Shown here: positions 1-54,891 of the stretch, piece after piece | How the letters are laid out: every line of letters begins with the position of its first letter | Numbering within the stretch: position 1 is the stretch's first letter | From: Steroidobacteraceae bacterium | GTDB lineage: Bacteria > Pseudomonadota > Gammaproteobacteria > Steroidobacterales > Steroidobacteraceae | Reading direction: 5' to 3' | Length of the DNA: 54,891 bases | NCBI GenBank assembly: GCA_035566815.1 | Contig: DATMQL010000115.1 | Coordinates: 1-54,891, forward strand | The notes under the pieces: generated by a model | The model's database searches: none | What the model was told of the DNA's origin: nothing | What the model saw: only the letters and a program-made list of their open reading frames with translations | Program-made: the position numbers and the translations under genes

Positions 1-134
1 CGCGCGCGTGCTCGGGCCGGGCGAGGCTTATTATTTCTCCAGCCAGCTGCCACACCGCTTCCGCAATATCGGACGCGAGGTGTGTGAGATCATCAGTGCC
101 AGCACTCCACCGACTTTTTGAAGCGAATGCCTGT

Positions 135-1637
135 ATGAACGCAAAACTCAATACGACTTCTTCCTGGCACGAGCGCTCCCGCTCGCTGCGTTTCCGCACC
201 CAGGCCTTCATCGACGGACGTTATGTCGATGCCGCCTCGGGACAGACCTTCGATTGCATCAACCCCTCCAATGGAGCGGTGCTTGCCCGCGTCGCCGCTT
301 GTGACGTGGAGGATGTTAACCGCGCGGTCGCCTCGGCTCGTGCGGTCTTTCGGAAAGGCAGTTGGGCGAATCTCGCGCCCGCGAAGCGTAAGAAGATTCT
401 GCAGCGTTTCGCCGACCTCATTCAGGAGAACGGCGACGAGCTGGCACTGCTCGAGACGCTCGATATGGGAAAACCCATCAGCGACAGCCTGAGCGTCGAC
501 ATACCGGCTAGCGCGAATTGCATTCGCTGGTATGCCGAGGCGATCGACAAGGTCTACGACGAGGTTGCGCCCACGGGACGCGAAACACTCGCGTTGATTA
601 CTCGCGAGCCCATGGGTGTGGTCGGCGCGATCGTGCCTTGGAATTTCCCGCTGCTCATGGCGGCGTGGAAAATCGGTCCGGTGCTGGCTGCAGGTAACTC
701 CCTGGTGCTCAAGCCCTCGGAGAAATCGCCTCTGACGGCGATCCGGATCGCCGAGATCGCCATCGAGGCGGGTCTGCCGGCGGGCGTGTTGAATGTCGTG
801 CCGGGCTTCGGACAGACGGCCGGCAAGGCGCTCGCTCTGCACATGGACGTCGATTGCATCACCTTCACCGGCTCGACCGCGACCGGCGGCCTGGTGATGC
901 AGTACGCCGGGCAGTCGAATCTGAAGCGCGTGTCGGTGGAGTGTGGGGGTAAGTCGCCTAACATCGTCATGGCGGATTATCCCGACGTCGAGCGGGCGGC
1001 GGCCGCCGCGGCTACGGCTATCTTTTTCAACCAGGGCGAGGTGTGCTCGGCGGGCTCACGGCTGTTGGTGCACGAAAGTATCAAAGATGCCGTGCTGGAG
1101 AAGGTGCAGGCATTCAGCCGGACCATGCAGCCGGGCGATCCGCTCGATCCGGCCACGAAACTCGGCGCCATCGTGGACGAGATCCAGATGAAGCGGGTGT
1201 TGGGCTTTGTCGAGGCCGGGCGTCGCGACGGGGCGAAGCTGCGCTTCGGCGGCGAGCGTGTTCGGACGGACTCCGGCGGCTATTTCATCGAGCCGACCGT
1301 GTTCGAAGGTGTACGGCCGAATATGACGATTGCGCGGGAAGAGATCTTTGGGCCGGTGCTTTCGGCCATCACGTTCAAGACCGTCGAGGAAGCGATCGAG
1401 ATCGCCAACGACGTGATTTACGGCCTCGTCTCGGCGGTTTGGACGCGGGATATCACTGTCGCCCATCGTGTTGCGAAGGCCCTCCGCGCCGGTACGGTCT
1501 TCGTGAACTGCTATGACGCGGACGACATCACCGTGCCGTTCGGCGGCTTCAAGCAGTCGGGCATCGGGCGCGACAAGTCGCTGCATGCGTTGGAAAAGTA
1601 CACCGAGCTGAAGACGACCTGGATAGACCTGTCCTGA
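135..1637 (+). CDS. puuC: NAD-dependent aldehyde dehydrogenase, gamma-glutamyl-gamma-aminobutyraldehyde dehydrogenase-like
   Basis: ORF 84..1637 (GTG at 84; the ATG at 135 gives about 500 aa). ALDH hallmarks VLKPSEKSPLTA, ECGGKSP and the catalytic-Cys segment FNQGEVCSAGSR. Full-length resemblance to E. coli PuuC, including the C-terminal DKSLHALEKYTELKTTWI. puuB/puuD/puuA lie nearby. Confidence 0.85.
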   Translation: MNAKLNTTSSWHERSRSLRFRTQAFIDGRYVDAASGQTFDCINPSNGAVLARVAACDVEDVNRAVASARAVFRKGSWANLAPAKRKKILQRFADLIQENGDELALLETLDMGKPISDSLSVDIPASANCIRWYAEAIDKVYDEVAPTGRETLALITREPMGVVGAIVPWNFPLLMAAWKIGPVLAAGNSLVLKPSEKSPLTAIRIAEIAIEAGLPAGVLNVVPGFGQTAGKALALHMDVDCITFTGSTATGGLVMQYAGQSNLKRVSVECGGKSPNIVMADYPDVERAAAAAATAIFFNQGEVCSAGSRLLVHESIKDAVLEKVQAFSRTMQPGDPLDPATKLGAIVDEIQMKRVLGFVEAGRRDGAKLRFGGERVRTDSGGYFIEPTVFEGVRPNMTIAREEIFGPVLSAITFKTVEEAIEIANDVIYGLVSAVWTRDITVAHRVAKALRAGTVFVNCYDADDITVPFGGFKQSGIGRDKSLHALEKYTELKTTWIDLS

Positions 1638-4069
1638 GTACCGCGCCTCTGCAATTTCTGGTCAGCTCCCCGCGGGGGCTGTCGGACCTGCTGGCGCGCG
1701 AGTTGGTTGCGCTGGGCGCGACGGATGCGCGTGAGCGGTCGACGGGAGTCACGTTCTCGGCGGAACTGGAGGTCGCGTATCGGGCGTGCCTGTGGTCGCG
1801 CGTGGCGAATCGGGTATTTCTCGAGTTAGCGCGGTTTGATGCGGTCGACGCGGATGGGTTTTACACCGCTGTTCGCGAGATTGACTGGACCGAGCATCTC
1901 GGGCCGGAGGCCACGCTTGCGTGCGATTTCAGCGGGCAACATCCCGCGATCACGCATACACATTTCGGCGCGCTAAAGCTGAAGGACGCTATCGTCGACT
2001 CGGTGCGCGATTCACGCGCGTGGCGGCCGAGTGTGGAGCTCGAGCGGCCCAGTGTGCGCGTTCACGCGCATGCTCATGGGAATAGCTTTGTGGTGTCGTT
2101 GGACTTGTCTGGCGAGAGTCTGCACCGCCGGGGTTACCGGGGGGCCGCCGGAGAGGCGCCGCTGAAGGAGAATGTGGCGGCGGGCGTTTTGTTGCGGTCG
2201 GGTTGGGGGGATCTTGCGGCCGGCACTACGGAATTCCTCGATCCCATGTGTGGATCGGGGACGTTTGTGATCGAGGCGGCGCTGATTGCCTCCGATCGGG
2301 CGCCGGGGCTCGATCGGGAATACTTTGGGTTTCTGGGGTGGGCCGGGCACAACGTCGACGCTTGGGAGCGCTTGCTTGTTGAGGCGCGTGCGCGGGCGCG
2401 TGCCGGTATGGATGCTGCGGTTGCCCGGGGGCTCGAAGGGGCCATCCGCGGGCGGGATCGGGATTCGGGTGCGGTGCGGAACGCTCGTGGGAATGCTGAG
2501 CGGGCGGGGGTGCAGCGGCTGGTTAGGTTTGATGTTGGGGTGTTGGCGGATGCGGCGCCGATGGAGCGGGTGCGGGTGAAAGGCGCTTCGGCGGAGGACG
2601 CAGAGGGCGGTCTGTCGCTGCCGGCCGCGGGGGATCTGGCGCGGGCTACCGAGACCCGCCCGATGCGGTCGACCGAGGAGGCTGCGATTGAGCCGCCCAT
2701 GGCCGCGTCCCTGGCCCCTGCAGCGGCGGGCTTGCTTTGCACTAATCCCCCCTACGGGGTACGGCTCGACGATCGTGATACCGCGCGCGCGGTTCATCGC
2801 GAGTTAGGTGTCGTTCTTCGCGAGCGCTTCCAAGGTTGGAATGCCGCCGTGTTGACCGGCACGCCGGAGTTCGGTCTGGAGTTGGGCATCCGGGCCCACC
2901 GCACGCATACGGTGTGGAACGGCGCGATTGAATGCCGCTTGCTGCGCATGAAGGTAGACACCGGCAGCGCCCGCGAGCCTGGCCGGCTGGGTAAGGGCGA
3001 CACGAATCTACGTGACACTCCTGGCGCGCAGATGTTCGCGAATCGTCTCGCGAAGAATCTCAAGAAGCAGCAGGCTTGGGCGGACCGCAGCGGCGTGTCG
3101 TGTTATCGGCTGTATGACGCTGACATGCCGGAGTATGCGTTTGCTATCGATGTGTATCGGACGATTGGGGAGGCACAGGGCGAGCCGGCGAGCAATACGG
3201 CCGACGCTCGTGGGGTCGGCAGAGCGGGGTCGGTCGCAGGAGGCTCTCCGGGCGCGGGCGAATTGACCTGGCTGTACGTCCAGGAGTATGCCGCGCCGGC
3301 GGAAATCGAGCTCGAGTCTGTGCGTAAGCGCCGTGGGGAGGCTCTCTCCACACTTGCGGATGTCACCGGTGTTGCTCAAGAGCGCGTCCGCGTCCGAACA
3401 CGCCGCAAGAACAAACGAGGTGAGCAGTACAGCAAGGTGCAGGATCGCGATAACTATTACGTCGTGATGGAGGACGGTCTGAAGTTTCTCGTGAACTTCG
3501 ACGACTATCTCGACACGGGTCTGTTCCTCGATCACCGTACGACACGCGGGCGGCTTCGAGCCGCGGCCTCCGGAAAGCGATTCCTGAATCTGTTCGCCTA
3601 CACCTGTACGGCGACGGTCTACGCTGCCGCGGGCGGCGCCGTGTCGACGACGTCCGTTGATATGTCGAATACCTATCTCAATTGGGCTCAACGCAACTTT
3701 GAGCTGAACGGGCTCTCCCCGGATCGCAACGGGCTGGTGCAAGCCGATTGCCGGGTATGGCTGCAAGAGGCGAATCGGAGCCGCGAGCGGTACGACCTCA
3801 TCTTCATCGATCCTCCGACGTTCTCGAACTCGAAGCGTATGGAAGGGGTGTTCGACGTCGAGCGCGACCACCCGGAGTTCATCGACGGTTGTGTGCGCCT
3901 GCTGGCGCCGGGCGGCCTGATCGTGTTTTCGACGAATTCCCAACGGTTCCGGCTGGATGAGTCGCTGTCACAGCGTTACGACGTCCGTGACATCTCCGCC
4001 GGGACGTTACCTAAGGACTTCGAGCGTAACCCGCGCATTCACCGGTGTTTCGAAGTACGTGTAGGGTGA
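1634..4069 (+). CDS. rlmL: 23S rRNA m2G2445/m7G2069 bifunctional methyltransferase RlmL (RlmKL)
   Basis: ORF track 1703..4069 (TTG). The segment LQFLVSSPRGLSDLLARELVALGA, matching the E. coli RlmL N-terminus ([23 protein letters not shown]), lies upstream of 1703. That frame is open there but has no ATG/GTG/TTG, so I propose the CTG at 1634, which overlaps the puuC stop. NPPYG motif (LLCTNPPYG); C-terminal methylase module FLNLFAYTC...DLIFIDPPTFS. Confidence 0.85.
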   Translation: MSTAPLQFLVSSPRGLSDLLARELVALGATDARERSTGVTFSAELEVAYRACLWSRVANRVFLELARFDAVDADGFYTAVREIDWTEHLGPEATLACDFSGQHPAITHTHFGALKLKDAIVDSVRDSRAWRPSVELERPSVRVHAHAHGNSFVVSLDLSGESLHRRGYRGAAGEAPLKENVAAGVLLRSGWGDLAAGTTEFLDPMCGSGTFVIEAALIASDRAPGLDREYFGFLGWAGHNVDAWERLLVEARARARAGMDAAVARGLEGAIRGRDRDSGAVRNARGNAERAGVQRLVRFDVGVLADAAPMERVRVKGASAEDAEGGLSLPAAGDLARATETRPMRSTEEAAIEPPMAASLAPAAAGLLCTNPPYGVRLDDRDTARAVHRELGVVLRERFQGWNAAVLTGTPEFGLELGIRAHRTHTVWNGAIECRLLRMKVDTGSAREPGRLGKGDTNLRDTPGAQMFANRLAKNLKKQQAWADRSGVSCYRLYDADMPEYAFAIDVYRTIGEAQGEPASNTADARGVGRAGSVAGGSPGAGELTWLYVQEYAAPAEIELESVRKRRGEALSTLADVTGVAQERVRVRTRRKNKRGEQYSKVQDRDNYYVVMEDGLKFLVNFDDYLDTGLFLDHRTTRGRLRAAASGKRFLNLFAYTCTATVYAAAGGAVSTTSVDMSNTYLNWAQRNFELNGLSPDRNGLVQADCRVWLQEANRSRERYDLIFIDPPTFSNSKRMEGVFDVERDHPEFIDGCVRLLAPGGLIVFSTNSQRFRLDESLSQRYDVRDISAGTLPKDFERNPRIHRCFEVRVG

Positions 4070-4147
4070 TAGGCGTCACGCCCCCGGGCCTAAAAGGCGC
4101 CTCCGGCCCGCTTTACTTGCCGCCCGGCGTCAGGTAGCGTTAGGTCC

Positions 4148-4222
4148 ATGCTCAAGACCACGAAAACGCGCAAGATTATCAAGAAGCCCTGGGGTGGGGC
4201 CCTGGAGACCTTCGCGCGCTGA
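4148..4222 (+). CDS. candidate 24-codon leader peptide MLKTTKTRKIIKKPWGGALETFAR (Lys/Thr/Ile-rich) upstream of asd
   Basis: ATG at 4148, TGA at 4220-4222. Codons 3-13 are K T T K T R K I I K K. It is a local AT-rich patch in GC-rich intergenic DNA and is followed by the terminator at 4250..4288. The SD is weak (AGG only 3 nt upstream). Confidence 0.35.
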   Translation: MLKTTKTRKIIKKPWGGALETFAR

Positions 4223-4249
4223 TCGTACGTCGAGAAGCACCGAATCCAA

Positions 4250-4288
4250 GAGGCCCCGCCGGTAACCCCCGCGGGGCCTCTTCGTTTT
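4250..4288 (+). terminator. rho-independent terminator / attenuator hairpin upstream of asd
   Basis: GAGGCCCCGC (4250-4259), an 11-nt loop, GCGGGGCCTC (4271-4280), then TTCGTTTT. This gives a perfect 10-bp GC-rich stem plus a T-tract. Confidence 0.75.
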
Positions 4289-4332
4289 GGCGAATCACTA
4301 TCTTCAAGTCATGGGTTTTGGGGAGTCATAGC

Positions 4333-5364
4333 ATGCAATCTGGTCGTCCTTCCTCGTCGGCGCCCGTCGTGGCAGTCGTTGGCGCCACCGGCGCGGTCGG
4401 TGTCGAGTTAATGCAGTGCCTGGAGCAGCGGCGCTTCCCGCTGTCGAACTTGCGGCTGTTCGCGTCCGCGCGCTCCGCCGGTAAGACGCTTCCCTTCCGT
4501 GGCAAGCCGGTGACGGTGGAGGAGTTGACCGACGACAGCTTCAGCGGTGTCGACATCGCGTTGTTTTCTGCGGGTGGGAGTCAATCGAAGCGCTTCGCCC
4601 CGGCCGCCGTCCGCGCGGGCGCTGTGGTTGTCGACAACTCGTCCGCGTTTCGTATGGACCCCGGTGTGCCGCTCGTAGTGCCGGAGATCAACCCGGAAGC
4701 GGTGCGTGAGCACAAGGGCATCATCGCCAACCCCAATTGCTCGACCATTATTTCCATCACGCCGCTGTGGCCCATTCACAAGATCAACCGCATTCAGCGC
4801 ATGATCGTTGCCACGTACCAGGCTGCTTCCGGTGCCGGAGCCGCGGCGATGGAGGAGTTGCGCGAGTCGACGCGCGCCTACCTCGAAGGCCGCGAGTACA
4901 AGAACACCGTTCTGCCGCATCCGTACGCATTCAACCTCTTCAGCCACAACTCGAAGATCGATCCTTCGAACGGCTACAACGAGGAAGAAATCAAGGTGAT
5001 GCGCGAGACGCACAAGATCTACGGCGACTCGACTATCCGCGTGGCCGCCACCTGCGTTCGGGTTCCGGTACTGCGCGCTCACAGCATCGCCATCAACTTC
5101 GAGTGCGAGCGCCCCATCACCCCCGCGCAGGTGCGTGATGTCATGCAAACCGCGCCGGGTGTGAAGGTCGTGGACGATGTCGAGCGCAACTACTTCCCGA
5201 TGCCGAAGGACGCCTCCGGCCAGGATCCGATTCTCGTCGGCCGTATCCGCCAGGACGTCAGCGACCCCAGCGGCCGCTCCATCGCCTTGTTCGTCGCCGG
5301 CGACCAGCTTCTGAAGGGCGCGGCTTTGAATGCCGTGCAGATTGCGGAGTTGTTGCTGAAGTAG
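4333..5364 (+). CDS. asd: aspartate-semialdehyde dehydrogenase (short, about 343 aa type)
   Basis: ORF 4318..5364; ATG at 4333 with GGGGAG 8 nt upstream. Motifs VAVVGATGAVG (NADP fold), the active-site Cys in IANPNCSTI, and VRVPVLRAHS. Confidence 0.93.
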   Translation: MQSGRPSSSAPVVAVVGATGAVGVELMQCLEQRRFPLSNLRLFASARSAGKTLPFRGKPVTVEELTDDSFSGVDIALFSAGGSQSKRFAPAAVRAGAVVVDNSSAFRMDPGVPLVVPEINPEAVREHKGIIANPNCSTIISITPLWPIHKINRIQRMIVATYQAASGAGAAAMEELRESTRAYLEGREYKNTVLPHPYAFNLFSHNSKIDPSNGYNEEEIKVMRETHKIYGDSTIRVAATCVRVPVLRAHSIAINFECERPITPAQVRDVMQTAPGVKVVDDVERNYFPMPKDASGQDPILVGRIRQDVSDPSGRSIALFVAGDQLLKGAALNAVQIAELLLK

Positions 5365-5365
5365 C

Positions 5366-6658
5366 CTACAACAAATCTCTGAGCCTGTAATACAACATCG
5401 CGAGCGCCAGGGCCGGGCGGCGCAAGGCGGTGCCGGGAAAGCTGCGGTGGGGGATTTTCGCGAATACGTCGAAGCGCTCGGCGGTGCCGGCGATGGCTTG
5501 GGCGACGAGCTTGCCGGCGATGCCGGTAAGGGCGATGCCGTGGCCTGAGAATCCCTGCAGGAAATAGATGTTGGACGCGAGCCTGCCGAAGTTCGGGGCG
5601 CGGTTCAGCGTGGCGTCCACGTATCCGCCCCATGAATAGTCGATTCGGGCGTCCGCGAGTTGCGGAAAGACCCGCAACATGCGCTCACGTGTGGCCGCCA
5701 TCGCATCGAACGAGCCGAAGCCTGAATGGCTGACCCGGCCACCGAACAACAGCCGGTGATCCGCGGAGCAGCGGTAGTAATCCAGCACCCAGTTCATGTC
5801 GCAGACGGCGGCGTTGTTGGCGATGAGCTCGCGCGCCCGTTGCGCTCCGAGCGGCTCCGTCGCGACGATGTGCGATCCGATCGGTATGATTTTGGTGGCG
5901 AGGGCGGGGGCCGTGTCGCCGAGGTATACATTGCCGCACAGAACCAGGTCGTGCGCGCGAACCTCGCCACGCGGAGTTCGAATCCGCACGGTGGCACCGC
6001 TCGTGCCACTAGCCTGTCTGAACCCCAGCGCCCGGGTCCCTTCGAAGATCATTACGCCATTGCTTGCCGCGGCTGCTGCCAACCCGAGTGTGTAGTTGAG
6101 CGGATGCAGATGCCCGCTGTACGAGTCGTAGAGGGCGCCGACATAACGCGACGTACCGAGAATCGAGCGCAGCTCATCTCGAGGCACATAACGGACGCTC
6201 GTGTATCCGAGTTTGTTTTGCAGTTGGTCGAGCTCGGTGTGCAACTCATGCAGATGTCGCTGTTTCACCGCCGTCATCAGGTAGCCATCCGTCCAGTCGC
6301 AGTCGATCCGGTGCCGGCTGATGAGCTCTCTCATCAGTGCGAGCCCTTCGACGGAAACGTCCCACACGGTGCGGGCCGCGGCCGCTCCAATGAGACGCTC
6401 GAGTTTTGTTTGGCCGGATGCGACGCCGTGGATCGCCTGGGCACCGCTGCGTCCGGAGGCACCCCAGCCCACGCGGTATTCGTCGAGAAGTACGACCTTG
6501 TAGCCGCGTTCGGCGAGATGGAGGGCCGCAGAGCAGCCTGCGATGCCTCCGCCGACCACACAGACATCACAGTCGACAGAACTCTCGAGCTCCGCACGGT
6601 CAGGTGCCGCGTGAGCCGAAGCCGCGTAGTACGACTTGATGCGCACAGGACGTGCCAC
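5366..6658 (-). CDS. puuB: FAD-dependent oxidoreductase, gamma-glutamylputrescine oxidase-like
   Basis: ORF 5366..6724. KSYYAAS...DCDVCVVGGGIAGCSAALHLAERG aligns with the E. coli PuuB N-terminus (SSYYAAS...CDVCVVGGGYTG), so a GTG start at 6658 or 6646 is more likely than 6724. Confidence 0.8.
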   Translation of the reverse strand: MARPVRIKSYYAASAHAAPDRAELESSVDCDVCVVGGGIAGCSAALHLAERGYKVVLLDEYRVGWGASGRSGAQAIHGVASGQTKLERLIGAAAARTVWDVSVEGLALMRELISRHRIDCDWTDGYLMTAVKQRHLHELHTELDQLQNKLGYTSVRYVPRDELRSILGTSRYVGALYDSYSGHLHPLNYTLGLAAAAASNGVMIFEGTRALGFRQASGTSGATVRIRTPRGEVRAHDLVLCGNVYLGDTAPALATKIIPIGSHIVATEPLGAQRARELIANNAAVCDMNWVLDYYRCSADHRLLFGGRVSHSGFGSFDAMAATRERMLRVFPQLADARIDYSWGGYVDATLNRAPNFGRLASNIYFLQGFSGHGIALTGIAGKLVAQAIAGTAERFDVFAKIPHRSFPGTALRRPALALAMLYYRLRDLL

Positions 6659-6679
6659 GGGCTTTAGTCCCGGGTTTAG

Positions 6680-6698
6680 GTGTTTAGGATATTTTGAC
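6680..6698. promoter_or_regulatory. AT-rich operator-like box GTGTTTAGGATATTTTGAC upstream of puuB
   Basis: Its reverse complement, GTCAAAATATCCTAAACAC, is nearly identical to the box at 6906..6923 apart from a 2-nt indel. It sits about 20-35 nt upstream of the likely puuB start. Confidence 0.45.
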
Positions 6699-6905
6699 GC
6701 GGGCGGAGGCGAAAGCGCCAGCACCGGAATCGCGAGCCGCGCACGGGGCGGCGAAATGGGCCCGTTCCGGCGCCTGTAGCCCGGCCGCCACCCCTGGACA
6801 GCCCCTGCGGCCGCAGGCTCGAGGGGCGCCGAGCGTGTCGGGCAGATTCCGACCTGCGCCTGTGGTCTAATAGGGGCTGAATTGGAGAATTCGCTGGGCA
6901 GGGTT

Positions 6906-6923
6906 GTTTAAAATACTAAACAC
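6906..6923. promoter_or_regulatory. AT-rich operator-like box GTTTAAAATACTAAACAC upstream of puuD
   Basis: Inverted partner of the box at 6680..6698. It ends 17 nt upstream of the puuD ATG (6940). Confidence 0.45.
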
Positions 6924-6939
6924 TTCCCGGCAGCTCGTC

Positions 6940-7731
6940 ATGGCATCCGCTCGCCCACTCATTGGAATTCCCGCCGACCGCCGCATGGTCGGTCAGCACC
7001 CGTTTCACATGGTCGGGGAGAAATACGCCTGCGCCGTGCTCGAGGCGTCTGACGCGCTACCCTTACTGATTCCGTCACTGGGCGAGGAGCTTCGTCTCGA
7101 CGAACTGCTGCAGCGACTGGACGGCATCCTTTTTACGGGAAGCGTCTCGAACGTCGAGCCGCACCACTACGACGGCACGCCGAGCGCGCCCGGGACTCTG
7201 CACGACCCCGAGCGTGACGCTACGACGTTGCCTCTCATTCGTAAGGCTGTCCGGGCGGGAGTCCCCGTGCTGGGCGTCTGCCGGGGCTTCCAGGAAATGA
7301 ACGTCGCGTTCGGGGGCACCCTGCACCAGAAAGTGCACGAGGTGCCAGGCCTAAGCGACCATCGCGAGGATACGACGCTGCCTCTCGACGTCCAGTATGG
7401 CCCCGCCCACGAGGTGATCCTCGAGCAGGGTGGGCTTCTACTGGATATAGCCAGCGGCAGTGAACGAATCCAGGTCAATTCTCTGCACTCCCAGGGGATC
7501 GCGCGACTCGGCCCGAGTCTTGTCGTCGAAGCGCGATCGGCGACGGACGGCCTGATCGAGGCTTTCCAGGTGCGCGACGCGCAGCGCTTCGCGGTCGCCG
7601 TGCAATGGCATCCCGAATGGAAAGTCATGAGTAATCCGTTTTCCCGTGCGCTCTTCGCCGCCTTCGGCGCGGCGAGCCGCGAGCATGCTGAGGCGAAGGT
7701 TTCTTCTTCTTCCGGCGCGCAGCGCCGCTAA
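6940..7731 (+). CDS. puuD: gamma-glutamyl-gamma-aminobutyrate hydrolase (class I glutamine amidotransferase, peptidase C26)
   Basis: ORF 6904..7731 (TTG); an ATG at 6940 is likelier. Nucleophile elbow GVCRGFQEMNVAFGG and catalytic His in VQWHPEW. Confidence 0.85.
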   Translation: MASARPLIGIPADRRMVGQHPFHMVGEKYACAVLEASDALPLLIPSLGEELRLDELLQRLDGILFTGSVSNVEPHHYDGTPSAPGTLHDPERDATTLPLIRKAVRAGVPVLGVCRGFQEMNVAFGGTLHQKVHEVPGLSDHREDTTLPLDVQYGPAHEVILEQGGLLLDIASGSERIQVNSLHSQGIARLGPSLVVEARSATDGLIEAFQVRDAQRFAVAVQWHPEWKVMSNPFSRALFAAFGAASREHAEAKVSSSSGAQRR

Positions 7732-7806
7732 TGTAGCGGGTCGCTTCGACCCGCAGGACAGTCGGGCGAAGCCCTGGGACCAGTGGGCGCAGCCCTAGAG
7801 AGAATT

Positions 7807-9147
7807 ATGGCGAGTGAGATCCGGCAGTTCTTCCGCGACCACGGTATTTCCGAGGTAGAGGCCATCATCCCCGACATGGCGGGGATCGCTCGCGGCAAAA
7901 TCATGCCCGCGGAGAAGTTCGCCGAGGACGGTGGCATGCGGCTGCCTGAGAGCGTCTTCCTGCAGACCGTCACGGGGGATTATCCGCTCGAGCCCGGCGA
8001 TGCCATGAGCCCGGCCGAAATCGATATCGTCCTCAAAGCCGATCCGAAGACCGTCCGGCGTGTTCCGTGGGCGGCCGAGCCGACGGCGCAGGTGATCCAC
8101 GACTGTTTCTATTCGGACGGCCGGCGGGTCAATATGGCTCCGCGCCATGTCCTGCGGAATGTGCTCGAGCTTTACGCCCAGCGGGGCTGGGAACCCGTCA
8201 TCGCGCCCGAGCTCGAGTTTTACCTGATCGAGCAGAACAAGGATGCTGATTACCCGCTCAAGCCGCCCGTGGGGCGCTCGGGTCGCGCCGAGCCGGGAAG
8301 GCAGTCGTACAGCATCGCCGCGGTGAACGAGTTCGATCCGCTGTTCGATGACATCTACCAGTTTTGCGAGGACCAGGAGATCGAGATCGACACGCTGATC
8401 CACGAGGATGGACCGGCGCAGATGGAGATCAACCTGATCCACGGCTATCCGCTCGCGCTAGCGGACCAGGCCTTCCTGTTCAAGCGCACCGCCCGCGAGG
8501 CGGCGCTGCGGCACAAGATCTACGCGACGTTCATGGCGAAGCCCCATGCCAAGGAGCCCGGGAGCGCCATGCATATCCACCAGAGCATCGTGGATATCAA
8601 ATCGCGCAAGAACATCTTCAGCAACTCGGATGGCACGCCTTCGCAGCTGTTCTTCTCCCACATCGGGGGTCTGCAGAAGTACATGCCTGCGGCGATGGCA
8701 CTCTTCTGCCCGAACGTTAACTCCTATCGCCGGCTGACGCGTTACCTCTCCGCGCCCATTAATGTGCATTGGGGCTACGACAATCGCACGGCCGGCCTGC
8801 GTGTGCCGATGTCCGACGCTGAGGCGCGGCGCGTGGAGAACCGTGTCGGCGGCGCCGACGCCAATCCGTACATTGCGATCGCAGCCTCGCTGGCCTGCGG
8901 CTACCTTGGGATGATCGAGGGTCTGCAGCCCAGTGACCCCATCAGTGGCAGCGCACATGATCTGCCGTTTGGGCTGCCGCGATCGCTGGACGAGGCGCTG
9001 CGCAGACTGAAGGACTGCGAGCCGCTGGTGAAGCTGCTGGGCGAACAGTTCGTCTCCGCGTTCACTATTGTCAAGGAGGCGGAGTACGAGGTGTTCTTGC
9101 AGGTGATCAGCTCCTGGGAGCGGGAGCACCTGCTGCTGAACGTCTAG
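7807..9147 (+). CDS. puuA: glutamine synthetase family protein, gamma-glutamylputrescine synthetase-like
   Basis: ORF 7783..9147 (GTG); ATG at 7807. GS catalytic-domain motifs PELEFYL, KPHAKEPGSAMHIHQS, NSYRRL and ENRVGGADANPY. Confidence 0.85.
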   Translation: MASEIRQFFRDHGISEVEAIIPDMAGIARGKIMPAEKFAEDGGMRLPESVFLQTVTGDYPLEPGDAMSPAEIDIVLKADPKTVRRVPWAAEPTAQVIHDCFYSDGRRVNMAPRHVLRNVLELYAQRGWEPVIAPELEFYLIEQNKDADYPLKPPVGRSGRAEPGRQSYSIAAVNEFDPLFDDIYQFCEDQEIEIDTLIHEDGPAQMEINLIHGYPLALADQAFLFKRTAREAALRHKIYATFMAKPHAKEPGSAMHIHQSIVDIKSRKNIFSNSDGTPSQLFFSHIGGLQKYMPAAMALFCPNVNSYRRLTRYLSAPINVHWGYDNRTAGLRVPMSDAEARRVENRVGGADANPYIAIAASLACGYLGMIEGLQPSDPISGSAHDLPFGLPRSLDEALRRLKDCEPLVKLLGEQFVSAFTIVKEAEYEVFLQVISSWEREHLLLNV

Positions 9148-9209
9148 TCTATGGGCGGCAAATCGCGCGCCGCGATTCCCGCGAGCGCGCCTAGAGCTGT
9201 GACCACCCC

Positions 9210-9235
9210 CGAGGAAAAGGCGTGGCTTTTCCTCG
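9210..9235 (+). terminator. hairpin downstream of puuA (weak terminator candidate)
   Basis: CGAGGAAAAG, a 6-nt loop, CTTTTCCTCG: a perfect 10-bp stem. No clear T-tract follows. Confidence 0.3.
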
Positions 9236-9246
9236 CGAAAAGCATG

Positions 9247-9391
9247 CCGGTTGGGGCGCGCGCACCGGTTGCCCCACGTCGCGCCGGGGGCGGCGCTTCG
9301 TGGGATTCCCTCCGCTGCGCTCCGGTTGCCCCACGTCGCGCCGGGGGCGGCGCTTCGTGGGATTCCCTCCGCTGCGCTCCGGTTGGGGGCG
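9247..9391. repeat. intergenic tandem repeat, 57-bp unit x2 flanked by partial copies (REP-like, hairpin-forming)
   Basis: The unit CCGGTTGCCCCACGTCGCGCCGGGGGCGGCGCTTCGTGGGATTCCCTCCGCTGCGCT occurs identically at 9265-9321 and 9322-9378. CCGGTTGGGG(G)CG occurs at both borders (9247, 9379). Each unit contains CCCACG..GCGCC-GGGGGC-GGCGC..CGTGGG. Confidence 0.9.
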
Positions 9392-9523
9392 TCCACCGGG
9401 CGGCGGCCGCGACCGAGCAGGCGTCCCGGGCCGCCAGACTGTTATATTAATGGCGCCGGTCGCGTGGGGCTCGAATCGCTCGCACCTTCCGGGGGTCTGC
9501 GCGGTTCGTCAATCAGAGGCTTC

Positions 9524-10696
9524 ATGAGTACTGCTCTGCGCTCGTTCTGTCTTGGCGCGGTTCTCGCCACGCTATTGGCCGGTTGCTCCGGCGGTTCCAA
9601 ATCCCCTTCCGACGAAAGTGCCAAGCCAGCGTCCGGCCCTGCCGCGACCGCCGCTTCCGGCGAACCGATGGATGCTGACAAAGTCGTCAACGTCTATAAC
9701 TGGTCGGACTATATCGACACCACCGTGATAGCCGACTTCGAGAAGGAGTACGGCATCAAGGTCAATTACGACGTCTTCGATTCGAACGAGGTGCTCGAGA
9801 CCAAGCTCCTCACCGGGCACACCAATTACGACGTCGTAGCCCCTTCGGGCGCCTTCCTCGCGAACCAGATCCAGGCCGGGGTGTACCAGAAGCTCAATAA
9901 GGCGCTGCTCCCCAACCTCAAGTACCTCGATCCCGAAGTCGCCAGGAAAGAGGCGCAGTACGATCCGGACAACGCCTATGCGGTGACCTATATGTGGATC
10001 ACTTCCGGTCCCGGCTACAACACCGAGAAGATCAAGCAGCGCATGCCCGATGCGCCGGTGGATAGCTGGCGGATGCTGTACGACCCGGCCGTGGTCGCGA
10101 AATTCGCCGACTGCGGGGTATCGCTCCTGGATGCGCCGACCGAGGTCGTTCCCACCGTGCTCATCTATCTCGGCAAGGATCCCAACAGCACCTCGCTGGA
10201 TGATTTGCAGGCGGCAGAGAAAGCCCTCCTGGCGATCCGCCCGTACATCCGCTACATCCATTCTTCCCGTTACATAGATGACCTGGCCAACGGGGAAACC
10301 TGCTTGGCGTTGGGTTGGTCGGGGGATGTCAAGCAGGCGCACGATCGCGCCAAGGAAGCCGGCAAGGGCATTGACATCGGCTACAACATCCCGAAGGAAG
10401 GCGCGATCAGCAACTACGACGTGATGGCTATTCCCGCGGACGCCCCGCACCCCAACAACGCGCACTTGTTCATCAACTTCCTGATGCGGCCGGAGATCGC
10501 AGCGCGTAGCACCAACCTGGTCAAGTACGCCAACGGCGATATGCCGACCCCGGCGATCAACGATGCCATACGCAACGACCCGGGCGTCTATCCACCGGCG
10601 GATGTCATTGCGAAGTTGCATCCTGAACCCGCACGGACCCCGGACTACCGCCGCATACTGACGCGGATGTGGTTCCGGGTCAAAACCGGCAAGTGA
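9524..10696 (+). CDS. potF: putrescine/spermidine ABC transporter periplasmic substrate-binding lipoprotein
   Basis: ORF 9251..10696, but upstream of 9524 it translates the repeat. ATG at 9524 with AGAGG 5 nt upstream. Lipobox LLAGCSG. The PotD/PotF fold sequence is similar throughout (VYNWSDYID...). Confidence 0.88.
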   Translation: MSTALRSFCLGAVLATLLAGCSGGSKSPSDESAKPASGPAATAASGEPMDADKVVNVYNWSDYIDTTVIADFEKEYGIKVNYDVFDSNEVLETKLLTGHTNYDVVAPSGAFLANQIQAGVYQKLNKALLPNLKYLDPEVARKEAQYDPDNAYAVTYMWITSGPGYNTEKIKQRMPDAPVDSWRMLYDPAVVAKFADCGVSLLDAPTEVVPTVLIYLGKDPNSTSLDDLQAAEKALLAIRPYIRYIHSSRYIDDLANGETCLALGWSGDVKQAHDRAKEAGKGIDIGYNIPKEGAISNYDVMAIPADAPHPNNAHLFINFLMRPEIAARSTNLVKYANGDMPTPAINDAIRNDPGVYPPADVIAKLHPEPARTPDYRRILTRMWFRVKTGK

Positions 10697-11841
10697 GCGC
10701 GCAACTCCAGGTGGACGCGCCAGCAGCAGCCAGCCGCGAGCAGGGCGCCCCGGCGGCATTTGTACGCATCGAGCACGTCACCAAGAAATTTGGTGAGTTC
10801 GCGGCCGTGGACGATGTGTCGCTCGACATCCAGCAGGGTGAGATCTTCTGTCTGTTGGGCGGCTCCGGCTCCGGAAAAACGACCCTGTTGAGAATGCTCG
10901 CGGGCTTCGAGACGCCGACGACCGGCAAGATCTATATCGACGGCCAGGACATGAGCACGATTCCGCCCTACGAGCGGCGCATCAACATGATGTTCCAGTC
11001 CTACGCGCTCTTCCCGCACATGACAGTCGAGAAGAACGTGGCCTTCGGGCTCGAGCAGGAGAAGCTCGGCAAGTCGGAAATCCGCACGCGGGTGGCCGAT
11101 ATTCTCGAGATCGTGAAAATGAGCTCGTTCACGGCCCGCAAGCCCCACCAACTCTCCGGCGGCCAGCGGCAGCGGGTGGCATTGGCGCGCGCGCTGGTGA
11201 AACGGCCGAAGCTGCTGCTGCTCGATGAGCCGCTGGCGGCGCTCGACAGAAAGTTGCGCGAGCATACGCAATTCGAGCTCATCAACATTCAGAAGCGCCT
11301 CGGGGTGACCTTCATCGTGGTCACACACGACCAGGAAGAGGCGATGACCCTGTCGACACGCATGGGTGTCATGAACCATGGAAAGATCGCCCAAGTGGGT
11401 ACACCTGCGGCGATCTACGAGTCCCCGGCCACGAAGTTTGTCGCGGATTTCATCGGCTCGGTCAATATGTTCGAAGGCCGTGTCATGGTTCCGGGGACCG
11501 GCCGCATCGAATCGGATGAGCTCGGCTGCACGGTCGTCGTAGACCGGAAACTCAACTGCGCCGGTGGCTCGACCGTCTGGACTGCCGTCAGGCCCGAGAA
11601 AATCAACATGAGCCGGTCGCTCGAGGACGCGTCCGGGCCGCGCGAGAACCTGGTGCGCGGTACGGTAAAGGAGATCGCCTACATGGGCGATGTCTCGATC
11701 TACCTCGTGCAGATCGATTCCGGCAAGACCGTGCGCGTGACGCTTCCCAACATCATGCGGGACGCCGAGCATCGCATTACCCGGGACGAGACGGTATATC
11801 TCTCGTGGCACGGCTCCAGCCCGGTCGTGTTGACAGAATAA
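10693..11841 (+). CDS. potG: polyamine ABC transporter ATP-binding protein
   Basis: The GTG at 10693 overlaps the potF TGA (GTGA). Walker A GGSGSGKTT, signature LSGGQRQRVALARAL, Walker B LLLLDEP. C-terminal TOBE-like domain. Confidence 0.9.
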   Translation: MSAQLQVDAPAAASREQGAPAAFVRIEHVTKKFGEFAAVDDVSLDIQQGEIFCLLGGSGSGKTTLLRMLAGFETPTTGKIYIDGQDMSTIPPYERRINMMFQSYALFPHMTVEKNVAFGLEQEKLGKSEIRTRVADILEIVKMSSFTARKPHQLSGGQRQRVALARALVKRPKLLLLDEPLAALDRKLREHTQFELINIQKRLGVTFIVVTHDQEEAMTLSTRMGVMNHGKIAQVGTPAAIYESPATKFVADFIGSVNMFEGRVMVPGTGRIESDELGCTVVVDRKLNCAGGSTVWTAVRPEKINMSRSLEDASGPRENLVRGTVKEIAYMGDVSIYLVQIDSGKTVRVTLPNIMRDAEHRITRDETVYLSWHGSSPVVLTE

Positions 11842-12738
11842 ATGGGAAAGTTCGACAACCGTGCCGGCCGGCGGCTGGTCGCAGGGATCCCCCTGTTCTG
11901 GCTGCTGCTGTTTTTTCTCATCCCCTTCATCATCGTTTTGAAGATCTCCTTTTCGGAGGTCCGCCTGGCGATGCCGCCGTACGCGCCCTTGTTGCAGTGG
12001 GTGCAGGGCTGGCCCTCGCCAAAACTGCACCTGGGGAATTACGGGTTCCTGTTCACCGACCCGCTCTACATCAGCTCCTACCTGTATTCCCTAAAAGTGG
12101 CGGCGGTCTCGACCCTGTGTTGTCTGCTGATCGGCTATCCGATGGCCTACGCCATCTCGCACGCCAGCCCCACCTGGCGCACCGTGTTGTTGATGATGAT
12201 CGTGCTGCCGTTCTGGACTTCGTTCCTGCTGCGCGTCTATGCGTGGATCGGGCTCCTCAAGAACAACGGGGTGATCAACAACATCCTGATGTATTTCGGG
12301 ATCATCCACGAGCCGTTGTCCATGCTGCAGAGTGATTTCGCGGTGTATATCGGCATCGTGTATTCGTATCTGCCGTTCATGATCCTGCCGCTGTACGCGA
12401 ATCTCGAGAAGCACGACAACACCCTGCTGGAGGCTGCCGCCGACCTGGGCGCAACGCCGATGACGGGTTTCTTCCGGATCACCCTGCCGCAGTCCATCGC
12501 CGGGATCATCGCCGGGTCGCTGCTCGTCTTCATTCCCGCGGTCGGCGAATACGTCGTACCGTCGCTGCTGGGCCGAACGGACCAGCTCATGATCGGGCGG
12601 GTGCTGTCGGATGAGTTCTTCGAGAACCGGGACTGGCCGGTGGCGAGCGCCGTTGCGATTCTCATACTGCTGGCGCTCGTGATCCCGATCATGTTATTCC
12701 AACATTTCCAGCGGCGCGAGCTGGAGGCGCAGGAATGA
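11842..12738 (+). CDS. potH: polyamine ABC transporter permease
   Basis: The ATG immediately follows the potG stop. Multi-TM protein with an EAA-type loop, LLEAAADLGATPMTGFFRITLP. Confidence 0.88.
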   Translation: MGKFDNRAGRRLVAGIPLFWLLLFFLIPFIIVLKISFSEVRLAMPPYAPLLQWVQGWPSPKLHLGNYGFLFTDPLYISSYLYSLKVAAVSTLCCLLIGYPMAYAISHASPTWRTVLLMMIVLPFWTSFLLRVYAWIGLLKNNGVINNILMYFGIIHEPLSMLQSDFAVYIGIVYSYLPFMILPLYANLEKHDNTLLEAAADLGATPMTGFFRITLPQSIAGIIAGSLLVFIPAVGEYVVPSLLGRTDQLMIGRVLSDEFFENRDWPVASAVAILILLALVIPIMLFQHFQRRELEAQE

Positions 12739-13583
12739 CCTCGCGCGGCGTTTTTTCGCGTACGGCGCTGGTGTTCGGGCTCGTCTTTCTGTACGTGCCC
12801 ATCCTGTCGATGATCGTGTTTTCGTTCAACAACTCGAGACTGGTGACGGTCTGGGATGCCGCCCATTCGCCCACGCTCAAGTGGTACGGCGAGTTGTTGT
12901 CGAACGGGCAGATCGTGGGCGCCGCCTGGCTGTCGATCCGGATTGCGCTGGTCTCCGCGACCGGCGCGGTCATTCTGGGAACGCTCACGGGCGTGGCACT
13001 GGCACGGTTTGGACCTTTTCGGGGACGGACATTGCTGTCCGGGATGACCACGGCGCCGATCGTGATGCCCGAGGTGATCACGGGTCTTTCACTGCTGCTG
13101 ATGTTCGTCGCGCTGGAACAGTTCATAGGCTGGCCGAAGGGGTCCGGTGCGCTCACGATCACGCTGTCGCACATTACCTTCTGCATGGCATACGTGACGG
13201 TGGTGGTACAGTCACGGCTGGTGGGATTCGACGAGTCGCTGGAAGAGGCCGCGATGGATCTGGGCGCGCGGCCTGCCACGGTGTTCTTCCGCGTGACGCT
13301 GCCGCTGATCGTGCCGGCGATTCTGTCCGGTTGGCTGCTGGCGTTCACATTGTCGTGGGACGATCTGGTCATCACACAGTTTGTCGCGGGGCCCGGATCG
13401 AGTACTTTGCCGATGGTTATTTTCTCGAAAGTGCGCCTCGGCGTGAGTCCGGACGTGAACGCTCTTGCCACGATCATGGTACTGCTGGTCACGATCGGCA
13501 TCGTCACTTCCGCGGTGTGGATGCGTTACCAGAACAGGCGTCGCGAGCGCGATGAGCAACTCGCCGCCGCCGCCAACCTTTGA
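12735..13583 (+). CDS. potI: polyamine ABC transporter permease
   Basis: 4-nt overlap with potH (ATGA). EAA loop LEEAAMDLGARPATVFFRVTLP. Confidence 0.88.
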   Translation: MTSRGVFSRTALVFGLVFLYVPILSMIVFSFNNSRLVTVWDAAHSPTLKWYGELLSNGQIVGAAWLSIRIALVSATGAVILGTLTGVALARFGPFRGRTLLSGMTTAPIVMPEVITGLSLLLMFVALEQFIGWPKGSGALTITLSHITFCMAYVTVVVQSRLVGFDESLEEAAMDLGARPATVFFRVTLPLIVPAILSGWLLAFTLSWDDLVITQFVAGPGSSTLPMVIFSKVRLGVSPDVNALATIMVLLVTIGIVTSAVWMRYQNRRRERDEQLAAAANL

Positions 13584-13595
13584 ACTGTTAGGGCC

Positions 13596-14393
13596 ATGAC
13601 ACTCAAGATACAGGGATTCGATGTCGGGGGATCTTCGGTGAAGGCCGGGCTCGTCGATGTGCAGGGCGGGCGGCTCATCGGCGAGCTGATATCGGCGCCC
13701 ACGCCGAGGCCCGCCACGCCCGAGGGAGTCATGCAGGTGATCGCCGGGTTGTCGCGCAGTATGCCCGAGGCGGGTGCTGGTGTTGGAATCGCCCTTCCGA
13801 GTGTCGTGCAAAAGGGCAAGGTCCGTACCGCTGCCAACATCGATCATTCCTGGATCGGGACCGACGCTGCCGCACTGGCTGCGAAAGTACTGGGGCGCCC
13901 CGCCGAATGCCTGAACGACGCGGATGCCGCCGGCTTCGCGGAAATGCGTTGGGGGGCGGGCAAGGATGAAACCGGCATGGTGTTCATGCTCACCTTCGGA
14001 ACCGGCATCGGCAGCGCCCTGTTTTACGAGGGACGACTCGTTCCCAACACCGAGTTGGGTCATCTGGAAATGCGCGGCATGGACGCCGAAAAATGGGCCT
14101 CGGCGCACGTCAAGACGGCGCAGAATCTCGATTGGCCGGCGTGGATCGAGCGCGTCAACGAGTATCTCGCCCGCATGCAGGCGCTTTTCTGGCCTGACCT
14201 GTTTCTCCTGGGCGGTGCGGTGAGCGAGCGCTTCGAGGATTTTGCACCGTTGCTGCGCTCCGAAGCGCGTATTCTGCCAGCACGCTTTGCCGGCCAGGCC
14301 GGTGTGATCGGGGCCGCGCTGGCGGCGTCCGAAGCGCGCGCCCACGTTAGATCTGCCGCCGGGATGTCTCATGGAAACCTTCCATCGCAGTAA
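13596..14393 (+). CDS. ppgK: ROK family polyphosphate glucokinase
   Basis: GFDVGGSSVKAGLVD (ATPase phosphate-1), NDADAAGFAEMRWGAG and LTFGTGIGSALF. The length (265 aa) and order of motifs are typical of PpgK. Confidence 0.75.
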   Translation: MTLKIQGFDVGGSSVKAGLVDVQGGRLIGELISAPTPRPATPEGVMQVIAGLSRSMPEAGAGVGIALPSVVQKGKVRTAANIDHSWIGTDAAALAAKVLGRPAECLNDADAAGFAEMRWGAGKDETGMVFMLTFGTGIGSALFYEGRLVPNTELGHLEMRGMDAEKWASAHVKTAQNLDWPAWIERVNEYLARMQALFWPDLFLLGGAVSERFEDFAPLLRSEARILPARFAGQAGVIGAALAASEARAHVRSAAGMSHGNLPSQ

Positions 14394-15549
14394 GTTACCT
14401 GACGTCGGCACGACGATTTTCACCGTCATGTCGCGGCGGGCCCGGGAGCTCGGCGCGCTCAACCTCGGCCAGGGCTTCCCGGACTACGAGATCGATCCGC
14501 GGCTGACCGCGCTCGTGGCCGCGGCGATGAGCCAGGGTCATAACCAGTACGCTCCGATGGAGGGACTGATGTCCCTGCGCGAGCGGATCGCGCAGAAGCT
14601 CTTCATGAGTTATGCGCTGAAAGTGGATCCCGATTCGCAAGTCACCGTAACGCTTGGAGGGACGGAGGCAATCTATTCCGCCATCCAGGCAGTCGTCGGG
14701 CCGGGCGACGAGGCGATCATGTTCGATCCGTCGTACGACTCGTACGACCCTGCCGTCCGACTCGCGGGCGGTCGCTGCGTGCGAATTCCTTTGCAGCCGC
14801 CGTCGTTTCGTTATGACTGGGACCGGGTGCGCGCTGCCATCAGCGAGCGCACACGCCTCGTGCTGTTCAATACTCCACTGAATCCCGCCTGCACAGCCGC
14901 TACGATGGAGGACCTGAATACGCTGGCGGATGTGATCCGGGGTAGGGACATCCTGGTCATGTCAGACGAGGTCTACGAGCACGTGGTGTATGACGGCCGC
15001 AAGCATGCCTCCGTCATGATGCAGCCGGAGCTCGCCGGGAAGAGCTTCACCGTTTTCTCGTTCGGCAAGACCATGCACGCCACCGGCTTGCGCGTCGGCT
15101 ATTGCATAGCGCCCGCGGTGCTCACTCGCGAGCTTCGCAAGGTGCACCAGTTCAATACCTTCAGCATCTCGCATCCTTTCCAACATGCGATCGCGGCCTA
15201 TCTCACCGAAAAGCCCGATGGCTGGCGCGCCCTGCCGGCCTTTTTCCAGGCGAAACGCGATCGGGTGCGTGATGCGCTCGGGAAGTCGGGGTTCAAGTTG
15301 CCGCCCGCGCAGGGCACCTATTTCCAGCTGCTGGATTTCAGCGAGTTTTTTCCTCCCGATGACGTGGGATTCGCGGAACGTCTGTTGACGGAAGCAGGTG
15401 TGGCGACGATCCCCTTGTCACCTTTCTACGCGCAAGCGCCAGCGCTCTCGGTCGTGCGGTTGTGTATCGCGAAGCGCGATGCGACCCTCGACGAGGCCGT
15501 ATTGCGCATCAATGCCTTTGCCTCGCGGTTGGGCCGGGCAGGCGCCTGA
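14371..15549 (+). CDS. class I/II PLP aminotransferase, methionine aminotransferase (YbdL)-like
   Basis: The N-terminus SKLPDVGTTIFTVMS...LNLGQGFPDY matches the YbdL pattern. PLP Lys in FSFGKTMHATG. Overlaps the ppgK end by 23 nt. Confidence 0.8.
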   Translation: METFHRSKLPDVGTTIFTVMSRRARELGALNLGQGFPDYEIDPRLTALVAAAMSQGHNQYAPMEGLMSLRERIAQKLFMSYALKVDPDSQVTVTLGGTEAIYSAIQAVVGPGDEAIMFDPSYDSYDPAVRLAGGRCVRIPLQPPSFRYDWDRVRAAISERTRLVLFNTPLNPACTAATMEDLNTLADVIRGRDILVMSDEVYEHVVYDGRKHASVMMQPELAGKSFTVFSFGKTMHATGLRVGYCIAPAVLTRELRKVHQFNTFSISHPFQHAIAAYLTEKPDGWRALPAFFQAKRDRVRDALGKSGFKLPPAQGTYFQLLDFSEFFPPDDVGFAERLLTEAGVATIPLSPFYAQAPALSVVRLCIAKRDATLDEAVLRINAFASRLGRAGA

Positions 15550-15555
15550 GCTGCC

Positions 15556-16725
15556 ATGAAAAAAACTACGCGGGTCAATCATCCTCCGGCGGTCGAGCTA
15601 CCATCCGACAATCACGCGGTGGTGGCGCCGATCTACCAGACCGTCAAATTCGAGTTCGACACCCTGGCGGAAACGGAGCGCTACTTTCGCGGTGAGCGGC
15701 CCGGTTTTTTCTACACACGGGCGTCGAATCCGACGACACGGCAGCTGGAGTTGCTGCTGGCGGAGTTACAGGGGCGTGAAGAGTGCCTGGTGACGGCGTC
15801 CGGTGTGGGCGCCATCTCGCAAGCCTTGCTGGCCTTGACGAAGCAGGGCGATCACATCCTGTGTTTCGTCGAAACCTACAACCCGACGCGTTACCTGATT
15901 CGCCGCCTGCTCGGGCGGTTCGGCGTGACGCACACCATGATCTCGATCGAGGATATCGCGGGTGTCGAGCGAGCGCTCGCCGCTCATCCCACGCGACTCG
16001 TGGTGTTCGAGAGTCCCACGAATCCGGTCACCAAGATTGCCGACATCAAAGCGCTCACCCGCGTGGCAAAGGCGGCCGGCGCCCTGACAGTCATGGACAA
16101 CACGTTTGCCGGATTCCACCAGCACGGCGAGTACGACGTCGACGTGTTTATCCATAGCCTCACGAAATACGCTTCCGGGGCGGGCGACGTAATGGGCGGC
16201 GCTGTCATCGGTCGCAGCGATGTCATCCGCGGCATGCGGAACGATTTCGGCGCGTTGGGTGGCATGCTCGATCCGCATGCGGCGTTTCTGATTCTGCGCG
16301 GGTTGAAGACCTATTTCGTGCGCTACCAGGCACAGTCGGCCAGCGCGATGAAGGTCGCCGAGATGTTGGCCGGGCATCCTGCGGTGGCTCGAGTGCACTA
16401 TCCGGGCCTCTCCACCCATCCGCAATACGCACTCGCACGCGAGCAGATGAAGGATTTCGGCACCATTGTCAGCTTCGACCTCAAGGGCGGGGCGGACGCG
16501 GGCGCGAAGTTTTCCGACGCCTTGAAGTTGTTTGCATTGGCCGCGAGCCTCGGTTCTACCGAGTCCCTCGTGGTCGCTCCGCAGATGATGGGTGGCCGGG
16601 ATCTGACGGCCGAGCAGCACAAGCTCTCGGGGCTCACTGACGGCACGGTGCGGTTGTCGATTGGCCTCGAGGATATCGACGATCTGCTGGACGACGTGAA
16701 GCAGGCGCTGGTGGTGGCGCAGTAG
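15556..16725 (+). CDS. Cys/Met-metabolism PLP-dependent enzyme (cystathionine gamma-synthase/beta-lyase/methionine gamma-lyase family)
   Basis: YTRASNPT and the PLP-Lys motif HSLTKYASGAGDVMGG, with a C-terminal GTVRLSIGLEDIDDL. The exact reaction is not assignable. Confidence 0.8.
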   Translation: MKKTTRVNHPPAVELPSDNHAVVAPIYQTVKFEFDTLAETERYFRGERPGFFYTRASNPTTRQLELLLAELQGREECLVTASGVGAISQALLALTKQGDHILCFVETYNPTRYLIRRLLGRFGVTHTMISIEDIAGVERALAAHPTRLVVFESPTNPVTKIADIKALTRVAKAAGALTVMDNTFAGFHQHGEYDVDVFIHSLTKYASGAGDVMGGAVIGRSDVIRGMRNDFGALGGMLDPHAAFLILRGLKTYFVRYQAQSASAMKVAEMLAGHPAVARVHYPGLSTHPQYALAREQMKDFGTIVSFDLKGGADAGAKFSDALKLFALAASLGSTESLVVAPQMMGGRDLTAEQHKLSGLTDGTVRLSIGLEDIDDLLDDVKQALVVAQ

Positions 16726-16766
16726 CTGGTGATGCGATAGCGTCCTGTATCGCGCTGCTGGTGCCG

Positions 16767-18500
16767 TCAGGCGTTGCTTGCCACGCGGACGCGGTGCGGG
16801 TGGTACGGTAGGACTTCCAGGATCTCTCCTTCTTTCAAACGCGCCTGTACGGTGCGCCAGAACTGCGCGGTCAGGATCTCGCCGTGCATTCTGATCAGAG
16901 CCTCCCTTTGTGAATCTGTAAAGGAGAGGAATCGGATGAAGGTCTCCGGGAATACGTCATTGTCGGCGACGTAGAACCAGGCCTCGCCGCGCATTTCGTC
17001 TTCGGGGTTGGTGGCCTGGGGCAGATCGCGGAAGTGGCAGTCGGTTATGGCGCAAAGCTCGTCGTAGTCATAGAAGATCACGCGGCCGTGACGCGTTACG
17101 CCGAAGTTCTTGAGCAGCAGGTCGCCTGCAAAGATGTTTGTGTAGGCGAGGTCACGGATGCATTGTCCGTAGTCGAGGACGGCGCTCTCGGCCGCTTTGT
17201 CGGAGGCGGTGCGCAAGTATAGATTCAGTGGAGTCATCCGGCGCTCGATGTACATGTGATCGAACACCAGGCTGGAGCCGTCCTCACGCACGGTCATCGC
17301 GGTCTCGCTCAACAACTCCTCCAGCAGCTCCGGAGCGAACAACTCTTTCGGGAATCGCAGGCGCCTGAATTCCTGCGCGTCGACCAGGCGTCCGGCGCGG
17401 TCGTGTTTGAAGACCAGCTGGTACTTGGCCATCACCTCTTCGCGCAGAACGGTCTTCGGATACGGGAATCGGTCACGGATGACTTTGAATACCACGTCGA
17501 ATGACGGCAGTGTGAAACACACCATGACGAGGCCGCGCTCGCCGGCGGCGTGCACGAACCGATCCCGCGTGTTGCTCAGATGGTGCATGAGCTCGCGATA
17601 GCGCTCGGTCTTGCCTTGCCTGGCGCGACCCAGAACCGTGAAGAGCTCACTCACCGGCTTCACGGGCAGGATGGATTTCAGAAACAGAACGGCTTCACCG
17701 ACACGCTCGAGATCCACGTGAAAGTAGGACCGTGTAAAGCTGAATACGATGCTGACGTCGCCCTCCGAAAGCATGACGGCGTCGACCAGGATCCCACCGT
17801 CGGTGTTCTTCAGGGCGATGACGAGCGGGAGCAGGAATTCGCGGCCTACGACGCGGCCCACGATGTAGGCGCGGGCTACCTGGTAAAACACCGGGCGAAT
17901 CATCTCCACCCGTAAAACTGTGCGGCGCTCGTTGCGCGCGTGGAGAAAGGCCGTTACTTCGTTCGCGACGTGCAGGATGCTGTTATCGAGATCTTTCCAA
18001 GGGGATCGGAAACGAACGTCGCCCAGTACATCTTCGAACAGGAGCGCTAGCGAGCCGTGGTTGAGGTAGGTGTTGCTTCCAACCGCGGACGTGATGTTCG
18101 CGAGCGGATCGAGGTCCGTCGCGACGAACTCGATTTCCGGCGCAACGCCCACCGTGCCGAACAGGCGGCGCGTGGTCGAACTGAAGAAAGTCTTGGCGAA
18201 TTCCGGATCGGGGAGGTTTTCGATTTCCGCGGTAAAGTCGTCGCGGATTTGAATCCATAGCAGGCGATCCAACGCGCGCTCGCCCAGTTTCGCCCGGAGC
18301 TCCGTGACGGCGCGATTCACAAACTTATCGTACAGATCGATGCGCTCTACCGCGTCTCGCTGACTTCCCTTCGAGTCACGAGCATCGAAACGCACCGGCG
18401 CCCGCCGTGTGATGGCTCGGAACTCAGCGTTGTAACGCACAAACGCCCCTGCGATCTCTCTCGCGCTGACGCGTGCGAGGGAGGATGGTGGGGTGGGCAT
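16767..18500 (-). CDS. aceK: isocitrate dehydrogenase kinase/phosphatase
   Basis: ORF 16767..18821, but the first 107 codons overlap the NUDIX gene. The ATG at 18500 gives 578 aa, the E. coli AceK size. Kinase-region motif GVTRHGRVIFYDYDE. Confidence 0.92.
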   Translation of the reverse strand: MPTPPSSLARVSAREIAGAFVRYNAEFRAITRRAPVRFDARDSKGSQRDAVERIDLYDKFVNRAVTELRAKLGERALDRLLWIQIRDDFTAEIENLPDPEFAKTFFSSTTRRLFGTVGVAPEIEFVATDLDPLANITSAVGSNTYLNHGSLALLFEDVLGDVRFRSPWKDLDNSILHVANEVTAFLHARNERRTVLRVEMIRPVFYQVARAYIVGRVVGREFLLPLVIALKNTDGGILVDAVMLSEGDVSIVFSFTRSYFHVDLERVGEAVLFLKSILPVKPVSELFTVLGRARQGKTERYRELMHHLSNTRDRFVHAAGERGLVMVCFTLPSFDVVFKVIRDRFPYPKTVLREEVMAKYQLVFKHDRAGRLVDAQEFRRLRFPKELFAPELLEELLSETAMTVREDGSSLVFDHMYIERRMTPLNLYLRTASDKAAESAVLDYGQCIRDLAYTNIFAGDLLLKNFGVTRHGRVIFYDYDELCAITDCHFRDLPQATNPEDEMRGEAWFYVADNDVFPETFIRFLSFTDSQREALIRMHGEILTAQFWRTVQARLKEGEILEVLPYHPHRVRVASNA

Positions 18501-18510
18501 ATCCACAGGA

Positions 18511-19140
18511 TCAGTCGAAGTCGGTGGGCAGGTCTCTGTTGAGCTGGTGCTCGTACATCCGCGCGATTTGTGAGGCGAGGGTACGTCCCGTGGAGAGTTC
18601 GGGAAGCGCGTGGATGGAGAAGAACTCCACCGCGTCGGTCTCGTCGGAAATCGTCGCGGTGCCGCCTGTGAGCTCGCACAGGAAGAACAGCTTGTAGATG
18701 TGGTGAACGGACGGCGGATGAGGGTGCCGGTTCTTGTCGACCAGGGCGGCCAGCTTGAGGGCCTTGGCGTGATAGCCGGACTCCTCGAAAATTTCGCGTA
18801 CGACCGCTTCCGAGGGGGCATCGTTCACGTCGACCCAGCCGCCTGGCAGGGTCCATTTACCGTCGGAGCGCTCGCGGACGAGCAACACCTTGTCTCCATC
18901 GAATGCGGCGCCGCGGACGTCCACCTTCGGGGTGGCGTAGCCGTCTTCGTGGTCCCAGAGGGCCTTGGCCCGACCGACTGGGATGTCGAGCTCGGAGGAA
19001 ATGATGGAGGCGACCAGTTCCTGCAGCTGCAGGTAACGCTGGCGATCGTAAGAATCGTGAGTGAAGGCGATGCCTGTTTGTGCGATGGCCTGCACTTTGC
19101 GCACCCAGGCGAGGATATTTTTGTCGTCTGATGTCGTCAT
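18511..19140 (-). CDS. NUDIX hydrolase with N-terminal helical domain
   Basis: ATG at 19140 (MTTSDDKNILAW...). Nudix box GGWVDVNDAPSEAVVREIFEESG. Sits 10 nt upstream of the aceK start and 79 nt downstream of the icd stop. Confidence 0.85.
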   Translation of the reverse strand: MTTSDDKNILAWVRKVQAIAQTGIAFTHDSYDRQRYLQLQELVASIISSELDIPVGRAKALWDHEDGYATPKVDVRGAAFDGDKVLLVRERSDGKWTLPGGWVDVNDAPSEAVVREIFEESGYHAKALKLAALVDKNRHPHPPSVHHIYKLFFLCELTGGTATISDETDAVEFFSIHALPELSTGRTLASQIARMYEHQLNRDLPTDFD

Positions 19141-19219
19141 GGCGCGCTTCTCTCGCATCGGCGGGGCTCGTCTCGAAGGCGGCCCGTTCGCCTCGGAACG
19201 GGCCGCTCGAGGTGTTTCA

Positions 19220-20527
<1,308 letters not shown>

Positions 20528-20689
20528 TGACGATTCTCCGGATGATTCATCGGCTACCGCGGATACGCGCCGCCGGGCTGGAAATGCTAGCACAGAGGTG
20601 CCGGCCGTAGTCTGAGGTCATCGGCGCGGCCTGCACAGGCGGCGGCGGGCTGCTCAATCGCGCTCCGCCGACCGCTGTGAGAGACTTCC

Positions 20690-20750
20690 CAGCCATTGCC
20701 CGCGCGTAGCGCAGCCTGAGCGAGCGTGCGGCGTCAACAGCAATTGCCCG
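20690..20750. promoter_or_regulatory. direct repeat CAGC(C/A)ATTGCCCG x2 in the icd / permease divergent region
   Basis: 20690-20702 CAGCCATTGCCCG and 20738-20750 CAGCAATTGCCCG match 12/13, with starts 48 bp apart. Confidence 0.25.
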
Positions 20751-20813
20751 GGGGTCTTGATGTCGTCAATCCTGCGCCAATGTTTTGCCGTGCGGCCGGT
20801 TACCGAGGCCGAC

Positions 20814-22208
20814 ATGACCGGCGGCAACCGTCTGAAAAGAGTACTGACCGCCTGGTCACTGACAGCGATCGGTCTCGGCGCGACGATCGGTACGGGCATA
20901 TTCGTGCTGACCGGCCAGGTGGCTGCGCACCAGGCCGGTCCGGCAGTGACTCTGTCGCTCCTGATAGCCGCCTTCGGAAGCGGCCTTGCGGCGCTGTGCT
21001 ACGCGGAGCTGGCGGCGTTCCTGCCGGTGCCCGGCAGTGCCTATAGTTACACCTACGCCACTCTGGGAGAGGCGGTGGCCTGGTTCATTGGCTGGAATCT
21101 GCTCCTCGAGTACGGGATGTCGGCGTCTGCAGTGGCCGTGAGCTGGTCTGCCTACACCGTCAATCTTCTCGAGAGTGCCCACATCCACCTCCCGACGCTG
21201 CTGACCAACGCACCTCTGGGATCGGATGCGAATGACCATGTGTTCGTGACTGGCGCGATCTTCAACCTCCCGGCGGCACTGATCATCGCGGCACTGAGCA
21301 CCGTGTGTTACGTGGGAATGCGCGAGACGGCGGGCGCCAACACGTTCATGGTGTCCTTGAAGGTGGCGATCATCGTCCTCTTCATCGTCGCGGGCATAGC
21401 TTACGTCAACCCTTCGAACTGGCATCCCTACATTCCGGCCAACACCCGGCAGTTTGGCCATTTCGGCTGGAGCGGCGTGCTGCAGGGCGCGGGTATCATC
21501 TTTTTCTCCTACGTTGGATTCGATACCGCTTCCACGACCGCGCTGGAAGCCCGCAATCCGCAACGTGATCTGCCCTTGGGCATCATCGCGGCACTGGTCA
21601 TCTCCACCGTCCTGTATGTCGCCATGTCCGCCGTCATCACCGGCATGGTGTCGTATACCCAGCTCGGTGTGGATGCGCCCGTTGCGGTCGCTCTCGATGC
21701 TCACCCGCAGCTCAAATGGCTCGGAATATTCGTGAAAATCGGAGCCATCGTCGGCATGACTTCCGTGGTTCTGGGCTCGCTCCTGGGCCAGCCGCGAATC
21801 CTGCTCGCGATGGCGGATGACGGCCTGCTCCCACCGGTGATGGCGCGCGTCCATCCACGATTCAAAACTCCACACGTGTCCACCGCGGTGACGGGCGTGA
21901 TCTTCGCACTGGTCGCGGGCATATTTCCGCTGGACATACTCGCCGATCTCATTTCCATCGGCATCCTGCTGGCGTTCTCGGTTGTCTGTATCGGTGTGCT
22001 CGTCTTGCGGCGGACGCGGCCCGATGTTCCGCGGCCATTCCGCGTTCCGTGGGCCCCCTTCACCTGCGTGTTGGGAGCCGTCTTCTGTGCCGGCATGACG
22101 TATTTCCTGTCGCGACCTACCTGGATGAGGCTGTTGTACTGGACGATTCTCGGATTTGCGATCTACGCCTCCTACGGTTTCAAACATAGCCGGCTGAGAA
22201 AGAGATGA
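20814..22208 (+). CDS. APC-family amino acid/polyamine permease (cationic amino acid transporter-like)
   Basis: ORF 20757..22208; ATG at 20814. N-terminal signature [17 protein letters not shown] and about 12-13 hydrophobic segments. Its stop overlaps the aguA start (ATGA). Confidence 0.85.
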
Positions 22209-23323
22209 CGCAGACGCTGACATCGACGCCCGTCGCTGACGGCTTCTGGATGCCGGCGGAGTTCGAGCCGCATGCGGGTTGCTGGATGTTGTGGCCGGAA
22301 AGGCCGGACAACTGGCGGGAAGCGGCGCGGCCCGCGCAGCACGCTTTCGCGGCTGTTGCCGGGGCTATCGCGGAGTTCGAGCCGGTGACCGTCGGTGTCA
22401 GCTCGAGCGAGTTCCAGGTCGCCCGCGCATTGCTCGACCCCCGGGTACGCGTGCTCGAGATGTCGCACGACGACTGTTGGATGCGCGACGTGGGGCCGAC
22501 ATTTGTCGTGGATCGGCGCGGCGCCGTGCGCGGCGTGGACTGGCATTTCAATGCCTGGGGCGGCTCACAGGGGGGCCTGTATTTCCCCTGGGACCAGGAT
22601 GATCTGGTCGCGCGTAAAGTGCTCGAGATCGAGGGCCGCGATCGCTATCGCGCGCCCGTCGTGAATGAGGGAGGCGCGATCCACGTCGATGGTGAAGGGA
22701 CCGCTCTCGTCACCGAAGAGTGCCTGCTGAACATCAATCGCAACCCCTTGTTGAGTCGCAAGCGGGTGGAAGACTACCTGCGCGACTATCTGAACGTGGC
22801 GCGGATCATCTGGCTCGGCAAGGGCGTCTTCAATGATGAGACCGACGGACACATCGACAACCTGGCCTGCTTCGCACGGCCGGGAGAGATCTGTCTCACC
22901 TGGACCGACAACAAGCGTGATCCGCAGTACGCGATTTCTCACGATGCGTGGGAGCGCCTGCATGACGAGCGGGACGCGAAGGGGCGGCGACTGAAAGTGA
23001 CGAAACTACCGATGCCGGGTCCGCTGACGCTGAGTGCCAAAGAGGCGAGCGGCATCATTCCTCGCGAGGGCACGAAGCCGCGCGAGGCCGGCGAGCGTCT
23101 CGCCGCGAGTTATGTAAATTTTTATATCGCCAACGGCGGTATTGTCATGCCGCTGCTCGACTCCCGCACCGACCGTGCGGCCGTGTCCCGTGTGAAGCGC
23201 TTATTTCCCGACCGGCGCGTGTTGGGAGTGCCGGCGCGGGAGGTTCTGCTGGGCGGCGGCGATATTCACTGCATCACCCAGCAGGTTCCCGCGGCCGGGA
23301 TCAAGCGGCAGCCGCCGCAATAG
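22205..23323 (+). CDS. aguA: agmatine deiminase
   Basis: The N-terminus [41 protein letters not shown] and the catalytic Cys in [11 protein letters not shown] are typical of AguA (peptidyl-arginine deiminase fold). Confidence 0.9.
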
Positions 23324-23334
23324 TTGGGCTGCCT

Positions 23335-24072
23335 TTACAGCAGGCGTTGGGCCAGGTCCAACCAGGACCTCTGCGCTTTGCGATAGTGTGCGGGCGCGAT
23401 GCGCGATTGCTCGAGCAACTCGCGCGCGACTTTCTGTGCCTCGTCGCTGCGTCCCTGGGATTGCAGAAGCTGCGCATAGCGCACGGCGGCCTCCGCACCG
23501 GGATATGACGGCGCCAGCGTCCGGTATTCCTCCAACGCTTTCTGGAAGTTGCCTTCCGTCTCCAGCGCGCGGGCGTAGAGGAGATGTCCCTCCGGCGAAC
23601 GGAAATCCGGATTCAGGCGAATGAGGTCATCGAGTGTGGTGCGCGCCGCGACCGCATCGCCCTTGGCGAACTGGGTCCGCGCGATGCCGAGCATGAGGTT
23701 GGGATCATGCTCGTAAAGACCCGTCAGCGCCTGGCGATATTGCGCGATGGCCTCGTCATGCTGACCGTGACGCGAGAGCTCCTCCGCATAGCGCTGCCGG
23801 CTGGCGACGTTGCTGCCGACGCGGACTTCGCTTTCGTAACGCCGAAGGTCTGCGGTCGGATCCATCGCTTTCTTGAAGCCGCGCGTGGTGCGTTGGGCTG
23901 TGCGGCTTCGGAACAGGTCGGGCAGGATCTCTATCGCGAAGTAGGCAATCATCCCCGGTACGGCCAGGACCGGCAGGATCAGCACCCAGATCCACAGTTG
24001 GTTCCGGCCCGTCTTGATGACGTGGATGATGAAACCCGCCTGGACGGCAATGGACAGGATCAGGAACAGCAT
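23335..24072 (-). CDS. membrane-anchored TPR protein with PLDc_N-like N-terminal 2-TM domain
   Basis: The N-terminus LFLILSIAVQAGFIIHVIKTGRNQLWIWVLILPV...AYFA has two TM helices. The remaining ~170 aa are TPR-like helical repeats. Confidence 0.6.
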   Translation of the reverse strand: MLFLILSIAVQAGFIIHVIKTGRNQLWIWVLILPVLAVPGMIAYFAIEILPDLFRSRTAQRTTRGFKKAMDPTADLRRYESEVRVGSNVASRQRYAEELSRHGQHDEAIAQYRQALTGLYEHDPNLMLGIARTQFAKGDAVAARTTLDDLIRLNPDFRSPEGHLLYARALETEGNFQKALEEYRTLAPSYPGAEAAVRYAQLLQSQGRSDEAQKVARELLEQSRIAPAHYRKAQRSWLDLAQRLL

Positions 24073-24115
24073 TCAAATCTCCGCAAACGTAAAGCGTGGT
24101 CGTCGCGCATTGAGC

Positions 24116-26113
24116 CTAACTTCCGGGCCGGCGCGCCACCGGCAGCGTGAAGGCGATGACATAGTCACCGCGTGGCGTATTGAGAACGCCGTGTCCGCCG
24201 GCCGCGATGACAATGAACTGTCGTTGGTCGCGGCCCGCACGATAGGTCATCGGAGTCGCCTGTCCGCCGGCCGGAAGGCGATGTTTCCACAATTCGCGCC
24301 CGGTCTCGATGTCGAAGGCCCGAAAATAGCTGTCCATTGCCGCTCCGACAAAGACCAGGTCGCCGGCGGTCGCGATGGGTCCGCCCATATTGGGCATCCC
24401 GAAATCCCGCGTCGGCGCGAACCAGGGGCCGACGCCCGCGGTCGAGCCCAGCGGTACCTGCCACACTATACGATTGCGGCGCAGGTCGACGCTCACAAGG
24501 GTACCCCACGGCGGGGACGTGCACGGCAGGCCCCACGGCGACAGGAGCGGCTCGCGGCGCATCGCATAGGGTGTGCCCGCCTGCTTTGCGAATTCGGAGT
24601 TGGGAAAGTTCCCGGAGCGCATCTGGTCCTGCAGTTCGGCCTGGGGAACCAGTGTTACCAGCATCGGCAGGTGGTTCACGGCCGCGATCACGCGTTGCCG
24701 TGGCTCGTCGAATACGATGCCACCCCAGTTGACGCCGCCGATATAGCCCGGCGAAACGATGGTGCCTTGAGGATCCGGAGGCGTGAAGATGCCCTCGTTA
24801 CGATGTTCCGAGAGGAGGTCGCGACACTTGCCCCGGTCCCAGAACGTAACCCCCCAGGCGTCGGCGGGATCGACCGGTTTCTGTGAGACCAGCGAGGCAA
24901 TGGAGGAGAAGGGTTGTGTTGGCGCGGCCTGCTCGCCCGCGACGAAGCTGGGTGGCACGGGTTTCTCGGTGATCGGAAACAGGGGCTGGCCCTTGGTCCG
25001 ATCAAACACATAGAGCATGCCGGTCTTGGTGGCCTGGATGACCGCCGGCACGGGGACGCCCTGGACTTCGATGTCGCCCAACACGGGTTGCGCGGCGAGA
25101 TCGTAATCCCACAGATCGTGATGCACCAGCTGCTGGTGCCATACCAGTTTGCCGCTCTTCGCATCCAACGCCAGGAGCGAGTCGGCGAAGCGATTGCTGC
25201 CGAGGCGGGTGCCGCCGAAGAAGTCGGGGCTCGCGGAGCCTGTTGGGACCAGGACCAGGCCGCTGTCCTCATCGATGGACATCGGGCCCCAGGAGTTGCC
25301 CGCGCCGGTCGTGGCGGCCTGCGCGAGATTCCACTCCGCGGCGGCGGGGTGCGACGGCGAGTCCGGTATGGGATCGAAGGCCCAGAGCAGCGCACCGTTG
25401 CGGGCATCGAAGGCGCGGATGACGCCGCGTTCCACGTCGGATGCCCTGTTGTCACCGATCGCGGAGCCGACCACAACAACATTGCCGTAGATGGCGGGCG
25501 GCGACGTCACCAGGTAGTCAGACCTGTCGAGGATGCGCAGACCGTTGGTGAGGTCAACCTGGCCGCCGCTGCCGAAATCCTTACAGGGCTCGCCGGTCCC
25601 GGCATCGACTGCCAGTAAACGAGCATCCAACGTCCCCGTGAACACCCGGCGCGTACAGGCACCTGAGTGCTTGCTGTCCGGATCCTCCCAGATACTCACA
25701 CCGCGTGAGCTTGCCTCGGCATAGGGGCGTGATCGATCGATATGGGGATCGAATCGCCAGCGCTGCACCCCGGTTTCCGGGTCGAGCGCGATCACGATGT
25801 TCGTCGGGGTCTCGAGATAGAGGAGGCCGAATGCCAGCACGGGCGTCGCCTCGAAGGACAGTTTGTTGGCGCGAGCGAAACCCGCACCGTTCTCCCCGGT
25901 CTGATAAGTCCATGCAACGGTGAGGTGCGTGACGTTCTTGCGGTTGATCTCGTTGAGGCTCGAGAAGTGCTGGCCGAACGTGTCGCCGCCGTAATAGCCC
26001 CAGTCGCTGGCGTCGGGCGTCTGAGCGAATGTCGCACCCCCTGTCACGACCGCGCAGGCCGTGGCCGTTACAATTACGGCACGGCGAGATCCTAAGTGCT
26101 TAAGCGTCCCCAA
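24116..26113 (-). CDS. periplasmic PQQ-dependent dehydrogenase (quinoprotein glucose/alcohol dehydrogenase family)
   Basis: TTG start at 26113 and a signal peptide ...GGATFAQT. Repeated beta-propeller motifs (ALDPETGVQRWRF, AVDAGTGEPC, ALDAKSGKLVWHQ, AFDIETGRELWKH). Confidence 0.85.
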   Translation of the reverse strand: MGTLKHLGSRRAVIVTATACAVVTGGATFAQTPDASDWGYYGGDTFGQHFSSLNEINRKNVTHLTVAWTYQTGENGAGFARANKLSFEATPVLAFGLLYLETPTNIVIALDPETGVQRWRFDPHIDRSRPYAEASSRGVSIWEDPDSKHSGACTRRVFTGTLDARLLAVDAGTGEPCKDFGSGGQVDLTNGLRILDRSDYLVTSPPAIYGNVVVVGSAIGDNRASDVERGVIRAFDARNGALLWAFDPIPDSPSHPAAAEWNLAQAATTGAGNSWGPMSIDEDSGLVLVPTGSASPDFFGGTRLGSNRFADSLLALDAKSGKLVWHQQLVHHDLWDYDLAAQPVLGDIEVQGVPVPAVIQATKTGMLYVFDRTKGQPLFPITEKPVPPSFVAGEQAAPTQPFSSIASLVSQKPVDPADAWGVTFWDRGKCRDLLSEHRNEGIFTPPDPQGTIVSPGYIGGVNWGGIVFDEPRQRVIAAVNHLPMLVTLVPQAELQDQMRSGNFPNSEFAKQAGTPYAMRREPLLSPWGLPCTSPPWGTLVSVDLRRNRIVWQVPLGSTAGVGPWFAPTRDFGMPNMGGPIATAGDLVFVGAAMDSYFRAFDIETGRELWKHRLPAGGQATPMTYRAGRDQRQFIVIAAGGHGVLNTPRGDYVIAFTLPVARRPGS

Positions 26114-28486
26114 GGTCGAGTTTCCGTGGCTGCATGCTGGTATTCTTGCGTGGTGATTTCACCACGGGCGGTCAGGCCCCGTCTCGGGGTATTCGGCGTC
26201 ATTTGTGCGGCTTTCGGGCTCGCCGCATCAGCCGTCACCTTCGCGCAGGAGGCCCCTGACACCGCTCCTCCGACCGCCTCTGCGCCTCCCCATCGGCCCC
26301 GTATCGGCCTCGTCCTGTCGGGCGGCGGTGCGCGTGGCATCGCCCATATCGGCGTACTGAAGGTACTGGAAGAGCAGCACATTCCGATCGATGCGATCGC
26401 CGGCACCAGCATGGGGGCCGTGGTGGGTGGTCTCTACGCGAGCGGCCTCACCGCGCGTGAGATCGAGGGCATCATGAGCTCTCTCAATTGGCAGGACGCC
26501 TTCCGTGACCGGCCGCCTCGCGAGGATCTCACGCTTCGGCGCAAGCAGGAGGATGAGAATTTTCTGGTCAAGTTCCCGTTGGGCATTCGCGGCCACAAGT
26601 TATTGCTGCCCAAGGGTCTGATCCAGGGGCAGCGGCTCAACCAGATTCTGCGGCGTCTCACCCTGCCGGTGGCGCGGATCACAAACTTCGACGAGTTGCC
26701 GACGCCTTTCCGGGCCCTCGCCACCGACCTCGAGACAGGCGACGGGGTCACTATCGCCTCGGGCGATCTCACGAGCGCAATGCGCGCCAGCATGTCCGCG
26801 CCCGGTGTCTTCGCGCCCGTCGAGCGGGACGGGCGTCTGCTCGTGGACGGTGGGATAAGCGAAAACCTCCCTGTCGACATCGCGCGGTCCATGGGTGTCG
26901 ACATTCTCATCGTGGTGGATGTCGGATCGCCCCTTCTGACACGGGAGAAGCTCAACAGCGTGCCGGTCATCTCGAACCAGATGATCGCCATCCTCATTCA
27001 ACGCAATTCCAGGCTGCAGCTCGATAAGCTCCAGGCGCAGGACATCCTGATCGCGCCTCCGTTGGGTGACACGTCGTCATTCGATTTCGGCAACGTCAAG
27101 CGTGTCATTGCGGTGGGCGAGCGCGCCGCGCGCGCTTCGGTGGCGCGCTTCGCAGCGCTCGCCATGACGCCGCAGGAAACGGCGCGTTATGCACAGCGTC
27201 GCGAGGATGCGCGCCAGGTGACCCCGCCGCGTATCGATTTCGTGCAGGTGGACTCGGGCTCGAAAAACTACTCGGAGCGTCTCAACAGCCTGTTCGACGA
27301 TCTCACCGGCAAGCCGCTCGACCCGGATGCGCTGGCGCGCCGGATGACGACGCTCTACGGCGAGGGCAGTCTCGACACGCTCGACTACCAGGTCGTGCAG
27401 GAAAACGATCACTACGGGCTGCAACTCGACGCGCGCGGGAATTCGATAGGCCCGAACTACGTGCGCTTCGGGCTCAGCCTGCAGGAGGATTTCCAGGGCA
27501 CCTCGACTTATGACGCCGCGATGCGCTTCGTGATGTCGGAAATCACGCGGCCGGGTGGTGAGTTCGTATGGGATCTGCAGGTCGGGCAGACCTCGCTGGT
27601 GGCGACCGAGTTGTTTTTGCCGTTCTCGGAGTTTTCCGGCTGGTTCGTCGATCCGCACGCCCAGATCGCCGCCAGCAACGTGCCGCTGTTCGGCAATCAG
27701 AGCCAGGCCGCCGGCGCCGGGAAAACCAACTCCGCGGTGAATCAGACCCAGATCGCGCAGTACCGGCTGCACACCTACGAGTACGGCATCGACGTCGGCA
27801 AACAGTTCGGCAACTGGGGCGAGATCCGCACCGGAATTCAACGCGAGGAGGGTCACTCGCACCTGGAGATCGGCGACCCGAGCGACCCGCTGTTGAAGAG
27901 TCAGCCGAATCAGGACTTCAGCGTGCACGATTACTTCGTGCGGTTCTCCTACGACCGACTCGACAATGTGAATTTCCCACACAGCGGGCAGCAGGCCTCG
28001 TTGCAATGGGATGCCGACCGTAACGTCACCGGCGTCGACAACGTCACCAACCAGGTGGCTTTCAGTTACGTCGGCGCCGCCTCGTTCGGACGTGACACGC
28101 TGGTGCTTTCGGCCAACGCGGGCCTGACATTGGAAGGCAATGTCAACGACGTCCGACTGTTGTATCCGCTCGGCGGCTTTCTGAATCTTTCCGGACTGAG
28201 GGCGGACTCGCTCCTGGGGCCGGATTTTGCGATCGCACGCGTTCTGTACTACCGGCAGGTGGGACGCGGCGGCCCGGGATATTTCGACTTCCCGACCTAC
28301 GTCGGCGTCTCGTTCGAGGACGGCAATGTCTGGCAGAGCCGCCGGGATATCACGTTGGGGAATACACGCAAGGACGCCAGCATTTTCCTCGGCATCGACA
28401 CCTTCCTGGGGCCTATATACGTCGCTACCGGCTTTGACCAGCACGGTAACCAGGCATTTTATTTATTCCTGGGACGGACGTTCTAG
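26096..28486 (+). CDS. patatin-like phospholipase fused to POTRA/Omp85 beta-barrel (PlpD-like, type Vd autotransporter family)
   Basis: Patatin motifs GLVLSGGGARG, GTSMGAVVGG and LLVDGGISENLP. The C-terminal ~400 aa are beta-barrel-like and end in GRTF. The true start is probably a downstream GTG (26126 or 26153), ahead of the signal peptide RPRLGVFGVICAAFGLAASAVTFA. Confidence 0.82.
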   Translation: MLKRPQGRVSVAACWYSCVVISPRAVRPRLGVFGVICAAFGLAASAVTFAQEAPDTAPPTASAPPHRPRIGLVLSGGGARGIAHIGVLKVLEEQHIPIDAIAGTSMGAVVGGLYASGLTAREIEGIMSSLNWQDAFRDRPPREDLTLRRKQEDENFLVKFPLGIRGHKLLLPKGLIQGQRLNQILRRLTLPVARITNFDELPTPFRALATDLETGDGVTIASGDLTSAMRASMSAPGVFAPVERDGRLLVDGGISENLPVDIARSMGVDILIVVDVGSPLLTREKLNSVPVISNQMIAILIQRNSRLQLDKLQAQDILIAPPLGDTSSFDFGNVKRVIAVGERAARASVARFAALAMTPQETARYAQRREDARQVTPPRIDFVQVDSGSKNYSERLNSLFDDLTGKPLDPDALARRMTTLYGEGSLDTLDYQVVQENDHYGLQLDARGNSIGPNYVRFGLSLQEDFQGTSTYDAAMRFVMSEITRPGGEFVWDLQVGQTSLVATELFLPFSEFSGWFVDPHAQIAASNVPLFGNQSQAAGAGKTNSAVNQTQIAQYRLHTYEYGIDVGKQFGNWGEIRTGIQREEGHSHLEIGDPSDPLLKSQPNQDFSVHDYFVRFSYDRLDNVNFPHSGQQASLQWDADRNVTGVDNVTNQVAFSYVGAASFGRDTLVLSANAGLTLEGNVNDVRLLYPLGGFLNLSGLRADSLLGPDFAIARVLYYRQVGRGGPGYFDFPTYVGVSFEDGNVWQSRRDITLGNTRKDASIFLGIDTFLGPIYVATGFDQHGNQAFYLFLGRTF

Positions 28487-28495
28487 ACGTTCTAG
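28478..28495. repeat. 9-bp tandem duplication ACGTTCTAG x2 spanning two convergent stop codons
   Basis: 28478-28486 contains the patatin stop TAG. 28487-28495 contains the stop (CTA on +) of the 88-aa minus-strand ORF. Confidence 0.9.
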
Positions 28496-28758
28496 AGGCC
28501 GCGGCTCTCGGAGAGCTTTTCGACCTTCTCGAAGACCAGGGACGGCTTGTCGGTGGCGCGGGAGTACGGGTGCCTGCGGCTCATCTCCGCCAGCGCGGCG
28601 TCGCGCTCTTCCGGCGACGGATACCAGTGCAGACGGTGCCATTCCGGGCCCAAAAGCTTACGGAACGGGTCGCCGGGCGGAAGGCTCACGCGAACCCCGT
28701 AGGGGCGCAGCTTCTCGATCGGCGGGACACGAAGGTTTTGTGGCTGGCTGATTCCCAT
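28492..28758 (-). CDS. hypothetical 88-aa protein
   Basis: Only the ORF supports this (MGISQPQNLRVPP...HWYPSPEERDAALAEMSRRHPYSR...). It does not overlap a better gene on the other strand. I recognise no motif. Confidence 0.45.
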   Translation of the reverse strand: MGISQPQNLRVPPIEKLRPYGVRVSLPPGDPFRKLLGPEWHRLHWYPSPEERDAALAEMSRRHPYSRATDKPSLVFEKVEKLSESRGL

Positions 28759-28818
28759 AGCCGCGGAAGCTTACGGGCTGAGGTGGCAAGATCGCAAGCC
28801 GTCGAAGACAATGGTCTC

Positions 28819-30183
28819 ATGAAAACTATTGCTGAGCCGGCCCGTGCGGTCGATGTCGTTCTGGAAACCGACGTGCTCGTCGTGGGTAGCGGACCGGGGG
28901 GGCTCGCGGCAGCGCTCGCCGCCGCACGCGCCGGTGCGCGCACCGCACTAATCGATCGGAACGGCTGCTTCGGTGGCAACATCACACAGGTTGGCGTCGA
29001 AGGTTTCGCCTGGTATCGACACGAGCACACCGTGGACTGCGAGGGGATCGGCATCGAGCTCGAGACCCGTGCAACGGCTATGGGCGCCGCGATGCCCGAG
29101 CCACAATCGCTCAGTCATGCGCTCGACGCCGAAATGTTCAAGTGGGTTGCCGATGTTCTCGTCGAGGAGGCGGGTATTACTCCGCTGCTGCATCGGCTAT
29201 GCGTGGCGCCGATCATGGAGAACGGCGCCATCCGTGGTGTGATCACTGAAAGCAAGGCGGGGCGTGAAGCGATCCTCGCCAAGCGCGTCATCGACGCGAC
29301 GGGCGATGCCGACATCGCGGCGCGCGCCGGCGCGCCGTACCATAAGACGCCGAAAGAGAAGATGATGGCGGCGTCCGTCATGTTCTCCATGTCAGGTGTC
29401 AACAAACAGCGCTTCATCGACTCGGTCAAGGCCGATCCGCAGACCTACGCCGACTGGTCCGGCAACGGCGAATGGGACTACGAGACGACGGGTAAGGAGG
29501 ATCAGCTGTTTTCCCCGTTCCTGCGCAAGCCGTTCAAGAAGGCGCTCGAGGCCGGCATCATTCCGCCGTATCTGCATACGATCGCCGGTACCTGGGGCAG
29601 TGTGACCGACCAGGGCGATCTGACCTATCTGAACCTCGTCCACGTACCGGAAATCGACGGCACCGATCCCAACGACCTGACGAAGGGTGAGATCCGTGGC
29701 CGTCGCGAGGCGATTTATGCGATGGAGGCGTTACGCAAATTCATGCCGGGTTGCGAGGACGCGAAGTTGCGTAACTTCGGCATGACGCTGGGCATTCGCG
29801 ACACCCGCAAGATCGACGCTCTCTACAACCTAACCGGGACCGACGTCCGCGAGCAGGCGCGGTTTGACGACGCAATCGGTATTTTTCCCGAGTTCATCGA
29901 TGGCTACGGCATCCTGATCCTGCCGACGACCGGCCGTTACTGGCACGTACCTTATCGGGCGCTCGTACCCAAGGGTGTCGGCAACCTGCTGGTCGCCGGA
30001 CGCTGTATCGGTGGTGACAACGTGTCGCATGCTTCGGCTCGCAACATGATGTGTTGTGCCGTCGGCGGCCAGGGTGCAGGTGTTGCCGCCGCCATCTCGC
30101 TGCAGCGTGATGAGCCGTTCGACGCACTCAACATCGGGGCGGTACAGAAGGAGCTCGCGCGCCAGGGCGCACGCTTCCGGTGA
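28819..30183 (+). CDS. FAD-dependent oxidoreductase (FAD_oxidored / GIDA-like fold), function unknown
   Basis: ORF 28570..30183; ATG at 28819. Dinucleotide fold DVLVVGSGPGGLAAALAAARAGARTALIDRNGCFGGN. The stop overlaps the start of the next gene. Confidence 0.8.
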   Translation: MKTIAEPARAVDVVLETDVLVVGSGPGGLAAALAAARAGARTALIDRNGCFGGNITQVGVEGFAWYRHEHTVDCEGIGIELETRATAMGAAMPEPQSLSHALDAEMFKWVADVLVEEAGITPLLHRLCVAPIMENGAIRGVITESKAGREAILAKRVIDATGDADIAARAGAPYHKTPKEKMMAASVMFSMSGVNKQRFIDSVKADPQTYADWSGNGEWDYETTGKEDQLFSPFLRKPFKKALEAGIIPPYLHTIAGTWGSVTDQGDLTYLNLVHVPEIDGTDPNDLTKGEIRGRREAIYAMEALRKFMPGCEDAKLRNFGMTLGIRDTRKIDALYNLTGTDVREQARFDDAIGIFPEFIDGYGILILPTTGRYWHVPYRALVPKGVGNLLVAGRCIGGDNVSHASARNMMCCAVGGQGAGVAAAISLQRDEPFDALNIGAVQKELARQGARFR

Positions 30184-31481
30184 GTCAGGCCGTCGTCAGC
30201 ACGGGTGACGAAGCTGGCTATGATCCTTCGCCCCTGCGCTGGTGGGCCCTGGCCCTCTCGGCCATCGCGATTTTCAGCAGTTACTACGAGTCAGATGCGA
30301 TCGGGCCGATAGCCGACCTGCTCGGGCGGCAACGCGGCCTGACCCAATTGCAGATCGGTGACCTGACCGCTGTCATAAGCCTGCCCAACATCCCACTCGC
30401 GGTGATCAACGGACTGCTGGTCGATCGTTATGGTCCCGCCCGCATATCCCTGTGGGCCGCGCTCATCGGCTTTGGCGGCGGTGTGCTGACCGCGATCGGG
30501 ACGCCCTATGACCTCATGTGGATCGGGCGCTTCGTGTTCGGTGTCAGCGAGGGTGCGATCTTCATCTCTCTGCTGGCGGGACTTGCGCAATGGTTTCCGC
30601 GCTCCGGCATCGCGCTGGCCACGGCGCTATTCCTGAGCCTCGCGCGTGTTGGATCTTTCTCGCTCGACACGTCGCCTTCCTGGGCGCGTTCGCTTTATGA
30701 CGCCGGCTGGCAGCCGCCGTTGTGGCTGGGCGCGGGAATCACCGGCATCGGCCTGCTGGCGGTGATTGCGATTCGGCTGCTCGACTCGAAACGGGTGCCG
30801 CTCGTGTCCGCCGGGCCCGCGCTGACCGGGCGAATGTCCTGGTCGGCGATCTGGAAGTTCGACCTGTCATATTGGTACATCCTCGGATTGCACGTGCTCT
30901 ACGCGGCCGTCTTCTTTCCCTTCCGGCAGACGTTTGCGATCGAGTACCTCCAGCACGCCAAGGGCCTGACATTGCAGCAGGCCGGCAGCGTCAATTCAGG
31001 AGTGTTTGCGGCTGCGGTTTTCGCGACCCCGCTGTTTGGATTGCTCGCGGATCGCTTCGGACATCGCGCGCTGATGCTCACTTTCGGGACGCTGCTGTTG
31101 CCCCTCACGTTCGTCGTGTTGGGGCTCACGGATCTCAGCCCCTGGATTTCCACCGTGCTCATGGGAGTGAGCTGGTCGCTGGTGCCGGCAGTCATCTGGC
31201 CGGCGACAACACTGCTCGTGGAGCAGCGGCGCCTGGGTACCGCGCTCGGCATCATCATCATGTTGCAGAATGTTGCCTTGTGGAGCTCCAACCGCTGCGC
31301 CGGCTGGCTGGCGGACCTGGCTGGTGCGGGTGCGGCGAATCCGGGCGGCTACGCCATCATGTTATGGTTTTTCGGTTTGCTCAGCCTTACGGCGCTGACC
31401 TCGGTGGTGCTGCTGTGGTGTCGGGAAAGCGGGCCGAACGGTCATGGATTGGAGCTCGCACGACCTGTTACAGGTCGATGA
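30180..31481 (+). CDS. MFS transporter
   Basis: The GTG at 30180 overlaps the upstream TGA (GTGA). About 12 hydrophobic segments and an MFS loop motif, GLLVDRYGPAR. Confidence 0.8.
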   Translation: MSQAVVSTGDEAGYDPSPLRWWALALSAIAIFSSYYESDAIGPIADLLGRQRGLTQLQIGDLTAVISLPNIPLAVINGLLVDRYGPARISLWAALIGFGGGVLTAIGTPYDLMWIGRFVFGVSEGAIFISLLAGLAQWFPRSGIALATALFLSLARVGSFSLDTSPSWARSLYDAGWQPPLWLGAGITGIGLLAVIAIRLLDSKRVPLVSAGPALTGRMSWSAIWKFDLSYWYILGLHVLYAAVFFPFRQTFAIEYLQHAKGLTLQQAGSVNSGVFAAAVFATPLFGLLADRFGHRALMLTFGTLLLPLTFVVLGLTDLSPWISTVLMGVSWSLVPAVIWPATTLLVEQRRLGTALGIIIMLQNVALWSSNRCAGWLADLAGAGAANPGGYAIMLWFFGLLSLTALTSVVLLWCRESGPNGHGLELARPVTGR

Positions 31482-31554
31482 CATTTGGTACTTTGCGATG
31501 GAAAGTAGTGACCGGGGCCCCGTATGATGGTGGGCCGGTTGCCTGGATGGGTTC

Positions 31555-32688
31555 ATGTCGCGAAGCCAATCGACTCAGAGGTTTGATCTCGCCGTTGTAG
31601 GCGCCGGCATCGTTGGCCTCGCCGCGGCCTTGGCCGCTGCCCGGCGCGGATTGCGTGTGATCGTGATCGATCGCGACGCGCAGGCGAACGGCGCGTCCGT
31701 CCGCAACTTCGGCTTCATAACCGTCACCGGACAAGACCGCAAATCGATGTGGGCGCGCGCGTGTCGCAGTCGCGAGATATGGCGCGACGTGGCTGCTGCG
31801 GCCGGCATACCGATCGTTCACACAGGCCTGTGGGTGACCGCCCGTCGCCCTGAATCGGTGCATGTATTAGAGGCGTTCATGGCGACCGAAATGGCCTCGG
31901 GGTGCCGGCTGTTGAGTCCCACCGAGGCGCGCAGGCGTTGCCCGCAATTGGTCGCGCCGGAAATGGCAGTGGTGCTCGAAAGCACTACTGAGCTGCGTGT
32001 CGAATCGCGTGAGGCTATTCCGCGTCTTGCTGCATGGCTTTCCGGTGCTCACGGGGTCACCTTCATGCGCGAGACCACCGTACGTGGCATCGACATGCCC
32101 AGCGTTCATACATCGCGCGGTACGGTGCAGGCTGATCGGGTGGCTGTTTGCCCCGGAGACGATTTCAACGGGCTGTATCCGGATCGCCTCGGGGCCTATG
32201 CCCTCACCCGTTGCAAGTTGCAGATGTTGCGACTGGCCGACCCCGGATTCAAATTGCCCGGCGCGTTGATGTCGGATCTTGGGCTGGTGCGATATCGAGG
32301 TTATGCGGATCTGGAAGCAGCCGAACCCCTGAAGACGCGCCTTGCCATCGAACAAGCGGATCATCTGAAGCATGGCGTGCATCTGATCGTCGTGCAAGGT
32401 GCGGACGGAAGCCTCGTCGTCGGGGACAGTCATCATTACGCCGCAACTCCAGACCCGTTTTCTTACGAGGAAGTCGATGAGCTGATTCTCGACGAGTTTC
32501 GTGCCGCACTGGGAATCGAGCCGCCGCCGACTGTCGAGCGTTGGATCGGGACATACGCCTCTGCCGCCGATCGCCCGGTGTTGATCGACGCTCCTGAAGA
32601 TTCCGTCCGCCTTGCGATCGTCACTTGCGGCGCGGGTGCGTCCACGGGTTTTGCGATCGGTGAGGAACTGGTCAGCAGTCTTTTCTAA
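31555..32688 (+). CDS. FAD-dependent amine oxidoreductase (DAO family; resembles the TIGR03364 clade linked to phosphonatase genes)
   Basis: RFDLAVVGAGIVGLAAALAAARRGLRVIVIDRDAQANGASVRNFGF; 377 aa. Ends 14 nt upstream of phnX. Confidence 0.75.
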   Translation: MSRSQSTQRFDLAVVGAGIVGLAAALAAARRGLRVIVIDRDAQANGASVRNFGFITVTGQDRKSMWARACRSREIWRDVAAAAGIPIVHTGLWVTARRPESVHVLEAFMATEMASGCRLLSPTEARRRCPQLVAPEMAVVLESTTELRVESREAIPRLAAWLSGAHGVTFMRETTVRGIDMPSVHTSRGTVQADRVAVCPGDDFNGLYPDRLGAYALTRCKLQMLRLADPGFKLPGALMSDLGLVRYRGYADLEAAEPLKTRLAIEQADHLKHGVHLIVVQGADGSLVVGDSHHYAATPDPFSYEEVDELILDEFRAALGIEPPPTVERWIGTYASAADRPVLIDAPEDSVRLAIVTCGAGASTGFAIGEELVSSLF

Positions 32689-32702
32689 ACTGGAGTTGTA
32701 AC

Positions 32703-33518
32703 GTGATCCTCAAAGACCGCTTCGACCTGGTCATTTTCGATTGGGCCGGCACGATGGTGGACTTCGGTTGCGAGGCACCGGTCAAGGCGCTGATCGAGGC
32801 ATTCGGCGCCGAGGGCGTGGTCATGGATGCGGCGACGGTACGACACGATATGGGCAAGGCTAAACGCGATCATGTCCGCAGCCTCCTGGCGGAGCCCCCG
32901 GTCGCGGCCGCCTGGCAGAGTCATCACGGCCATGTTGCGAACGAAGAGGACGTCGACATACTCGTCGCGCGTCTCGGTCCGTTGATGCGCGACTACGCGG
33001 CGCGCGCTTCCACACTTATACCCGGTGCACGGGAGGCTGTTGACCGGTTACGAGCCGCCGGTTTGAGGATTGCCTCCTCTACCGGATACACGCGTGAAAT
33101 GATGGAGCACGTTCTATCGCGGGCGGCGGCCCAGGGTTATGCACCCGAGCATGTCGTCTGTTCGGGCGAGGCATCGGCAGGGCGCCCTTCGCCGGCAATG
33201 ATATTCAAAGCTTGCGCGGAAATGGGCATTTCCCCCTCACGGGTCGTCAAAGTAGACGACGCGGAGGTTGGTATCGCGGAAGGCCGGGCCGCGGGTGCGT
33301 TCACTGTCGGAGTCGCATCGGGTAATGCGCTCGGTCTCTCGCTCGAGGACTTTCAGGCACTGTCATTGTCCGAGCGCGAGAAGCGGGTGGGGATTGCCCG
33401 CCAGGCGTTGCTCGATGCGGGCGCGGATCTCGTTGTCGGCTCGGTCGCGGAGTTGGTTCCCGCGCTCGAGCGGTCTATAGACGGTAACGGACCAGGGCAT
33501 CTCCCAGCGCATTCTTGA
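32703..33518 (+). CDS. phnX: phosphonoacetaldehyde hydrolase (phosphonatase)
   Basis: GTG start. HAD motif I FDWAGTMVDFGCEAP, Schiff-base Lys region MGKAKRDHV, SSTGYTREMM, AGRPSP, KVDDAEVGIAEGRAAG and SGNALGLSLEDFQALS. All are collinear with the B. cereus and P. aeruginosa PhnX sequences as I recall them. Confidence 0.88.
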   Translation: MILKDRFDLVIFDWAGTMVDFGCEAPVKALIEAFGAEGVVMDAATVRHDMGKAKRDHVRSLLAEPPVAAAWQSHHGHVANEEDVDILVARLGPLMRDYAARASTLIPGAREAVDRLRAAGLRIASSTGYTREMMEHVLSRAAAQGYAPEHVVCSGEASAGRPSPAMIFKACAEMGISPSRVVKVDDAEVGIAEGRAAGAFTVGVASGNALGLSLEDFQALSLSEREKRVGIARQALLDAGADLVVGSVAELVPALERSIDGNGPGHLPAHS

Positions 33519-35520
33519 GCGGCCCGAGCGCGAACTCGTAGTGCTTCCACTGGTCGAGGCCCTCGCGGAAGATCGGCTGCCGAACCTGCTCCGAGCTGGC
33601 CGTGCGTACGCTGCGCTCGGTCTTGTAAAACTCGACGCAGGCCGGCTCGAAGTCCAGCCCGCAGAAATCGAGAATCCGCCGCACGTTGTGCTCCAGGTCA
33701 TCGACCACGTCCTCGTGCCAGACCCGCAGCACCTTCCCCGGTAGCACCTCGTCCCAGTGTTGCATCAGCTCGAGATAGGTCCGGTAGTAGCGGGCGATAT
33801 CCTCGATGCTGTACGCAAACTCCTGGCCGCTGGCAAACAGCTGTTTCAGATTGCTGAAGCAGCACGCCAGCGGCTCACGCCGAGCGTCGATGATCCGGGC
33901 GTTCGGCAGCAGCAGGTGGATCAGGCCGATGTGTCTGAAGTTGTTCGGCATCTTGTCGATGAAGTAGGGCGGGGGCGCGCCAGCCGGGGGCGCCTGCGTC
34001 TCGCTCGTGCGGTAGACGCGCGTATCGCTCAAGTATTTTTCCCCCAGGCGCAGGAAGTCCTCGGCCTGAAGGCTCGCGAGCACTCCCGGGTAGCGTGGAT
34101 TGTCGAGGTCCGGATCGCGCCCCTGCAGATCGAGCGCGATGCGCGGAATGTCGGCGAGTTCCTGGGTTCCCTCGACGAGGGAATGTGACGCCAGGATCTG
34201 CTCCAGCAGCGTCGAGCCGGCACGGGGCAGCCCGAGGATGAAAATGGGGTCGGGGCTGCGAGCGCCGACGCCCGCGCGGCTCGCGAAAAACTCACGCGTG
34301 CAGACCTCGATCTGCCGGCGCGTGTTGGTCTCAATGATCTCCGGCCGATAGCGGCTTTCCTTTCTCTTCAGGCCGTTACCCTGCTCGTAGAAGCGCCACG
34401 ACTTCGGGTAATCGCCCCGATCCTCGAACGCCTTGCCGAGCGCGAAGCAGAGGTGATAGCGATCGACGAGCTCAGTGGCGGGCGCGGATTCGTCCGCGAC
34501 CATCTGCGCGATCTCGCCGTCGGTAAAGCGATAGGTCTTGAGATTCGCGAGGCTCCACCAGGCGTCGCCAAAACTCGGGCGGGCCGCTGCCGCGGCCCGA
34601 TACGCCTCGATGGATTCTTGCCGCCGTCCCAGGGTCTTGAGTGAATGGGCGACCGAGAGGCGCAGATCGGCCGCCTCCGGCGCGTCAACCAGGAGTTCCC
34701 GGTAGAGCGTAATCGCCTTCTCGTGCTCACCGAGCCCAACACATGTCGTCGCGTAGAGCGTCTTGTATTGTTTGTTATGGGGCTCGAGCTTCAGGAGGGC
34801 TTCGAGCTCCTTGCGCGCGGCAGCGTGCTTGTGACGCTCTGCCAACACGCAGGCAAAATCATAGCGGGCGGCCTGGTAGCCGGGGGCGAGCTGGAGCACG
34901 GCATCGAGCAGGAGCTCCGCATCATCGAGCACATCACGCTCGATGCCGATCCGCGCCAGCAAGCGCATGGCCTCGATGTGATTGCCATGTTGGAGGAGAT
35001 AGGCGCGGATGATGTTCTCTGCAGGTAGCAGATCGCCGTCAGAGAACAGGGACGTTGCCTGCATGACCTCCGGTGGAAGTCGCTGCAGGGTGGCGACATG
35101 CGCGGCGGCCACGCCGGCGTTGTCACTTTGCCCTGTCATCCGATAGAGACCCTCGAGCATGCTCCAGCTGGCGGGCAATGCCGGGTTGATGTTGACTCCC
35201 TTGAGGAAGGCATCGATTGCCCGTGGTGCATCCCGCAGTGTGACGTAGCAGTGTCCGCGCTCCTGGTACAAGCGGCTGAATCGCGGATGGTGGCGCTCGA
35301 GGCGCTCCAAAGTAGCGAGGGCCTCCGGAATCCGGCCCAGATACCGCTGGCTCATTGCGATGAGGTACAGCACATCGCGGTTTTCGGGTACTTCGACGGC
35401 GAGCGTCTCGGCCGCCCGCAAAGCCTCGGCGTGCTGGTGGCTCTTGAGGAGTTCGCGTATGAGGCGAACTTCCGGTTCCACCTGTGAGGTGGTAGGCGCT
35501 TCGGCTGCAGTAGAGTCCAT
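33475..35520 (-). CDS. TPR-repeat protein fused to a C-terminal sulfotransferase domain
   Basis: The N-terminal ~400 aa are TPR repeats. The C-terminal domain has the PAPS 5'-phosphosulfate loop GLPRAGSTLLEQILASH and a downstream ARREPLACCFSNLKQLF segment. It overlaps the phnX 3' end by 44 nt (convergent). Confidence 0.8.
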   Translation of the reverse strand: MDSTAAEAPTTSQVEPEVRLIRELLKSHQHAEALRAAETLAVEVPENRDVLYLIAMSQRYLGRIPEALATLERLERHHPRFSRLYQERGHCYVTLRDAPRAIDAFLKGVNINPALPASWSMLEGLYRMTGQSDNAGVAAAHVATLQRLPPEVMQATSLFSDGDLLPAENIIRAYLLQHGNHIEAMRLLARIGIERDVLDDAELLLDAVLQLAPGYQAARYDFACVLAERHKHAAARKELEALLKLEPHNKQYKTLYATTCVGLGEHEKAITLYRELLVDAPEAADLRLSVAHSLKTLGRRQESIEAYRAAAAARPSFGDAWWSLANLKTYRFTDGEIAQMVADESAPATELVDRYHLCFALGKAFEDRGDYPKSWRFYEQGNGLKRKESRYRPEIIETNTRRQIEVCTREFFASRAGVGARSPDPIFILGLPRAGSTLLEQILASHSLVEGTQELADIPRIALDLQGRDPDLDNPRYPGVLASLQAEDFLRLGEKYLSDTRVYRTSETQAPPAGAPPPYFIDKMPNNFRHIGLIHLLLPNARIIDARREPLACCFSNLKQLFASGQEFAYSIEDIARYYRTYLELMQHWDEVLPGKVLRVWHEDVVDDLEHNVRRILDFCGLDFEPACVEFYKTERSVRTASSEQVRQPIFREGLDQWKHYEFALGPLKNALGDALVRYRL

Positions 35521-35590
35521 CGAGATCCAGGCCAGATCAGGGCGGGCGGCGAATGCCCGCCCTGATTCTACTGCAGGCGGATCGGGTGCC

Positions 35591-38278
35591 TCAGAACTTG
35601 TAGCTGATCTTCAGCCCGAGCACGCGCGGGCGCAGGGGCACTTCCGACTTGATGAACTGCGCCGACGAGGTGAACACGCTGGCGTCGCTGTTGCTCAGGT
35701 TGTTGCCGAATACCGAGGCACTCCAATTATCCTTGCTCACGCCAATCGCCGCGTCGTAGGTAGTGTACGCCGGCATCTCATAACGGAGGAACGTCGTGTC
35801 GGGCACGGTTTCCGAGTTGCCGTCCTTGTAGGTCGCGGGCTGGTTGAACATGGAGCCCACATGGTTGGCTCCGAACATCGCGTAGGCCTTGTAGTCGCCA
35901 AAGGTCCGGTCATAGCGGGCGCGCATGTTGAACTCCGAGGAGGGCGAGAAGGCCGGCACGGTGCCCTCGGCTCCGAACGGGTTCTGGAACGGCACATTCG
36001 CCTTCAGACCGGCCGAGTAAACCTGGGTGATGCACTGGCCTAGTGTCGGGCTGCCCGGCTCATTGGAGATCAGGCAGGGGGAACTGGCCTGCCTGGATCG
36101 GTTCCATGAGCCCGAACCCTGCAGAGTGAGTCCGTCGGTGACGCGCGCCGTCAACTGCAGCTCGACGCCATTGACGGTGTAGTTTGGCCCCGTGACGCCG
36201 AAGGTCGTGTTACCGAGCGAAACAGGGTTGTAGAACAACAGCTGCACGTTGTCCCAGTTCATGTGGTACAGCGACGCGTTCACCTGCAGGCGATGGTCGA
36301 GGAACTCCGACTTCACCCCGATTTCGTTGTTGGTCAACGAGTCGGGCGCGTAGCCGCTCGGAGTCTTGTATTGCGGGACGACGCCGCCGGCGTCGTTCAG
36401 GATCGTGGCTTTGTCGCGTTGTGAGCGGTTGAAGGCGCCCGGACGGAAGCCTTGCGAGAAGGTGTAGTAGACCATCGCATCAGGCGTGATGTGCCAGGTC
36501 AGGTTGCCGCGGCTGCGAAAGCCGGTGTAGGTTTTGCGCAGATTTTCCGCGTCGATGTTGGTTTGCCCGCCCGTGCATTGGCCGTTCGGCACGTTGACGC
36601 AACCAGTTCCGGTGGCATAAACGGATCCCGTCTCGAATTCGCTGTAGCGGTACCAGCGCGTGCCGCCCGTTACGGTGAGCACCTTCGGGATGATGTCGTA
36701 GTCAACCGAGGTGAAGAATGCGGTCTGCTTGTAACCGCGCTGTGCGTCCTCGCCGAACGCGGTGTTGTCATTGCGCACGCCGGGATCTACAGCGGTGCTT
36801 CCTGGAGCCGTCTTGACGTTAGCGACGCAGGGCGCCCCTCCACCCAAAGCGGCGGTTAGGTTATCCGGAGTGCACGACGGGATGGTCTTGTAGAGGAAGT
36901 TCATCACGTCCTGGATCTCGAAGTCCTCCCAGTACGCTCCCGCTATCGCACGCGCGCGCCAGTCGTCTGGCGTGCTCAGGCGAAACTCATGGCTCTGATG
37001 AGTGTTCCGCACCGTGTCGTGCCAGGAAGTGACCGGCGAGTAACACGTCGGGGTCGTTCCGGATCCGAGCCCACTTCCCCCGGTGCAGCTGTAGTACCAC
37101 CCGCCCGCGCTGCGCGCGTAGTTGGTGTAGTCGTTGGTCTGGTCGATGTGGCGCACCAGGTAACCGCCGGTATAGACGGCCTTCAGATCGCCGATCTTGC
37201 CGTTGACGGTCCAGGAGGTGTCTTCGAACTTATCCTTGTCGTAGGCGGGGGTGAATGCGGTCACCTCCCAGGGGCTGAGCTTCTGGCCGTCGGATCCGAT
37301 CGGGAATTGCGTGAACTCGCCGTCCGCTTCCATGTTCTGGTAGCTCTGCGCGACCAACACGTCCCAGTCGTCGTTGATTTGATACAAGGCCGAGGCGCGT
37401 ATGCCGTTATAGTCGACCGGGTTGGAGGCGCGGCCCGCGAGACCGTTATTGTTGACGACCGGGCTGCCCGGCACCGCGCAGTAGGTCGAGGTGGCCGGCA
37501 GGCCATTGGGGCAAACGCCGCCGGTCGGCTTGATGCCGGCGTAGAAATTGCCTAAATCGCTGTTCTTGCGGGTGAAGGTGCTCGGAACGTTGTCGATGTA
37601 GCCGCCGCGATGGTCGCTATAGATGACGGCGCGCACGGCCAGGGTATCCTGGATGAGCGGCAGGTTGATGGTCGCATTGGCACTGCCGTTGTTGCTTCCA
37701 TGGGCCGTCGTACCGTAACTCCCCTCGGCATTCCCCTCGGTGACGTTCAGTTTCGGCTTGTTGGTGATGTAGCGGACCGCGCCGGCCTCGGCGCCGCCGC
37801 CGAACAACGTACCCTGCGGACCTTCGAGCACCTCCACGCGCTCCATGTCCACGAAGTAGACATCCAGGTTACGCGCCGGGAACGTCAGCGACTGGTCGTC
37901 GAGGTAGGTCGCGACGTTCGGGAACTGGGCGATGGTGGCGCTCGACTGGTTACCGGCGAATCCGGCGCTCAGGCCGCGCATGAAGATGTTGCCCGAGCCG
38001 GGACCGTTCTGTCCGAAGGTCACGTTCGGCAGGTACTTGATGGCCTCATCGAAGTTCGTGACGTTCAGCTGGCCGAGTTGCTCGCCGGTAATCGCCTGGA
38101 TGGTGATGGGAACCTGCTGGACGGATTCATTGCGGCGCTGCGCCGTGACCGTCACTTCGGTAATTCCCTCGAAATCACCCGATTCGGCCGCCGGGGCGGC
38201 GTGCGCGGCCCCGGCGCCCAGGGCGGACGCGCTCAAAATGGTGGCAATAGCCCGGGATAGCTTGTGATTTGATTTCAT
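35591..38278 (-). CDS. TonB-dependent outer-membrane receptor
   Basis: Signal peptide ...GAGAAHA, a TonB-box/plug start ITEVTVTAQRR, a long beta-barrel, and a C-terminal LGLKISYKF ending in Phe. Confidence 0.9.
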   Translation of the reverse strand: MKSNHKLSRAIATILSASALGAGAAHAAPAAESGDFEGITEVTVTAQRRNESVQQVPITIQAITGEQLGQLNVTNFDEAIKYLPNVTFGQNGPGSGNIFMRGLSAGFAGNQSSATIAQFPNVATYLDDQSLTFPARNLDVYFVDMERVEVLEGPQGTLFGGGAEAGAVRYITNKPKLNVTEGNAEGSYGTTAHGSNNGSANATINLPLIQDTLAVRAVIYSDHRGGYIDNVPSTFTRKNSDLGNFYAGIKPTGGVCPNGLPATSTYCAVPGSPVVNNNGLAGRASNPVDYNGIRASALYQINDDWDVLVAQSYQNMEADGEFTQFPIGSDGQKLSPWEVTAFTPAYDKDKFEDTSWTVNGKIGDLKAVYTGGYLVRHIDQTNDYTNYARSAGGWYYSCTGGSGLGSGTTPTCYSPVTSWHDTVRNTHQSHEFRLSTPDDWRARAIAGAYWEDFEIQDVMNFLYKTIPSCTPDNLTAALGGGAPCVANVKTAPGSTAVDPGVRNDNTAFGEDAQRGYKQTAFFTSVDYDIIPKVLTVTGGTRWYRYSEFETGSVYATGTGCVNVPNGQCTGGQTNIDAENLRKTYTGFRSRGNLTWHITPDAMVYYTFSQGFRPGAFNRSQRDKATILNDAGGVVPQYKTPSGYAPDSLTNNEIGVKSEFLDHRLQVNASLYHMNWDNVQLLFYNPVSLGNTTFGVTGPNYTVNGVELQLTARVTDGLTLQGSGSWNRSRQASSPCLISNEPGSPTLGQCITQVYSAGLKANVPFQNPFGAEGTVPAFSPSSEFNMRARYDRTFGDYKAYAMFGANHVGSMFNQPATYKDGNSETVPDTTFLRYEMPAYTTYDAAIGVSKDNWSASVFGNNLSNSDASVFTSSAQFIKSEVPLRPRVLGLKISYKF

Positions 38279-38750
38279 TGCTTTAAGTCCGTCCCTAATT
38301 GCTCGAATCGAAGTCGGGCGGCAGGCGTGCTGACTCGCCTGTCGTACGGAGGCGTGCGCCTGCCGGGCGCCGCCGGGATTGTTGTGTCAGCTGGAGCGCT
38401 TGAGACGAAGGGCCGGGTGAGCTTGCGCCGTGATGCACCGGAATAACATCACCGAGCGCAGGGCTGCACCAATTTCGACCTGACACCGCTTCGTCGCGTG
38501 GTGTTTTTGCAACAAGCGCCTGCTGGGTTAGATGTTAGGAGCCCAATGTTGCAGTATGGTGACACACAACCTTACAAGAGAATTGTGTCGGAAGTCGGGA
38601 GTGCCTCAGTGGCAGGGCGCGGGGGAGTGTAACGGCAGGATGCGGCAGCGGCCTGGCCTGCAGCGCTCGAGGGGCGCTGCAGGCGGGCTGGCGGTCTGGA
38701 GATTCAGTGTCGGGGGATGCGAGCTCGTGGATGCAGCCCCGTAGGTGACG

Positions 38751-39674
38751 CTACGGTTTCGAGGCGGTGATGTATGCCGTGCGGATAGTCGTCAGCGCGC
38801 GTCCGGACTCCACCAACGGCCTCATGATCTCCTCGAAGTATTGTTGTTCTGGCAGAGTGAATTGTTGCGCCAGGATGTCGGTGAGTGCCGGCGCCCAGGG
38901 GTGGGGTGAGGTTTCCAGGAAGGTCTTCCAGGACGCGATGTCGGCAGGACGCATGTCGATGTGCAGTTCCAGGTGAATCGGTGTGAAACCGGCCACCCGG
39001 GTCAATTCAAACAAGGTGCGCTCGGAGAAGTTCGCGATCGGGCTGGCCGCGAGTTTCTCGGCAGTGTCCGGAAACTGCGCGGCTTTCCAACGGTGCAGCA
39101 GCGGCCTGAAACGATCGGTAGGTGCCGCCTGTTGGGGAGGCTCATCGATCATCTTTCTCAAGGCGCAGGCCGCGAACGCGTCGTCCTGGAAGATGGGCTC
39201 GGCAAGCGAGATGCGACCGCCCGGTTTCAGGATACGGAGAAACTCCCGCAGGGCGCCGCTCTTGTCGGCAACATAGGCGAGCACGGCCCGCGTCGTGACC
39301 ACATCGACGGAAGAATCCGGGATGGCGCCGAGTTTGTCCGCGCCACATTCAATGAAAGTGCATTGCTCCCGCACGCCGCGCTCGCTCGCAAGCCCTTCGA
39401 CATGACGGAGCAACGGGGCGGAGATGTCAGTGAGAACGACGCGGAGGGACGGCCCGACGCGCTCGATGGCGCGGAAGGCTACGAGGCCCGTACCGGTGCC
39501 GATATCGGCGAGCGTCATGCCGGGTGCGAGCCGGGCACCATCCAGGACCCGGTCGGCGAAATCTTCCAGGGTGCCGCGGATTTTCTGGTCGAAGGAAGCG
39601 TCGCCGCCGTGACGCACATGGAGCAACCATCTCGACCACTCGTCCGAATCGGTACCGGGTTGGGTGTCAGTCAT
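38751..39674 (-). CDS. class I SAM-dependent methyltransferase
   Basis: Motif I LADIGTGTGLVA, post-I VVLTDIS and motif II/III VDVVTTRAVLAYV...LKPGGRISL. C-terminal ~130 aa extension of unknown function. Confidence 0.8.
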   Translation of the reverse strand: MTDTQPGTDSDEWSRWLLHVRHGGDASFDQKIRGTLEDFADRVLDGARLAPGMTLADIGTGTGLVAFRAIERVGPSLRVVLTDISAPLLRHVEGLASERGVREQCTFIECGADKLGAIPDSSVDVVTTRAVLAYVADKSGALREFLRILKPGGRISLAEPIFQDDAFAACALRKMIDEPPQQAAPTDRFRPLLHRWKAAQFPDTAEKLAASPIANFSERTLFELTRVAGFTPIHLELHIDMRPADIASWKTFLETSPHPWAPALTDILAQQFTLPEQQYFEEIMRPLVESGRALTTIRTAYITASKP

Positions 39675-39781
39675 AACTATTCGCGCCTCGCATTTGAGCT
39701 CAACGCCGCCAGTTTCTCACGAACTCGTTCCCATCCAGTCGATGTCGGGACGATAATCGAGACCGCGGGCGGCGCGGCGGC

Positions 39782-39862
39782 TCTACGGTAATCGCACGGC
39801 CGCTTGTCCGGCTGTGATCCGTGTGCTAAGTCTACGCACTTGCTTTCCGTTTCTACGGTAGA
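39782..39862. promoter_or_regulatory. three TCTACG repeats, the last forming the 11-bp palindrome TCTACGGTAGA, upstream of the amine oxidase gene
   Basis: TCTACGGTA at 39782, TCTACGCAC at 39831 and TCTACGGTAGA at 39852-39862. The last ends 35 nt before the ATG at 39897. Confidence 0.35.
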
Positions 39863-39896
39863 GCTCAATCGAGGGGGGCTTCGATTGGGGGTTGCG

Positions 39897-41510
39897 ATGG
39901 CAAATGAGGGTGCTGGTGCTGCTTCGTTGAGCCGACGCGAGCTGCTGGGGATGATCGGCGCGACCGCCGGTGCGGGCGCCATGTATCAGGCCATGAGCAG
40001 TCTCGGCTTTGCGGCGGAATCTCCCTATCGGGGGCCGATCGATCTGCAAGGAGCCCCGCGCGGCGCCTCCGTGCTGGTGCTGGGCGCCGGGATGGCGGGC
40101 ATGACCGCCGCCTACGAGCTGCGCAACGCCGGCTACCAGGTGCAGGTGTTGGAGTTCAACGGCCGCGCCGGTGGCCGCAACTGGAGCCTGCGTGGTGGTG
40201 ACACTTACACCGAGCTCGGTGGGGCCACCCAGCATTGCGAGTTCGATAAGGACTTGTACATCAATCCAGGCCCGTGGCGGATCCCGTACCACCACCGCGG
40301 TATGCTCAATTACTGCAAGCGGCTCGGCGTTCCGCTGGAAGCGTTCGTCCAGGTCAACTACAACGCGTACCTGCATAACAGTCGTGCCTTCGGCGGTAAG
40401 CCGCGGCGCTATCGCGAGATCAAAGCGGATTACCAGGGCCATGTGGCCGAGCTGTTGGCGAAGGCCACCCGGCAGAGTGCGCTCGATGCCTCGGTGAGCA
40501 AGGAGGATCGGGAGAAACTGCTCGAATCGCTGCAGGCCTGGGGCGCGCTCGACCGAAACTACTCGTACGTCGCCAGCAGCTCGAGCAGCGAGCGGCGGGG
40601 TTACCTGAAGCATCCGGGAGGCGGACTGACCGCACGTCCGATCCCTTCCCAGCCGATCGGCCTGGCCGACATCCTGGATTCGCGGCTGTGGGAAGGCATC
40701 CCGGTCGGTGATGACTTCGACATGCAGACGGCGTTGTTCCAGCCGGTGGGTGGAATGGGCCGTGTGGGTGAAGCGTTCGGTCGCGAGCTCGGGCCGTTGA
40801 TCCGCTACAACTCCAAAGTGATCCAGATCCAACAGGACGAGCACGGTGTCACCGCCACCTATGAAGACACCGGCAAACCCGGAACGAAGCTCACCGCCAA
40901 GGCAGATTGGTGCGTGTGCACGATTCCGCTGCCGATCCTCGCGCAGATCCCGATGAATGTCGGTCCGTCGCTGGCTGCGGCGATCGGAGCGGTGCCGTAC
41001 GCCTCGGCTGTCAAAGTCGGCCTGCAGTTCAAGCGCCGCTTCTGGGAGGAGGATGATCACATCTACGGTGGCATCAGCTACACCGATCTGCCCATCACCA
41101 ACATCGGTTACCCGAATTACGGCTATCACAGTGGCGGCAAGGGTGTACTGCTGGGCGCCTACATCTGGGGCCGCAACGCGATGGAATTCACCGCAATGGC
41201 TCCGCAGGAGCGTGTGATGAAAGCCGTGGAGTACGGAAGTCAGATTCACCCGCAATACCCCAAGGAATTCGAGAACGGCATCGCCATGGCATGGCATCGC
41301 TCGCCCTTTACCATGGGCTGCTTCGGAATGTGGACCACGGATACGCGTGCCAAACATTACGATGACCTGTGTCGGATTGACGGACGCATTGCGCTTGCCG
41401 GTGAGCACGCATCCTTCATAGGCGGTTGGCAGGAAGGCGCGGTCACGTCAGCACTGGATGCGATCGAGCGGGTACATAAGCTCGCGGTGGCGCAGGGGGG
41501 CAAGGCATGA
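39897..41510 (+). CDS. Tat-exported flavin-containing amine oxidoreductase (monoamine oxidase / L-amino-acid oxidase family)
   Basis: ORF 39804..41510; ATG at 39897 with GGGGG 6 nt upstream. Twin-arginine signal SRRELLGMIGATAGAGA. FAD fold VLVLGAGMAGMTAAYEL...LEFNGRAGGR. C-terminal FAD segment IALAGEHAS...GWQEGAV. Confidence 0.85.
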   Translation: MANEGAGAASLSRRELLGMIGATAGAGAMYQAMSSLGFAAESPYRGPIDLQGAPRGASVLVLGAGMAGMTAAYELRNAGYQVQVLEFNGRAGGRNWSLRGGDTYTELGGATQHCEFDKDLYINPGPWRIPYHHRGMLNYCKRLGVPLEAFVQVNYNAYLHNSRAFGGKPRRYREIKADYQGHVAELLAKATRQSALDASVSKEDREKLLESLQAWGALDRNYSYVASSSSSERRGYLKHPGGGLTARPIPSQPIGLADILDSRLWEGIPVGDDFDMQTALFQPVGGMGRVGEAFGRELGPLIRYNSKVIQIQQDEHGVTATYEDTGKPGTKLTAKADWCVCTIPLPILAQIPMNVGPSLAAAIGAVPYASAVKVGLQFKRRFWEEDDHIYGGISYTDLPITNIGYPNYGYHSGGKGVLLGAYIWGRNAMEFTAMAPQERVMKAVEYGSQIHPQYPKEFENGIAMAWHRSPFTMGCFGMWTTDTRAKHYDDLCRIDGRIALAGEHASFIGGWQEGAVTSALDAIERVHKLAVAQGGKA

Positions 41511-41944
41511 GGTGGCTGGTCGCACTGCTGTTTGCCTTTGCAGCCGCCATCGCTTGCGCGGCCGATGCGGCATTCGCTCCGAAAGCCGCCGTCGACAGTG
41601 CCAAGGGCGCGGAGGTTTACGGACACGTTTGCCAGGGTTGCCACATGCCGCAAGGGGCGGGCGCCGTCGGCGCGGGTCATTATCCGAAGCTCGCGGGCGA
41701 TCGTGCCCTGTCATCCTGGCAGTATGTCGCGATGACGGTGCTTGGTGGCCGCAACGGCATGCCGCCGTTCGGAGTGCCGGCCGATGGGCAACTGGAGATT
41801 TTCGCGGCGTATCTGAGCGACGAGCAAATCGCTGACGTGGTCAATTACGTCCGCGCTCACTTTGGTAACAAGTACAAGGACAAAGTGACCGCCAGCCAGG
41901 TCGCGAGCCTGCCGCATCCGGGGTCTGTGACCTCCGCGCGTTGA
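41507..41944 (+). CDS. monohaem class I c-type cytochrome, periplasmic
   Basis: The ATG overlaps the oxidase stop (ATGA). Sec signal MRWLVALLFAFAAAIACA, haem site CQGCH and a likely Met ligand in NGMPPF. Confidence 0.85.
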   Translation: MRWLVALLFAFAAAIACAADAAFAPKAAVDSAKGAEVYGHVCQGCHMPQGAGAVGAGHYPKLAGDRALSSWQYVAMTVLGGRNGMPPFGVPADGQLEIFAAYLSDEQIADVVNYVRAHFGNKYKDKVTASQVASLPHPGSVTSAR

Positions 41945-41993
41945 AGTCCGGGCGGCGCGGCCAGCGTTGACGCTGGCTCTAAAGTTAGCCTAT

Positions 41994-42016
41994 ACTTACG
42001 GTAAGTTTAAACTTAC
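41994..42016. promoter_or_regulatory. overlapping palindromes ACTTACgGTAAGT and GTAAGTTTAAACTTAC upstream of the membrane-protein gene
   Basis: 42001-42016 is a perfect 16-bp palindrome. 41994-42006 is a 13-bp palindrome around a central G. This is an AT-rich island in GC-rich DNA, 17 nt before the ATG at 42033. Confidence 0.4.
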
Positions 42017-42032
42017 GAATGTAGGCATCACC

Positions 42033-42479
42033 ATGAATGCGAGGCTCTTTCTGCGAAGCGCCGCCGTCATCACCCTGCTGCTGACGGTGGGCCATATGCT
42101 GGGGAGTCCATGGACTCCCGTGCAGACCCCGCCGGGTCTCGCGGTCGTCACCGCAATGAAGTCCTATCGCTTCCCCGCGATGGGATTCGAGCGGACCTAC
42201 TACGAGTTTTATGTCGGATTTGGCTGGCTGTTGGCCGCGTACGCGGCCGCGCATGCCGTGATTTTCTGGCAGCTCGCCGGTTTGTCGAGCCAGTTTCCCG
42301 GCAAGCTTCGCCCGGTCGTGGCCGTGTTATGCCTGGAAGCCGTGTGCGGGGCGCTGTTGGAATGGAAGTTTCTTTTCTGGGGGCCCATCGTGTTGTCCGC
42401 GGCCACCGCGGCGTGTCTCGCAGTGGCCTGGAGGTTGATGCGGCCGGACACGGCGGCGCTGGGTGCGGCGGCGGCCTGA
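42033..42479 (+). CDS. small integral membrane protein (4 predicted TM helices), function unknown
   Basis: ORF 41967..42479; ATG at 42033 (MNARLFLRSAAVITLLLTVGHMLG...). Four hydrophobic stretches and no catalytic motif. Confidence 0.6.
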   Translation: MNARLFLRSAAVITLLLTVGHMLGSPWTPVQTPPGLAVVTAMKSYRFPAMGFERTYYEFYVGFGWLLAAYAAAHAVIFWQLAGLSSQFPGKLRPVVAVLCLEAVCGALLEWKFLFWGPIVLSAATAACLAVAWRLMRPDTAALGAAAA

Positions 42480-42489
42480 CGTGGGCGGA

Positions 42490-43905
42490 TCACGGCGCAC
42501 CGGCGGTGCTGAAAGCTTTCATCAAGCGGTAGGTGAATTCCCCGCCTTCCGCGAACAGAGTGGCTTTGATCCGCTCATCCTGGCCGTGCGCGCGCATGTC
42601 TTCGAGGTCGAAGAAGTTCGAGGCCGCACCGTAGCTCGGCATGCCGGCCGCGCGGGTGTACTTCGAATCCGAGGCGCCCGCATCCATGCTCGGCATCGCC
42701 GTCAGGCCTGGCCACATCGAGTGCACTACCCGGTCGTAGACCGCCATGATCGCGGCGCTCGGCGGCGATTCCGGACTCGGGGTCGCGGCCCGGGTGATGG
42801 TCAGTTTCAGCGCCGGGTCGGCGAGCACCCGCTCCAGCGCGGCCTTGGTTTGCTCCTGGGTATCTCCAGGCAACATCCGGCACTGAATGGTGGCCCGCGC
42901 CCGCTGCGGTAGAGCATTTTCGGCGTGTCCCGCTTCCAGCATGGTCGCGACGCAAGTCGTCCGCACCTGCGCGTTGTCTGTTGGGTCGGTCGCCAGGCGC
43001 TCCGCGGCAGCCGTATCCCCGGTGCCGACGGCACGCATGTCAGCCTGTCGGGTACCCGACTCGAACTGCGCCTGGCGCGCATAGAATGCAAGCACCGTGT
43101 CAGTCAGCCGGATGGGAAATTTGTAGACGGCCAACCGATCCAATCCGGCCGTCAATGCATAGATCGCGTTGTCGGGGCGTGGCTCGGAACTGTGGCCGCC
43201 CTTGTTGGTCGCCTCGGCGGCGAACGTGACATACGATTTTTCGCTGGTCTGCACGCCATAGAAGGCCCGCCGGCCGCCACGAAACGCACCGGTCCCCGAG
43301 TCCGGATTCAGCACCAGTCCCGCATCGATCAGGTCCCGATGGGTGCGAACCAGCCAACCCACGCCTTCGTCGCCACCCGCCTCTTCATCGGCCGTGAAAG
43401 CCACGATGATGTCGCGGGCGGGTACGTACGCTTCCCGTTTCAGTCTGAGCAGCGCCGCGGCGACGTTGGCGTCCTCGCCCTTCATGTCCAGGCTGCCACG
43501 ACCATAAATCCAGCCGTCTTTTTCCGTCAGCGCGAATGGCGGAACGCTCCAGTCCTCGGGTTTTGCCGCCACTACATCGAGATGGCAGAGGTACAGCAAC
43601 GCCTTGCCTTTTCCATGTCCCTTAAGTGTGACAATCAGGTTTGACTGCGTTGGGTTGGCAGAATTGGCCACCACGACGAGGTTCGCGGCGGGAAACCCCG
43701 CGGCCAGGAAGCGGGTACGCAGCGCGTCGACTGCCGCCGCGGTGCCCTTCTCGTAAGTGGTATCGATAGAGAGCAACTCGCCGAGGATCGTCCTGGCGTC
43801 CCCGGAAGGGTTCGCCGCGCCCGAAGGATTCGTTGCGCCTGCGGCCACCGAAGCACAGACGCTCAGTAATCCTGCTCCGAGCAGGCCCACCGTGACTTTG
43901 GACAT
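42490..43905 (-). CDS. secreted M20-family metallopeptidase
   Basis: Signal peptide; CHLDVV, GRGSLDMKG and FTADEEAGG metal/catalytic motifs. SD AAGGGGGAG upstream. Confidence 0.85.
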   Translation of the reverse strand: MSKVTVGLLGAGLLSVCASVAAGATNPSGAANPSGDARTILGELLSIDTTYEKGTAAAVDALRTRFLAAGFPAANLVVVANSANPTQSNLIVTLKGHGKGKALLYLCHLDVVAAKPEDWSVPPFALTEKDGWIYGRGSLDMKGEDANVAAALLRLKREAYVPARDIIVAFTADEEAGGDEGVGWLVRTHRDLIDAGLVLNPDSGTGAFRGGRRAFYGVQTSEKSYVTFAAEATNKGGHSSEPRPDNAIYALTAGLDRLAVYKFPIRLTDTVLAFYARQAQFESGTRQADMRAVGTGDTAAAERLATDPTDNAQVRTTCVATMLEAGHAENALPQRARATIQCRMLPGDTQEQTKAALERVLADPALKLTITRAATPSPESPPSAAIMAVYDRVVHSMWPGLTAMPSMDAGASDSKYTRAAGMPSYGAASNFFDLEDMRAHGQDERIKATLFAEGGEFTYRLMKAFSTAGAP

Positions 43906-43976
43906 TCGCTCCCCCTTTTTGAGTTGTCCGATCGGCGAACATTACACCACACGGCACATGATGTTTACGGAGTCGC

Positions 43977-44828
43977 TTACCTTGCGTCGACCTTCCGTTC
44001 GCGTGGCCATATCGCGAGGAATTCGCGATGTAACCGTAGGGACTCGTCATCGCCATCCGCGGTGAGTTGTGAGTCGCGGAATCCGGAGTTGATCTCGAGT
44101 ACACGGACGTCGCGCTCGATGGCGATGAAACGCACACGCCATTCTTTGACGGACAGCTGCATCCACTCGCCGACGCGACGAATGCGGCGATAGGGGTGGG
44201 ATGTGGGACCGAGGGCGAGTGTAGATTGGACACGCTCGCGGATTGCGAGTCCCGTGTGAGCATCGATCCAGGCTGCCTGCTCCGTCGCCAGGGCCTCAAA
44301 CTGCACCAGGTAGGCGCTCACCGGGTCGGCAGGTTGTGAAGACGTACCCGCGCGCGCGACATCCTCTAACCAGCCGGTTCCGGCACCGGGATGCGCATCG
44401 GTGTAAGCGACGTAAGGCTTGAGGTCGAGTACCGGAGTGCCGTCGAGCATATCGGAGTCGGTGATGTGAAGGATCAATCCTTCGACCCGCTCCAGGCGTA
44501 CGACGGACATGCCGAGCGGATTCGGCCGGTGGGGTGAGCGAGTTGCGAATACCCCCTTGCGGCCGGTCGTGCTTCGAGGCGGGAGTACCTTGGGGCGCCA
44601 GCCCGGGTTCAGATGAAACCAGAAGATGACCCAGATCAACTCCCAGCGCTCGAGGTCCTCCAGCGCGTGCTCGAAGTTGCGACCCGGCAGCAGCTCGATT
44701 CGAGCCGGCGTGCCAACCGCGGCCCGCGGTTGCCGCGCGGCTTCCACCTTCGTTGCCAGTGGGCTCCGCAAATACCCGATGGGATCGAGTGTGAGGCGGG
44801 GAGGGGAGTCAGGGGGGCCGGCGCTCAT
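43977..44828 (-). CDS. trmO: tRNA (m6t6A37) methyltransferase TrmO/TsaA family protein
   Basis: IGYLRSP...IWVIFWFH, RSPHRPNPLGMSVVRLE and DMLDGTPVLDLKPY, with a C-terminal extension domain. Confidence 0.8.
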   Translation of the reverse strand: MSAGPPDSPPRLTLDPIGYLRSPLATKVEAARQPRAAVGTPARIELLPGRNFEHALEDLERWELIWVIFWFHLNPGWRPKVLPPRSTTGRKGVFATRSPHRPNPLGMSVVRLERVEGLILHITDSDMLDGTPVLDLKPYVAYTDAHPGAGTGWLEDVARAGTSSQPADPVSAYLVQFEALATEQAAWIDAHTGLAIRERVQSTLALGPTSHPYRRIRRVGEWMQLSVKEWRVRFIAIERDVRVLEINSGFRDSQLTADGDDESLRLHREFLAIWPRERKVDAR

Positions 44829-44835
44829 GCCACTA

Positions 44836-45300
44836 TTATGTGATGTCGAGCCGCTTTTCCATGAATATGCTCAGAGGGTCCTCAACGTACGCGCCAAATG
44901 GCGCTCTCTCGACGTATCCGAGTCGCTTGTAGAGCCCGAGTGCCTCGGGCTGCCTGATCCCGGTTTCCAGTCGCGCCAGCGCAATGCCACTGCTCTTCAG
45001 ATGGCCTTCGAGCTTCTCCATGATGGCCTTCGAATAGCCTTTACCCCGGTGGCTCTCCAGCACAAAAACGCGCTTCAGCTCACCGTACCGGCCATCGTCC
45101 GACAAGATTTTGACCGCCCCGCACCCGACCAGCTGGTCGTGCAGAAAGCAGCCCAGGAACAGGACATTGGCAGCCTTCAACGCCCTGGCACTTTCCAGGT
45201 GATTGCTCTCCGCCGGATAAAGCGCCGTCATGTACGTGTCAGACATCGCGATCAAGGCCTGTGCGCTGTCTGATTCGGGGTCCGTGGGTTCGATTCTCAT
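44836..45300 (-). CDS. GNAT family N-acetyltransferase
   Basis: 154 aa. Acetyl-CoA motif A region LKRVFVLESHRGKGYSKAIMEKLE and a C-terminal YKRLGY. Confidence 0.85.
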   Translation of the reverse strand: MRIEPTDPESDSAQALIAMSDTYMTALYPAESNHLESARALKAANVLFLGCFLHDQLVGCGAVKILSDDGRYGELKRVFVLESHRGKGYSKAIMEKLEGHLKSSGIALARLETGIRQPEALGLYKRLGYVERAPFGAYVEDPLSIFMEKRLDIT

Positions 45301-45315
45301 GCCGTCAACTCGCCG

Positions 45316-46497
45316 CTACAGTCGGATGACAATCTTTCCGGAGAACTTGTCCGATTCCATCAAATCGTACGCCGCCTGGGCATTCCTGAAATCGAAGACC
45401 TGGTCGATGACGGGCTTGAAGTGAGTCTTTGCAATGAAGGTGTTCATCGCCTCGAAGTTCTCGCGCGAGCCGACGTAGATGCCGCTGACGCTCACGTTAC
45501 GCACCATCAGGGAGAGAGCCGGTATGTCACCGCCGAACCCTCCCAGGCCGCCGATCAGTGCGATATGGCCGCCGGGAGCCACGCTCGCGAGCGCGTGAGC
45601 GAGCGAGTCCTTGCCGCCGACCTCCAGGATTTCGTGGACGCCAAGGTTTCCGGTGAGCGCCAGCACGGGCTTTTCCCAATCCGTGGTGGTCTTGTAGTTG
45701 ATGGTACCGAAGGCGCCGAGCTCCTTGGCCCGTGCGAGCTTGGCGTCGCTCGAGCTGGTGATGATGGGTTTCGCTCCCATCAGTGTTGCGAACTGCAGGC
45801 CGAACATCGACACGCCGCCCGTGCCCTCGAGCAGCACGTAGTCTCCGGGCTGCATCCTTCCACGGGTCACCAAGCCGTTCCAGGCAGTTACCGCCGCGCA
45901 GGGCAGCGTGGCGCCTTCCTCGAATGATAGGTTCTTGGGCAGCGCTACCACGCCTTCTTCGCTCAAGGTCGCATACTGCGTGAGCATTCCATCGATATCG
46001 CCACCGAGTGCGGAGGTAGCGACATCCGCCGGTTGGCGTCCGCGCAACCAGCGTTGAAAGAAGATGGCCACGACTCGGTCGCCAACATGGAAGCGGGTGA
46101 CGCCAGGACCGATCGCGGCAATTTCGCCCGCGCCGTCGGAGAGAGGCACCAGGCTGTCGCGTGGCGCGATCGGATACTGACCCTTCATGAGCAACACGTC
46201 ACGTCGATTCAGAGATACGGCGCGAACGCGAATCAGAACTTCGTGGGCGCCCGGAGCGCGGACGGACGCGTCCTTCAGCTCCAACTTATATCCCTGCTGG
46301 CCTGTTCGAGTCAGGCGATACTGCTGCTGCTGTGTTGGAATATTCGGCGCTGCCGGAGCGGCTGATGTGGCGGCCCCTGTGAAGTAAGCCAGCACCATGA
46401 AGCAAATCGATGCAAGCCGGCGCGGGATCGCGACCACCAGGTGATTGCGGTGGGGCGCTGCCAGCGAGCGGGAAACGGGCAAGGGGTACGTTTTCAT
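45316..46497 (-). CDS. MDR-superfamily NAD(P)-dependent oxidoreductase with N-terminal hydrophobic extension
   Basis: The core HEVLIRVRAVSLNRRDV...VLLEGTGGVSMFGLQFA is quinone-oxidoreductase-like and lacks Zn ligands. It is preceded by ~60 aa containing a TM/signal-like segment, ICFMVLAYFTGAATSAAPA. Confidence 0.75.
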   Translation of the reverse strand: MKTYPLPVSRSLAAPHRNHLVVAIPRRLASICFMVLAYFTGAATSAAPAAPNIPTQQQQYRLTRTGQQGYKLELKDASVRAPGAHEVLIRVRAVSLNRRDVLLMKGQYPIAPRDSLVPLSDGAGEIAAIGPGVTRFHVGDRVVAIFFQRWLRGRQPADVATSALGGDIDGMLTQYATLSEEGVVALPKNLSFEEGATLPCAAVTAWNGLVTRGRMQPGDYVLLEGTGGVSMFGLQFATLMGAKPIITSSSDAKLARAKELGAFGTINYKTTTDWEKPVLALTGNLGVHEILEVGGKDSLAHALASVAPGGHIALIGGLGGFGGDIPALSLMVRNVSVSGIYVGSRENFEAMNTFIAKTHFKPVIDQVFDFRNAQAAYDLMESDKFSGKIVIRL

Positions 46498-46546
46498 AGC
46501 GGTAGGCTAACATGTATCCCCTGATTCGATAACGGAGTGTCCAGCC

Positions 46547-47533
46547 ATGAGTAAAGTCGTCCGGGTGTATCAACACGGGGGGCCGGAGGAGCTGCGGATC
46601 GAAGACATGGATGTCGGCGAGCCCGGACCGGGCGAGGTTCGCCTGGCTGTCGAAGCCATCGGCCTGAATCGCTCCGAGGCGCTGTTTCGCGCGGGCGCGT
46701 ACCCGGTGCTGCCGAAGTTTCCGACGCTGATCGGATATGAAGGTGTGGGCGTCATAGAGGCGGTCGGCGCGGGGGTGCAGGGATTTGCGCCGGGCGAGCG
46801 TGTCTGCGTGTTGCCGAACTTTCGCTTGGGCGAGTATGGCATTTACGGCGAGCGGGCCATCGTCCCGGCGCGTAGCCTGCTTACCCCGCCTGCCGGTCTG
46901 AGCAGCACCGAGGCGGCTTCCATATGGATGCAATATTTTACGGCGCTCGCGATCATCGACGTTGCGCATGCGGGAGTGGGTGATTACGTCATCATCCGCG
47001 CTGCCTCCAGCAGCGTCGGAGTCGCGGCGATCCAACTGGCAAACTGGGCTGGGGCGGTTTCGATCGCCACCACGCGCAACGGCGCCAAGGCAGCGGCGCT
47101 CAAGCAGCAGGGTGCGACACACGTAATCGCCACGGAAGAGATGGACCTGGTGGCGGAGGTTCAGCGCATTACGGGCGGGAAAGGCGCGCGTGTCATTTTC
47201 GACCCGGTGGGGGGTCCCGAGGTGGAACAGCTCGCCCAGGCCGCGGCCGAGGAAGGAATTATCTTCATCTATGGCGGCCTGAGTGGTCAGCCTACGCTCT
47301 TTCCACATTGGCCCGCGGCGCTCAAGAGTTTGAGCATCAGAGGTTGGGTGTCTTCCTCCATCTGGAATCACCCGGAGCGTTTCGCGCGCAACCGCCAACT
47401 GATCCAACAGGGACTGGCGTCCGGCCATCTCAAACCCGTTATTGCACGGACGTTTCCGCTTGCGCAGATCGCGGAAGCGCATCGTTACATGGAGTTGAAT
47501 CAACATATCGGTAAGATCGTGGTGACCGTGTGA
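46547..47533 (+). CDS. NADPH:quinone oxidoreductase (zeta-crystallin-like MDR)
   Basis: VYQHGGPEELRIEDMDVGEPGPGEVRLAVEAIGLNRSE and the cofactor fold IIRAASSSVGVAAIQLA. Confidence 0.85.
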   Translation: MSKVVRVYQHGGPEELRIEDMDVGEPGPGEVRLAVEAIGLNRSEALFRAGAYPVLPKFPTLIGYEGVGVIEAVGAGVQGFAPGERVCVLPNFRLGEYGIYGERAIVPARSLLTPPAGLSSTEAASIWMQYFTALAIIDVAHAGVGDYVIIRAASSSVGVAAIQLANWAGAVSIATTRNGAKAAALKQQGATHVIATEEMDLVAEVQRITGGKGARVIFDPVGGPEVEQLAQAAAEEGIIFIYGGLSGQPTLFPHWPAALKSLSIRGWVSSSIWNHPERFARNRQLIQQGLASGHLKPVIARTFPLAQIAEAHRYMELNQHIGKIVVTV

Positions 47534-47575
47534 GCGGAGCATTCAGCGACGACCCCAGGGCCGTGGCGGGTGCTC

Positions 47576-48535
47576 TCACGGATCCAGGGACGCCGCGTAG
47601 GCGGCCAGATCGATCATGTCTTTCTGTGTGAGTCGGGCTACGACGGCGTGCATCGGCTGCGCGACCTCTCCCCCGCGGGCGCCGGATTGAAAACCATATA
47701 ACTGGCGAAACAGGTAGCTCGCGAAGCGACCCGCCAGGGGCGGTCCCGGCAGTCTTGGGCCGCCCCTGAGATCCGGGCCATGGCAGAGCGCGCAGGGTTG
47801 AGTGCGGTCGTGGGCGCCGGTGCGTGCCAACAGGCGGCCGCGCTCGATGCTTCCCTTCGGAACGTACGCGACGTAGGTGGTGTGAGGATCTCTGCGCTCG
47901 AAGCGCTCGAGGTCTATCGGCATCTCGACGATGGCCGAGCCCAATGACACTCGACCTTTACGCGCGGGCGCGAAAATGAAGCAGGCAGCGGTGTGCTCAG
48001 GCACCCTGTCGCTCTCGACCACGTGGACAAATGACCGCACCTGCTGGTGCGAGAAGTAGTCAGCCGCGGCGGCCAGCTCCTCCTCGGTGAGTTCCGCCGT
48101 CGAGTTGACCATCAAAGTGGCGGGGGGCCAGTCCGGTTGGGCCGCTCGACGCTCCAGGGTGTGAAACGCCTTGACCTGCGCGATGATGTAGGACGGCGGC
48201 AAACCCGCGAGCTTGGCATTTTCAGGCCGGCCATTGCCGTCCGGCAAGTGGCAAAACCCGCATGCGGGTTTTTTCGGCAGGTGATTTCCGGCGACCACGG
48301 GCGGCAAAGCCCCGTGCTCGCGCGGAAACCAATCCGGTGTGCTGGAGCGGTCACGAAGCTCCGCCCTCGTGAAGTGAATTCCGGACCCGGCCACGCTCAG
48401 GGATTGGGCGGCGTCCAGTTTGCCGGAGGGAGCAGCGGCGGGGCACGGCGGATAGGCCCAGCCCGGGAATTCAGCAGCGAGCGCCGTCGATGTCAGGAAT
48501 ATCGCGTTGAGGACAACAGCCCGGAGCAAACGCAC
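47576..48535 (-). CDS. periplasmic dihaem c-type cytochrome
   Basis: The GTG start overlaps the stop of the upstream gene (TAGTG). Signal peptide, and two haem sites, CGFCH and CALCH. Confidence 0.8.
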   Translation of the reverse strand: MRLLRAVVLNAIFLTSTALAAEFPGWAYPPCPAAAPSGKLDAAQSLSVAGSGIHFTRAELRDRSSTPDWFPREHGALPPVVAGNHLPKKPACGFCHLPDGNGRPENAKLAGLPPSYIIAQVKAFHTLERRAAQPDWPPATLMVNSTAELTEEELAAAADYFSHQQVRSFVHVVESDRVPEHTAACFIFAPARKGRVSLGSAIVEMPIDLERFERRDPHTTYVAYVPKGSIERGRLLARTGAHDRTQPCALCHGPDLRGGPRLPGPPLAGRFASYLFRQLYGFQSGARGGEVAQPMHAVVARLTQKDMIDLAAYAASLDP

Positions 48536-49146
48536 TATCGACCTAACACCCAGAAGTTGGGTCCGCGCTCCTTTTCGAGCTTGCCGAGCTGTTCGCGGTG
48601 AATCTCGCGTACCCGTGCGGGCGTAATGGCTTCCGAGCGGTCGACCTCCTCTATTTTCAGGCTGGTCTTGTCCTCGTAGAGGTGCTCGCCGGCGAGGCGA
48701 GCTCGATTATCGTACGGCCAGATGAACGCCTGGCGGCTGTAGACGTGATAGAGCCTGTCGGCGTGATCGACTTCATAGCCGATGTGCCTCAGGTCCGCGC
48801 CCATGGCGAGCTGATGGAAGGTGATTTCGTCGCAGACTCCCCAGTCGCCGACGGCGAGGCGGTCATCGGAGTGCCATAGCACCGCTTCGCCGACGCTGTT
48901 GTAAAACGCGAGTACGCCCTGTTTTCCTTCGATGACGGCGGGATTCGCGCCCCAGGTCACCCGGTACACGGGGTGATCCACGATCATGTCAGGTGCCAGG
49001 ATCTTCTCGTACTCTCCCGCTCCCTCCAGGTGCACGTGCCGCCAGAAGTTGAGGAGAATGGCCCGATGTAGCGGGTCTGTCGTACGTTCCAGAAGCCTCG
49101 CGGTGGGCTTCATGCAGTCGTACACGGCTTGCTCGAATCGATTCAT
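48535..49146 (-). CDS. hypothetical cytoplasmic protein, possibly NTF2/SnoaL-like fold
   Basis: ORF 48535..49290; ATG at 49146 preceded by GGGGG 5 nt upstream. 203 aa with no signal peptide. The fold guess rests on size and pattern only. Confidence 0.5.
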   Translation of the reverse strand: MNRFEQAVYDCMKPTARLLERTTDPLHRAILLNFWRHVHLEGAGEYEKILAPDMIVDHPVYRVTWGANPAVIEGKQGVLAFYNSVGEAVLWHSDDRLAVGDWGVCDEITFHQLAMGADLRHIGYEVDHADRLYHVYSRQAFIWPYDNRARLAGEHLYEDKTSLKIEEVDRSEAITPARVREIHREQLGKLEKERGPNFWVLGR

Positions 49147-49245
49147 GTTCGCCCCCATCAGTGCGCCGCCGGCGGACGGCAAATATAGCAGGCCGGGTAA
49201 TTCGAGCGGTATTATGGTCCGCGAGGGGGATGAATTGGAGGTCCG

Positions 49246-50514
49246 ATGGCGGATGGACGTGACGTGCGCGCGCCGACGGGCCCCGTGCAAGTGGTGCTAT
49301 GGGTCTGCGTAGCCTTACTCGTTAACTACATCGATCGCGGTAATCTGGCAACTGCCGTACCGCTCATACACGGCGAACTCGGCCTGTCGGCAACCCAGCT
49401 CGGAGTGCTCCTCTCGGTTTTCTACTACAGCTACGTCGCCATGATGGTGCCGGCGGGCTGGTTGGGTGAGCGTTACGGCGCGCATCGGGTTCTTGCGGCG
49501 GGGCTGGTAATCTGGTCGGTGGCGACTTTGCTTACCGGCTTCGCCACGGGCTTCTGGTCTCTTCTGCTGTTGCGCCTGCTGCTCGGTGTGGGAGAGAGCG
49601 CCGGATTTCCCTGCGCTTCGCAGCTTTTCGCCAGCCGGCTGCGGCTGCCACAACTCGATATGGCGAACGGCGTGCTCGGATTCAGCTACCTGGTCGGTCC
49701 CGCGATTGGTACGGTGTTGGGCGGCTTGCTGATGCCGATCTACGGGTGGCGTGCCGTGTTTGTTGGGTTCGGCGCACTGTCGCTGCTGTGCGTGTGGCCG
49801 CTATGGCGCTTGCGTCTGCAGCCGGCAGCGCGATGCGCGGACGAGACTTCCTTTGCGGCCGCGCCCAGCTTCGCTCTCATTCTCAAACAGCGCGGGCTGT
49901 GGGGCGCATCGCTCGGTCTCTTCGCCAGCAACTACAACTTCTATTTCATCCTGGCATGGCTGCCCGATTATCTCGTGAAGGAGCGCGGGTTTTCCATGAG
50001 CGGGATGGCAGCCGTGGCGGGTAGCGCCTATCTCATCAACGCCATCAGCGCACTCGTGGCAGGGTGGGTAGTCGCCACCTGGACACGCAACGGGCGTTCG
50101 CCCAGTATCTTCTATAAGTCCCTGATGGCGTTTGCGCACACCGCATCCATCGGCGCGATGATCGGCATGATGGTGTTACCACTGGCGGGATGCATAGCCT
50201 GTTTGTGCCTGTTCGAGCTCGGGGTCGGCATCATGTCGCCCGGGGTGTATGCAATCCCACAGATCATTGCCGGGCCCACCGCGACGGGACGTTGGGTTGG
50301 TGTCCAGAACGCGTGTGGGAATCTCGCCGGGATGGTGGCGCCGCTGCTGACCGGAATTCTGCTCGATGCAACCGGACATTTCTCGAGCGCATTCGTGCTT
50401 GCCGGGGCGATCAACATACTGGGCCTCATCGGCTGGCTGTGGATGCTGCCGCGAATCGAGCCGTTGGATTGGTCGCGGGCCGCGCTCCAGGCTCGAGTGG
50501 TCCGTGCGGTTTGA
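49246..50514 (+). CDS. MFS transporter (anion:cation symporter-like)
   Basis: NYIDRGNL, a GWLGERYGAHR loop and about 12 hydrophobic segments. Confidence 0.85.
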   Translation: MADGRDVRAPTGPVQVVLWVCVALLVNYIDRGNLATAVPLIHGELGLSATQLGVLLSVFYYSYVAMMVPAGWLGERYGAHRVLAAGLVIWSVATLLTGFATGFWSLLLLRLLLGVGESAGFPCASQLFASRLRLPQLDMANGVLGFSYLVGPAIGTVLGGLLMPIYGWRAVFVGFGALSLLCVWPLWRLRLQPAARCADETSFAAAPSFALILKQRGLWGASLGLFASNYNFYFILAWLPDYLVKERGFSMSGMAAVAGSAYLINAISALVAGWVVATWTRNGRSPSIFYKSLMAFAHTASIGAMIGMMVLPLAGCIACLCLFELGVGIMSPGVYAIPQIIAGPTATGRWVGVQNACGNLAGMVAPLLTGILLDATGHFSSAFVLAGAINILGLIGWLWMLPRIEPLDWSRAALQARVVRAV

Positions 50515-50549
50515 ATACGTCGGGCACCGCGACAGGCAGGGGTAAAAGC

Positions 50550-52151
50550 ATGAAGAAACTGGGTGAGTACCTCATCGAGGCGTTGGCCTCCCAAGGCGTC
50601 CGGCACGTTTTCGGCATTCCGGGGGTACACAACCTGGAACTGTATCGAGGCCTGGCGAAGGGGCCGATCCGGCACATCAGCGCTCGGCACGAGCAGGGCC
50701 TCGGGTTCATGGCGGACGGCTATGCCCGGGTGAGTGGCCGGCCGGGTGTCTGCTTCACCATCACCGGCCCGGGCCTTACCAACATTGTGACGGCGATGGG
50801 ACAAGCCTATGGCGACTCCATCCCGTTGCTGGTGATTTCGAGTCAGAATCGGCTCGGCGAGAATGGCGGCGGTGGCGGCTTTCTGCACGAGTTGCAGAAT
50901 CAACGGGCCGTGGCGAGCGGTGTGGCCGCGCTGAGTTTTTCCATTGAGAGCCCGGCAGAACTGCCGCCGGCGCTGGAACAGGCGTTTGCGAAGTTTGCAT
51001 CGAGCCGCCCACGGCCGGTTTATATCGAGATACCGCTCGATGTGCTCGCCGCTGATGCAAGCGAGTTGCCATTGCCGAAGCCGGTAGTGATAACGCCGCA
51101 GCCGGAGGCGTCCCTGGTCGAGTCGGCTGCCGCCCGACTTCGTACGGCGCAGCGGCCGGTCATCCTTGCGGGCGGTGGTGCGCTTCGAGCAGTCGCCGAG
51201 CTCCGGGCCCTGGCCGAGCGTCTCGATGCACCGGTTGTCATGACTGCCAACGCGCGCGGACTGCTACCTCCGGGACATCCGCTCGCGGTGCCCATGAGTC
51301 CCATGCTCGCGCCGGTTCGAGCGTTGGTCGCCGCGGCTGACGTCGTACTTGCCGTAGGCACCGAGTTTGGCCCGACGGACTATTCCATCAACTTGAAAGC
51401 TGACTTTCCCAATCCGCCGCAGCTGATCCGGATCGATATCGACGCGCAGCAGCTCACTCGAGGGGCAACTCCCGTCGTCGGTTTGCACGGTGAGGCAAAG
51501 CAGACGTTGGATTTGCTGATGGCGGCCGATCTCGGGCCGAACCGTGCCGGGGATGGGACTGCACGAGCCGCTGCCGCACGCAGTGCCGCTCTCGAGGCGG
51601 TCAGCAAATTCTCACCGTCGCTTCGACAGCACATTGACGTGCTCGATCTCATCCGCGACACGCTGCCTGACGCGTTGATGGTCGGTGACTCTACCCAACT
51701 CGTCTATGGGGGTAACCTCGGCTTCAACGCTCGACACCCCGGCTCCTGGTTCAACTCCGCGACGGGGTACGGCACGCTGGGCTACGCGCTTCCCGCGTCT
51801 ACGGGTGCGGGCCTGGCCGCACCGGATCGACCCGTCGTATGCCTCGTTGGAGACGGCGGTCTGCAGTTTTCGATGAGTGAACTTGCCGTACTCGGCGACG
51901 TCAAAGCCTGGACCGCCGTGATCATCTGGAACAACCAGGGCTATGGAGAAATCCGCACTTCTATGATTGCGGTTGGAATCGAGCCTGAAGGTGTCGACGT
52001 GCGGCCGCCGGACTTCGCCGACATCGCCCGCGCCTATGGGTATTCCCACCGGACGATCACTTCGCGCGAGGCCCTCGAGACGGCGTTGGGCGATTTCGGC
52101 CGCCGTCACCAGGTCGTGATCCTGGAGATACCGGCCGATGAATTTGCCTGA
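50550..52151 (+). CDS. thiamine-diphosphate-dependent decarboxylase, 5-guanidino-2-oxopentanoate decarboxylase (AruI)-like
   Basis: ORF 50190..52151; ATG at 50550 with an AGGGG SD. VFGIPGVHNLELYRGL, HEQGLGFMADGYARVSG and the ThDP motif GDGGLQFSMSEL...WNNQGYG. The AruI assignment is from remembered similarity only. Confidence 0.8.
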   Translation: MKKLGEYLIEALASQGVRHVFGIPGVHNLELYRGLAKGPIRHISARHEQGLGFMADGYARVSGRPGVCFTITGPGLTNIVTAMGQAYGDSIPLLVISSQNRLGENGGGGGFLHELQNQRAVASGVAALSFSIESPAELPPALEQAFAKFASSRPRPVYIEIPLDVLAADASELPLPKPVVITPQPEASLVESAAARLRTAQRPVILAGGGALRAVAELRALAERLDAPVVMTANARGLLPPGHPLAVPMSPMLAPVRALVAAADVVLAVGTEFGPTDYSINLKADFPNPPQLIRIDIDAQQLTRGATPVVGLHGEAKQTLDLLMAADLGPNRAGDGTARAAAARSAALEAVSKFSPSLRQHIDVLDLIRDTLPDALMVGDSTQLVYGGNLGFNARHPGSWFNSATGYGTLGYALPASTGAGLAAPDRPVVCLVGDGGLQFSMSELAVLGDVKAWTAVIIWNNQGYGEIRTSMIAVGIEPEGVDVRPPDFADIARAYGYSHRTITSREALETALGDFGRRHQVVILEIPADEFA

Positions 52152-52193
52152 GGGCCGGCCGAAGCAGCGTGACTCGACGGCGCGGCGGGGCGC

Positions 52194-54068
52194 CTAGGCA
52201 ACGGCTTTCTTGTTGTCTCTGCCGTTGGAGAACAGATCGTCATCCGGCGCGATTGCGCGGCCCATGTCTTCGATCTGTGCCCAGTCATTCGGGGACGCGA
52301 ACTTTTCATTCTTCGCCAGCTGACGCACGGCCTCGAGGAAGGCCCGGCGATTTTGCGCGGCCGACTGGTAGTACAACTCGAGCAACTTCAAGCGTAGATC
52401 GTTTCGATCGGGCTCGCGTTCGATAGCCTGGCGCAGTACCTCGGCCGGGCTCTTGCGGCGGTCGACGAATGGCTTCGGCGGCTCATCGAGCCCGCTGGCC
52501 AGGGTCACATGCGTGGTGTTATGGGCGCTTTCCGGATTGAAGAAGGCGAATTCGCGCGCGGCGGTGTCGTCGTCTACTTGCGCCTGCAGCGCCAGGATCG
52601 CGGTAGTTTCTACGTCCAGAACGCGCGGTGCGGGCAACTTTACTGTGGGCTCGTCGTCGGTCGCGGTGTCGCCGCCGTGGGTGGCGGCCGCGGGGATATC
52701 TTGCGCCTCGCTGGTGCTCGCGCTCGCACTCGCATGCTCCAAGTCGTGCTTTGCTTCTTCGACGAGATACGAGGCGCTCACGTCGATTTTCGGGAACGGC
52801 CGTGGTGTCTCGGAATCGTGGTGCAGGGGCGATTCCCGCTCTTCTCGCCACCCGCTGACATCGTCGTCGTCAGTCCGGCGTCGACGGTAGAGCCAGATGC
52901 CGGCGGCCAGCGCCAGTCCTAGAGAGACGGCGATCGGAGCGACGCGGATGCTACGGCGTGAGAGCGGTGCGGGCCCGTCTTCATTGGATTGCAATTGCTC
53001 CATGGCCTCGGCGGGCACGGGATGAGCAACGGCGGCCGCAATCGGGGCAGCGACCTGCACTACTGGCGGCTGCTTCAAGTCCTGCTTCAACTCCTCCAGT
53101 GCCTTCTCCAGTGACGCCACTCGTTGAGTGAGAGCCGTGGTCTCCGCTTCACGAGAATCAGTGCCTGGTTTGGAGTCAGCAACGGGAGTTGACCAAATCG
53201 CGGCTGTCGCGGAAGCCGCGACCGGCGCCGGGGCAGTGGTCGCGGCGGCAACAGTCGCCGTGGTGGCAACAGCAGGCGCGACACGGTGATCCGACGCACG
53301 CCAGGCCGCCATCTGCGCGGCGAACTCGTGATTCGCTTCGGCCGCTGGGATCTTCGACAACTCCGCCACCGTGGGAAGGTGGAGTTTGGCGCCGCTGCGC
53401 AGCATGTTGAGGTTGGTCTGGAAAGCGCCCGGGTTGGACCGGAAGATCGCGATCATCATCTTGTGGCGATCGGACCCGGACCGAGCGCCCGCGATAGTTG
53501 CAATCCGGTCGAGCGTATCGCGAGGTGCAACGGTATAGGTGTCGATCGCCGGCCTGACGTCCTCAGCCGTCGCGTGGCGTGCGGGCGCCGTGGCGACGGC
53601 GGGCGCCTGTGTTTGAGCGGCCGCTTCTGGCAATGGTTGCGCGGTAGCGGATTCGACGGGGTCGTGCTCCGGGGTAAATCCCGCGGGATCCAGCAAAACG
53701 GTATATTCGCGAACCACCTCGCCCATCGGCGAATGCAGGTCGACGAGAAAAGTAACCATCGGCTCGGTGAACGCGTCGGTCGAGCGCAGGAGGAGAACGG
53801 TATGCCCCTGTTTGTCCTGGCGCACCGTCAGCGCGGTGGAGGAAAGGGCCAACGGACGCTCCAGGCCGTGTCGCCGGAACATCTCTTCATCGGCGATCTC
53901 AGCGCTCAGACCGGCAGAATTCTCGGAGGTCACCCCGACGATCTCGATCTGCGCGGCGAGCGGCTGGTGAAGCGCCGATTCGACGTGGATATCCCCCAGC
54001 CCAAGCGCGAACGAGACACTCGGCAGTGCCAGGCCCAGGAGCAATTGATAGCCCGATCGGCGCAACAT
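52194..54068 (-). CDS. fimV: FimV/HubP-family protein (LysM domain, single TM, acidic cytoplasmic tail with C-terminal FimV motif)
   Basis: ORF 52194..54131; ATG at 54068 gives the signal MLRRSGYQLLLGLALPSVSFA. LysM-like YTVAPRDTLDRIA...LHLP. An Ala/Thr/Pro low-complexity segment and the TM IAVSLGLALAAGIWLY. C-terminal DLRLKLLELYYQS. Confidence 0.7.
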   Translation of the reverse strand: MLRRSGYQLLLGLALPSVSFALGLGDIHVESALHQPLAAQIEIVGVTSENSAGLSAEIADEEMFRRHGLERPLALSSTALTVRQDKQGHTVLLLRSTDAFTEPMVTFLVDLHSPMGEVVREYTVLLDPAGFTPEHDPVESATAQPLPEAAAQTQAPAVATAPARHATAEDVRPAIDTYTVAPRDTLDRIATIAGARSGSDRHKMMIAIFRSNPGAFQTNLNMLRSGAKLHLPTVAELSKIPAAEANHEFAAQMAAWRASDHRVAPAVATTATVAAATTAPAPVAASATAAIWSTPVADSKPGTDSREAETTALTQRVASLEKALEELKQDLKQPPVVQVAAPIAAAVAHPVPAEAMEQLQSNEDGPAPLSRRSIRVAPIAVSLGLALAAGIWLYRRRRTDDDDVSGWREERESPLHHDSETPRPFPKIDVSASYLVEEAKHDLEHASASASTSEAQDIPAAATHGGDTATDDEPTVKLPAPRVLDVETTAILALQAQVDDDTAAREFAFFNPESAHNTTHVTLASGLDEPPKPFVDRRKSPAEVLRQAIEREPDRNDLRLKLLELYYQSAAQNRRAFLEAVRQLAKNEKFASPNDWAQIEDMGRAIAPDDDLFSNGRDNKKAVA

Positions 54069-54290
54069 AGTTAAGTCCGAAGGTACCCGAACACCCCGAC
54101 GAAGGTCGTGGAATGCGTCACCAATACGCACTTACCGCACTGCCAACGCGAATCCAGTCCGCAGTTGAGCACCGAAGTTTTGGATGGAAATCAGACGTGG
54201 TTCACACTATCGGTTTGACGTGACTCCCGGGCGCCGGAGTCGGATGATCCCCATGCCAACGCAGCCTGGTTCAATCAACACCTGCGACCT

Positions 54291-54891
54291 TCATACTCCG
54301 TCGCGCACCTTGCTGCCATACGCACGCCAATGCGAGGGCGATTGACCGGTCCAGCGGCGAAATGCCCGTGTGAAACTGCTATCACACGAGAACCCCAGTA
54401 AGTACGTCACATCGCTGACGCTGTGTTGAGGTGCGCTCAGGTAGGCCATCGCCAATGCATGCCGCGTCTTGTCGAGGACCTCCTTGTAGGTCGTTCCGCT
54501 GTCGCCCAGTCTGCGCTGCAGGGTCCTGGGACTCATGTGGAGTTGCTCGGCGACTTCTTCCTGGGAGGGTTCCATCTTCTCCAGCCGGTGCATGAGTACT
54601 TCGCGTACGCGTGCCTGGATGTCGTCGTGCTCGATTCGCGCGAGGTACTGGAGTGCGATGGCGTCGCAGTGCCGTGCCAATTCCGGGTTGCCGCCCTCGA
54701 GCGGGCACTCCATGCTGTCGCTGTCGAAGACCATACGGTTTTGCGACGCACCGAATCTCAGCGGCGTGCGCAGAATCCGCTCGAAGTCCTCGACCCGGGC
54801 CGGTCGCGGCCGTCGTAGCTCAATGAGTCGCGGTGAGTAATCGCGCCCGAGCAGCGAGCGGCACATGCGCAGCTGCGCCCCCACCAGCGCG
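54291..54891 (-). CDS. AraC-family transcriptional regulator (N-terminus beyond the window end)
   Basis: C-terminal double HTH: SQEEVAEQLHMSPRTLQRRL and VTYLLGFSCDSSFTRAFRRWTGQSP. The frame stays open to the window edge. Confidence 0.85.
   Translation of the reverse strand, partial: ALVGAQLRMCRSLLGRDYSPRLIELRRPRPARVEDFERILRTPLRFGASQNRMVFDSDSMECPLEGGNPELARHCDAIALQYLARIEHDDIQARVREVLMHRLEKMEPSQEEVAEQLHMSPRTLQRRLGDSGTTYKEVLDKTRHALAMAYLSAPQHSVSDVTYLLGFSCDSSFTRAFRRWTGQSPSHWRAYGSKVRDGV

Follow-up and report, generated by a model that had tools for sequence, protein, structure and literature searches.

Lys, Thr, Met and Ile share a precursor that is made by aspartate-semialdehyde dehydrogenase (Asd), the single branch-point enzyme for these amino acids and diaminopimelate. 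That they exert multivalent control over asd in E. coli is long established, and in other bacteria cis-acting RNAs, the lysine riboswitch (L-box) and the asd RNA motif, lie upstream of aspartate-pathway genes, asd included. Leader-peptide attenuation through Lys codons has reportedly been described by Tsubouchi et al. for the lysine cluster (alpha-aminoadipate pathway) of Thermus thermophilus.

Leader ORFs on leaderless messages have been described as well. The trpL message of Sinorhizobium meliloti is leaderless, its 5' end being the AUG of the uORF from which the leader peptide is translated (PMC10117765), and two further reports state that the corresponding RNA and peptide, rnTrpL and peTrpL, act in trans (PMC7298713, PMC12612679). 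In mycobacteria, according to the abstract of a preprint, leaderless polycysteine uORFs convey, through their codon content, the availability of a single amino acid to the biosynthetic genes behind them (bioRxiv 10.1101/834739). Closest to the present case is the translated SEP5 uORF of S. meliloti, MRPKGSSIAALNLPAHHAGPISHFSLARKTTAKTTTKTV, in which six Thr and three Lys codons are clustered and which lies in the 5' UTR of SM2011_c04410; its authors, who call the downstream gene aspartate dehydrogenase, suggest a possible leader peptide given the Thr/Lys pathway, with no structures, terminator analysis or comparative evidence, and call the uORF conserved in Sinorhizobium only (PMC10117765). No published asd attenuator was found in the searchable literature. 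Within that literature, the statement of the original prediction for this DNA that asd attenuation is undescribed therefore stands, the only hint and sole exception being the Thr/Lys-rich S. meliloti uORF (PMC10117765).

Here we describe an element upstream of asd in a 54,891-nt stretch of Steroidobacteraceae DNA (the window). Very probably, asd transcription is controlled here by ribosome-mediated (leader-peptide) attenuation of the trp/thr/his type. The sequence features listed in the original prediction were all confirmed, and each of its proposed checks that can be run in silico favoured its interpretation.

Layout of the element and its occurrence in relatives

The gene downstream of the element was identified as an asd of the asd_B type by the NCBIfam equivalogs NF011456 (442 bits, cut-off 223) and TIGR01296 (411 bits, cut-off 324), and by the Pfam domains Semialdhyde_dh and Semialdhyde_dhC. 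The parts of the element and their order, as read in silico, were the following.

4112-4117, forward strand: -35 box TTTACT of the asd/leader promoter; TTTAC[AT] in 51 of 54 elements
4135-4140, forward strand: -10 box TAGCGT, of the TAnnnT type, 17 nt past the -35 box and 7 nt ahead of the leader ATG
4148-4222, forward strand: leader ORF of 24 codons, MLKTTKTRKIIKKPWGGALETFAR; ATG start in 53 of 54 homologous elements
4154-4186, forward strand: regulatory codon cluster, codons 3-13, with 5 Lys, 3 Thr, 2 Ile and 1 Arg
4166-4190, forward strand: region 1, pairing with region 2 in the minimum free energy (MFE) fold and overlapping the regulatory codons
4193-4220, forward strand: region 2, partner of region 1 or region 3 and 5' strand of the antiterminator, from folding and alignment
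4240-4262, forward strand: region 3, predicted 3' strand of the antiterminator, including the 5' arm of the terminator (4248-4262)
4268-4288, forward strand: region 4, 3' arm of the terminator (4268-4282) and the U-tract UUCGUUUU ending at 4288, from hairpin folding and conservation
4320-4325, forward strand: Shine-Dalgarno sequence (SD) GGGGAG of asd, 7 nt before the ATG at 4333; GGAG at the same place in relatives
4333-5364, forward strand: asd, aspartate-semialdehyde dehydrogenase, the regulated gene

Promoter, ATG-initiated mini-ORF, terminator, SD and asd follow one another in this order not only in the window; the layout is shared by 53 of 79 related loci, which come mostly from Steroidobacteraceae MAGs, and by 10 soil metagenome contigs, all homologues being MAG or metagenome sequences. 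Retention of mini-ORF and terminator upstream of asd in relatives, a check proposed with the original prediction, was thus observed in two thirds of the related loci. Asd lies downstream in nine of the ten contigs, and the tenth ends too early. No full-length covariance-model (CM) match was found away from asd in 590 kb, and no other leader-like mini-ORF ahead of a terminator in the 54.9-kb window. Hairpin-only and promoter-only loci also occur as natural variants.

The promoter and a probably leaderless message

Sequence conservation started exactly at the -35 box, and further upstream the loci were unrelated to each other. The promoter proposed originally, TTTACT-N17-TAGCGT at 4112-4140, is present, and a spacer of 17 nt was seen in 49 of 51 elements; in 51 of 51, the end of the -10 box lies 6-10 nt upstream of a leader ATG that has no SD. 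G+C content ranged from 0.58 to 0.64 across 4050-4349 (100-nt intervals). The -10 box of the window matches three of six positions of the E. coli consensus and is weak by that measure. A simple consensus scan (at least four of six matches per hexamer, loop of 3-8 nt) flagged neither promoter nor terminator; it was counted neither way, because neither a TAnnnT -10 box nor a bulged stem passes thresholds as strict as these. In two related loci without the attenuator, L053 and L064, the same promoter stands immediately before the asd SD. Since these natural deletion variants keep it there, we take TTTACT-N17-TAGCGT to be the promoter of asd.

The lack of an SD in the relatives, together with a near-invariant ATG just past the conserved -10 box, suggests that transcription probably starts at or next to this ATG and that the leader mRNA is leaderless. 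A leaderless message had at first been put forward as speculation, which the conserved TTTAC[AT]-N17-TAnnnT arrangement now makes considerably firmer. The poor SD, listed originally as a weakness, is real in the sense that no relative has one, but the conserved, probably leaderless layout removes it as an objection.

Lys, Thr and Ile codons in the leader ORF

The leader ORF is probably translated from this leaderless mRNA. Its length is 23-27 codons in 53 of 54 elements and 31 in the remaining one, and its indels are multiples of three except in one lineage with a 1-nt deletion (L020, L049). Codons 3-13 read K T T K T R K I I K K, ten of 11 being Lys, Thr or Ile as first reported, and the AT-rich patch noted in this GC-rich DNA corresponds to a G+C content of 42% over their 33 nt. 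Against a background of 14.1% Lys/Thr/Ile in the long ORFs of the window, the chance of at least 10 such codons in 11 is P = 3e-8; this bias and the recurrence of the arrangement in the related loci and the 10 contigs exclude a chance arrangement. Over 54 homologous peptides the core consisted of 71% Lys, Thr and Ile versus 14% in the background (K 34%, T 25%, I 12% and M 4%, the background being K 3.2%, T 5.8% and I 5.1%).

The bias leaves little room for reading the hairpin as a plain terminator of the upstream rlmKL-like gene (1703-4069), with the ORF as a chance frame in GC-rich DNA. That gene runs in the same direction, with its end 180 nt upstream of the hairpin, and stop codons are scarce in GC-rich DNA. 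However, a conserved promoter lies between it and the ORF, with conservation beginning at its -35 box, the element accompanies asd even where the sequence further upstream is a different one, and the covarying antiterminator described below would be pointless for a plain terminator. Together with the codon bias and with the promoter retained before asd in L053 and L064, these observations effectively refute this explanation.

The pattern of substitution in the core was also informative. The two codons flanking a conserved central CGC are Lys or Thr (AAG, AAA, ACG, ACC) in 99 of 100 cases, and they vary solely between AAG and ACG or synonymously, though eight non-stop single-base neighbours are possible. 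Ile codons switch between ATC and ATT across relatives, and in the largest clade a Met codon immediately precedes the first Lys. The regulatory codons are scattered, two to five per amino acid, without long runs. As the product of Asd is the precursor common to Lys, Thr, Met and Ile, this codon set fits control of asd. In the lineage with the 1-nt deletion, the C-terminal peptide is altered while the Lys/Thr/Ile frame, the helices and the position of the stop are kept, which argues that the C-terminal half of the leader is conserved as RNA and not as protein. Helix 1:2 includes the conserved central Arg codon and some of the Lys/Thr pattern, so that RNA and codon constraints are partly confounded.

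A translation-coupled attenuator lacking amino-acid specificity would sense translation capacity or ribosome availability, or its charged, K/R-rich nascent peptide would slow ribosomes, and the Lys, Thr and Ile codons would simply reflect a start of the coding region that is A-rich and unstructured and so aids leaderless initiation. The core is indeed A-rich and located at the 5' end of a probably leaderless mRNA, its codons are interspersed rather than in runs, and AAG and ACG are one base change apart. Nevertheless, we find this alternative unlikely: of the eight non-stop neighbours of AAG, the two flanking positions, the best aligned ones, show just ACG and the synonymous AAA (99 of 100 cases); the K/T/I(/M) set exactly matches the products downstream of Asd; and codons 2-5, the most important for leaderless initiation, are neither conserved nor A-rich.

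Alternative helices and terminator

Three helices, 1:2, 2:3 and 3:4, are predicted to be mutually exclusive, the last being a predicted strong intrinsic terminator. In the MFE fold the pairs 4166-4174/4210-4220, 4179-4183/4202-4206 and 4186-4190/4196-4200 form, and helix 1:2 overlaps the regulatory codons because region 1 falls inside the cluster (4154-4186/4190). With region 1 masked and the transcript ended before the 3' arm of the terminator, the pairs 4193-4206/4245-4260 and 4211-4216/4240-4244 were obtained (-37.7 kcal/mol), sequestering the 5' arm of the terminator. The antiterminator pairing suggested at first, GGUGGGGCC (4193-4201) with GGCCCCGCC (4252-4260), is the core of the longer of these two helices. 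Similarly, the 10-bp GC stem originally seen at 4250-4259/4271-4280 forms the GC core of a hairpin (4248-4262/4268-4282) that is followed by CGUUUUGG and folds alone with -28.1 kcal/mol. Mean duplex energies were -28, -38 and -23 kcal/mol for 1:2, 2:3 and 3:4, respectively; the z-scores of 1:2 and 2:3 against dinucleotide shuffles were about -3 (about -2.9 for 2:3) and negative in 42 of 42 sequences.

Covariation was observed for both folds, in line with the compensatory stem changes that the original prediction had proposed to look for in relatives. The terminator hairpin is conserved, with both-sided changes at seven pairs; helix 1:2 covaries at alignment pair 26-71 (AU 20, CG 15); and L023 and L066 show three-way compensatory changes over regions 2, 3 and 4. 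Placed on the alignment, the antiterminator had 84% of its cells paired, compared with 30-55% in slid controls, and 33 double-change cells versus 14 +/- 3.6 after shuffling. The terminated fold was paired in 83% of cells (35-58% when slid), with 12 double-change pairs versus 6.5 +/- 1.2. A single consensus register for helix 1:2 was tried and failed, as GCGCGC repeats permit 2-nt register shifts between clades; the pair counts for the terminated fold are conservative for the same reason.

At equilibrium, the full-length RNA of the window favours the terminator even with region 1 masked (ensemble energy -54.7 versus -40.7 kcal/mol), so the switch would have to be kinetic, as is normal for attenuators. 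When a ribosome footprint was masked, the equilibrium fold flipped to the antiterminator in L028, L054 and L073 but not in the full-length window RNA. Support for the switch is accordingly drawn from folding of truncated (kinetic) transcripts and from covariation, not from the equilibrium MFE. The ribosome geometry had been flagged from the start as departing from the textbook. In fact, a ribosome at the stop codon does leave 4193-4201 physically uncovered; the difficulty is mitigated by the extension of the antiterminator to 4216. Moreover, as long as no ribosome occupies the Lys codons, a predicted local hairpin with 4186-4190 ties up 4196-4200.

Two covarying, mutually exclusive folds would also suit an untranslated RNA switch, that is, a riboswitch or protein-binding leader making the same choice between terminator and antiterminator with the ORF as an incidental feature. 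That the C-terminal "peptide" conservation is really at the RNA level and that the ORF has no SD agree with this explanation, which is nonetheless very unlikely, since a near-invariant ATG marks the predicted 5' end, indels leave the frame intact, the spacing between stop codon and region 3 is constant even in the frameshift lineage, Ile and Lys codons vary synonymously, and a conserved unpaired pocket or junction of the kind seen in ligand-binding RNAs is absent. Neither was there a match to any Rfam family. No family reached its gathering score across the whole window, and the lysine riboswitch (RF00168) and the asd RNA motif (RF01732) gave no match at any threshold tried, nor did Thr_leader (RF00506) or the His, Leu, Trp and other leader families of Rfam 15 match. 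A scan of 3900-4500 at E<=10 returned nothing besides a match of the hairpin to sodF sRNA (19 bits versus a gathering score of 46), which was rejected as a generic terminator match.

Predicted read-through into asd

The attenuator reading requires that asd be transcribed through the terminator, as originally argued. The asd ATG is indeed 44 nt past the T-run in the window, and the CM match ends at most 35 nt before this codon in 43 of 54 elements, many with an SD directly after the U-tract (within about 5-25 nt of it in most loci); in six relatives, 84-207 nt separate asd from the end of the match. In most relatives the gap is too short to accommodate a second promoter. As relatives without the module have the same promoter directly ahead of asd, transcription of asd must cross the terminator where the module is present. 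For the 44-nt gap of the window, the lack of a promoter is argued by homology, and an unusual promoter is conceivable there.

These distances also bear on whether the unit might be a small gene in its own right, specifying a K/R-rich micro-protein or an sRNA and complete with a terminator, while asd is expressed from a separate promoter or by unregulated leak-through. Promoter, ORF and terminator do form a complete unit in about 140 nt, and attenuator RNAs and peptides can work in trans, as rnTrpL and peTrpL do according to the reports cited above. Yet the unit was seen solely ahead of asd in the related loci and metagenome contigs, the position of the asd SD leaves no promoter space in most loci, relatives without the unit drive asd from the same promoter, and the Lys/Thr swaps and the frameshift lineage speak against a conserved protein. 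An independent gene is hence hardly credible.

Proposed mechanism and significance

In the attenuator that we favour, transcription from TTTACT-N17-TAGCGT would start at the leader ATG or at most about 3 nt away, and a ribosome would load on the 5'-terminal AUG and translate the 24-codon leader as RNA polymerase proceeds. When charged tRNA-Lys, tRNA-Thr and tRNA-Ile are abundant, the ribosome would reach the stop codon (4220-4222), where its footprint would extend from the 3' half of region 2 into the first part of region 3, with the hairpin 4186-4190/4196-4200 closing behind it. The terminator and U-tract would then form, and transcription would stop before asd. If one of these amino acids is scarce, the ribosome would stall within 4154-4186 and region 1 would stay single-stranded, so that the emerging region 3 (4240-4260) could pair with region 2 (4193-4216). 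With the 5' arm of the terminator sequestered in this way, the polymerase would read through into asd. Without translation, helix 1:2 and the terminator would both be expected to form. The most likely consequence is that the Asd enzyme is made in greater amount only under Lys, Thr or Ile shortage, these being the amino acids presumably sensed.

A more far-reaching version is in our view unlikely. One leaderless leader might act as a multivalent sensor, integrating the charging of tRNA-Lys, tRNA-Thr and tRNA-Ile (and of Met in the largest clade) at the enzyme common to four branches and replacing the riboswitch or repressor control used elsewhere, and the terminated RNA of about 140 nt and/or the K/R-rich peptide might in addition act in trans on other aspartate-pathway genes, in the manner of rnTrpL and peTrpL in S. 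meliloti.

The mechanism itself is not new; it is a known type of attenuation on a new target gene. It would place a textbook-type asd attenuator, known from sequence, in the Steroidobacteraceae, another gammaproteobacterial family and one abundant in soil. With it, the few known families of amino-acid attenuators gain another, with an alignment suitable for an Rfam entry. Useful features are the mixed Lys/Thr/Ile codon set, the putatively leaderless leader ORF, and the hairpin-only and promoter-only variants, which offer ready-made controls. Annotators have grounds to retain the 24-codon ORF.

Comparison with known attenuators

We compared the element with the E. coli thr attenuator (thrL, RF00506), which likewise represents ribosome-mediated attenuation of an aspartate-family biosynthetic gene, with a short Thr/Ile-rich leader ORF, 1:2, 2:3 and 3:4 helices and, immediately ahead of the structural gene, an intrinsic terminator. 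The two have no sequence or structure homology (no Rfam match at E<=10), and the E. coli attenuator targets thrABC, whereas the Steroidobacteraceae element targets asd. In the latter, Lys is the commonest regulatory codon, the regulatory codons are interspersed instead of forming runs, and the leader is apparently leaderless, in contrast to the SD-led thrL. The lysine riboswitch and the asd RNA motif differ from it in being ligand-binding or non-coding, with no translated ORF. Sensing of Lys by attenuation would have a precedent in the lysine cluster of Thermus thermophilus, where Lys codons in a leader peptide are likewise said to control transcription of lysine biosynthesis; phylum, pathway and targets are different, Lys alone is involved, and homology is not expected.

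The gene behind the SEP5 uORF, SM2011_c04410, is presumably asd itself. The uORF differs from the asd leader family in having 39 codons, an SD and its regulatory codons at the 3' end, and shows no evident sequence similarity to it. Judged by their abstract, the mycobacterial polycysteine uORFs share the leaderless short ORF but belong to Actinobacteria and sense Cys. Finally, a leaderless attenuator ORF has a precedent within the Proteobacteria in S. meliloti trpL (PMC10117765), where a leaderless leader ORF is likewise combined with a classic terminator/antiterminator attenuator. That system senses Trp and controls trpE(G), and its terminated RNA and peptide have proven functions in trans.

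Leader ORF and terminator upstream of asd

Re-reading of the sequence bore out the original prediction of a 24-codon leader ORF starting with ATG, whose product is MLKTTKTRKIIKKPWGGALETFAR and whose codons 3-13 read K T T K T R K I I K K, as well as that of a strong terminator hairpin, followed by CGUUUUGG. Given the codon background in the long ORFs of the window (Lys 3.2%, Thr 5.8%, Ile 5.1%), finding at least 10 Lys, Thr or Ile codons out of 11 has P = 3e-8. The locus is organized as follows:

1703-4069, + strand: gene for an RlmKL-like rRNA methyltransferase, upstream of asd and on the same strand
4148-4222, + strand: leader ORF
4248-4262/4268-4282, + strand: terminator hairpin
4333-5364, + strand: asd, with its ATG at 4333 and GGGGAG 7 nt 5' of the ATG

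The gene at 4333 encodes a true aspartate-semialdehyde dehydrogenase, scoring above the cut-offs of two NCBIfam equivalogs, NF011456 (442 bits vs 223) and TIGR01296 asd_B (411 bits vs 324); it is not argC. Its product is of the asd_B rather than the asd_gamma type (TIGR01745, 83 bits vs a cut-off of 403). Across the 54.9-kb window, no Rfam family attained its gathering score, and a scan of the same 54.9 kb revealed no second biased-codon mini-ORF preceding a strong hairpin. On the + strand of the window, no terminator-like hairpin is more stable than that of the attenuator; a stronger one (-33.6 kcal/mol) lies near 725 on the - strand.

Distribution of the element among relatives

Relatives were gathered with Asd as query, taking one genome per GTDB species, which yielded 80 loci, mostly from Steroidobacteraceae or unclassified gammaproteobacterial MAGs, with Asd identities of 73-99%. 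In dozens of these, tblastn placed matches to the 24-aa peptide about 85-160 nt 5' of asd. A covariance model (CM) made from 42 aligned elements (alignment A1) matched the plus strand over its full length in the window and at 53 loci, each time directly 5' of asd, with no such match away from asd in the 590 kb searched. The predicted mini-ORF and terminator are conserved upstream of asd in relatives, with compensatory changes. Moreover, an exact-pattern scan of JGI metagenomes for the degenerate core K-[T/K]-R-[K/T]-I-T-x-K-[K/T]-P, written as DNA, detected 10 contigs sharing the layout, with asd downstream in nine and the tenth stopping within the element.

Three carriers (L063, L067 and L069) are labelled as alphaproteobacterial MAGs or unclassified Proteobacteria, and the element was absent at the Asd loci of Phycisphaerae, Terriglobia, Bryobacteraceae and most Rhodospirillaceae in the relatives' set. 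Asd proteins 73-80% identical were present in MAGs with Phycisphaerae, Terriglobia or Alphaproteobacteria as their label, a likeness that suggests horizontal transfer or the mis-binning of contigs. Inserts of 130-210 nt separate the attenuator terminator from asd in the closest relatives of the window (L002, L003, L005, L007), compared with a spacer of only 44 nt in the window; the insert of L002 (about 2796-2995) holds two extra terminator-like GGCCCCGCC...GCGGGG hairpins with T-rich tails in a tandem array.

Mutually exclusive folds

Folding of 4140-4295, where terminator and antiterminator had been predicted to compete, gave a long hairpin spanning ORF and terminator (-63.6 kcal/mol, z = -2.7). 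Its four regions (1, 4166-4190; 2, 4193-4220; 3, 4240-4262; 4, 4268-4288) can pair as follows:

Helix 1:2: 4166-4174 with 4210-4220, 4179-4183 with 4202-4206 and 4186-4190 with 4196-4200; -29.3 kcal/mol for the 4148-4239 domain
Helix 2:3 (antiterminator): 4193-4206 with 4245-4260 and 4211-4216 with 4240-4244; -37.7 kcal/mol
Helix 3:4 (terminator): 4248-4262 with 4268-4282; -28.1 kcal/mol when folded alone

The 9-bp antiterminator pairing proposed originally (4193-4201 with 4252-4260) turned out to be the core of helix 2:3. Stalling was modeled by masking 28 nt as the footprint of a ribosome whose A site was at codon 6, 9 or 11 and ending the RNA before the 3' arm; in all three predicted folds, helix 2:3 wholly sequestered the 5' arm of the terminator. 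When the A site was placed on the stop codon, no more than the 2:3 core was possible, with a ribosome-filled loop and a total of -20.9 kcal/mol, and in the full-length RNA the terminator was predicted to form. Since masking region 1 does not remove the preference of the full-length window RNA for the terminator at equilibrium (-54.7 vs -40.7 kcal/mol), control would have to be kinetic, as it is in classical attenuators. In three relatives (L028, L054 and L073) the MFE structure is the antiterminator.

Across relatives, mean RNAduplex energies were -28 (1:2), -38 (2:3) and -23 kcal/mol (3:4), and mean z values against dinucleotide shuffles of region 2 were -3.0 for 1:2 and -2.9 for 2:3, negative in 42/42 sequences. 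On A1, the antiterminator had 84.4% of cells paired (slid controls 30-55%), 33 cells with double-sided changes (shuffled expectation 14.1 +/- 3.6; 0/500) and a covariation score of 0.135 vs 0.085 (0/500). The corresponding values for the terminated fold, comprising 1:2, the tip hairpin and the terminator, were 82.9% (slid controls 35-58%), 12 pairs (6.5 +/- 1.2; 0/500) and 0.130 vs 0.091 (0/500). Examples include A1 pair 70-111 of the antiterminator (CG 17, UA 15), pair 26-71 of the terminated fold (AU 20, CG 15) and double changes at seven terminator pairs. Regions 2, 3 and 4 were altered together in L023 (GGGGUC / GACCCC / GGGGUC) and in L066 (GGGGCUUCC / GGAAGCCCC / GGGGCUUUC). Because the sequences are kin and served in part to derive the structures, these figures are supportive, short of proof; even so, compensatory changes in both of two mutually exclusive folds are the signature of a switch.

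Codon-level conservation of the leader

The leader starts with ATG in 53/54 elements (GTG in one), is 23-27 codons long in 53/54, and has alignment gaps only in multiples of three. That the ATG is otherwise invariant, that indels preserve the frame and that the position of the stop is conserved all argue against an untranslated, riboswitch-like RNA. Codons 2-5 are unconserved; over the stretch running from first Lys to Pro, the residues of the 54 distinct peptides are 34% K, 25% T, 12% I and 4% M. Counts were anchored at a conserved central CGC codon, which is preceded by ACG (30), AAG (18) or AAA (2) and followed by ACG (24), AAG (19), AAA (4), ACC (2) or AGC (1), so that the two flanking codons encode Lys or Thr in 99/100 cases; AAG has eight single-base neighbours that are not stops, and ACG and its synonym AAA are the only ones to occur there. 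The second codon after CGC is ATC or ATT in 37/50, the third Thr in 33/50 and Ile in 8/50, and the two codons preceding Pro are Lys in 40/47 (Lys or Thr in 42/47). A sensor of translation without amino-acid specificity is hard to reconcile with a substitution pattern restricted to Lys and Thr. In the largest clade ATG often directly precedes the first Lys codon (18/50), giving M-K-T-R-K-I-T-L-K-K; a lone Met codon is weak evidence, however.

Two elements (L020, 2840-2989; L049, 2851-2993) carry a 1-nt deletion (AAGAAG to AA-AAG) after the Lys/Thr/Ile codons, which wholly changes the C-terminal peptide while the helices are kept and the stop lies within two codons of its usual place. For this reason the C-terminal motif P-x-x-G-A-L-x-D-L-A-R is conserved as RNA, and the N-terminal half as codons. 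An attenuator would be expected to show such a division, which speaks against a functional micro-protein.

The order of Lys and Thr about the central Arg differs by clade (K-T-R-K, K-K-R-T, K-T-R-T), and the switches accompany C-terminal codon changes (LARA, CAR, RVR) and a 2-nt register shift in helix 1:2. In this segment, codon choice seems to co-evolve with RNA pairing (A1 columns 19-27 with 67-79; window 4166-4174 with 4210-4220).

A conserved promoter and a predicted leaderless start

Conservation 5' of the ORF starts abruptly at CTTTACA (TTTACT in the window). A TTTAC[AT]-spacer-TAnnnT promoter, with TAGGGT, TAGCGT and TAGCTT as variants of the second box, was present in 51/54 elements, with a 17-nt spacer in 49/51. 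The possibly leaderless mRNA and the poor Shine-Dalgarno had been listed as weaknesses in the original prediction; the promoter-to-ATG layout is in fact common to relatives, and no Shine-Dalgarno precedes the leader ORF in the elements examined. Because the -10 box ends only 6-10 nt before the ATG and this motif is missing, the prediction is that the leader mRNA is leaderless, or that its 5' UTR does not exceed about 3 nt. S. meliloti trpL is a proteobacterial precedent for a leaderless leader ORF (PMC10117765).

Several relatives keep the promoter without the attenuator: in L053 and L064, CTTTACA-N17-TAGCGT stands directly before the asd Shine-Dalgarno (last ~60 nt), with neither ORF nor hairpin, and in L042 a ~50-nt leader that lacks a terminator comes after it (last ~90 nt before asd). 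Five others retain promoter and a terminator-like hairpin, having lost the ORF and regions 1-2 (L032, ~2930-3000; L037, ~1400-1490; L062, 2864-2983; L075, 2858-2981; L079, 2883-2983); these should undergo constitutive termination near the 5' end or carry a 5' stabilising hairpin. The U-tract is intact in L032 and L037 and degraded in L062 and L075 (AUAGUCUUC, GUCGUCUGUG).

As attenuator-lacking relatives keep it, TTTAC[AT]-N17-TAnnnT is predicted to be the promoter of asd itself, and in carriers asd transcription would have to pass the terminator. Consistent with this, the asd ATG lies a median of 22 nt beyond the end of the CM match (itself about 10 nt past the stem), the distance being <=35 nt in 43/54 elements, often with GGAG directly 3' of the U-tract. 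The attenuator acts as a gain/loss module set between a stable promoter and asd, given that L053, L064 and L042 keep the former without it. That the element is an independent small gene is argued against by its exclusive linkage to asd, the missing space for a promoter and the existence of promoter-only relatives, and the idea of an rlmKL terminator with an ORF arisen by chance is effectively refuted by the conserved promoter in between and the covarying antiterminator.

Proposed mechanism

The best-supported reading, which we hold to be probable, is a ribosome-mediated attenuator of the trp/thr type; that it senses Lys, Thr and Ile is likely too, with somewhat less confidence. Asd is the shared step toward Lys, Thr, Met and Ile, so an attenuator sensing Lys, Thr and Ile fits this gene. 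A ribosome stalled on the Lys/Thr/Ile codons (4154-4186) would leave region 1 single-stranded, whereupon helix 2:3 would form and the polymerase continue into asd. An unhindered ribosome would reach the stop (4220-4222) and obstruct most of 2:3; the tip hairpin would re-form behind it, 3:4 would form and transcription would end. With no translation, 1:2 and 3:4 would form. The start site, the translation of the leader, the timing of coupling and the amino acids relevant in vivo are steps that we infer.

Comparison with known systems

The element represents a real, well-conserved family of probable leader-peptide attenuators for asd, undescribed in the literature searched. It matched no Rfam leader family, lysine riboswitch or asd RNA motif, and full-text searches of the literature found no described asd attenuator. 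The lysine cluster of Thermus thermophilus is reportedly controlled by a Lys-codon leader, which gives Lys-sensing attenuation as such a precedent. An asd attenuator has some historical interest, judging from the title of Haziza et al. Leaderless attenuator uORFs are already known from S. meliloti trpL (PMC10117765), and the Cys uORFs of mycobacteria are further cases. The nearest hint of a similar system is S. meliloti SEP5, a translated 39-aa uORF with C-terminal RKTTAKTTTKTV, located 5' of a gene that its authors name aspartate dehydrogenase and briefly suggested by them as a leader peptide (PMC10117765). In its proposed mode of action, the asd element would work in the same way as the thr, trp and his attenuators of E. 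coli.

Follow-up and report, generated by a model that had tools for sequence, protein, structure and literature searches.

How is a phosphonoacetaldehyde hydrolase (PhnX) supplied with substrate when no gene for the transaminase PhnW lies beside it, and what do a second flavoprotein and a transporter contribute to such a cluster? These questions were raised by a 54,891-nt stretch of DNA from a soil bacterium of the Steroidobacteraceae (contig DATMQL010000115.1; hereafter the window). Phosphonates form a sizeable share of the organic phosphorus pool, and the known hydrolytic phosphonate pathways accept few substrates. To our knowledge, every newly found accessory enzyme of phosphonate breakdown (PbfA-G) has lengthened the list of compounds for which mineralisation is known.

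Results

Gene content of the window

The original prediction, made from the sequence, had placed four genes on one strand at 28819-33518. Profile searches of the window located all four at these coordinates on the forward strand, each with a family score above its curated cut-off, and the GTG start of the MFS gene overlaps the TGA stop of the flavoprotein gene as GTGA, just as predicted. The features discussed here are the following.

28819..30183, + strand: PF12831 FAD-dependent oxidoreductase (the first flavoprotein), 454 aa, cytoplasmic, one FAD Rossmann motif; Pfam 303 bits
30180..31481, + strand: MFS permease, 433 aa; MFS_1 122 bits
31482..31554: spacer between the MFS gene and pbfD, 74 nt
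31555..32688, + strand: pbfD, FAD amine oxidase of the TIGR03364 family; 423.4 bits
32703..33518, + strand: phnX, phosphonoacetaldehyde hydrolase; TIGR01422 298.6 bits; GTG start
33475..35520, - strand: TPR and Sulfotransfer_3 protein (TPR-sulfotransferase), 681 aa, by Pfam; convergent with phnX, 44-nt overlap
35591..38278, - strand: TonB-dependent receptor, 895 aa; signal peptide, plug and barrel domains
38548..38565, - strand: weak Pho-box-like sequence, 9/14, about 270 nt upstream of the receptor start codon

The convergent TPR-sulfotransferase and TonB-dependent receptor genes, overlooked earlier, are part of the same recurrent gene set. The genes pbfD and phnX are separated by 14 nt (32689-32702) on the same strand. 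Their GC3 is 0.67-0.69 as compared to 0.76-0.83 in the neighbouring genes, which suggests that the pair is a separately acquired cassette.

The PbfD-PhnX core

The product of 32703-33518 matched the PhnX family TIGR01422 with 298.6 bits over profile positions 2-250 of 251 (curated cut-off, 220 bits). Solved PhnX structures aligned along the whole protein with E values of 1e-47 to 1e-52, the aligned PhnX-type PDB chains being 3iru and, at 1e-47 to 1e-49, 1fez, 1rql and 2iof. The nucleophile Asp motif is conserved (IFDWAGT aligned to DWAGT), as is the Schiff-base Lys segment MGxxK (MGKAK aligned to MGTEK), whose Lys we take to be the catalytic residue from the Bacillus cereus enzyme. A GGAG ribosome-binding site precedes the GTG start by 7 nt. 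The PhnX-like family TIGR03351 was rejected with 94.9 bits, below its cut-off of 218.9. The profile score and the conserved active-site segments thus bear out the predicted phosphonoacetaldehyde hydrolase.

The product of 31555-32688 gave 423.4 bits with TIGR03364 over profile positions 2-365 of 365. The curated cut-off is 285.1 bits, and the resemblance to this family that had been noticed at the N-terminus is therefore confirmed as membership. TIGR03364 proteins constitute the PbfD subgroup according to the supplement of Zangelmi et al. 2023 (PMC10590968). There it was demonstrated biochemically that PbfD forms phosphonoacetaldehyde by oxidising 2-aminoethylphosphonate (AEP) and N-methyl-AEP. 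The enzymes are oxidases which act without a protein partner, and the paper also reports pbfD-phnX clusters lacking phnW. This agrees with the statement in the original prediction that FAD enzymes can replace or extend PhnW. The clustering with phnX that marks the PbfD family is found here, pbfD lying 14 nt upstream of phnX. By analogy with the characterised PbfD1 and PbfD2, the predicted reaction is AEP/N-methyl-AEP + O2 → phosphonoacetaldehyde + NH3/methylamine + H2O2. PhnX would then hydrolyse phosphonoacetaldehyde to acetaldehyde and phosphate, and PhnW would be dispensable. The pbfD-phnX pair would be a PhnW-independent phosphonatase route, a kind of route that is published knowledge and not a discovery of this analysis.

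In the organism's own assembly (71% complete, 521 contigs) no phnW was found, the best match to TIGR02326 reaching 254 bits where the cut-off is 400.8. Nor was phnW found in four relatives (G019, G067, G071 and G086) which all carry pbfD and phnX and are 93-98% complete.

The first flavoprotein and the MFS permease

The first flavoprotein matched PF12831 (FAD_oxidored) with 303.2 bits over profile positions 1-416 of 416, the Pfam gathering score being 27. The TIGR03364 profile did not match it. Assignment to the PF01266 amine oxidases, the type of PbfB, PbfC and PbfD, was rejected with 19.3 bits against a cut-off of 27.9, confined to the N-terminus. The AF2 model had a pLDDT of 95. Its best structural matches were generic flavoproteins, FixC and geranylgeranyl-reductase-like proteins at Z of about 21, and the top match was FixC of the EtfABCX complex (Z 21.6). 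Foldseek searches with the model gave TM-scores of at most 0.5 without a functional match, and comparison with the PDB found no relative beyond the Rossmann motif. The protein may be an undescribed helper enzyme.

The best match of the MFS permease was a weak one to TIGR00893 (anion:cation symporter / D-galactonate transporter), at 47.8 bits and below the cut-off. Among related loci with an MFS gene after the flavoprotein gene, the 4-nt overlap was called in 40 of 58. An amino-acid permease takes the place of the MFS permease in some loci, and this replacement hints that the flavoprotein-linked substrate may be an amino compound.

Flavoprotein neighbourhoods and co-occurrence in Steroidobacteraceae

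One or more genes for phosphonate enzymes or regulators lay within 10 kb of the flavoprotein gene in 45 of 95 loci, a count inflated by shared descent because the positive loci all come from one bacterial family. The neighbours, whose identities were confirmed with NCBIfam, were PbfD (29 loci), PhnA (19), PhnR (16), PhnX (15), PhnY (13), PhnW (10) and a PhnZ-like HD protein (9). When at least 8 kb was available on both flanks (n = 55), 36 loci had phosphonate genes, 10 had receptor or sulfotransferase genes only and 9 had neither. The order flavoprotein-pbfD-phnX was seen in L030, L035, L037 and L068, and in L035 the flavoprotein stop is at most 8 nt from the pbfD start. The HD gene precedes the flavoprotein gene at short spacing in four loci (the gap is 35-45 nt in three of them, and the called ORFs overlap in L068), phosphonate genes flank the flavoprotein on both sides in L048, L082 and L101, and G071 contains the same six genes as the window in a different order.

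The flavoprotein accompanies more than one core type, namely pbfD-phnX, phnW-phnY-phnA-phnR and HD-oxygenase clusters, and is missing from the islands of G067, G075, G027 and G048. Judged by gene content, it is an optional accessory of phosphonate islands. It behaves as a recurrent ancillary gene, as defined by the Peracchi group, within Steroidobacteraceae and not in the 80 nearest-outgroup loci; these metagenomic loci, with flavoprotein homologues of 60-76% identity, showed neither phosphonate genes nor conserved neighbours. Within the family, a basal flavoprotein clade (9 loci in the tree; by identity, about 11 of the sampled genomes) has an acrylyl-CoA reductase, a sugar-acid dehydratase-like protein and another MFS protein as neighbours, and PbfD, PhnX and PhnA were not found in its genomes.

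We then looked at whole genomes, in a sample of 101 from Steroidobacteraceae. PbfD, PhnX or PhnA was present in 7 of 7 genomes with the window-type flavoprotein clade versus 6 of 94 others, where the split between the window-type and basal clades was recognised after the labels had been seen. Five further genomes with no phosphonate genes at the flavoprotein locus all had a PhnX or PhnA match elsewhere (5/5, the PhnX match being partial in one). In genomes of the window-type clade the phosphonate genes are sometimes 30-70 kb from the flavoprotein gene or on another contig. In G019 the flavoprotein-MFS pair and the pbfD/phnX locus are on separate contigs. In genera g1 and g2 the flavoprotein and the phosphonate genes were present or absent together.

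From these comparisons, the newly found part of the cluster is the first flavoprotein as a recurring member of Steroidobacteraceae phosphonate islands. The original prediction had proposed a two-flavoprotein route to phosphonoacetaldehyde. Its link of the flavoprotein-MFS pair to phosphonate catabolism is upheld within the family by neighbourhood, co-occurrence and, in other genomes, operon fusions with pbfD-phnX; the flavoprotein step to phosphonoacetaldehyde is not. The protein belongs to a family other than PF01266, lacks a functional structural match and has 60-76%-identical homologues in other lineages outside any phosphonate context.

The TonB-dependent receptor and Pho boxes

A TonB-dependent receptor was co-located in 47 of the 95 loci, and in 47 of them, too, a TPR-sulfotransferase orthologue (61-79% identity) stood beside receptor, flavoprotein or phosphonate genes. 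In G019 the receptor gene sits between pbfD and phnX. The receptor is probably the outer-membrane importer of the island's substrate. The TPR-sulfotransferase belongs to a large paralogous family which partners TonB receptors in Steroidobacteraceae, and would be a generic partner here.

Pho boxes were defined as at least two CTGTCAT half-sites with 11-bp phasing and scored out of 14. The receptor promoters of relatives contain Pho-box arrays, with a match of at least 12/14 in 22 of 86 loci against 0.05 expected, all of them facing the receptor gene and pointing away from the flavoprotein. Upstream of the receptor in the window, the highest-scoring match was 9/14 (38548..38565), which is not significant alone, and no match of 9/14 or better was found upstream of the flavoprotein. 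Membership of the window's cluster in the Pho regulon was rejected on this best upstream match. The distance of the 9/14 sequence from the receptor equals that of the relatives' strong Pho boxes. The 74-nt spacer at 31482-31554 holds a weak sigma-70-like match and, on the opposite strand, a Pho-box-like match of 11/14; neither was better than chance.

Discussion

We consider it probable that the region is a small phosphorus-scavenging island, in which a PbfD-PhnX core is joined by a companion module of receptor, MFS permease and flavoprotein. From the published enzymology, PbfD would turn AEP and/or N-methyl-AEP into phosphonoacetaldehyde for PhnX. Comparative genomics suggests that the TonB-dependent receptor would carry the phosphonate substrate over the outer membrane, that the MFS permease would move it over the inner membrane, and that the PF12831 flavoprotein would perform a redox step on the imported compound or one closely similar to it. 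Most probably it would oxidise an AEP-related amine or alcohol not accepted by PbfD or PhnW, feeding the phosphonoacetaldehyde pool. Several observations speak against this reading: the 60-76%-identical homologues elsewhere, the different surroundings of the basal clade, the separate contigs in G019, the G067 island lacking the flavoprotein, the want of a functional structural match, and in the window the weak Pho-box matches and the lower GC3 of pbfD and phnX. More tentatively, and with considerable doubt, the flavoprotein could be a new phosphonate breakdown factor which oxidises an AEP-related compound beyond the reach of PhnW and PbfD (e.g. N,N-dimethyl-AEP, 2-hydroxyethylphosphonate or a hydroxy-AEP isomer) and is served by a dedicated import over both membranes, through a Pho-regulated TonB receptor and the MFS permease. 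This would be the first TonB-dependent phosphonate uptake described; none was found in the searchable literature, and the AEP importers known to date, cited in PMC10590968, are ABC systems and AepP.

The flavoprotein and MFS permease might instead form a separate catabolic or uptake module for a non-phosphonate compound, adjoining phosphonate genes only since both gather around units of TonB receptor and TPR-sulfotransferase, which would act as hot spots for accessory nutrient uptake in Steroidobacteraceae genomes. Such receptor units are indeed plentiful and generic, occurring in 61 of 101 genomes and in as many as 7 copies per genome, and the commonest upstream neighbour of the flavoprotein in relatives is the divergent receptor (29 loci), not a phosphonate enzyme. 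The homologues elsewhere, the acrylyl-CoA reductase/dehydratase context in the basal clade and G019, the island of G067 with an MFS gene and without a flavoprotein gene, and the GC3 step at pbfD-phnX, which suggests separate acquisition, all fit such a module. Hot spots do not account as readily for phosphonate genes in every checked genome with the window-type clade, even at 30-70 kb or on another contig, nor for the operon-like flavoprotein-pbfD-phnX and HD-flavoprotein junctions with no receptor in between, the loci with phosphonate genes on both sides, and the joint presence and absence within g1 and g2. We regard the separate module as rather unlikely.

Two other explanations appear less probable still. 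The classical system, with phnW in the unassembled 29% and PbfD merely widening the range to N-methyl-AEP, would suit an incomplete, fragmented assembly, and the related islands L030, L037, L068 and L071 do have phnW together with pbfD and phnX. PhnA, PhnY, PhnR and DUF5690 were, however, also not found in the same 71%-complete assembly, phnW in the genome sample was found only in phnA-type genomes, and none was found in the four 93-98%-complete relatives that have pbfD and phnX; we regard PhnW dependence as quite improbable. It is very improbable, in our estimate, that the flavoprotein serves the pathway indirectly, oxidising some nitrogenous product or by-product of PhnZ-like or PbfD reactions (of glycine, sarcosine or methylamine type) or acting as a FixC/ETF-QO-like electron sink, with no phosphonoacetaldehyde formed. 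FixC as the top structural match would agree with this role, a side function shared by three chemically different C-P cleavage routes (PhnX, PhnA and HD oxygenase) is easier to reconcile with them than one substrate, and a generic reaction would suit homologues widely conserved outside phosphonate contexts. Against it, the flavoprotein is tightly coupled at translation to an importer (the MFS permease, replaced in some loci by an amino-acid permease), which points to an imported substrate, ETF genes were not seen near the flavoprotein in the loci compared, and PbfD oxidases work without a protein partner (PMC10590968).

The phosphorus-scavenging island that we favour resembles three known arrangements. 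As in the PbfD2-PhnX pathway of Mariniblastus fucicola (Zangelmi et al. 2023, iScience 26:108108, PMC10590968), a TIGR03364 FAD amine oxidase gene immediately precedes phnX, the cluster lacks phnW, and the oxidase yields phosphonoacetaldehyde from AEP/N-methyl-AEP for release of phosphate by PhnX, which is predicted here from family membership. The M. fucicola genome has no phnW; none was found in the 71%-complete assembly of our organism. In contrast to M. fucicola, the pair in the window is joined by the PF12831 flavoprotein, MFS permease, TonB-dependent receptor and TPR-sulfotransferase, none of which is mentioned in PMC10590968. The second resemblance is to the recurrent ancillary phosphonate breakdown factors PbfA-PbfG (Zangelmi 2021, 2023; Ruffolo 2025, PMC12366243; Piazza 2026, PMC13576164), a literature in which enzymes funnelling AEP analogues into phosphonoacetaldehyde follow the same pattern of optional recurrence. 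Like them, the flavoprotein is optional and recurs in AEP-degradation clusters of several core types (phnWYA, pbfD-phnX, phnZ). It differs from them in family, being a PF12831 protein, whereas PbfB/C/D belong to PF01266, PbfA is a PLP lyase, PbfF an NAD racemase and PbfG/PhpC a Zn alcohol dehydrogenase. It differs also in being known from its genes, with an association so far seen within one bacterial family and homologues elsewhere that are not phosphonate-linked. The third resemblance is to the 'CUT loci' of Xanthomonas, which Blanvillain et al. in 2007 reportedly described as a TBDR, an inner-membrane MFS protein and cytoplasmic enzymes. The window likewise has a divergent promoter region about which an outer-membrane TonB receptor, an inner-membrane MFS permease and cytoplasmic catabolic enzymes are arranged, but the putative cargo is a phosphonate, not a carbohydrate, and in relatives the receptor is behind a Pho-box promoter.

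The many near-identical metagenomic homologues suggest that Steroidobacteraceae abound in soils and peat. If the flavoprotein is not active on phosphonates, the cluster is an ordinary PbfD-PhnX example which extends the pathway to a further gammaproteobacterial family. If the PF12831 protein does act on a phosphonate, a new enzyme family would be added to the phosphonate-breakdown toolkit, and the receptor and permease would reveal a way for Gram-negative bacteria in soil to capture dilute phosphonates.

Genes of the Window

All four genes of the original prediction hold their positions, with profile matches to PF12831, MFS, TIGR03364 and TIGR01422, respectively. They and their neighbours are:

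26096-28486, plus strand: patatin-like phospholipase (796 aa), directly upstream of the flavoprotein gene
28492-28758, minus strand: 88-aa ORF between the patatin and flavoprotein genes, coding-like GC3 of 0.84
28819-30183, plus strand: flavoprotein (454 aa), end-to-end match to PF12831 FAD_oxidored (303 bits)
30180-31481, plus strand: MFS permease, GTG start overlapping the TGA stop of the flavoprotein gene (GTGA)
31482-31554: 74-nt spacer between the MFS and pbfD genes
31555-32688, plus strand: pbfD, FAD amine oxidase, TIGR03364 (423.4 bits, cut-off 285.1)
32703-33518, plus strand: phnX, phosphonoacetaldehyde hydrolase, TIGR01422 equivalog (298.6 bits, cut-off 220)
33475-35520, minus strand: TPR-Sulfotransfer_3 protein (TPR-ST), convergent with phnX, 44-nt overlap
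35591-38278, minus strand: TonB-dependent receptor, convergent with phnX, beyond the TPR-ST gene

The overlapping stop and start codons confirmed the predicted coupling of the flavoprotein and MFS genes, and the profile scores bear out both the TIGR03364 likeness and the PhnX assignment proposed earlier. Solved PhnX structures align over the whole length of the window PhnX, which retains both the DWAGT nucleophile motif and the lysine segment MGxxK. The pbfD and phnX genes are 14 nt apart, and their GC3 values are 0.67 and 0.69, respectively, compared to 0.76-0.84 for all neighbours. This step suggests that pbfD-phnX is a separately and more recently acquired cassette. The patatin gene is conserved beside the flavoprotein gene in none of the related loci and thus probably lies outside the phosphonate island. 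For the 88-aa ORF, no Pfam match and no counterpart among 94 related loci was found.

The pbfD-phnX Pathway

Three groups of FAD oxidoreductases have been defined in clusters for 2-aminoethylphosphonate (AEP), and the GenBank annotation TIGR03364 corresponds to the PbfD group (Zangelmi et al. 2023, PMC10590968). PbfD enzymes convert N-methyl-AEP to phosphonoacetaldehyde; PbfD2 of Mariniblastus fucicola can oxidise unmodified AEP nearly as well and thereby takes the place of the transaminase PhnW, and pbfD-phnX clusters without phnW are explicitly a third version of the pathway (PMC10590968). The central idea of the original prediction, an FAD enzyme with PhnX and no PhnW, is correct but has been published already (PMC10590968).

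The predicted lack of phnW agrees with the own assembly, where the best TIGR02326 match fell short of the cut-off (254 vs. 400.8 bits); this MAG is 71% complete, so the negative result by itself proves little. No phnW was found in four relatives that are 93-98% complete and all carry pbfD and phnX (G019, G067, G071 and G086). Among the 101 genomes of our Steroidobacteraceae sample, phnW is confined to the phnA-type genomes. PhnA, PhnY, PhnR, DUF5690 and a PhnZ-type HD protein were likewise not found in the own assembly.

Neighbourhood of the Flavoprotein Gene in Relatives

We assembled 95 flavoprotein loci from 80 species-representative genomes (flavoprotein 86-93% identical to that of the window), loci cut from the family sample, and the window. 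Their ORFs were clustered by conservation, and recurrent clusters were named with Pfam and NCBIfam; cluster c110, found in L024 and L060, is phnW.

Genes within 10 kb of the flavoprotein gene (number of loci, n = 95)
MFS: 58
TonB receptor: 47
TPR-sulfotransferase: 47
PbfD: 29
PhnA (TIGR02335, 590 bits): 19
PhnR (TIGR03338): 16
PhnX: 15
PhnY (TIGR03250, 704 bits): 13
DUF5690: 13
PhnW: 10
PhnZ/TmpB-like HD oxygenase: 9

A TmpA/PhnY*-like dioxygenase, an OPA-type MFS and TauD are also among the neighbours. At least one gene for a phosphonate enzyme or regulator occurs in 45 of the 95 loci, and phosphonate genes were found in 36 of the 55 loci flanked by 8 kb or more on each side. Several architectures recur. 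In one, phnY, phnA, phnR, in some cases pbfD, TPR-ST and the receptor gene read leftward, followed by the flavoprotein and MFS genes reading rightward; five genomes of this type have phnW just beyond the flank and no pbfD. In another, phnX and pbfD read leftward and the flavoprotein and MFS genes rightward, in some cases with a rightward DUF5690 gene between the two pairs. A third, without MFS, runs rightward as OPA, dioxygenase, HD oxygenase, flavoprotein, pbfD and phnX; in L035, at most 8 nt separate the flavoprotein stop from the pbfD start. G071 repeats the window's own gene order with the receptor pair inverted. An importer nearly always comes next after the flavoprotein gene, usually the MFS (58 loci, 40 of them with the 4-nt overlap called) or, in certain loci such as L045 and L071, an amino-acid permease in its place.

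A TauD (taurine dioxygenase) equivalog (437 bits, cut-off 313) lies within phosphonate islands beside the flavoprotein gene in L030, L035, L037, L045, L071 and L074; such islands appear to accumulate genes that deal with 2-aminoethyl-X compounds. DUF5690 (PF18943, about 430 aa) recurs in the phosphonate islands of the family, adjoining pbfD, phnX or the receptor gene (L013:14709-16001, L063:1379-2698, L018:16199-17485 and 10 others). Probably a membrane transporter, it belongs to no NCBIfam family, and the searchable literature yielded nothing relevant on it.

Co-occurrence across Genomes

The flavoprotein is encoded in 18 of the 101 sampled genomes. Its tree separates a basal clade (nine loci, other context) from a large clade holding the window. 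PbfD, PhnX or PhnA was found in 7/7 sampled genomes of the window's clade, in which G056 was placed by identity only, vs. 6/94 of the others. Fisher's exact test, uncorrected for relatedness, gave p of about 1e-7 for this split, which was recognised after the context labels had been seen, and p = 0.0016 for all flavoprotein genomes. As a tested prediction, PhnX or PhnA was matched elsewhere in 5/5 further genomes with no gene for a phosphonate enzyme within 10 kb of the flavoprotein gene (in one, by a partial PhnX match below the cut-off). Flavoprotein and phosphonate genes vary together within genera, and the other three genomes of the window's own genus lack the flavoprotein, PbfD and PhnX.

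The proposed membership of the flavoprotein and MFS in a phosphonate system thus has real comparative backing, from neighbourhood and co-occurrence, within one family. The proposed system extends to the receptor/TPR-ST pair, which had been treated separately.

Several observations weaken the link. The nearest outgroup of the flavoprotein (P0121-like, sharing 60-76% identity with that of the window) was found on 80 metagenomic contigs from many environments, with no phosphonate gene and no conserved neighbour; its neighbours are unrelated (e.g. YqeY, DsbB and arginyl-tRNA synthetase), so these loci do not confirm the association outside the family. In the basal clade and G019, the flavoprotein gene lies beside an acrylyl-CoA reductase, a sugar-acid-dehydratase-like enolase and another MFS. 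A Zn-dehydrogenase neighbour considered as PbfG was rejected, being in the basal clade the acrylyl-CoA reductase (AcuI equivalog). G067 has an island without the flavoprotein (L019, G067:C10, 6513-16481), in which MFS, receptor and TPR-ST genes read leftward, followed by an opposite-strand 431-aa ORF, presumably DUF5690, and leftward pbfD and phnX. TPR-Sulfotransfer_3 proteins are a large family of paralogues (61/101 genomes, up to seven copies, an identity continuum), and the presence of TPR-ST is not phosphonate-specific; in Steroidobacteraceae their genes frequently form tandems and frequently adjoin TonB receptor genes. Together with the GC3 step, the post-hoc clade split and the origin of all positive evidence in one bacterial family, these observations weaken the flavoprotein-phosphonate link. 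In a second TPR-Sulfotransfer_3 subtype, the N-terminus carries a SEC-C motif (L061:2591-4810). Nothing relevant on TPR-sulfotransferases with TonB receptors was found in the searchable literature.

Promoter of the Receptor Gene

Between their receptor and flavoprotein genes, relatives have arrays of CTGTCAT-type half-sites phased at 11 bp, with a TAAAAA-type -10 element behind them. Pho-box matches of at least 12/14 were found in 22 of 86 loci (0.05 expected in shuffles), with perfect 14/14 boxes in two. All are directed at the receptor gene, about 200-300 nt from its start codon. Judged by sequence, these arrays are a textbook PhoB-type promoter, which places the receptor/TPR-ST unit in the predicted Pho regulon of the relatives with boxes. 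This placement does not extend to the flavoprotein gene because it reads the other way; in L072, L077, L078, L083, L053, L047, L073 and L093, where an array comprises two to four half-sites and a long leader precedes the receptor gene, the arrays lie about 83-172 nt upstream of the flavoprotein start, on the opposite strand. No convincing Pho box was found in the window; the best match (9/14) lies as far upstream of the receptor gene as the boxes of the relatives.

Possible Reaction of the Flavoprotein

The AF2 model of the flavoprotein is confident (pLDDT 95.3, pTM 0.94), with one FAD-binding Rossmann domain, a beta-rich substrate domain and no second dinucleotide site. Its best structural matches are FixC (7koe_G, Z 21.6) and the geranylgeranyl-reductase-like 3oz2 (Z 21.4); halogenases, hydroxylases, fumarate-reductase-type enzymes and amine oxidases scored Z 17-19. 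Foldseek TM-scores were at most 0.5, and VIA-align gave generic flavoprotein folds. A phmmer search of the PDB matched the N-terminal Rossmann motif and nothing else, the ESM Atlas search gave only "FAD-dependent oxidoreductase" clusters, and there was no specific NCBIfam family. Because the matches are to the generic superfamily and Pfam does not assign the protein to PF01266, its chemistry cannot be read from homology. The searchable literature held nothing relevant on PF12831 proteins.

A receptor, an MFS and a flavin reductase could also form a siderophore-type system. Against this reading, no siderophore-receptor equivalog profile matches the receptor, and in relatives its promoter, as far as examined, is of the Pho and not the Fur type. 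A simple duplicate of PbfD activity is unlikely because the flavoprotein coexists with PbfD in many islands. The flavoprotein is also found alongside three distinct routes of C-P cleavage. In our preferred model, the flavoprotein would oxidise an imported AEP analogue and feed the phosphonoacetaldehyde pool. We hold this specific reaction as tentative; the broader claim, that the flavoprotein serves phosphonate use, is moderately probable.

Nothing relevant was found in the searchable literature on TonB with AEP or phnX, or on Steroidobacteraceae with phosphonate. The pbfD-phnX pathway itself is known. The flavoprotein is a concrete candidate for a new accessory enzyme, and the receptor possibly provides a TonB-dependent route of phosphonate import. 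Both candidates can be tested by existing assays.

Follow-up and report, generated by a model that had tools for sequence, protein, structure and literature searches.

A translationally coupled pair of a Tat-exported L-amino-acid oxidase homologue and a cytochrome c in a Steroidobacteraceae bacterium: a predicted periplasmic L-amino-acid dehydrogenase of the lao-cccA type

The window, a stretch of 54,891 nucleotides from a Steroidobacteraceae bacterium, carries on its forward strand two genes that overlap end to start. The upstream, lao-like gene (39897..41510, with its ATG at 39897 and its stop at 41510) encodes a flavoenzyme of 537 residues, and the downstream, cccA-like gene (41507..41944) encodes a monohaem class I cytochrome c of 145 residues with a Sec-like leader (MRWLVALLFAFAAAIACA). 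At the junction (GCATGAGG) the ATG of the cytochrome lies over the TGA of the oxidase in an ATGA start/stop overlap (41507..41510, forward strand). The initial annotation had described a 537-residue Tat oxidase, an ATGA junction and a Sec-leader monohaem cytochrome, and the reading frames, coordinates and motifs are as it gave them. A weak candidate promoter of the sigma-70 type lies upstream of the oxidase on the same strand (39728..39757, TTCCCA-18-GATAAT, 9/12 consensus matches).

The flavoenzyme begins with a twin-arginine signal peptide (39897..40013, forward strand, residues 1 to ~39) built around S12-R13-R14-E-L-L. Its N-terminus reads MANEGAGAASLSRRELLGMIGATAGAGAMYQAMSSLGFA/AES, with cleavage predicted after G37-F38-A39, and the mature chain of the Rhodococcus opacus L-amino-acid oxidase (LAAO) aligns with it from residue 49. 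The arginine pair is invariant in two flavoenzyme alignments. Because homologous proteins start 10-20 residues ahead of the same [ST]RRxLL motif, which is kept in 66 of the 68 readable homologue N-termini, the annotated start of the oxidase is no artefact.

The cytochrome matches Pfam Cytochrom_C (PF00034, E 3.2e-11) and also PF13442. It holds a single haem-binding motif, C42-Q-G-C45-H46 (residues 42-46, nt 41630-41644), and the class I pattern makes M85 in GMPPF the probable sixth haem ligand. Exactly one CxxCH is present in 83 of 85 orthologous cytochromes, in which CQGCHM, GMPxF and NYVR[ST]HFGN are kept, and all orthologues compared have N-terminal leaders. Translational coupling of oxidase and cytochrome, as read from the ATGA overlap, is a general feature of these loci: when 85 orthologous pairs were scored by a direct test for overlap, 57 showed a 4-nt overlap (44 ATGA and 13 GTGA) and 24 more were separated by a gap of at most 30 nt.

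Sequence comparison and the structural model both place the flavoenzyme among LAAO homologues, in the R. opacus LAAO branch of the flavin amine oxidoreductase superfamily. A profile search assigns residues 66-525 to Pfam Amino_oxidase (PF01593, E 4.6e-56), and the FAD-binding GxGxxG is present as GAGMAG (residues 63-68); no paralogue of the oxidase was found in the source genome beyond the FAD motif. The best PDB sequence match is 2JAE, the R. opacus LAAO (E 1.1e-85), followed by LAAOs only. The AlphaFold model (pLDDT 88.8) superposes on 2JB1/2JAE with a TM score of 0.96 and an rmsd of 1.7 Å, and Foldseek ranks 1-36 among the matches listed are taken up entirely by oxidases of L-amino acids, L-glutamate or L-lysine. 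NicA2 and Pnao appear neither in the best 60 PDB sequence matches nor at Foldseek ranks 1-50 among the matches listed. A place in the NicA2 family, as suggested by the initial annotation, was thus rejected, as the nearest sequences and folds are those of LAAOs. R128, K373 and W511 are invariant across 169 homologues, position 422 is Tyr or Phe, and all four residues align with their counterparts in 2JAE and in the snake-venom LAAOs. From the LAAO structure papers, we take the Arg and Tyr to be the clamp of the substrate alpha-carboxylate and the Lys to be the flavin-N5 residue, accompanied by a C-terminal Trp.

The immediate neighbours of the pair appear to be bystanders. A membrane protein of about four transmembrane segments is encoded 3' of the cytochrome on the same strand (42033..42479); it does exist as previously noted, and belongs to the LIC_13387 family (NCBIfam NF047765, E 4e-28), but probably lies outside the system. 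Across 80 other loci no LIC_13387 homologue lies 5 kb or less from the pair, and the gene has its own promoter-like site (41967-41996, TTGACG-18-TATACT, 10/12 consensus), so it was rejected as a third component. A methyltransferase, a TonB receptor and an M20 peptidase were likewise rejected as partners: the first two recur only in a 97% relative and the third only twice, at a distance. An upstream palindrome, TCTACGGTAGA, was found only at the source locus, plus once at an unrelated position in another locus (L043).

The association between the flavoenzyme and the cytochrome is, by contrast with these neighbours, conserved far beyond chance. The cytochrome gene adjoins that of the flavoenzyme in 88/88 evaluable relatives (at least 51% identity) and in 78/80 related loci, the remaining two ending at contig edges. 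Among close matches in 400 Pseudomonadota genomes sampled without bias, 10/10 have it alongside, and about 2% of the sampled species have a close copy with a cytochrome. In the sister clade a cytochrome stands beside the enzyme in 0/80 loci. The conservation of the pairing in other genomes, which the initial annotation had left to a co-occurrence survey, is therefore established. In the tree, the enzymes with a cytochrome group together in a single clade (SH-aLRT 100, stem 0.53) that implies a single change of state and includes Gluconacetobacter; 28 positions, among them Trp127 beside the clamp Arg, separate it from the cytochrome-less sister clade. Its members come from Steroidobacteraceae, Nevskiaceae, Rhodanobacter, Alteromonas, Marinobacter, Rhodobacterales, Acetobacteraceae and others.

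RidA is a frequent, though not constant, member of these loci. In 25/80 orthologous loci, and in several of the sampled Pseudomonadota genomes, the cytochrome is followed by an exported RidA (PF01042). No Rid gene was found beside the pair in the source window, and the source genome encodes an exported RidA orthologue (52-56% identical) on another contig (C116), unlinked to the pair.

The same arrangement has already been described genetically, a precedent that the initial annotation did not recognise. In Gluconacetobacter diazotrophicus PAL5, lao, cccA and ridA are GDI2456, GDI2455 and GDI2454, and lao carries a Tat signal (Rodrigues et al. 2016, PMC5053998); as in the source window, a Tat-signal enzyme of the LAAO family is followed by a small cytochrome c. 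Tn5 insertions in lao abolish the formation of IAA from tryptophan, and the authors, citing Lee et al. 2004, suggest that the cytochrome c may carry electrons needed for LAAO function (PMC5053998). In three Gluconacetobacter loci (L071, L075 and L077) the cytochrome is directly downstream with the same ATGA overlap as in the source pair, and the enzymes of G. aggeris, G. asukensis and G. tumulicola are 52-53% identical to the window protein and fall in the same clade (SH-aLRT 100). By sequence, the source flavoenzyme is thus an orthologue of Gluconacetobacter lao, as judged through the enzymes of these three species, and the source pair is a new instance of the lao-cccA arrangement. There are differences: ridA is the third gene in G. 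diazotrophicus, whereas its counterpart is unlinked here; the Gluconacetobacter branch has Phe where the source enzyme has Tyr422; and G. diazotrophicus is an acetic acid bacterium, while the source is an uncultured Steroidobacteraceae/Nevskiaceae-like gammaproteobacterium.

Three other groups of enzymes help to frame the pair. The R. opacus LAAO (2JAE/2JB1) has the same fold, is 35-40% identical over the whole mature protein and shares the carboxylate clamp and the flavin-N5 Lys; a twin-arginine leader has been reported for it as well (PMC5053998), but this oxidase, secreted by a Gram-positive host, forms H2O2 and has no cytochrome partner. Cytochrome-less Tat-LAAO and RidA pairs occur in Pseudomonas, Caulobacter, Sphingomonas, Acidobacteriaceae, cyanobacteria and Paenibacillus. 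They combine a homologous enzyme (32-43% identity) bearing the same RR leader with the same exported RidA partner, but form a separate clade, have no cytochrome c gene in any of 80 loci, and are presumably true periplasmic oxidases. Finally, the dehydrogenases of Akram et al. (2025), like the NicA2/CycN and Pnao/CycN systems of Pseudomonas putida S16, also join a Tat-exported flavin amine oxidase (FAO) to a monohaem class I cytochrome c that is encoded next to it and exported by Sec, and pass electrons in the periplasm to the respiratory chain, as we infer for the source pair. In such systems reoxidation of the flavoenzyme proceeds at 1e4-1e6 /M/s with the cytochrome but at 24-6600 /M/s with O2, and a neighbouring cytochrome gene is what best predicts dehydrogenase function (Akram 2025, PMC12224317). 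The NicA2/Pnao-type enzymes belong to another branch of the superfamily, and act on alkaloids and amines rather than on the alpha-amino acid predicted for the source enzyme; in the loci of the source type, RidA recurs as a third gene. The text, supplement and species lists of the Akram study contain no LAAO-type members and mention neither LAAO, RidA nor Gluconacetobacter (PMC12224317).

We thus propose, with a probability of about 0.7, that the pair is a periplasmic two-protein L-amino-acid dehydrogenase, orthologous to lao-cccA of Gluconacetobacter, in which the lao-like product would act as an L-amino acid:cytochrome c oxidoreductase (deaminating). Support for a dehydrogenase function is good, though inferential, the oxidant being deduced from gene context. 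The core logic already advanced for this locus, that Tat export with a coupled Sec-exported cytochrome c denotes a periplasmic dehydrogenase, is strengthened by the clade-wide, monophyletic and translationally coupled pairing and by the kinetics published for other clades (PMC12224317), and by analogy the lao-cccA-type pair fits the rule shown there. The literature that we searched yielded no biochemical demonstration of a cytochrome-c-dependent LAAO.

Several observations run counter to a dehydrogenase: the closest characterised homologue, the R. opacus LAAO, forms H2O2 as a true oxidase; the enzyme keeps K373, the lysine at flavin N5 that favours reaction with O2; and RidA lies outside the source operon. 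The first two would suit a true periplasmic, H2O2-forming LAAO whose cytochrome c is not the oxidant but the electron donor of a di-haem cytochrome c peroxidase, by which the peroxide is removed. Such a peroxidase gene (CCP_MauG) does lie near the pair in 11/80 loci, at 1-2 kb in nine Steroidobacteraceae-type loci and convergent in two Gluconacetobacter loci, which hints that some H2O2 is made; there are six CCP-family matches elsewhere in the source genome, and Tat-exported FAOs without a cytochrome are periplasmic oxidases (PMC12224317). We nevertheless consider this scheme unlikely, since the peroxidase is missing from 69/80 loci and from the source window while the cytochrome is present throughout and its gene in most cases overlaps the oxidase stop, and since the sister clade, for which the same H2O2 is expected, has no cytochrome in its 80 loci. 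Moreover, the cytochrome would still need a reductant, and no redox enzyme other than the flavoenzyme is its constant companion. The enzyme might instead use both acceptors, being a dehydrogenase as long as there is oxidised cytochrome c and an oxidase otherwise, for which the conserved K373 and the occasional peroxidase genes beside the pair could equally be invoked. At least one cytochrome-linked FAO, from B. anthina, behaves in this manner, with comparable rate constants for O2 and for its own cytochrome c, but most of those tested favour the cytochrome, and even the ones with the highest O2 reactivity do so 290-550-fold (PMC12224317). The sequence holds nothing that discriminates a single from a dual acceptor, and we regard dual use as slightly less likely again than the peroxidase scheme.

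The identity of the substrate is the other point on which readings may differ. The initial annotation, which saw a window full of polyamine and guanidino-amine genes, considered an amine, possibly a polyamine or an amino acid; the amino acid is retained here and the polyamine is not. An L-alpha-amino acid is the most likely substrate, given the conserved carboxylate clamp and the recurrence of a RidA imine deaminase as third gene. For another primary amine (a polyamine, agmatine or another guanidino-amine) speak an agmatine deiminase with an amino-acid permease (20.7-23.3 kb of the window) and a ThDP decarboxylase with an MFS transporter (49.2-52.1 kb). This single deiminase and single ThDP enzyme make the earlier description of the window overstated; they stand about 17 kb and 9 kb away from the pair, belong to other transcription units and occur near it in no other locus, and the genes directly beside the pair are unrelated and lack conservation. 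The window context therefore does not support a polyamine or guanidino-amine substrate. As the LAAO Arg/Tyr clamp is conserved, RidA acts on 2-imino acids, and the fold matches listed are all oxidases of alpha-amino acids, we find a substrate other than a proteinogenic L-amino acid highly improbable. It is possible that L-arginine is converted to 2-ketoarginine that feeds the ThDP enzyme, which would still make the substrate an L-amino acid. By analogy with the R. opacus LAAO and with the tryptophan phenotype of G. diazotrophicus, a weak basis, specificity is probably broad or biased towards aromatic and hydrophobic amino acids.

A scheme for the proposed L-amino-acid dehydrogenase may be suggested. 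Judging by their signal sequences, the flavoenzyme would fold with FAD in the cytoplasm before export by Tat, and the cytochrome c would leave through Sec and mature in the periplasm. Homology and fold similarity to the R. opacus LAAO suggest that the Arg128/Tyr422 clamp holds the L-alpha-amino acid while hydride passes to FAD, forming a 2-imino acid, which may then yield a 2-oxo acid and ammonium, either spontaneously or with the help of periplasmic RidA. The clade-wide gene coupling and the kinetics known from other clades suggest that the co-translated cytochrome c, and not O2, reoxidises the flavin in two one-electron steps. Electrons would pass from the cytochrome to a terminal haem-copper oxidase, for which the source genome has three COX1 genes. 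The net result would be ammonium and keto acids obtained from external amino acids, with energy conserved and little H2O2.

It seems to us rather probable, if less so than the dehydrogenase function itself, that the cytochrome-linked LAAO clade is a fourth, apparently independently arisen, lineage of cytochrome-c-dependent dehydrogenases in the superfamily, and the first to act on alpha-amino acids. The finding that many amine oxidases are dehydrogenases would thereby be extended to alpha-amino-acid substrates, and soil and marine Proteobacteria may draw on external amino acids for nitrogen and energy without forming H2O2. A mechanistic explanation may also be offered for an old genetic link in Gluconacetobacter between cytochrome c maturation and auxin production: a cytochrome-dependent Lao would explain why G. 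diazotrophicus mutants in cytochrome c biogenesis lose auxin synthesis. The two sister clades, one always and one never with a cytochrome and both with RidA, provide a natural pair in which to study how a flavoenzyme switches between O2 and a protein oxidant, and L-amino-acid deaminases that form no H2O2 are of interest for keto-acid biocatalysis and biosensors. Recognition of the LAAO type and of its cytochrome c also corrects an annotation, as this very abundant protein goes by the name of 'monoamine oxidase' in databases; if the proposal holds, widespread proteins of that name would in reality serve respiration as L-amino acid:cytochrome c oxidoreductases. Clusters at 90% identity that match the flavoenzyme at E <= 1e-20 number more than 7,700.

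The flavoenzyme gene runs on the forward strand from an ATG at 39897 to a TGA at 41510 and encodes 537 aa with a Pfam Amino_oxidase domain (PF01593, E 4.6e-56). Its stop shares an ATGA with the start of a cytochrome c gene of the same strand (41507-41944, 145 aa, Pfam Cytochrom_C/Cytochrome_CBB3); an ORF check of the window reproduced exactly the frames, coordinates and junction of the initial annotation. The cytochrome is, as proposed there, a Sec-exported monohaem protein: it has a classical Sec-type leader ending in A-C-A, a single CQGCH haem motif (residues 42-46) and GMPPF, which typically holds the methionine ligand in class I cytochromes c.

The flavoenzyme had been read as NicA2-like, but it is an L-amino-acid oxidase (LAAO)-type protein, of neither the NicA2 nor the polyamine-oxidase type, because: (i), in a sequence search of all PDB chains the top match was the Rhodococcus opacus LAAO (2JAE, E 1.1e-85, residues 49-530 aligned), followed by vertebrate and snake-venom LAAOs, L-glutamate oxidase and L-lysine oxidase, with much weaker matches to monoamine oxidases and no NicA2 among the best 60 matches; (ii), an AlphaFold model (29 homologues as input, pLDDT 88.8) superimposed on 2JB1/2JAE with a TM-score of 0.96 and an rmsd of 1.7 Å, and Foldseek ranks 1-36 were, among the matches listed, occupied by alpha-amino-acid oxidases only; and (iii), across 169 homologues Arg128, Lys373 and Trp511 never vary and Tyr422 is at most replaced by Phe, these being the substrate-carboxylate holders and flavin-flanking positions of LAAOs. 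With alpha-amino-acid oxidases as the nearest sequences and folds, a NicA2-type identity was rejected. Public sources name the protein 'monoamine oxidase', and no specific NCBIfam model matches it. A search of the genome (a 71% complete MAG of 4.4 Mb) found no paralogue.

The N-terminus of the enzyme reads S-R-R-E-L-L, followed by a mildly hydrophobic stretch ending in G-F-A. The Tat leader is translated and conserved and is no artefact of start-codon choice, since [ST]RRxLL is kept in 66 of 68 readable homologue N-termini, two independent alignments, sister clade included, show no substitution of either arginine, and the mature R. opacus chain only begins to align at residue 49; homologues at 51 to 97% identity start 10-20 residues before the motif. 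In the region of residues 12-39 (39930-40013), the hydrophobic part of the leader (MIGxxAGxxAMYQAMSSLGFAAES) comes close to the mature enzyme in its degree of conservation from Gamma- to Alphaproteobacteria (loci L001-L102). This is unusual for a signal peptide that is cleaved off; the stretch might serve as a chaperone or proof-reading site, or be retained as an anchor.

Co-occurrence was surveyed on the contigs of 80 related loci, one genome per species, from Steroidobacteraceae, Nevskiaceae, Rhodanobacter, Dyella, Arenimonas, Alteromonas, Marinobacter, Oceanisphaera, Betaproteobacteria, Rhizobiales, Rhodobacterales, Azospirillaceae, Sphingomonas and Gluconacetobacter. A cytochrome homologue lies directly downstream of the oxidase in 76 and directly upstream in 2, so that the two adjoin in 78/80; the other two loci are interrupted by contig ends. 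An even sample of 400 Pseudomonadota genomes yielded matches in 13, and all 10 matches of at least 51% identity adjoin a cytochrome. Among 85 same-strand pairs, 57 have the 4-nt start/stop overlap and 24 more a gap of at most 30 nt, and 83 of the cytochromes carry exactly one CxxCH. By contrast, the cytochrome homologue is absent from all 80 loci of a second scan, which covered a sister clade of 32-43% identical relatives (Pseudomonas, Acidobacteriaceae, Caulobacter, Sphingomonas, cyanobacteria, Paenibacillus). A maximum-likelihood tree was built from 104 enzymes. The 60 that are cytochrome-linked, among them the window protein and those of three Gluconacetobacter species, all fall on one side of a branch of length 0.53 (SH-aLRT 100), and a single change of state accounts for the distribution of the cytochrome. 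This clean phylogenetic split between cytochrome-linked and cytochrome-less LAAO-type enzymes is a useful addition of the present analysis.

In genome G307 (L103:352-3039, minus strand) a divergent LAAO-type enzyme, a long-branch outlier of 37% identity, has between lao and ridA a different, two-domain cytochrome c (203-aa ORF, two PF00034 stretches), which suggests a second, separate recruitment and is reminiscent of the di-haem c4 partners in clade 1 of Akram 2025. In genome G245 (contig C5, 58924-63482; L094 and L107) two diverged oxidase copies, which share 61% and 52% identity with the window protein, stand in facing orientation with about 1.4 kb between them. Each has its own cytochrome c, one in the order ridA-cytochrome-lao.

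Tn5 insertions in GDI2456 of G. diazotrophicus abolish the formation of indole-3-acetic acid (IAA) from tryptophan (Rodrigues et al. 2016, PMC5053998). The gene encodes an LAAO with a Tat signal, which shares 34% identity with its R. opacus counterpart, and clusters with cccA (cytochrome c) and ridA; the authors speculate, with reference to Lee et al. 2004, that the cytochrome has a role in electron transfer for the LAAO (PMC5053998). The window pair is an orthologue of this known, genetically described lao-cccA pair; ridA is part of the cluster in G. diazotrophicus, whereas the exported ridA orthologue of the window genome lies on another contig. Mutants in cytochrome c biogenesis reportedly also lose IAA production.

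RidA is also the sole other recurrent neighbour when all ORFs of the 80 loci are clustered: a RidA/L-PSP protein of about 174 aa (PF01042) with its own signal or lipoprotein leader stands just after the cytochrome in 25/80 loci, and RidA recurs in the sampled Pseudomonadota genomes and in 39/80 sister-clade loci. The window genome's orthologue (52-56% identical) is unlinked to the pair, on the minus strand of contig C116 (L089:1444-2000) where an adenosine-deaminase-like gene and one for a CheY-like response regulator flank it. What an amino-acid oxidase first produces is a 2-imino acid, which Rid proteins hydrolyse (Niehaus 2015, as cited in PMC5053998), and the recurrence of RidA is thus an independent pointer to alpha-amino acids as the probable substrates. 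The polyamine substrate that the initial annotation considered possible draws no support from the window context, since the relevant genes, an agmatine deiminase and a ThDP enzyme, lie 9-17 kb from the pair.

NicA2 and Pnao use the cytochrome CycN (Stull laboratory), and in 2025 the same laboratory reported the same behaviour for over 100 amine oxidoreductases that have a Tat signal and a cytochrome c next to them; these were collected by BLAST with NicA2 and form three clades. The cytochrome rate constants in clades 2 and 3 were 1e4-1e6 /M/s, compared with 24-6600 /M/s for O2; the adjacent cytochrome gene was the best predictor of dehydrogenase function, Tat-only enzymes being oxidases (PMC12224317). 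There is no mention of LAAOs, RidA or Gluconacetobacter in that paper, and our literature search found none linking LAAO with NicA2-type cytochrome dependence. Family, fold, conserved active-site residues, conserved export signals and clade-wide translational coupling to a cytochrome are established for the window pair. By the published rule the enzyme is most probably a dehydrogenase, and cytochrome dependence of the whole cytochrome-linked LAAO-type clade is a strong prediction. The logic of the initial annotation, a Tat enzyme with a coupled cytochrome, was right, but its family and substrate were not. Three haem-copper oxidase subunit I genes in the genome could reoxidise cytochrome c.

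The main rival reading, in which the enzyme is a true oxidase and the cytochrome supplies a peroxidase, draws some support from the 11/80 loci that have a gene for a di-haem cytochrome c peroxidase close by; however, it accounts neither for a universal cytochrome beside a rare peroxidase nor for the lack of both in the sister clade. The two schemes can coexist, dehydrogenase activity reducing a cytochrome that is partly spent on removing side-product H2O2, and an adjacent peroxidase is possibly a scavenging side branch of this kind. A TPR protein and a di-haem peroxidase (PF03150) follow the pair in about nine Steroidobacteraceae-type loci (L013:7185-8988; also L015, L017, L018, L022, L028, L030, L065 and L069), and Gluconacetobacter has a CCP-like gene convergent to it (L071:6981-7778, minus strand, and L077); in the window no peroxidase gene adjoins the pair.

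No immediate neighbour in the window is conserved beside the pair elsewhere in the 80 loci. These neighbours are a divergent SAM methyltransferase, a TonB-dependent receptor, a membrane protein of the LIC_13387 family (the 4-TM protein annotated after the pair), an exported M20 peptidase in convergent orientation and TrmO. Between the cytochrome stop and the LIC_13387-family gene (41961-42032) lies a GC hairpin without T-tract, followed by a good promoter-like TTGACG-18-TATACT (41967-41996) overlapping AT-rich palindromes, and the gene therefore probably has its own regulated promoter. The M20-family peptidase (42490-43905, minus strand; NCBIfam PRK09133-like, E 5e-152) has an N-terminal signal-like sequence and, if periplasmic, could be a source of free amino acids, although it is not conserved near the pair in other loci. 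About 6 kb downstream (47576-49290, minus strand) there is a second c-type cytochrome, with two cytochrome c domains in 318 aa, whose coupled partner is a protein of about 250 aa without Pfam match; as far as seen, it is unrelated to the lao pair.
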